From: Sulfurisphaera tokodaii str. 7 | Lineage (GTDB): Archaea; Thermoproteota; Thermoprotei_A; Sulfolobales; Sulfolobaceae | DNA: 24,000 nucleotides | Assembly: GCF_000011205.1 (NCBI RefSeq) | Contig: NC_003106.2 | Coordinates: 2,509,938-2,533,937, forward strand | Direction: 5' to 3' | Part shown: piece by piece, positions 1 through 24,000 of the stretch | Position numbering within the stretch: the first letter of the stretch is position 1 | Layout of the letters: the number at the start of each line of letters is the position of its first letter | The notes under the pieces: model-generated | The model's input: the letters and a program-made list of their open reading frames with translations, nothing else | Told to the model about the DNA's origin: nothing | The model's database searches: none | Translations under genes and position numbers: made by a program

Positions 1-27
1 AACATTAAGGAATGGAACAATAGCGTA

Positions 28-1041
28 ATGGTTTTCATGAATGATGATGAGGAATTCATGATCACTAAAGTTAGGACTAGGTTTAACGATAAGAAGAGGG
101 CGTTTATGAACGTAATTAAGAGTAGTAAGGCTTTAGATAACGCGTTTAAGCATCATAAGAATGCAATCATGATTACCCTTACCGTACCTCATATTTTTCC
201 GCTAATAATTCCAGTTAAGGATAATGGGAAAATTATCGGCTTTATCCCCCTACAAGACTCCATAATAACTCAACTTAAGACATTAATGATGGCATGGATT
301 AGACAAATGTGGAAGGGTAAGGATATCAAGGTCTTTACGGCTTACGAGTATCATGGGGATTACGTTCTTCATATTCATGTTATTCTGTTTGGGGTCCCAT
401 ACCTCATTCCATGGGATAGAAAATTCGGAAGGAAGAAAGAAGACGCTTTCACATACTACGTTAGGCGTTACAATATCCCCTTACCCTCAGACCTGGAAAC
501 AAAGATGAAAGAGGGAAAGTTAGAGCGAAAGGACAAGACCCTTATTAATAAGCACATCTTTACGGCGTTACTTGATATGTGGTTAGAGAAGATTCTGGTT
601 AGGTTTGGCTCAGCCCTTCATATGAATTTACTCCAGGCTTACCTTGACTATAAGAAGAAGGAGAAGTTACAAGGACCGATAAACGAGATTCACCGTATAA
701 AAAACGGGAAATGGAAAGGTAAACCGCCGAAAGATGCAGTAATAGAATACAGTTCGGGGGCATGTTATAGAAAGGTTCAATCACCAAAGCAATACGTTTT
801 AAAGTACGTTCTCAAAATGGCTTATCTTATAGCTAATAGTAATGTGGCCAATGTAGAGGAGAAAGACCAGGCTAAGGTTTACGGCTATTGGCTCTTTGGG
901 AAACGCTTTAACTCTTATTCTCCTTCATTACTTCCAAAGGAGAAGGAAGTTAAAATCCCCTATTGGCATTTTGTAGGGGTGTTTAGAAAACTGGATTTAC
1001 CGGATTACGTAATGGATAGACTAAGTCTCGATTTGACGTGA
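28..1041 (+). CDS. HUH-superfamily rolling-circle replication initiator (Rep), two-tyrosine type. It is possibly 5'-truncated by the window edge.
   Basis: Three motifs occur in canonical order: I 'IMITLTVPH' (xTLT), II 'HIHVILFG' (HUH), III 'QYVLKYVLK' (YxxKY, compare phiX174 gpA YVAKYVNK). There is no in-frame stop between nt 1 and the ATG at 28, so the true start may be upstream. Confidence 0.6.
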   Translation: MVFMNDDEEFMITKVRTRFNDKKRAFMNVIKSSKALDNAFKHHKNAIMITLTVPHIFPLIIPVKDNGKIIGFIPLQDSIITQLKTLMMAWIRQMWKGKDIKVFTAYEYHGDYVLHIHVILFGVPYLIPWDRKFGRKKEDAFTYYVRRYNIPLPSDLETKMKEGKLERKDKTLINKHIFTALLDMWLEKILVRFGSALHMNLLQAYLDYKKKEKLQGPINEIHRIKNGKWKGKPPKDAVIEYSSGACYRKVQSPKQYVLKYVLKMAYLIANSNVANVEEKDQAKVYGYWLFGKRFNSYSPSLLPKEKEVKIPYWHFVGVFRKLDLPDYVMDRLSLDLT

Positions 1042-1047
1042 GGAAAC

Positions 1048-1650
1048 ATGATAATAGGGATTGGTAAAAGTCCTTTATCGTATTTTGTGTGGAAGTATAT
1101 GAGTGAATATATCTATAACCCTCTTTACCCTTATCCTCTTTTTTATGACGCTAAGAGAGACCTTTTGACGAGTAAGTTAGCTTATATTGATTATTTGAGG
1201 AGACTGCAAATTAAGAGGAATGAGGTTAAGATTGCAGTTTACCCCGATTACGTTTTACCGCATGAAAGTCGTGTGAATTTATCTCTATTAAAGTCGATTG
1301 AGTTTATTGTTCCCATTCACTCCTTAGAAAAGGACATAACGATAGTTGAAGAGTTACAAGAGATGGGCTTTAAGGTTTATTATGGTTATGCCTCAGATAA
1401 GCGGTATAGGTCATATACGCTTAGTGAGTTCCTTAGTATAAAAGGAAGGAAATGGTATTTGGGAATTTCAACAATGCGTGAATTTGAAGAGGCTCTACGC
1501 TATAATTTTGATGGTATTGATATAACTGGTTATCTCCTTGGGAATCATAAAATAAGAAAGGATTCGGAGAGACTAAAAAGGAGAGTTGAAGAGTTGATTA
1601 TAAAGGTTAAGCAAAAGCGGATTACGGATTTCATTGGAAAAAGCTATTAG
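1048..1650 (+). CDS. Hypothetical protein coupled to Rep, possibly a TGT/DpdA-like (tRNA-guanine-transglycosylase fold) fragment
   Basis: The ATG lies 6 nt after the Rep stop and is preceded by GTGAGG (SD-like). 'KWYLGISTMREFEEALRYNFDGIDITG' resembles the TGT signature '[25 protein letters not shown]' (LG-x-x-T...EA...D-x-x-D). At 200 aa it is too short for a full TIM barrel, so the functional call is weak. Confidence 0.45.
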   Translation: MIIGIGKSPLSYFVWKYMSEYIYNPLYPYPLFYDAKRDLLTSKLAYIDYLRRLQIKRNEVKIAVYPDYVLPHESRVNLSLLKSIEFIVPIHSLEKDITIVEELQEMGFKVYYGYASDKRYRSYTLSEFLSIKGRKWYLGISTMREFEEALRYNFDGIDITGYLLGNHKIRKDSERLKRRVEELIIKVKQKRITDFIGKSY

Positions 1651-1828
1651 CTTACCCATTTTGGTATAAGCGCTTATCCCAACGGTGAAATGTACGGGAT
1701 TATAAGACGCAAGAGGTAACGTTTTCATATACGCGTTAGCGGAATAATTTATAAAGACGGTATACACGCAAATATGCTAACGTGCAACATTTACGTATTG
1801 TATATCTCGTTAAAATGCAACTATTTAA

Positions 1829-1929
1829 CCCCTTAAGAGGGGTGCCCGTGGCGGAATTAGAAGTAATTAAAAGTAAGGGGAAGTTACGCCGCGGGTAAAC
1901 ACCTAGCTTCTGCAACTGTAGAAGGTGCC
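1829..1929. other. GC-rich intergenic element with three stem-loops. Candidates are an ncRNA, a rolling-circle origin or an element boundary.
   Basis: Hairpin 1 is CCCCT(1829-1833)/AGGGG(1838-1842). Hairpin 2 is a 9-bp stem CCCGTGGCG(1845-1853)/CGCCGCGGG(1887-1895) with one G-T pair. Hairpin 3 is CTTCT(1907-1911)/AGAAG(1920-1924). GGTGCC recurs at 1841-1846 and 1924-1929. The local G+C is much higher than in the flanking sequence. Confidence 0.3.
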
Positions 1930-2070
1930 TTTAAACTGTAACCAGCTATAGGTCTACCAATTTTCCTAGATCAAGCTTTAATTTAAAAGCAAACGTTAAT
2001 AATCAACAAAACATTAGCTGAAAACTACTGATAACAAAAGAGTTATAATTCAATCAGCAAAGTTGTATTT

Positions 2071-2727
2071 GTGATAATTTCTACAGTCCCTGGACCAGTA
2101 GCATATCCATTAATTGCCTCAACAATGAAGAGGCACGATTTTGAAATTAAATTTGAAAAAGTCCCTAATGCTGATGTGTATCTAGATGCAATACCTATTC
2201 TTGGAAAAGTTGATTATGTTCTATTATCTAAGCTTCTAATTATAACTCCTAAAATTGGTAAAAAGATTGCAGTATGGAAAAAAGGAAGTGCTAATGACAT
2301 TCTTTTACAACTTCTAGTAAAGCTTTACAATATTTCTCCCCAAGTTGTTTATACAGACAATCCATTTGAGGTACAGAAGTTATACCAGGATGGTGAAGTA
2401 GACTCTGCACTAGTAACTGTAGGTGTTACTACTAAAGGAGTATTCATAGAGGATCTATTTAAGAGTAAAGGAGTTATGTTACCGGGAATTTGTGGTGCTA
2501 AAGGTGAAAATGAAGATTTTTCCTCAGTCTATAAAGAGGGTATTGATCTATTTAATGAAAATCCTGAAGAAGTATCAGAGTACATTGCCGATAATTTACC
2601 AATACCTAGACCTTCAAGTTTTATAGAGAGGATATTTAAAAATGCTGAATACAAGGTAGAAAGAGTAAACTTTAACTTTGATGAACTAAAAAATGGGATA
2701 CTTCATGATACTTCTTCACTCTACTAA
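2071..2727 (+). CDS. Periplasmic-binding-protein-fold (MqnA/NMT1-like) protein of unknown function
   Basis: 218-aa ORF with a GTG start. 'ISTVPGPVAYPLIAS' and 'GEVDSALVT' resemble the type-2 PBP/MqnA-like pattern. It overlaps the next gene by 35 nt. Confidence 0.5.
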   Translation: MIISTVPGPVAYPLIASTMKRHDFEIKFEKVPNADVYLDAIPILGKVDYVLLSKLLIITPKIGKKIAVWKKGSANDILLQLLVKLYNISPQVVYTDNPFEVQKLYQDGEVDSALVTVGVTTKGVFIEDLFKSKGVMLPGICGAKGENEDFSSVYKEGIDLFNENPEEVSEYIADNLPIPRPSSFIERIFKNAEYKVERVNFNFDELKNGILHDTSSLY

Positions 2728-3388
2728 AGACGATATTTACGGGAAAATACCACTAATACCAATTGGTAGTATTGAGCAACACGGACCTCATTTACCTATG
2801 GGGACTGATTCTATAATCGTCGAGGAAATAGCAAAGAGAATAGAAAAAATGCTAAGCGATAAGATCCTTCTTTTTCCCACAATATATTATACTTGCTCAA
2901 TAGAACACGGTGATTTTCCATACTTTGGGGTTTCTTATATTACAATGATTTCGTACTTAACGGAACTGGTTAATCAATTGTCGAGATATTTTGATAAGGC
3001 GATAATATTAAACGGTCATGGAGGAAATGAATCAATACTTGATATTGTAAAAAGAAGTATCAATTTTCAAAATAAACACTTTAAACTTTACATATTTTCG
3101 GTTGTGGGAAAGGGTTTAGAGTACTTTAAAATACGTGATTTGCATGCCGGTACAGTAGAATCTTCTATAATTAAATACATAAATCCCAGATTAGTTAGAG
3201 AGGAAAGATTAAAGGATATTGATTACACAGTCAAGGACGGAGTGTTTAACACGATAACTACATCTGATGCTAACCCTCACGGTATAATAAACCTAGACGG
3301 TAAAGTTAAGATAGATGAAAAACTTGGCGAGGAGTTCATAAGTCGTGTTGTAAACGATTTGTACTCTTTTATTTTATCTTTGGAGTGA
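2693..3388 (+). CDS. Creatininase/ArfB-family metal-dependent amidohydrolase
   Basis: 'PIGSIEQHGPHLPMGTDS' matches the creatininase-family signature (GS-x-EQHG-x-HLP-x-x-TD), followed by 'LNGHGGN'. An alternative start is M5 at 2705. Confidence 0.85.
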   Translation: MGYFMILLHSTKDDIYGKIPLIPIGSIEQHGPHLPMGTDSIIVEEIAKRIEKMLSDKILLFPTIYYTCSIEHGDFPYFGVSYITMISYLTELVNQLSRYFDKAIILNGHGGNESILDIVKRSINFQNKHFKLYIFSVVGKGLEYFKIRDLHAGTVESSIIKYINPRLVREERLKDIDYTVKDGVFNTITTSDANPHGIINLDGKVKIDEKLGEEFISRVVNDLYSFILSLE

Positions 3389-3580
3389 CTTTTTTCCAGC
3401 TTCTGTAAGTGCGTATCTTCCTTTCTCTTTTTTAATAAGTCCTTCTTTAATCAAATCGTTAAGTTCTCTTTTTAAAGCATCAGTAGAAATATTAAGCTGA
3501 TCCTTTATATCTTTAAAAAGCACTGGTCTATTATAAGAATTGATTATACTAAGAATCTTTTCTTTTAATTCGCTTAACAT
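3374..3580 (-). CDS. Small winged-helix DNA-binding protein
   Basis: 68 aa. 'FKDIKDQLNISTDALKRELNDLIKEGLIKKEKGRYALTEAG' shows the HTH-plus-wing pattern. A TATA-like TTTTTTATAA lies about 28 nt upstream of the ATG, which suggests a leaderless transcript. Confidence 0.7.
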   Translation of the reverse strand: MLSELKEKILSIINSYNRPVLFKDIKDQLNISTDALKRELNDLIKEGLIKKEKGRYALTEAGKKSLQR

Positions 3581-3668
3581 TGATTAAATATATTGTAAAA
3601 GACTTATAAAAAATGATGGTTTACTACCGAATAGTTAAGTTTTTTAACTATCTCTCCATTATAACCTC
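3581..3668. promoter_or_regulatory. Divergent promoter spacer with two TATA-like boxes
   Basis: TTATAAAAAA at 3604-3613 (read on the minus strand) is about 28 nt from the start at 3580. GTTTTTTAAC at 3639-3648 is about 25 nt from the ATG at 3669. Both spacings fit Sulfolobus leaderless transcripts. Confidence 0.45.
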
Positions 3669-4229
3669 ATGGCCTGGTTTAACCTTGAAGAGTTAAAAAA
3701 GTACATAAGAAGAGATAACTCAGTACTTGTTGTTTGGGATGTACAAGAAGCATTGGTAAACAGTATTTTCAATAAAGAAGAATTCTTAGGAAAGCTGAAA
3801 GAGCTAATCTCAGCAGCTAGACAATATAACGTTTCAATAGTTTACACGAAAATTACTCCTTACCCAGAAAGGTTCCAAAATCCAGCGTTTAGAAGAAACT
3901 TTAATCCTGGTGATATAGTCAAAGAAGTTTATCCACAACCAGCTGATGTTGTACTTAACAAAAACACACCTAGCATATTTGTGGGTACAAACTTCGAATT
4001 AATGTTAAGAAATGTAGGAATTACAACGATTGTATTTACGGGTATTGCTACTGATATTGGTGTTGAAACTTCTGCTAGACATGCACAAGCTTTGGGTTTC
4101 TTACCGGTAATTGCTAAAGAGGCAGTATCTTCAGCTGATAAGGCAGCACATGAAAGATCATTGGCTAACCTTCAAAGGCTAATGTTGGTTCTGAGTAATA
4201 AGGAAATCATAGAAAGATGGTCAGCTTAA
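3669..4229 (+). CDS. Isochorismatase-family hydrolase-like protein (nucleophile Cys position occupied by Gly)
   Basis: 'VLVVWDVQ' supplies the Asp, and '[17 protein letters not shown]' matches the family motif GxxTxxCVxxTxRxA with Gly in place of Cys. Confidence 0.8.
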
Positions 4230-4523
4230 ATTCAACTGGAACTTTTTCTGGGTTATTTTTATCGTATAATAATTCTTGAAGTTAAAAACATTAGTATCGT
4301 TTATCTTTTTCTGTTAGGGACGTTCATGCTAGGATTTTGCAACTCTTGTACTCGGAGACTTACGTAATTCTAGTGTATAATAAAGACAAATTATGATGGA
4401 AAATTTATACATAATTTTATTGTGTATTTATCTAAATCTGATGGAAGATACTACGTTCTAAAATATGTGAAATAAATCTTATCTTCTAATTTGAGTAAAA
4501 GTCCCGCATACTAGTGTGAAAGA

Positions 4524-4533
4524 ATTTTAAATC
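4524..4533 (+). promoter_or_regulatory. TATA-like box for the ABC transporter operon
   Basis: ATTTTAAATC is centred about 26 nt upstream of the ATG at 4555, which is leaderless spacing. Confidence 0.4.
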
Positions 4534-4554
4534 TTTCTACAAACTTTATTTTTA

Positions 4555-5259
4555 ATGAATTGCATAGAGGTAAGAAATGTTATAAAGAGGTTTAATGGTA
4601 TTTATGCTCTTAATGGTATTTCATTCTCAATTCCGTGCAATGGGAAATATGCATTGTTAGGTCCTAATGGTGCTGGTAAATCCACTACTCTAAAGATTAT
4701 TTCTGGTCTCTTAAGACCAGATTCTGGTGAAGTATACATAAAGGGTATGAATCCCACCTCTGTAGAAGTAAAAAGAATTTTAGGTTATTTGCCGGAAGAT
4801 GCGATGCCTTACAGAAATTTAACAGTAATAGAAAATCTTGAATACTTTGCTTCTTTGAGGGATTTACCTAAAGAGAGAGTTAAAGAAATGATTTATCTTT
4901 TGGGGTTAGAAGATTATATGTATGTTGAGGCTGGTAAGTTATCAAGAGGAAATTTGCAAAAACTTTCTTTAGCACTCGTTCTTCTTCATAACCCAGAAAT
5001 TGTCTTACTTGATGAACCACTTAATTATTTAGATATCCCGACGCAAGAAAGAGTAATAAACGTATTAAAATCATTAAACGGTACACTTTTAGTCTCAACA
5101 CATATAATGTCAATAGCAACTAGACTAACTGATCACGTTATAATAATTAATCACGGTAAAGTTATTTGGACTGGGTCTATAGATGAATTAAGGAGTTTAG
5201 GGAGGGAAGATGAACCGATTGAAACCATAGTAACAAAAATCATGAGTGGCACACTATGA
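4555..5259 (+). CDS. ABC transporter ATP-binding protein
   Basis: Walker A 'GPNGAGKST', signature-like '[12 protein letters not shown]' and Walker B 'IVLLDEP' are all present. Confidence 0.92.
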
Positions 5260-6590
5260 AACTATTTAAAATTGCTTGGCTAAAGATTAGGTCAACATAC
5301 TCTCTACCTCTGCTTATCTTCTCTATGCTAGTTTTGATCTTTTATATATACATAGGCGTACTTGAAGCAGAAGTTACTCATCTTATTCCAAATAACTCTT
5401 TTACTCTCACATCTTTTAAAACTACAATAATAGAACTAATCGCGATCTACTTAATTTCTTACTCCATTTTCCCGACAAGTAGGGTTATTTCAAAATCCGA
5501 CCAAGATTTTCTTTTTATGATCCCTGCTGATGAAAAAGAATTAGCAATAGGAATTATTTGCTCTTATTTAATTATCAACTTATTAGTAGTAGGAGTTTTA
5601 ATTCCATTTACAGCTCCTATTTTAAGTTTTGGTTCATTCGCCTTATTCCTTATGTTCTCTATACTATTCTCCTTTATACCTATACTCTCATTAAGACTAA
5701 GGACTTTATATAGAGTAATATTTACAATCTTGTTACTGTTATGGTTCATTTCAGCTTACTTTAATTTTCCTTATTCCCCATTATCAATGTTAGATAATTA
5801 TACTTACTCATATTTTATACTTTTAGGACTTACCATTGTAGTCATTTTCTTTTCTTTATATAAGCTTAACGTGTATGATTTAGTTAGAGTAAATTATCAA
5901 TCTACCAGATCAATAAAAAATCCCATTACTTTCTCTCCATCCTCGTCTCCTCTTATTACAATGTTAAAGAAAAACATAAACTTAATCGAGCTAGGAGGAA
6001 GAGTAAGTCAAGCAACTGGAGGGCAATATGTGATTGCTAGAGTAAAAATATATTATATCTTAATACCAATCATAGCTTTAGCTCTATTGGTCTATCTATT
6101 TCCAACAACCTCATTTTTAGTTTTCTTAACTGAGTTTTTGATTTTATTAAACTATGCTCAAGCATCATTTATTAATGAACCACTCTGGTTAGATTTATCA
6201 ATTATGTCACCGTCAAAGTTTGCTAGAAATTACCTAGTAAGTAAAACCCTCACTCTGTATATTCTTTTTATCCCACTAACCATCTCTGAAATACTATCTA
6301 GAAATATAAGTTTTGCAATAGCATCGTTAGAATTTCCTCTCACTTTTATATACCTTTCCTCTATGCTTGCAAGATTTTATCCAGTTCCACAGTCTGGTAC
6401 ACAAGTCCTAAACTTAAGAAGATTGATCTTTACAATTATCGGAATTATACCAGTGCTAGTGATCTTATTTCTAAGCTTAGTTTTCCCACTCTTTACCTTT
6501 TTGATCATAGCCATTGTAGTCTCATACTTCTTCCTAAACGAGAGGTTCTGGGAAAAGGCGTTTGAAAATGCAATCTCGTCACCTTATTGA
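5256..6590 (+). CDS. Polytopic membrane protein, putative permease partner of the ABC ATPase
   Basis: An ATGA start/stop overlap at 5256-5259 joins it to the ATPase gene. It is 444 aa and hydrophobic throughout (about 10-12 predicted TM segments by eye). Confidence 0.75.
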
Positions 6591-7061
6591 ACATTTCTCT
6601 TTTCAGTTAATCTACACCTCGTATCCATCTTAAATTTTTCGTCTTTAGTATTATTTTTCTATAAAATTATATGGAATACACTTTTATTCTAAATTCTTTG
6701 TTAACGATATGCGGACACATATAGGTTATGAATTTCTATTTTAGAAGTCTCTTCACAAATTTCATACATTACTAATTTATTCGCTTCTTATCGTTTTTAT
6801 TTTTGTATCATACCACATATATTACTAAAAAAGCATTTACTATTTATTTTCGTCGTCTCTTTCACTCTTAAGCTATCACTTAATCTCTCTTTTCCGATTT
6901 TTAAAGTCTTTATAAATGTTAATCTATATTTATAAACATAAGTCAGAATATAAGCTTGCTTTTAGATATTATTTTATAATTAATGATATATAACTGTAAA
7001 ATTAAAAATTATCTTTTAGATTCCCTTCTTTCTTCTCATTTTTCTCTTTTTCAAGAACCTC

Positions 7062-7091
7062 AAAAAGATGTACCCATGCTAAAAAGCATGG
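7062..7091 (-). terminator. Hairpin plus T-tract downstream of the dienelactone hydrolase gene
   Basis: A perfect 7-bp stem CCATGCT(7074-7080)/AGCATGG(7085-7091) with a 4-nt loop lies about 25 nt after the stop at 7115. On the minus strand it is followed by CTTTTT. Confidence 0.35.
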
Positions 7092-7114
7092 ATCTACTTT
7101 CTCCCTTTTTTCAC

Positions 7115-7900
7115 TCATTTCGATAACCTCTTTAAGAAATTCTTTACTCTTTCCCAAGCATCTTCAGCAGCATCTTTATTATAAACTGGTCCTCTATCAT
7201 TAAAGAACGCATGGTATGCCCCAGGATAAATCTTAAGCTCTAAATCTTTCTTGTATTTTATTACTGCTGATATTAAATCCGGTAATCCGGATAGTATTGG
7301 TGGATCTTCGCCTGCATATAAACCTAGAATTGGTCCCTTAATCTTCTGTACAGCATCAATAGGTTGAGGATTCCTACCATAAAATACTATAGTCCCATCG
7401 AGTGGTACTTCAGTAGCTAACTGGAAAGCTAGTCCTCCTCCCATACAGAAACCCATACTAACAATCTTCTTATAACCTTGGGAATTTAGATATTCATAGG
7501 CCTTAATCAGATCCTTTATCATCTGTTCTTCCATTTTAGCCCTTCCAGTAACTAACAATTCAACTACTTTTTTACCATTCTCATCAAGTGAACTGATTAT
7601 TTCATTATATGTACTGGGATCTGTCCTTTTTTCTGCTGGTATACTCCAGACTTTTCGCATAACATTCTGTATATTTTCTGGTGTAAGGATATTTTCATAC
7701 TTGGTATATAGCTGTGGGGCAAACGCAAAATAACCTTCGTTAGCTAGTCTTCTTGAAATGTCCTTAATATTATCATTAAGCCCCCATATCTCATGAATTA
7801 CAATAACAGCTAGTTTAGGATTTTCTGGGGAAGCTATAAAAGCTCTTATATTTGAGTCGTATGAGTTATAAAATATTTCCTTTTCCGAAAGCATAATCAT
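7115..7900 (-). CDS. Dienelactone hydrolase family protein
   Basis: 'VIHEIWGLNDNIKDISRRLANEGYFAFAPQLY' and the nucleophile-elbow 'GFCMGGG' are typical of DLH-type alpha/beta hydrolases. The C-terminal 'YPGAYHAF' supplies the His. Confidence 0.85.
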   Translation of the reverse strand: MIMLSEKEIFYNSYDSNIRAFIASPENPKLAVIVIHEIWGLNDNIKDISRRLANEGYFAFAPQLYTKYENILTPENIQNVMRKVWSIPAEKRTDPSTYNEIISSLDENGKKVVELLVTGRAKMEEQMIKDLIKAYEYLNSQGYKKIVSMGFCMGGGLAFQLATEVPLDGTIVFYGRNPQPIDAVQKIKGPILGLYAGEDPPILSGLPDLISAVIKYKKDLELKIYPGAYHAFFNDRGPVYNKDAAEDAWERVKNFLKRLSK

Positions 7901-8905
7901 GTATGATAATAAACAAATTAAAAATTAACTACTTAAATTCAACAGTTGTAAAAAATATGTTAAAAACTAATATAGTTAATTTATATAAGAAAATCATAGA
8001 TCATAATATGAGATTTTATACATCTTGAAATTAGCAACAGAATTCCATCATAATATGCTGATAATTATGAGTATAAGTATTGTGTCGTCATTATGGTATA
8101 AATTTATTAGATAACCTTTTCTTTACATGGAGTATGAGTATTAAATTAAGGTATTATTATATGCTAAAATTTACAGAAATATAAATTATTCCAATAAAAG
8201 CATATGATTGTAATACTCTTTGGGTGACTCGTGGATTTTTAGTATTTAAACAATTGGGATACTAACTAAGTTTAGTGTTACTTGTTTATTTAAGCATCTG
8301 TATTAATTTTATATAAATATGGGCTAATCGTTAAGCAATGTAAAAAATTATTTTTATGTATATTTATTGTATTCTACTTACGTATATTCTTGGACAAACT
8401 ATTTTGTAGTTTTCCTCTTGAACAATTTATTTATAATTCATAAAGTCTAATAAACATTTTTTATCGGCCAAATTATAAAACCTATTTTATACGTTCAGTA
8501 ATATCTTTCTCTTTTTAAGTTTTTTATTTATGTAACATTTTGTTATGTTAATTTTTAAAAAGTTTTTAAGGTTCTCTTAAAGTATAAAGGCTAAGGAAGT
8601 AAAAAACCATACCAAAAGACAAATATATCATTTATATAGCTACTCTTGTTTTTAAATCTAAAGTCCCAAGCATTATTTATCATTAAACTTAAGACTTTCT
8701 TACTTAACAAGGACTCTATACTTTCTCTGAAAGTACCATTATATCTAAGTGATTATGAGATTTCTTTTTATCTCTAAAGTAATATAAATTGAAATTTTAT
8801 TATATGAATAATTTTCTTTAAAATTATGATAATCAAATCTTTAACTATTTTTAGGGCTCTCTCATCGAGCTTATTTTGTTTTACGATTTTATAAATTATT
8901 CCTCA

Positions 8906-9573
8906 TTACGAGCTTAATTGAGAATATATTTGTTTATTAAGCATAAGCATGTAAGTTACTCTTGGTACTTTAAGCTCTTTACTATTCCTGTAATCCCACT
9001 ACTTTAGAAACATATTCTTATTTCTATAAATTTTTTGAAATAACCAATCCTATATCGCAAGATACTGTTAGTTCTAAACCTGCATCAAATACATATCCGT
9101 CTAGAACATCTATTACTGGTTTAGATATCCTCTCCGAAATTGATAAATCTTCTCTTCAGTTCATCAAAACCTCTAGTGTTAGTTAAAAAACTCACTTAAA
9201 TCCCTTCTCGAGTTGAAAGCCTTACATCCTTCTACGATGGATTTCACGAACGAACAAAACTGAGTATTATAAGAGTAAAACAAATAAATTGCAAGGAGAA
9301 AATAACATAGTTCTGTAGTTCTAAGAGGTAAAACACCCTTTCGTTAGAATGTGCTGTAACGTCTCTAAAACTATCTAATAAAAAGGTCAAATCCGAGTAT
9401 TGAGGACTTGAACAAATTATTCTGGGAGCTGAATAGAGTTAGCACAATGCAAAGAAACATGGTATTATGACCACAAAGGATATATAGGGTTTACTATATA
9501 TCTAGCGTACTTTTATAACGTAAACTCGTCTTACCCAAATACTAGAAGTAAGCATCTTCATCCATATACTCAT
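8906..9573 (-). pseudogene. Possible decayed gene remnant(s) with in-frame stops and frameshifts
   Basis: On the minus strand one frame runs 9573-9244 (110 codons) interrupted only by TAG (9502-9504) and TAA (9439-9441). Further protein-like pieces lie in shifted frames: 'VKSIVEGCKAFNSRRDLSEFF', 'TRGFDELKRRFINFGEDI', 'ISKPVIDVLDGYVFDAGLELTVSCDIGLVISKNL' and 'WDYRNSKELKVPRVTYMLMLNKQIYSQLSS'. I could not assign a family. Confidence 0.25.
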
Positions 9574-9815
9574 AATCTCCTGTTAAAGAATAACCATTCT
9601 TAAAGTTTTTCTATATTAACATTTTAAGAAAAATTTAAAAATTGATAGCTTAAAAACAAATCATATTATTTCTATCTCAAATCAATTGAATAGTATATTT
9701 TATTCTAAAACAAATTATAGATATTAATTTAATTGTTTGAATTATTAAATATAATGATTTTCCGATAAGTGTTAAATGATTTTTATCTGCGATCACTTTT
9801 TAATATATAAATTAA

Positions 9816-10022
9816 CTATAATGATCTCTCGTTTTCTTTAAGATAATCTATATAACTCATAATGGCATCTCTTATTAGGTCACTCCTATTATTATAGCCC
9901 AATCTTTTGACTAAGTCATCTATTGTTTTTAAAAAATCTTCATCAAGTTTAAATGTTATTACATGTATCTCTTCCATGTCTAAAATATAAGTATTTTCAT
10001 CAAGTTTGATAGTCTTTTCCAT
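9816..10022 (-). CDS. Ribbon-helix-helix (CopG/Arc/MetJ-type) DNA-binding protein
   Basis: 'VITFKLDEDFLKTIDDLVKRLGYNNRSDLIRDAIMSYI' shows the beta-strand, helix, G-turn, helix pattern. GGGGT lies about 9 nt upstream of the ATG at 10022. An alternative start is M16 at 9977. Confidence 0.75.
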   Translation of the reverse strand: MEKTIKLDENTYILDMEEIHVITFKLDEDFLKTIDDLVKRLGYNNRSDLIRDAIMSYIDYLKENERSL

Positions 10023-10045
10023 TATAATAACCCCATTATTAATAA

Positions 10046-10101
10046 TAGATTACTAGATTATAAATGTTATATTTGAGTTAACTATGATAAATAGATAAAT
10101 T
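10046..10101. promoter_or_regulatory. Two pairs of tandem octamers plus a TATA-like box upstream of the RHH gene (candidate operator)
   Basis: TAGATTAC-TAGATTAT occupies 10046-10061 and GATAAATA-GATAAATT occupies 10086-10101. A TTTATAA box (minus strand, about 10058-10064) overlaps the first pair, about 39 nt from the ATG. Confidence 0.3.
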
Positions 10102-10187
10102 ATACGATGAAATATTAAGATTTTAGTTTTATAAATAGGATCTTCTATCATATTGTTAAAAATCTTCAAATATGTGACATAGAAATT

Positions 10188-10994
10188 TTAATCGGAATTC
10201 ATCTGCTTAGTATATTTATTCGCAGTTATTTTCATACTTAGATATTCTATAATTATATCTATATTAGGAAGTTCTATTTCCAAGGGATTTTCCAGATATT
10301 CTTTATTAAAGGGTACCGGCACTATTAGAGGGTCTCTAAAGTACTTTCTTATTTTTTCATAATTTATCTGATAATCTGATTTCACTTGGTTGATTACTAT
10401 AATTATTGGATTAAATAACTTTACTTTATCTATTATGGGAAATTTTTTCTTAAGTAAATCATTTAAGAAATCATTTATTGGTAACATCATTCTTAAAGTG
10501 TATTCTATTATATCATCTGGGGGCGTTAAAACAACTATTGCCCTATACGTAAATTCATTTGTAATCAAGATCCAATTATAAAGAAATTTTTCAAAACATT
10601 CATCTGTAAATAAAGACGGGTTATCAATCACTATATTCTCGTAACTAAAATAATATTTTTTAAATTCTTCCATAAGGTGTTTATCATCTGCTGAGAGAAA
10701 TTCGGGGCTACATCCCATATTAACTACTCTTAATGAATCAAAATCCTTCCAATAAATCCCTCTAGGAAATTTATCTTTTATTCCAAAATGGCTAGAAATT
10801 GTTGTCGATAAAGATCTATCTATTAATATTGTAGGTTGATACTTTGATAGTTCCTTAGCTATTTGGTATGAAATTGTTGATTTACCTACTCCACCCTTTA
10901 GACTAGTAACATTTACCACTCCCATATAATCTCTATTTGGTAAAGATATTGATAAATATAATATTATATTCTCTATGTGAAGATGTTTAAACAT
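10188..10994 (-). CDS. ParA/MinD-family P-loop ATPase (deviant Walker A)
   Basis: 'SLKGGVGKST' has the KGGxGK[ST] motif with the signature Lys. 'TILIDRS' is Walker A'-like and 'IVIDNPS' is Walker B-like. The likely true start is M24 (10925), which gives 'MGVVNVTSLKGG...'. Confidence 0.85.
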   Translation of the reverse strand: MFKHLHIENIILYLSISLPNRDYMGVVNVTSLKGGVGKSTISYQIAKELSKYQPTILIDRSLSTTISSHFGIKDKFPRGIYWKDFDSLRVVNMGCSPEFLSADDKHLMEEFKKYYFSYENIVIDNPSLFTDECFEKFLYNWILITNEFTYRAIVVLTPPDDIIEYTLRMMLPINDFLNDLLKKKFPIIDKVKLFNPIIIVINQVKSDYQINYEKIRKYFRDPLIVPVPFNKEYLENPLEIELPNIDIIIEYLSMKITANKYTKQMNSD

Positions 10995-11017
10995 TCTTTG
11001 AAATATTTAAATTCGTT

Positions 11018-11242
11018 TTAATTATTTTTATTCTTAGTACTGGAGACACCTATAATTATAGTACCTATTAATAAGCAGAAGTAAGAGTAATTTCCCAATA
11101 TTAATGATAATATTTGTTTATTAGAATAAAATATAGCTGATAATATTAATTCAATGATCCCTGTTAAAATAAAAGCTCTACCCACGTTTTGTAGTTTCAC
11201 TTTTATCCACCCTCTGTAAGATAAAATAGAATGAAGCAACAA
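11018..11242 (-). CDS. Small two-TM membrane protein (start uncertain)
   Basis: Two hydrophobic segments are present. A GTG at 11185 overlaps the upstream gene's TAG (GTGGGTAG) and would give a 55-aa product, 'MGRAFILTGIIELILSAIF...'. Confidence 0.4.
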   Translation of the reverse strand: MLLHSILSYRGWIKVKLQNVGRAFILTGIIELILSAIFYSNKQILSLILGNYSYFCLLIGTIIIGVSSTKNKNN

Positions 11243-11690
11243 AGATTATAGTAAGTAGTAGGGTCTCAATATTATATTTGCTTTCATCAATATTATGGTG
11301 TAAGAAATAAGAGGGAATTGGTTTGTTAATTCCCGGTCCTAAGGGTATGCTTGCCCCTATTAAGGTTGCGTTAATTCCATTACCAAGGTAATGTATAACT
11401 ATCCCGTTATATTTATCCACATAGATTACAAAATTATGCTCATGGATTATCCCCACCTCTATTCCGTCATATTGAGTAATATTATTTGATGTCATATTAT
11501 CATTAATAAGAAGAAAAGATGGATAATGTACTACATAGGATAAAGTTACATTATGCGAAATTACAGTCATATTTACAAGAATAGAAGAAGTAGAAGCCAT
11601 GTTAAGTATTGTTATTAGTAGGTAATAATGTGTGTAATTTCCAGATATTAAATAAAGTAAGGTAATATTGATAAAATCCAACTTTTTCAC
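11178..11690 (-). CDS. Sequon-rich membrane protein with a C-terminal TM anchor and basic tail
   Basis: There are seven N-x-S/T sequons in 170 aa. The C-terminal 'LLLTIIFVASFYFIL' is followed by 'QRVDKSETTKRG'. It abuts the stop of the ArnR-like gene (TAGGTGAAAAAGTTG), so the start could be GTG 11690 or TTG 11681. Confidence 0.55.
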   Translation of the reverse strand: MKKLDFINITLLYLISGNYTHYYLLITILNMASTSSILVNMTVISHNVTLSYVVHYPSFLLINDNMTSNNITQYDGIEVGIIHEHNFVIYVDKYNGIVIHYLGNGINATLIGASIPLGPGINKPIPSYFLHHNIDESKYNIETLLLTIIFVASFYFILQRVDKSETTKRG

Positions 11691-12545
11691 CTATTTAGCT
11701 GTTATATACGCGTATACACTTAATAAAGTAAAGAAAATTAATACATAAAGCCAGACTATACCTATATAGCGCATAAAAGGTACATTAAGATAATATATTA
11801 TAATAGGGGAAGTTAACGCTAAGAATATCATAATTTTTATTAAAGCAGTATCATAACGTAAGCTAAAAGTCACTTTTAATAAAAATCTTAAAAATATATT
11901 ATTCTTCATTTTTATTAAACTCGGAATTCTATATGCTAATTTTTTTCCTTCACTAGTTATGATATAACATTGTTTTGCGTGTCCAAATAAAGTTTTTTTA
12001 TTAATCTTTTTAAAAATACCTTTTTCTGCAAACAAGTCAATATAATATTTTAGTGTCTGAGTAGATATTCCTAATTCCCTTGATACTTTTTCAACTGGTA
12101 ATACATCACTGTTAATTAACGATGCTTTTAGCATTTCAATTAAATAGAAATATTGTATAGAGTTATTAAGCGGTATTTCATCTTCAATTTTAGGTAAAGT
12201 AGTATAGTGTGTAAGGTCATTTAGTTTATTTAATATCTCTTTTCCTTTTTCAGATAAATCATATATATCATATTTAATCTTAACAACTAATTCTTTATCA
12301 GTTAGTTTCCGTATAGCATCAAGTACAGCCTTTCTACTATTGTTAGTTGCTTCTGCAATTTCAGAAACAGAGGAAGGACCTTTTGATGCAATATATAATA
12401 AAATATCCCATTGGATTTTAGCTCTTCCAAAATCAACAATTGAGTCTAATTCTCTTAAGACGTCGAATATATTATGATTCATATCATCAAATAATTTATA
12501 TCTTCGTCTATTTAAATATTGATAATGATTATACAAACGTAACAA
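11691..12545 (-). CDS. arnR: ArnR-family membrane-bound transcription regulator (two wHTH domains plus two C-terminal TM helices)
   Basis: wHTH 1 is 'GPSSVSEIAEATNNSRKAVLDAIRKLTDKELV'. wHTH 2 is 'VEKVSRELGISTQTLKYYIDLFAEKGIF'. The C-terminal TMs are 'IKIMIFLALTSPIIIYYL' and 'IGIVWLYVLIFFTLLSVYAYI'. The architecture and the arl-adjacent position match ArnR/ArnR1 of S. acidocaldarius. The ATG at 12482 (M22) has a TATA-like TATTTAAATA about 31 nt upstream. Confidence 0.65.
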   Translation of the reverse strand: MLRLYNHYQYLNRRRYKLFDDMNHNIFDVLRELDSIVDFGRAKIQWDILLYIASKGPSSVSEIAEATNNSRKAVLDAIRKLTDKELVVKIKYDIYDLSEKGKEILNKLNDLTHYTTLPKIEDEIPLNNSIQYFYLIEMLKASLINSDVLPVEKVSRELGISTQTLKYYIDLFAEKGIFKKINKKTLFGHAKQCYIITSEGKKLAYRIPSLIKMKNNIFLRFLLKVTFSLRYDTALIKIMIFLALTSPIIIYYLNVPFMRYIGIVWLYVLIFFTLLSVYAYITAK

Positions 12546-12548
12546 CTA

Positions 12549-12932
12549 CTACGAATTCTTTATAATATTAATTAAATAATCAATTCCCTCATATAAATTC
12601 ATAGTTATTACTTTTGAGTTAAACTTTATAATTAAATTATTCCCATTTATTACTATAGTATTATCTTTGAGAGTATTCATTGACTGTAACTGAGTAGTAA
12701 CTATAAATTTTTTCCTTACTAACTCTTCGGCATTTTTACCATAGACCATAGAGATATATTTATAGAAAGTTTTTTCATTCTTTATATTAGGAATTCTTGA
12801 TTCTTCTATTAAATATATAGATAATAATATTACTAATAGTATGAGAATATACGTTTTTAAATCTGCAATTATGATCATTAATGTTGAGTTTATACCAACT
12901 AACATTATTTTATATAATTCTTTCACATTCAT
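12549..12932 (-). CDS. Bitopic membrane protein (N-terminal TM plus an ~80-aa soluble domain), unknown function
   Basis: A GGTGA SD overlaps the upstream stop, 6 nt before the ATG at 12932. The N-terminal hydrophobic stretch is 'TLMIIIADLKTYILILLVILLSIYLI'. Confidence 0.6.
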   Translation of the reverse strand: MNVKELYKIMLVGINSTLMIIIADLKTYILILLVILLSIYLIEESRIPNIKNEKTFYKYISMVYGKNAEELVRKKFIVTTQLQSMNTLKDNTIVINGNNLIIKFNSKVITMNLYEGIDYLINIIKNS

Positions 12933-12936
12933 TTTC

Positions 12937-14403
12937 TCACCCTAAATAAGGAACACTATTAATACTCATGTAAACTCCCCAAAGTATTAGGAATAGGATT
13001 ACTAGATATGAGATACTGAGTCTCTTTAGACTATTTACTGCATAAGCAGTTGGGATAAATAATGGCAAATCTATTACTAAATTACTTGCTGGTTGAAGCA
13101 CTATAATACCTAGCAAAGATATTACGTAGAGAGATTTTAGGATTCCATTAAGATATCTTGTCCCATATGCCGAAAGCAAATAGTAAATGAGAGCATTATT
13201 TGAACCCCAGCTTATCACAGCAATTTGATAGACTAATTGGTTAAAATTAAATAATCCTATCGGTACTGGGAAAATTCCCGCAAAGATTGCATAAAGTCCA
13301 GTTATAGTGAAAGGTATTATTGAAAATAAATATATGATTTCATATTTAGAAGGCTTAGTTTTCTTAAAAATAAACATAAATAAATAGTAGATTATAATAG
13401 CTGAGGATAACTGGGCCCAGGCATAAATATGGGATAAAAGTGCAAGAAAAGAGAGCAATATGGCTAATGCTAATCTCTTTCTCTTAATAAGGTATGAAAT
13501 AGATATAAACATTAAAGAAATTGAAAACAAATTGGCCTCTAATCCAGAATAAAGAAAGGTTATAAGCATAGGAGACACAGCAGCCAATAAAGCAGATAGG
13601 TTTGCTATTTTATTATCTATAGCCGAAGCTAGTTTATATGCAGAATATACATAAAGTAGTGAAATAAATACGAATTCGTAAAATGCTACTTGATACGGTC
13701 CGAATACGAGGGATAAAGAATAAAGCATTAGCAAATATAACGGCCTAGAATAGAAGAACCAACCATCAAAAGTGGGATGTAAAAGCCATGAATAATAATA
13801 TGTAAAGTCAACAGTTTCTGGTATTTTAGCAGGATTAATAAAGGGAATATATGGAATTAAAGCAATTAGTAATACTAAAACATAAGGCAAAAATAACGGT
13901 ATTCTAATACGTATATTACTTTTTCCGTTTAACAATGCAAATAGAATCCCAGAAAACCAAATAATAGGAATAGCTATTGGCAATCCGCTATTAAGTATTA
14001 ATAATGGGACAGAGAAATAAGAGTTAATACCGAGTAGTATCCTCAACAGTAACCACGTTATCATAGACGAATTTACTGTTATCAGGACATAAGTAATAAC
14101 TGAGCTAACCCCTTTCCTTAATTCATAAATGATCGGAATAAGGAGAAGAATAGGTGTTAATTGTAATGAATAAAAAGAGAGTAAAGATAATGGTAATAAA
14201 AATGCGTATCTCCTAGGATTATATAATACCATTAATGCAGCTGACAATATATTAAAGAACATTGAAGCTAACTTCCATTCGAAGACTGGATAATATGTTA
14301 TTCTATTTATTGTTATGTAAATACCATTTCCTAGAGAGTATGCAATAATTAAAATGAGTGCACTAATCCAAGGAATATTTGCACTTTTAGCTAATTTTAT
14401 CAT
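12937..14403 (-). CDS. Polytopic membrane protein, GT-C-fold (PMT_2/ArnT-like) glycosyltransferase candidate with an ~190-aa N-terminal TM extension
   Basis: It has about 13 hydrophobic segments and no Cys. 'ETVDFTYYYSWLLHPTFDGWFFYSRPLYLLMLYSLSLVFGP...AYKLASAI...ALLAAVSPMLI...' follows the GT39/GT83 pattern (acidic-x-x-YY loop, then PPLY, FG, sP). A GGTGA SD lies 7 nt before the ATG at 14403. Confidence 0.6.
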   Translation of the reverse strand: MIKLAKSANIPWISALILIIAYSLGNGIYITINRITYYPVFEWKLASMFFNILSAALMVLYNPRRYAFLLPLSLLSFYSLQLTPILLLIPIIYELRKGVSSVITYVLITVNSSMITWLLLRILLGINSYFSVPLLILNSGLPIAIPIIWFSGILFALLNGKSNIRIRIPLFLPYVLVLLIALIPYIPFINPAKIPETVDFTYYYSWLLHPTFDGWFFYSRPLYLLMLYSLSLVFGPYQVAFYEFVFISLLYVYSAYKLASAIDNKIANLSALLAAVSPMLITFLYSGLEANLFSISLMFISISYLIKRKRLALAILLSFLALLSHIYAWAQLSSAIIIYYLFMFIFKKTKPSKYEIIYLFSIIPFTITGLYAIFAGIFPVPIGLFNFNQLVYQIAVISWGSNNALIYYLLSAYGTRYLNGILKSLYVISLLGIIVLQPASNLVIDLPLFIPTAYAVNSLKRLSISYLVILFLILWGVYMSINSVPYLG

Positions 14404-14884
14404 ATTTTCTCACCATTTTTACTAAGAGCAACGATGTAGCAAAAGTAAATAATACGCCGGTGATAATAAATTTTGATTTCTTATTAAATATATGAATATC
14501 AGCTAGTTTATATAAATTAGGAAAAGAATCATTAGCTATTCCAGGGAAATTGGCACTTACTAAGCATGAAAGGGAATTATTATTGATTTTTTCTTTTAAT
14601 ATTAATCCATTTTTTGCAACTATTAAATTTCTGCTATTATATGCTAAAATTTTATGTCCATTCAGAGTATAATAAGTTATATTTCCTGATATATTTGAAA
14701 AAATTTGTTGTGGTTCTAAAGATACATTATAAATTAAAATTGTATGACTATTAGGATTTATTACATACATTGTAACAAATTTTAAAGTCAAATTATTAAT
14801 AAAAACATAAATTATATAAAATGTAATATTATGATCAATAACCCTATATTCTAAAAATATAGGAGTCATCAAAATTATATGCAA
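14387..14884 (-). CDS. Sequon-rich protein with a C-terminal TM anchor and basic tail
   Basis: There are seven N-x-S/T sequons. The C-terminal 'FIITGVLFTFATSLLLV' is followed by 'KMVRKYDKIS'. The ORF-track start is a TTG. The ATG at 14869 lies about 26 nt from the TATA-like CTTTTAAAGA (14891-14900, minus strand), which fits a leaderless start. Confidence 0.55.
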   Translation of the reverse strand: MHIILMTPIFLEYRVIDHNITFYIIYVFINNLTLKFVTMYVINPNSHTILIYNVSLEPQQIFSNISGNITYYTLNGHKILAYNSRNLIVAKNGLILKEKINNNSLSCLVSANFPGIANDSFPNLYKLADIHIFNKKSKFIITGVLFTFATSLLLVKMVRKYDKIS

Positions 14885-14990
14885 ATTTAGTCTTTAAAAG
14901 GATATCCGATTCTTCGTCGACTGGTAGTCGAAAGTAAGCTGAAGATTTTTAAAAACAATCGGAGCAAGATTACTTAGAAAGTGAGAAAAA
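14885..14990. promoter_or_regulatory. Divergent promoter region between the membrane-protein block and arlB
   Basis: A palindromic TATA TTTTTAAAAA (14946-14955) lies about 40 nt before the arlB ATG, with GTGAG (14981-14985) as an SD. An inverted repeat TCGAC-N5-GTCGA (14917-14931) sits upstream of the TATA. A second TATA-like TCTTTAAAAG (14891-14900) serves the minus-strand gene. Confidence 0.45.
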
Positions 14991-15911
14991 ATGGGAGCAA
15001 AAAATGCAATAAAAAAATATAATAAAATAGTAAAAAGAAAAGGACTTGCGGGTTTAGACACTGCAATAATATTAATAGCATTTATTATTACAGCATCAGT
15101 ATTAGCGTATGTTGCAATAAATATGGGATTATTTGTAACGCAGAAGGCTAAATCTACCATAAATAAGGGCGAAGAGACAGCTTCTACTGCGCTAACTTTA
15201 TCTGGTTCTGTATTATACGCAGTAAACTATCCTACTAATACTAAGAGTTACTGGATATTCTTTACAGTGTCGCCAAGCTCTGGAGTATCTAGTGTTGAAT
15301 TGTCTCCAGCTACTACAGCAATATCATTTACAGCATCTACGGAAGGTATAGCTTATTCGAATATATACAAGTATACATTATTAACTGTATCTCCATCAAC
15401 ATTAAGTGATGTTGTATACTCCAATAGCCAATATCTGAGTTTAGTAGATACTGAATCAAGCGGTGGTCAAACTTATGTGTATTATCCAAATCCATATTAT
15501 GCATTACTAGCACTTAATTACACCTTATCTCAGAAGGTAAACGATAAAATTATAAAATATTCACCATTATTCATAAATTATACGCCAATACCAACTAAGC
15601 CTTCATGGTTACAAAGTGATAATGTGTTCTCATTTACTCTTAATATCAGCGGTAAACCTGTTACCTATTGTGCATTTGTTAATCAAACATTTGCATTTAC
15701 TTATCCGGTAGCAGGTGACCCTCTAGTAGGTAGTGCAATAGCACCGGCAGGGTCTGTAATAGGTGTGATGATATTATTTGGTCCTAGTCTGGGCAGTCAT
15801 GTATTTCAATATCAAACAATAAGTATACAAATATCGCCTAATATAGGATCACCATTAACATTAAGCGAATATATATACCAGCCTGAAGGCACTGTTACCG
15901 TAATAGGATAA
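14991..15911 (+). CDS. arlB: Archaellin (major archaellum filament protein)
   Basis: The class III signal peptide and conserved N-terminus 'KRKG|LAGLDTAIILIAFIITASVLAYVAINMGLFVTQKAKSTINKGEETASTA' are present. It is the first gene of the arl operon. Confidence 0.95.
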   Translation: MGAKNAIKKYNKIVKRKGLAGLDTAIILIAFIITASVLAYVAINMGLFVTQKAKSTINKGEETASTALTLSGSVLYAVNYPTNTKSYWIFFTVSPSSGVSSVELSPATTAISFTASTEGIAYSNIYKYTLLTVSPSTLSDVVYSNSQYLSLVDTESSGGQTYVYYPNPYYALLALNYTLSQKVNDKIIKYSPLFINYTPIPTKPSWLQSDNVFSFTLNISGKPVTYCAFVNQTFAFTYPVAGDPLVGSAIAPAGSVIGVMILFGPSLGSHVFQYQTISIQISPNIGSPLTLSEYIYQPEGTVTVIG

Positions 15912-15943
15912 GAAAACTTTAAAAGGTAAATAAGGTGAGTAAA

Positions 15944-15950
15944 TTTTTTT
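15944..15950 (+). terminator. T7 tract after arlB (candidate partial terminator/attenuator)
   Basis: TTTTTTT lies 33 nt after the arlB stop. Archaeal RNA polymerase terminates at oligo-T tracts. Partial termination would give excess arlB mRNA over the downstream genes. Confidence 0.3.
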
Positions 15951-15976
15951 ATTTTAAAATTTAAAGGGGGTGTAAA

Positions 15977-16717
15977 TTGATAGGTTTAAATTTCCAACAA
16001 ATTATTGACTCTACTCTATTCATATTACTTGTAACTATAAGTATTCCTTTAACAGCTTTCTTCATATTACTTTTTAAGGTAATTTTACCTAAGACTTCTA
16101 AACCTAAAACACTTCAACAGCCTCCACCACCAGAGCAAGTTCCTCAGCAACAGCAACAACAAGAGAAAAATCAGCAATTAGAGGAAACGTTTAAAACATT
16201 AATAAATAAGATTGACAAATACCAAAGTGACCTAGTAAATGTGATAAATACTTCTATGAATGATTTAAAACAAATGATACAGAGTATGAATTCATCAATA
16301 GAGGATGTCGTATTATCTTTAAAGGCTTCGCAAGCAGATTCAACTTCGCCTTTTAATATTATAACTAAGGAAAGCAATGAAAGCCAAAAACCTGAAGGTG
16401 CTAAAAGTTTAAAGGCGGTAGCTGAAATTGTTGGAACATCAAATATAGACCTTACAAGCTTCGTTAGAAATTGTGTATTATTAGAAGTTTTAGAGTATGA
16501 TGATTCTAAAATAACGGCGTTATATGAATTAGGTTATATTTCTGCTGATGATATGTACATACTTATGAAGATTCAATCATATATTAGAGCTAACAATGGG
16601 AAGATCAGAGCTAAGGAATTGGCAAGTATCGCTATGAATGTGGCTGAAAGTTATTCAGCAATAACTGCAGATATGAAGAAGTATTTGCTGGTATTGGAGG
16701 CGAATAAGAATGGTTAA
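15977..16717 (+). CDS. arlX: Crenarchaeal archaellum ring protein ArlX (FlaX)
   Basis: A TTG start is preceded by AAGGGGGTG (SD). It has an N-terminal TM helix followed by coiled-coil-like sequence. Its position between arlB and arlG is as in Sulfolobales. Confidence 0.8.
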   Translation: MIGLNFQQIIDSTLFILLVTISIPLTAFFILLFKVILPKTSKPKTLQQPPPPEQVPQQQQQQEKNQQLEETFKTLINKIDKYQSDLVNVINTSMNDLKQMIQSMNSSIEDVVLSLKASQADSTSPFNIITKESNESQKPEGAKSLKAVAEIVGTSNIDLTSFVRNCVLLEVLEYDDSKITALYELGYISADDMYILMKIQSYIRANNGKIRAKELASIAMNVAESYSAITADMKKYLLVLEANKNG

Positions 16718-17174
16718 TGAAGCGATAAGTGAGTCCATAATGATAATAGTAAGCATAGTCTTAATAGGGGCATTGGCCGGTGTTGTTTTTTCTCTAGTAT
16801 CTTCTATATCAACAAGTATGATGTCCTACGGTTTATTAGAATCTCAGAAGTTAGTTACGAATTTACAGATAGATTATGCCACTAACACAAGCCCTACTAC
16901 TGTAGTAGTTTATCTGCAAAACGTGGGAGAATCTACAATATTTAATTTGGAGCAGAGTGTATTATATTTTGGCCCAGAGGGAAGTTTACAACAAATAGGA
17001 TACAATACTGGCACACCACCCTATTGGACTGTTAATACTAATACTTTATATCCAGGATCAGTTGCCAAAATTACTATCTATTTGTCCTCACCTTTATCCT
17101 CAAACCAATATTACACTGTTGAGATATATACTCCTAATGGATATTCAGTAAGTTATACTTTTGGGGTGAGTTAA
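16710..17174 (+). CDS. arlG: Archaellum stator-like protein ArlG (FlaG)
   Basis: It has the N-terminal TM 'IMIIVSIVLIGALAGVVFSLV' followed by a beta-rich domain. It overlaps arlX by 8 nt, and operon order supports the call. Confidence 0.8.
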   Translation: MVNEAISESIMIIVSIVLIGALAGVVFSLVSSISTSMMSYGLLESQKLVTNLQIDYATNTSPTTVVVYLQNVGESTIFNLEQSVLYFGPEGSLQQIGYNTGTPPYWTVNTNTLYPGSVAKITIYLSSPLSSNQYYTVEIYTPNGYSVSYTFGVS

Positions 17175-17176
17175 AA

Positions 17177-17665
17177 ATGAGTTTTTCACTTATTTTAACA
17201 TATGCTTTTCTAATTTTTATCTCAGTCTCATTAGCTCTTATTCTCTTAAGTACATATATTAGAAATCAACAACTTTTGACTTACTCAGAAGAAATTCAAC
17301 AGAGAATTGAGTTAAATGAATTAAATACAAAAATATTAATAAAAAGCGTTTATGTAAGTAATAATCTTGTATATGTAACAGTAACTAATAACGGCTCAAC
17401 TACCTTCTATGATTTTAAATCATTCGTAGTTATTGTGAAATATTATGCTAATATTAGTAATGTATCAACACTAATACTTTCTCAATATAACTATTCAACT
17501 GTATTGGCACCTTATAAATGGACATCTAGTGCGGTAGTAATTCCACCAGATAGTAATGCCGTTTTTACTATTGATTTACCTTATCCTCCTTATCCAAATA
17601 CTAAGGCTACAATTGTTATATCTACTAATTATGGTAATGAGGCTATATGGAGGGGTATACTGTGA
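17177..17665 (+). CDS. arlF: Archaellum stator-like protein ArlF (FlaF)
   Basis: It has an N-terminal TM followed by a beta-sandwich-like domain. A GGGGTGAG SD lies upstream, and operon order supports the call. Confidence 0.8.
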   Translation: MSFSLILTYAFLIFISVSLALILLSTYIRNQQLLTYSEEIQQRIELNELNTKILIKSVYVSNNLVYVTVTNNGSTTFYDFKSFVVIVKYYANISNVSTLILSQYNYSTVLAPYKWTSSAVVIPPDSNAVFTIDLPYPPYPNTKATIVISTNYGNEAIWRGIL

Positions 17666-18351
17666 TTATAAAGACTGGAAATGAGGATTTAGATAGGCGA
17701 TTAACTGGTTTACCCTTTCCAGCCTTAATCATGATTGAAGGAGATCACGGAACTGGCAAAAGTGTGTTAGCTGCACAAATATGTTATGGATTGTTAATTT
17801 CTGATAAAAAAGGTTATGTAATAACTACTGAACAAACTACTAAGGATTATTTAGTGAAAATGAGGGATGTAAAAATAAACTTAATCCCCTTTTTTATAAA
17901 GGGTAGCCTTGGAGTAGCTCCGTTAAATACAAATAAATTTAACTGGAATTCAGATTTAGCTAATAAGATTCTTGATTTGATTATAGATTTTGTGAAAAAG
18001 AGAAAAAATATTGAGTTTCTAATTATAGATAGTTTGTCTGTATTAGCGACTTTTGCTGAGGAGAGACAAATATTACAATTTATGAAAGAGTCTAGGGTTT
18101 TAGTAGATTTAGGAAAATTAATACTTTTTACAATTCATCCAGATGTATTTAGTGAAGAAATAAAAAGTAGAATTACTAGTATAGTTGATGTTTATTTTAA
18201 ATTATCAGCTGTTACCATAGGTGGTAGAAGGATTAAAGTATTAGAGAGAGTAAAGACGGTAGGTGGTATTCAAGGTTCCGATACAATATCTTTTGATATA
18301 GATCCGGCCTTAGGAATTAAAGTAATTCCGTTATCCTTATCGAGGGCGTAG
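17647..18351 (+). CDS. arlH: RecA/KaiC-like ATP-binding archaellum protein ArlH (FlaH)
   Basis: '[12 protein letters not shown]' is the Walker A and 'FLIIDSLS' is Walker B-like. The likely true start is GTG 17662, which forms a GTGA overlap with the arlF stop and has GGAGGGG upstream. Confidence 0.9.
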
Positions 18352-18353
18352 CT

Positions 18354-19895
18354 ATGAGCTTTGTTAATGATTATATAGGGAATTTAAAGGAAAAACCTAT
18401 TTTAGTTGATAATCCCAATTCTCTAAAAGGATCTAAGAGTTATAATGCAATATATAAAGTAGACGATAACATCTATATACATGTTCAAAGTTTACAATCT
18501 GAAGATGGATATAATCAATATACTGTAATTGAACCACCAAGGCCTAAACCAGAAGAGATGGAGGAAATTGAGGAAAGATTTGCTAAAGTGATAGGAGATA
18601 AAGATCCTCCAATAACTATTGAAGAGAAAGAAAAATTTATTATACAAAAATTAGAAAAAATATTAAGTAAGATGAAATTATCAGTAGCTAAAGAATATGT
18701 TATTTATCATTTTATACGAGATAAATTATATTTAGGAATAATCGAACCACTAATTAGAGATCCCTATATTGAAGATATATCCCTACCAGGGTTAGGTCAT
18801 ATATACATAGTGCATAAAGTTTTTGGTCCAATGAGAACATCAATAAAAATAGAAAAAGAAGAAGAATTAGATGATTTGATTATATCCCTAAGTGAGAAGA
18901 CATATAGACCGGTATCTCATAATAGGCCTATTGTTGACGCAAGTTTACCGGATGGTTCTAGAGTAAATTTTGTTTATGGAATAGATGTAAGTAGAAGAGG
19001 TTCGAATTTAACTATTAGAAAATTCAGTAAAGTTCCAATAAGTATAACCCAGTTAATATCTTTCGGTACTATGTCTCCACTATTAGCTGGTTATATTTGG
19101 ATGATGTTAGATGAAGGTATGAATTTATTTGTATGCGGTGAAACTGCTTCTGGTAAAACTACGACCTTAAATGCAATTACTGCATTTATTCCGCCAAATT
19201 TAAAAATAATTACGATTGAAGATACGCCGGAGTTAACTGTTCCTCATTCTAACTGGGTTGCGGAAGTGACTAGGGAAACTGGAGGAGAAGGTACAATAAA
19301 ACTATTTGACTTGCTAAAAGCTGCTTTAAGGCAAAGACCAAACTATATTCTCGTTGGCGAGATAAGAGATAAAGAAGGAAACGTGGCTTTTCAAGCTATG
19401 CAAACTGGTCATTCGGTAATGGCAACATTCCACGCTGCAAACATAACAACTTTAATACAAAGACTTACAGGATATCCGATAGAAGTGCCAAAAACTTATA
19501 TTAATAATCTTAATATAGCTTTATTTCAGACAGCATTATATGATAAAAAAGGGAATCTGATTAGAAGAGTTATTGAAGTTGATGAGATAATTGACGTAGA
19601 TCCTGCTACCAATGATGTAATTTACATACCTTCATTCACTTATGATGCAACAGAAGATAAAATAATTTTTGCAGGAAGAGGTTCATCATATTTAATAGAA
19701 AATAAAATAGCAATAAGAAGGGGAGTTAGTAGGAAAAATATTGGAATTCTCTATGATGAATTAAACTTAAGGGCTGAATTTCTTAGAATTTTAGTTGAAA
19801 AAAAGATATTTAATTATTTTGATGTATGGGAATATATTCTTAGAGCGAGACAATTAGGCCTAGAGGAGGCAGTTAGATATGTTAAAAATATTTAA
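18354..19895 (+). CDS. arlI: Archaellum motor/assembly ATPase ArlI (FlaI), type II/IV secretion ATPase family
   Basis: Walker A 'GETASGKTT', Walker B/Asp-box '[11 protein letters not shown]' and His-box '[10 protein letters not shown]' are present. The length is 513 aa. Confidence 0.95.
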
Positions 19896-21300
19896 CAAGA
19901 GAGATGAAGTAGATTCAAAATACATATTTATGATAGCTTATATGTTAGCATTGTTTTCATCGGGAGTTCCACCAGAAATAGTTATTCTTCATCTATCTAG
20001 AGAAAATTCATTTGAACCTTACGTCAAATTTATAAAAAAGATAAAAAATCTAGTGTCAGGATATAGGTATAAATTCTCGTCAGCAATATCGTTTACGACT
20101 AAAACTATTAATATTAGATATTTAAAAGAATTCCTAATAAGATTCTCACAAGCTGTTACATTTGGAGATGATATGGTAGAATTTCTGACTAGAGAGATAG
20201 ACTTCTCATTATCTGAATATAACGCATCCTCCACTAGATTAATAGAATCAATGAATAACTTTCTTACGGTTTATGCTACTTTAAATAGCTCTCTCACGTT
20301 TTTAGTAGCTGATATGACAATATTATCTTTAATTTACGGTGGTGGAACTGCATTAATAGTACAACTTGCAATACTGTCCTTTGTACTATTAGGAAATTTA
20401 ACTGTTGTAATGTATATGTTATATAGACCAGAAAGTTATATGAGATATGGTAAAAAAGATAAAACTATTCTGTTTTTATCCATAATGATACCTGTTTTGT
20501 TATCATTTATATTTACCTCATATATAACGTTGTTAATAATAGGCATAATACTAGCAATCATCGGGTTTAGATATAAAACATTTGAGAACAAAATTTATAA
20601 TATAGAGAGACATTACATACTTTTTATAAGATATTTTTCTAGAAATTATGCAATAGTAGGTAACTTAAAAGAATCACTGATTGCTGTATTAAGAGGAGAT
20701 TTAGGTGATGTGAAACCATTAATAAAAAGGGCTATAAATAGACTTTATCTAGGTATAAATAAAGAAAAAGTATTCAAATTAATAGGTGATGAAAGTAAAA
20801 GTGTTCTAGTGAGTATGTTAACTAAGGTTATATATGAAACAATAACTATGGGTGGAAATATTTTAGTTGTAGGAGAGATCTTAAGTAAGATAGGTGATTC
20901 AATATTAAATATAAGAGCTAGGAAAGAGCAAAATGGAAGAGCGTTCGAGACTTCAATTTATGCATTACAAACTGCCTCGGCAGGAATATCAGCTGCATTA
21001 ATATCTATTGTAGGAATTTTAAGTAGTATATTTTCAATAGGGGCTGTATCTACAGTTTTTAACTTTACGCCAGTAAATGTAGATTTAATATCCAAAATAT
21101 TGCTTATCATTATATTAATTTTAAGCTTTGCAAATGGGATTGCAATCACATTAGCTTATGGAAGATCCATATATGCGGGCCTATACTTTATAGGAATATT
21201 ATTAATACTAAGTTCAATAACTTATCATATAGTCCTAATACTTACTGGGGATATATTTAGGGAGTTATCCTCTCCATCAGGAGTCTTACATGTTCCTTAG
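19879..21300 (+). CDS. arlJ: Archaellum polytopic membrane platform protein ArlJ (FlaJ)
   Basis: It overlaps arlI by 17 nt. It is 473 aa, with cytoplasmic helical domains alternating with TM clusters (PilC/TadC-like organisation). Confidence 0.9.
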
Positions 21301-21819
21301 GTTTTCCTAAATATCTCTCAAAAAATTACGTAAATACGATTTTTGAATAGGAAAGATTAGGCCCAGCAACAAAAAAAAAACAAATTTAAAAAAATTCCAT
21401 ATACAGATATAATTTCATAAATTATTATGGAAAGGATTAATTGTTAAACTATATCTATTTATGTATTTTAACTAGTTATAATCACGTATTAATGGGTACG
21501 AGTTTTTCAAAAATTGTGTCCTTATTTTATTCTATTTTTTATCATATACAAATTTTATTATATAATCTCTGCAAAAATTACCAAGTTCTAAAAAGGTAAG
21601 TAAAGATACTAATTTGCCTGTTATTGATACTCCAATAAATAACCATGCCCAAAACTTTGTTTTAAATCCGCCTAGTATTGATGCAGCGGAAATGTTTATT
21701 TTTACCATATATAAAAACAAGAGATGCAAGATGCGATTACATCAAGTAGTGCTAAGAAGATCTGATACTTAAAAACTTAATAGAAATTAGCAGATAAGTA
21801 AGTAGTTAAGTTAATAAAG

Positions 21820-21846
21820 TCACTAGGTTAGAATATCACTAGGTTA
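21820..21846 (+). repeat. Perfect 11-nt direct repeat TCACTAGGTTA x2 (period 16) next to a TATA-like box
   Basis: The copies lie at 21820-21830 and 21836-21846 and are followed by TTATAAATTTA (21844-21854). The site is in the spacer between the convergent arlJ and malA 3' ends. Confidence 0.5.
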
Positions 21847-22040
21847 TAAATTTATGAAAACGAATCGTATATTTCGATGGCTAGATTTAGTGCTCTATAG
21901 GGTATATTCACTATAAGGATAGTATATACTTTAATGATAGCATTATAGAATATAGTAGCGTGAGTAAAAATGCTTATATAACTCAAAATAATTCAAAAAG
22001 AACGTAAAATCTAACTCTTGAATGAACACTGTGTCGTTAC

Positions 22041-23966
22041 TTACAAGCTAATTTGAGTAATAACTTTATCTACTTTGACTATTCCAAATTCACTTATAAT
22101 ATTTCTAACATATGTTGGTGAGTTAAACGTTATTTTCTTCTCTTTCCTTGCAGCCTTACCCTTAATCTCACCGTCACCAAAAGAAACTATATCGCCATCA
22201 TCTAACTGTATTAAACTTCCTTCCCTTATATATATCGGTAAATTGCTCTTACTATTCACCCAACCTTCACTTATTTCTTGATTCCAGAACTCCATCCACT
22301 TACTCTTTCTTGGTAAATAGACTATCCTCTTATCACTTTTCTCTATGATAGGAGCATAAAGTACATGTTTACCAACCAAGTATTCATCATCAATCCTATA
22401 TGTATTTTCGTCATCTGGAAACTCATAAAACAGTGGTCTAATTATAGGATGTCCAGTTTCATGTGCTTCTATAGCTAAAGAATATATGTAACTTAAAAAG
22501 TTGTACCTAGTTTCTATCACTCTTTTCACTCTCTCTTTATAATAATCTGGCAGAAAAGTCGGTTCTGTGTCTATCCCGTCTTTACCCTTGTGTGTTCTAA
22601 ACATCGGAAAGAACATTGCAATCTCAAAGTACTTAACCAGTAATTCTAACGAGTTATCTATCTTTTCAAACCCTCTACCCTGGAAACCACCAATATCAAT
22701 CCCTATATAGGCTATTCCAGAAATTGATAAGCCAAGGATCAACTGTAGTTGTAGTTTTAAGTCATCCCATGATGGCGTATTATCACCTGTCCAAATACCG
22801 GCAAACTTTTGTATTCCAGCATAACCGCCCCTAGTGAGTATGAACACTTCTTCTTTGTTCTTAAATCCCTCATACGTTGCCATAGCCTCGTAATAGGGAT
22901 AAGCATTCCTAACCAATTCGTGGTATACTTTTTTGCCTTTATGATAATGGATTACATTCTTAGGAAAGGCTAATAATAATCTATCTCCACCCTCTTTATA
23001 CTGTGAGAAGTCTGTTGGTTCGTTCATATCTAACCAGATACCATCAATACCTTGGCTTAACCATTTACTAATTAACTCACTCCACCACTTCCTAGTTTCT
23101 TCTCTAAAGAAATCCGGATATACTGAGTTACCAGGCCATAATTTTCCAACAAATAATTCTCCCTTATCAGTCTCACAATACTTACCTAGACCAGACAAAA
23201 ATACGTCATAATTCTGGTCAGCTTTTATTGAGTGATCAACTATTGTTATTATCTTTACACCCCTTCCATGAACTTCTTCAATAAACTTTTTCACATCTGG
23301 AAACTTTTCCTTATCCCAAGTAAATAATTTGTATGAGTCCATATAATCAATATCAAGGAAAATTCCAGTAACTTTGAATTCCTTCATTAAATCAAGTAAC
23401 TTAACTATTTCATCTTGAGGAAAATACGAGAATCTGGAAATTAGATAACCGAAAGCCCACTTTGGGGGTAGATAGGGCTTGCCAGTAACATCTGTATATT
23501 TCTCAATAACCTTTTCTGGTGTTGGACCCTCAAATACGTAAATTTCTACGTCTTTATGTGGTATCGTAATTATGACTTTTGAATAGTGAGTAAAACCAAC
23601 GTCTATAATGACTTTTGAAGCAGAATTTACAAAATATCCGGTAGCTTTTCCCTTGTAAATGGAGATGAAGAAGGGAATATTAGCATATAATGGATCCTGG
23701 AATCTTTTATAAGCCCCCGCGTCTACATTATACATCACGTATCTAAACCTTTTTCTGTCAAGTTCAGTTGCTTTTTCTCCTAAACCAACTATGTGTTCCT
23801 CTAATTCTAATTTCTTTTCTACGACAACGGAATTTTCGCCTTCAATTATTTTTAATCCTTCTGGTATTTTATCTACCCTTTCTCCTTGAAAGTTAAACTC
23901 TACTGGGGGTATTGGATTATTTACTCTTATTCTATAAATCCCATTTCTCTCTTCGACTTCAATCAT
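22041..23966 (-). CDS. malA: GH31 alpha-glucosidase (MalA-like)
   Basis: The nucleophile motif '[15 protein letters not shown]' and the acid/base motif '[20 protein letters not shown]' are present. Blocks such as '[40 protein letters not shown]' are collinear with Sulfolobus MalA. Confidence 0.93.
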
Positions 23967-24000
23967 AGGTAGAGATTTATGCTGAAAAATAAATCTTTTA

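Follow-up and report, generated by a model that had tools for sequence, protein, structure and literature searches.

What is encoded opposite the archaellum genes of Sulfurisphaera tokodaii, and how does it relate to motility? In the 24,000 bp of the strain 7 chromosome analyzed here (the window; NC_003106.2, positions 2,509,938–2,533,937), the archaellin gene arlB is followed by arlX (assigned with an E-value of 2e-99), G, F, H, I and J, which reach position 21300. It faces a group of minus-strand ORFs at 10188–14884. An earlier reading of this DNA, made from the sequence only, described seven such ORFs and all of them were found (Table 1). A gene for a ribbon-helix-helix DNA-binding protein (RHH), outside the coordinates then considered, is an eighth member of the conserved set. 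The sequence-only reading held six of its seven members to lie outside the described archaellum machinery; ArnR being known and p127 being a homologue of Saci_1179 from S. acidocaldarius, the undescribed genes are five. The explanation that we favor, to which we give somewhat less than an even chance, is an archaellum-accessory neighbourhood of Sulfolobaceae with an archaellum-linked glycosylation module that would be co-induced with arlB.

Table 1. Features of the region divergent from arlB (positions in the window; the longest ORF is given for the seven genes described initially).
Feature	Position	Strand	Longest ORF	Remarks
RHH protein, 68 aa	9816..10022	-		Pfam RHH_1 6.5e-11
ParA/MinD-type P-loop ATPase, 245 aa	10188..10925	-	10188-10994	probable start ATG 10925
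p74, ~60 aa	11018..11200	-	11018-11242	probable start GTG 11200; two hydrophobic segments
p170, 167 aa	11178..11681	-	11178-11690	probable start TTG 11681; p165 paralogue by sequence
GGTGA Shine-Dalgarno motif, p170	11687..11691	-		spans arnR stop; 5 nt before TTG
arnR, 263 aa	11691..12482	-	11691-12545	probable start ATG 12482; membrane-bound wHTH activator of arlB
p127	12549..12932	-	12549-12932	Saci_1179 homologue; phmmer E 2.5e-10
GGTGA Shine-Dalgarno motif, p127	12937..12941	-		contains p488 TGA stop; 4 nt before ATG
p488, 488 aa	12937..14403	-	12937-14403	polytopic membrane protein; candidate GT-C-fold glycosyltransferase
GGTGA Shine-Dalgarno motif, p488	14410..14414	-		6 nt before ATG, within p165 end
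p165, 160 aa	14387..14869	-	14387-14884	probable start ATG 14869 (longest ORF: TTG 14884)
p165 TATA-like box	14890..14899	-		CTTTAAAA on + strand; 21-30 nt from ATG 14869
Palindrome TCGACT-GGT-AGTCGA	14917..14931	strandless		perfect; candidate ArnR box
arlB TATA-like box	14946..14955	+		TTTTTAAAAA; ~41 nt before ATG; read from sequence
AGTGAG Shine-Dalgarno-like motif, arlB	14980-14985			read from sequence
arlB, archaellin, 306 aa	14991..15911	+		Pfam Arch_flagellin 2.9e-17

With the longest ORF taken in each case, the junctions from p165 to the ParA-like gene are as described initially (a 17-nt overlap, a 4-nt gap, a 3-nt gap, abutting genes, a 65-nt overlap and a 23-nt gap) and the block begins 106 nt from the arlB ATG. 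Five of these seven starts are probably too far upstream. Residue 22 of the long ORF is the first to match the NCBIfam ArnR model, and ArnR homologues are 266–271 aa long. Homologue amino-termini (MDLVNQT, MELANVS) align with the p170 TTG start, and the S. tokodaii protein P0175 has 167 aa, as p170 initiated at this codon. The start probably used by p74 creates a 23-nt overlap with p170, while the ones assigned to arnR and to the ParA-like gene leave 66 nt after p127 and 92 nt upstream of the ParA-like gene, respectively. The two GGTGA motifs reported 6–7 nt before an ATG had to be recounted: there are three, the only copies on the minus strand between 10.1 and 15.0 kb, each positioned 4–6 nt before a start codon. 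The homology-supported starts, the three motifs and the two larger gaps suggest separate units (p165-p488-p127, arnR-p170-p74, the ParA-like gene and the RHH gene), and three or four transcription units are thus more likely than the single seven-gene block originally described.

The divergent placement relative to arlB, with a common spacer, was correctly recognized in the sequence-only reading. The block GGTTTTTAAAA at the arlB TATA-like box is kept in seven genera, and the p165 TATA-like box reads CTTAAAA in 7/7 loci, including the region upstream of Saci_1179; its distance from the p165 ATG implies a leaderless mRNA. The palindrome, which occurs once in the window, is centered 29 bp from the center of the p165 TATA-like box and 26 bp from that of arlB. 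No other intergenic block is as well conserved from S. tokodaii through S. acidocaldarius, and both TATA-like boxes are conserved with it across genera. The literature places ArnR sites, in the form of inverted repeats, upstream of the BRE of arlB (PMC10117864), and the palindrome, which lies midway between the divergent TATA boxes, is the probable ArnR box. The p165-p488-p127 unit would start at a leaderless promoter 26–29 bp from it and, the likely ArnR box being near both promoters, should switch on with arlB on starvation. Co-regulation with arlB is inferred from this promoter geometry and from data on S. acidocaldarius, in which the ArnRAB iModulon groups Saci_1179, preceded by the equivalent promoter, with Saci_1172-1178 (PMC8578740).

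Conservation of the gene neighbourhood was the test on which the sequence-only reading had offered to be refuted, and all p488-family loci examined were found head-to-head with arlB. arlB and p165-p488 diverge in each of the nine p488-bearing lineages inspected: S. tokodaii, S. islandicus, a Saccharolobus MAG, Sulfolobus sp. A20, Acidianus sp. HS-5, Metallosphaera yellowstonensis, Ca. Aramenus and two further metagenomic lineages. As protein identity among them is 34–65%, the arrangement is conserved beyond chance. In all nine, p165 and p488 either overlap, by 4 or 17 nt, or are separated by no more than 13 nt. The neighbourhood combines two conserved modules. One is p165-p488-ParA-RHH, an uninterrupted run in Acidianus; the other is p127/ArnR-p170-p74. 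Only Saci_1179 and ArnR remain of the set at the S. acidocaldarius locus. This species swims without the five undescribed genes, with only N-glycans seen on its archaellin (PMC11607397), so a working archaellum does not depend on the module.

The initial description of p488 as GT-C-like stands on three independent, individually weak supports. p488 founds a narrow family without a Pfam model: no Pfam or NCBIfam model matched the protein itself, nor did its sequence match any in the PDB. In a Foldseek search of the PDB with its AF2 model (pLDDT 75.6, pTM 0.71) the top 14 matches were all GT-C enzymes (STT3, ALG12, ArnT), with Pmt4 at ranks 19–20, at TM-scores up to 0.43 and with no match at E<1e-3. 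Pfam matches that recur among the 79 family members are limited to PMT_2 (in 6 members, 6.7e-6 at best) and STT3 (in 2 members, 3.3e-5 at best). The UniRef name of a distant relative is RgtA/B/C/D-like glycosyltransferase. Such distant relatives are found in glycosyltransferase clusters without arl genes nearby, adjoined by GT2 and GT4 genes; the L018 locus also contains GT2. The invariant residues of the core family are E196, D199 (in the motif PETVD), R220, S277-S296, H325 and D445. In the broad family (79 sequences) D199 is the only invariant one, R220 and H325 being conserved in at least 90%. The structure search, the weak PMT_2/STT3 matches in distant relatives and the single invariant Asp point to membership of p488 in the GT-C glycosyltransferase superfamily. 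The acidic motif is found in the first loop of canonical GT-C enzymes, whereas in p488 it follows about six hydrophobic helices, and a topology count by hand does not place it unambiguously outside the membrane. No sugar-donor gene was found in the window.

p165 and p170 fit their initial description as tail-anchored, sequon-dense proteins. Each has one C-terminal hydrophobic helix and seven sequons where ~2.4 are expected (P=0.006 for p165, 0.002 for p170), at conserved positions with S/T alternation; N40-x-T42 and N107-x-T109 of p170 are invariant. Their alignment with hhalign (probability 95%, E 3.4e-8) identifies them, at the sequence level, as distant paralogues. The N-terminal domain of p165 is predicted to be beta-rich, while the AF2 model of the two proteins was unusable (pLDDT 49.7). 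A signal peptide is absent from both, leaving an outside location of their sequon-rich domains without explanation.

The favored explanation places two modules around the known regulator ArnR. In the first, formed by p165-p488 with the ParA/MinD-type ATPase and the RHH protein, p488 is most likely a glycosyltransferase of the GT-C fold and would use a lipid-phosphate-linked sugar at the outer membrane face, D199 acting as catalytic acid in a site lined by R220, H325 and D445. The translationally coupled p165 would be its single-pass partner and is probably itself N-glycosylated. The target would most likely be archaellin or another surface component made concurrently. The GT-C enzyme TfpW, which is encoded beside a pilin gene, glycosylates the pilin and has a small partner, TfpX (bioRxiv 10.1101/2020.04.19.049825), provides a precedent for such a pair beside a filament-subunit gene; AglS is a case of a final mannose being attached outside the cell (PMC3871713). 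The proposed modification would take place after export and be lineage-specific, S. acidocaldarius lacking it. The ATPase and the RHH protein would regulate or localize the glycosylation machinery or the archaellum; FleN/MinD ATPases have been linked to archaeal type IV pilus loci (PMC4858521). In the second module, p127 (Saci_1179 family) with arnR-p170-p74, the membrane proteins encoded beside ArnR may modulate this regulator. The gene set offers specific candidates for steps of archaellum modification or control that are as yet unstudied.

The assignment of ArnR is secure (NCBIfam equivalog NF041016, 459.8 bits for a cut-off of 400) and the protein has two C-terminal hydrophobic segments. 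It is possible, though rather unlikely, that p127, p170 and p74 are co-sensors or modulators binding its transmembrane part and that their glycosylation-like features are incidental, a role compatible with the one proposed for p488. Of all the members, p127 and ArnR alone occur in every lineage, S. acidocaldarius included, and even in Desulfurococcales arnR and flaB are separated by a small gene (supplement of PMC4858521). The phmmer match of p127 is to a 125-aa gene between arlB and arnR in lineage L013; p127 has an N-terminal hydrophobic region and a ~80-aa domain without assigned fold, and matched neither Pfam nor the PDB. p170 lies within ~1.3 kb of arnR in every locus in which it was found (directly adjacent in 7/8), GGTGA couples it to arnR in S. 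tokodaii, and p74 follows it directly in 7/8 of the lineages with p170. In the lineage L017, however, p170 follows p488 instead of ArnR; p74 was not detected there. Saci_1179 has been noted as a small, conserved membrane protein, and its deletion reportedly left archaella without a phenotype and without deregulation (PMC4307647), which also counts against this role, as well as against the favored explanation.

We consider it distinctly unlikely that p488, p165, p170 and p74 belong to the archaellum itself as membrane components without enzymatic activity (anchor, stator extension or S-layer passage), comparable in role to ArlF/ArlG, with p488 resembling GT-C enzymes merely as a many-helix membrane protein. 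The strict linkage to arlB, the weak fold-search scores of p488 and the low-confidence prediction of p165/p170 as beta-rich single-pass proteins like ArlF and ArlG would suit such parts, but the invariant-polar pattern D199/R220/H325 is typical of a catalytic site, the distant p488 relatives reside in glycosyltransferase clusters devoid of arl genes, and the archaellum of S. acidocaldarius is complete although the species lacks these genes.

The ParA/MinD assignment is supported by Pfam CbiA (34.8 bits; cut-off 25.4), the invariant deviant Walker A KGGVGKS and profile matches in the PDB to Cfd1, MinD, FleN and Soj; K, GG, GK, D36, D101 and N179 are invariant in 13 homologues. Type Ib partition systems are likewise made up of a ParA and a small RHH protein. 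We give little credence to the idea that the two genes, merely syntenic with arl, have no part in motility and form a DNA-partition-like or cell-cycle module, the RHH protein acting as centromere-binding protein or as an aCcr1-like regulator. That pairing and the clusters of ParA paralogues nearby (five in Metallosphaera, three in Saccharolobus) speak for it, as does the RHH match to the aCcr1_fam model, although its 43 bits are under the cut-off of 60; no centromere-like repeat arrays were found near the two genes. Since the locus is on the chromosome and its conservation extends across genera, it is not a mobile element. Furthermore, the ParA-like gene overlaps the p488 stop codon by 4 nt in Acidianus and Metallosphaera, which argues for joint function. 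The RHH gene accompanies the block in Saccharolobus, strain A20 and Acidianus, overlapping the ParA-like gene by 16 nt in the latter.

The original proposal, in which a single operon of all seven genes would encode one machine for envelope glycosylation, anchoring or positioning and this machine would also signal to ArnR, is very doubtful: it draws on the longest-ORF junctions, overlapping or at most 23 nt apart, and on the recurrence of the members in the same order in S. tokodaii, Saccharolobus and strain A20, but the homology-supported starts open the gaps before arnR and the ParA-like gene, both of which hold an AT-rich TATA-like stretch ~30 nt upstream of the start, the ParA-like gene directly follows p488 in Acidianus and Metallosphaera, the Metallosphaera ArnR gene is 6 kb away with p170-p74 divergent from it, and p127 of Acidianus is on the opposite strand.

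Conservation of the gene neighbourhood, which the sequence-only reading had put forward as a test of its seven-ORF block, was borne out: at every p488-family locus examined, arlB is divergent from p165 followed by p488, with tight junctions (genes are named by the length of their longest ORF in amino acids). These loci are from S. tokodaii, two strains of S. islandicus, a Saccharolobus MAG, Sulfolobus sp. A20, Acidianus sp. HS-5, Metallosphaera yellowstonensis with its matching metagenome contigs, Ca. Aramenus and two metagenomic lineages. Synteny was established by look-ups by protein identity, and a contig profile scan with an ArlX alignment gave three loci. The genes of the Acidianus run p165/p488/ParA/RHH overlap by 4, 4 and 16 nt, and p488 overlaps the ParA-like gene by 4 nt in Metallosphaera. 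Among the eight lineages with p170, p74 follows it directly in seven and was not detected in the metagenomic lineage L017; p170 is likewise directly beside ArnR in seven, while in L017 it comes after p488 with ArnR about 1.3 kb off. The orientation of the p170-p74 pair relative to ArnR varies between lineages. Because of the gene orders in Acidianus, Metallosphaera and L017, the arrangement in S. tokodaii and Saccharolobus looks like a p127/ArnR-p170-p74 set placed between p488 and its ParA-RHH partners. The whole gene set is carried by S. islandicus, which is genetically tractable. An origin of the block in a mobile element or plasmid partition system was rejected because the locus is chromosomal, is syntenic across genera and has no repeat arrays. 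In the Ca. Aramenus sulfurataquae MAG (locus L011, 5900-8710) p165, arnR and the ParA-like gene are each found in fragments in differing frames, which could be due to assembly error or gene decay.

The window's ArnR shows 100% identity to Stok01_02400, and p488 is found on contig BAABQO010000015 of GCA_039545175.1, as expected for S. tokodaii. The seven minus-strand ORFs are present in S. tokodaii at the positions first read, and their junctions are correct for the longest-ORF starts; several starts, and hence junctions, need revision. Probably five of the seven starts were placed too far upstream, as judged by alignment with homologues and by public gene calls (see table). GGTGA, the Shine-Dalgarno core, occurs only three times on the minus strand between 10.1 and 15.0 kb, 4-6 nt before the starts of p488, p127 and p170. 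In Sulfolobales a leader is usually missing ahead of the first gene of a transcript, and Shine-Dalgarno motifs precede genes within operons. With the revised starts there are gaps of 66 nt before arnR and of 92 nt before the ParA-like gene. From the restriction of GGTGA to these three genes and the leaderless habit of first genes, we infer the transcription units p165-p488-p127, arnR-p170-p74, the ParA-like gene, and the RHH gene that lies beyond the block. A 19-nt unit (ATTCTTTGAAATATTTAA), repeated 2.3 times, covers the last part of p74 and sequence ahead of the ParA-like gene and is a possible regulator-binding site. An 88-aa ORF antisense to the arlB promoter and to the 5′ end of arlB has neither a homologue nor gene-call support and is most likely spurious.

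Coordinates of features in the S. tokodaii window
Feature	Position	Strand	Basis or remark
arlB, X, G, F, H, I, J	14991-21300	+	gene order and domain matches
Block p165, p488, p127, arnR, p170, p74, ParA-like gene	10188-14884	-	longest-ORF starts
p165, probable start ATG	14869	-	public gene calls; conserved TATA-like box 21-30 nt upstream
arnR, probable start ATG	12482	-	NCBIfam model matches the 284-aa ORF from residue 22; homologues 266-271 aa
p170, probable start TTG	11681	-	homologue N-termini (MDLVNQT.., MELANVS..) align; 167-aa S. tokodaii form on record
p74, probable start GTG	11200	-	homologue N-termini M-K/R-I-Y-N-L-G-R
ParA-like gene, probable start ATG	10925	-	homologues start 2-6 residues ahead of the KGG motif
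RHH gene	9816-10022	-	outside the block
Palindrome TCGACT-GGT-AGTCGA	14917-14931		putative ArnR box in the p165/arlB spacer
19-nt repeat, 2.3 units	10993-11035		possible regulator-binding site
88-aa ORF	14894-15160	-	most likely spurious
1.9-kb AT-rich stretch	7901-9815		24-27% GC
23-nt inverted repeat, two arms	7971-7993 and 9798-9820		91% complementary

The assignment of an ArnR-type regulator was upheld. The protein passes the NCBIfam equivalog model NF041016 with 459.8 bits (cut-off 400) and full coverage of model positions 1-269, has an N-terminal wHTH (HTH_24, 1.5e-11, residues 43-87) and two C-terminal hydrophobic segments within residues 232-284, and is encoded 2.5 kb from arlB; judged by these features it is a full member of the ArnR family. 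p127 is homologous to Saci_1179 of S. acidocaldarius, as indicated by its match (E 2.5e-10) to the 125-aa ORF between arlB and arnR of that species (locus L013, 17332-17709). Members of the p127 family were found in every lineage examined and were aligned from nine lineages; neither the single sequence nor a profile retrieved a Pfam or PDB relative. Saci_1179 is presented in the literature as a small, conserved membrane protein, and its deletion reportedly left archaella regulation unaltered (PMC4307647). The layout of ArnR and p127 recurs in Desulfurococcus and Fervidicoccus, where flaB adjoins a gene of the ArnR family and a small uncharacterised gene, arCOG13650 (~125 aa) (supplement of PMC4858521); the pairing of ArnR with a small gene may predate Sulfolobales, arCOG13650 being likened to p127 by layout and size only.

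The perfect palindrome in the spacer between p165 and arlB occurs once in the window, and no other intergenic element is as well conserved from S. tokodaii to S. acidocaldarius. Its centre lies 26 bp from the centre of the arlB TATA box and 29 bp from the TATA-like box of p165. Reported ArnR sites are inverted repeats that lie upstream of the arlB BRE (PMC10117864), and the palindrome, found at the expected place, is a putative ArnR box. In S. acidocaldarius the ArnRAB iModulon unites Saci_1179, which lies at the homologous promoter, with Saci_1172-1178 (PMC8578740). Co-induction of p165-p488-p127 with arlB is plausible by analogy, given the geometry of the palindrome and TATA boxes, the form of the reported ArnR sites and the iModulon membership of Saci_1179.

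The S. acidocaldarius arl locus lacks six of the eight genes; of the set it keeps Saci_1179 and ArnR alone, and the next gene encodes a protein kinase that we take, from its position, to be ArnS. S. tokodaii differs in having p165 and p488 between the promoter and the Saci_1179 homologue, and p170, p74, the ParA-like gene and the RHH gene after arnR, whereas S. acidocaldarius has the kinase gene there and a second regulator, ArnR1, after arlJ. The two loci are alike in that arlB faces a small membrane-protein gene and then arnR (Lassak et al. 2013, reviewed in PMC4307647 and PMC10117864), and in a spacer whose palindrome and both TATA boxes align. The simplest reading of the gene distribution is loss in the S. 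acidocaldarius lineage. The module is a lineage-specific accessory and not part of the core archaellum machine, because S. acidocaldarius is able to swim although its locus lacks them, with an archaellin on which N-glycans are the only glycans (PMC11607397).

The p488 family is narrow, with further, distant relatives. A word-indexed search of 5.8 billion proteins retrieved only 13 clusters, all from Sulfolobaceae, and an exhaustive profile search of 1.84 billion representatives gave 10 close members, together with about 120 distant ones, 500-600 aa long, that align mainly over positions 170-485. The few named distant relatives (Staphylothermus, Ignisphaera, "Crenarchaeota archaeon") are all Thermoproteota. 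Close orthologues share an invariant PETVD motif (E196, D199), R220, the block S277-S296, H325 and D445; in the broad family of 79 aligned sequences D199 is the sole invariant residue and N190, Y203, R220, G287, H325 and P447 are conserved at 90% or more. The AF2 model, which is fairly confident (pLDDT 75.6, pTM 0.71), consists almost wholly of hydrophobic helices, and its 26 helical elements would fit at least 13 membrane spans; the number of transmembrane helices in GT-C enzymes is about 8-13 or more. By hydropathy and the positive-inside rule, D199, S277-S296, H325 and D445 of the C-terminal two-thirds can be put on one face, and the N-terminal third shows a parity conflict. The loop with the E196-x-x-D199 motif follows a hydrophobic helix and is not the first loop, unlike the GT-C expectation of a DxD, ExD or DDx motif in the first extracytoplasmic loop.

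Individually weak support for the GT-C-like label given earlier to p488 comes from comparisons of structure and of relatives. In a Foldseek search against the PDB, ranks 1-14 are exclusively GT-C proteins (STT3, ALG12, ArnT) and Pmt4 comes at ranks 19-20, with a best E-value of 0.013 and TM scores of at most 0.43. PMT_2 (six members) and STT3 (two) are the only Pfam families matched by more than one of the 79 relatives, weakly (best 6.7e-6), and one relative is labelled RgtA/B/C/D-like glycosyltransferase by UniRef. Two distant relatives adjoin GT2 and GT4 genes and have no arl genes beside them, a context that may fit a lipid-phosphate-linked sugar donor. The label finds no backing from p488 and its close homologues themselves, which matched no Pfam or NCBIfam model. 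A profile search of PDB sequences with the narrow p488 alignment found nothing, and the rhodopsin and designed-helix matches, the only ones returned with the broad alignment, were dismissed as transmembrane composition noise. Membership of p488 in the GT-C superfamily is likely but not proven. In Metallosphaera sedula DSM 5348 the orthologue is split into Msed_1332 (251 aa) and Msed_1333 (214 aa) and other Metallosphaera genomes have an intact 484-aa orthologue, which suggests a strain-specific pseudogene. A literature search on SSO2324-2329 and Msed_1330-1335 yielded nothing relevant. In the metagenomic lineage L018 a GT2 gene (12289-13092; Pfam Glycos_transf_2, 3.8e-24) lies inside the arl-linked block, one gene away from ArnR; this single case fits the supply of a sugar donor to a GT-C enzyme.

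p165 and p170 are distant paralogues, given a profile-profile match of 95% probability (E 3.4e-8, 146 columns) and agreeing reciprocal HMM matches. Their joint family comprises only 19 clusters, all from Sulfolobaceae. Each protein ends in a hydrophobic helix followed by a short basic tail, and each has seven N-x-S/T sequons (about 2.4 expected); the other proteins of the locus are not enriched. Sequons recur at conserved positions, at which the middle residue varies and S and T alternate: two in p165 (in five or six of six orthologues) and four in p170, of which two are invariant. This kind of conservation, together with the basic tail, points to an extracellular, N-glycosylated beta-rich domain in both proteins. 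Neither of them has a visible signal peptide. The AF2 model of p165 (19 sequences; pLDDT 49.7) was too poor for a fold search.

The ParA/MinD call for the last ORF of the block was confirmed. The protein scores 34.8 bits against Pfam CbiA (cut-off 25.4), its profile matched the Cfd1, archaeal MinD, FleN and Soj structures of the PDB, and its deviant Walker A motif KGGxGK[ST] is conserved: K10, G11, G12, G14, K15, D36 and D101 are invariant in 13 homologues, the Walker A' and Walker B aspartates included, as in ParA/MinD (SIMIBI) P-loop ATPases. Scores for membership of a subfamily are far below cut-off (minD_arch, 18.8 bits against 201.75; ParA_partition, 24.7 against 180), and the match to the BcsQ model is weak. 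Read by eye, the sequence of its C-terminus (KITANKYTKQMNSD) has no amphipathic character, and no C-terminal membrane-targeting helix is seen. The RHH protein has a generic RHH_1 domain and stays below the cut-off of the aCcr1 family (43.4 bits against 60). The 117-aa gene after the ParA-like gene of Metallosphaera shows no similarity to the RHH protein. A role as a Get3-like insertase of the C-terminally anchored p165 and p170 was rejected as unsupported, the Get3 matches being weaker than those to MinD and Cfd1. Get3 has a client-binding helical subdomain, for which the 245-aa ParA-like protein is too small. ParA/MinD-like paralogues beside the arl locus number one in the S. tokodaii window, five in Metallosphaera (locus L006, 11458-20767), three in S. 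islandicus (L008, 15118-18973) and two in Sulfolobus sp. A20 (L014, 12528-16342); in Metallosphaera one copy comes directly after ArnR and another overlaps p488.

FleN/FlhG/MinD ATPases (arCOG00589; Haloferax MinD4 and MinD2; BcsQ) share the P-loop family and the deviant Walker A motif with the ParA-like protein, which matches them at the generic family level only and has no visible C-terminal membrane-targeting helix. FleN/MinD-type ATPases were linked to archaeal pilus loci (PMC4858521); coupling to GT-C-like and RHH genes, as found here, is not described for known members. For p488 the nearest arrangement is TfpW/TfpX of Pseudomonas aeruginosa group IV, in which a polytopic GT-C-type enzyme with a conserved acidic motif in a loop is encoded beside pilA together with a small accessory membrane protein (bioRxiv 10.1101/2020.04.19.049825). 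The two enzymes have no detectable sequence similarity; the TfpW gene shares an operon with pilA, which precedes it, and the protein carries a large periplasmic TPR domain, while p488 is transcribed divergently and has no soluble domain. AglS of Haloferax volcanii, a Dol-P-mannose mannosyltransferase that works outside the cell and completes an already N-linked glycan with its final sugar (PMC3871713), is likened to the proposed p488 by description only: a non-AglB archaeal membrane glycosyltransferase acting after export with a lipid-linked single sugar. AglS is encoded in the agl cluster and not beside archaellin genes, unlike p488. AglS-type chemistry is plausible for p488 by analogy.

The block had first been read as a module for envelope glycosylation, anchoring or positioning tied to motility. 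This interpretation retains its ArnR, its ParA/MinD ATPase and its conserved linkage to arlB; p127 turned out to be the homologue of the already described Saci_1179, and the block more likely forms several transcription units. In the mechanism that we propose, p488 would be a GT-C-type enzyme and p165 its single-pass partner, both made together with the archaellin, and they would modify the archaellin or another surface component after export. The ParA-type ATPase and the RHH protein would act as regulator or localiser, and p127, p170 and p74 would be ArnR-associated membrane proteins. A bolder form, which we consider rather improbable, holds that p165 and p488 form a glycosyltransferase complex dedicated to work outside the cell, which is induced along with arlB and modifies archaellin or the co-expressed surface after export by O-glycosylation or by a terminal sugar that differs between species, and that the ParA-like and RHH proteins set the place or number of archaella or of glycosylation sites. 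Such a complex would be the first filament-linked GT-C system and would bring the first ParA-type spatial regulator for crenarchaeal motility.

The block brings together a new GT-C-like family and a new small-protein family in a strictly archaellin-linked setting. To our knowledge nearly all that is known of the crenarchaeal archaellum comes from S. acidocaldarius, and the six genes absent from its arl locus stay close to arlB in, among others, Sulfurisphaera, Saccharolobus, Acidianus and Metallosphaera. Should p488 be an active GT-C enzyme linked to expression of the archaellin, it would be a candidate for post-export glycan modification in Sulfolobales and could explain species differences in the filament glycan pattern. 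We know of no enzyme of archaeal O-glycosylation, nor of any spatial or numerical control of archaella in Crenarchaeota, for which the ParA-like/RHH pair is a candidate. Both the consensus and the enzymes of archaeal O-glycosylation are still to be identified (PMC11607397).

Beyond the RHH gene lies an AT-rich stretch of 1.9 kb with no ORF longer than 48 aa, in which no Rfam match, tRNA, tandem repeat or similarity to the compared loci was found. It is bracketed by a 23-nt inverted repeat and may represent the remains of an element or an extended regulatory spacer.
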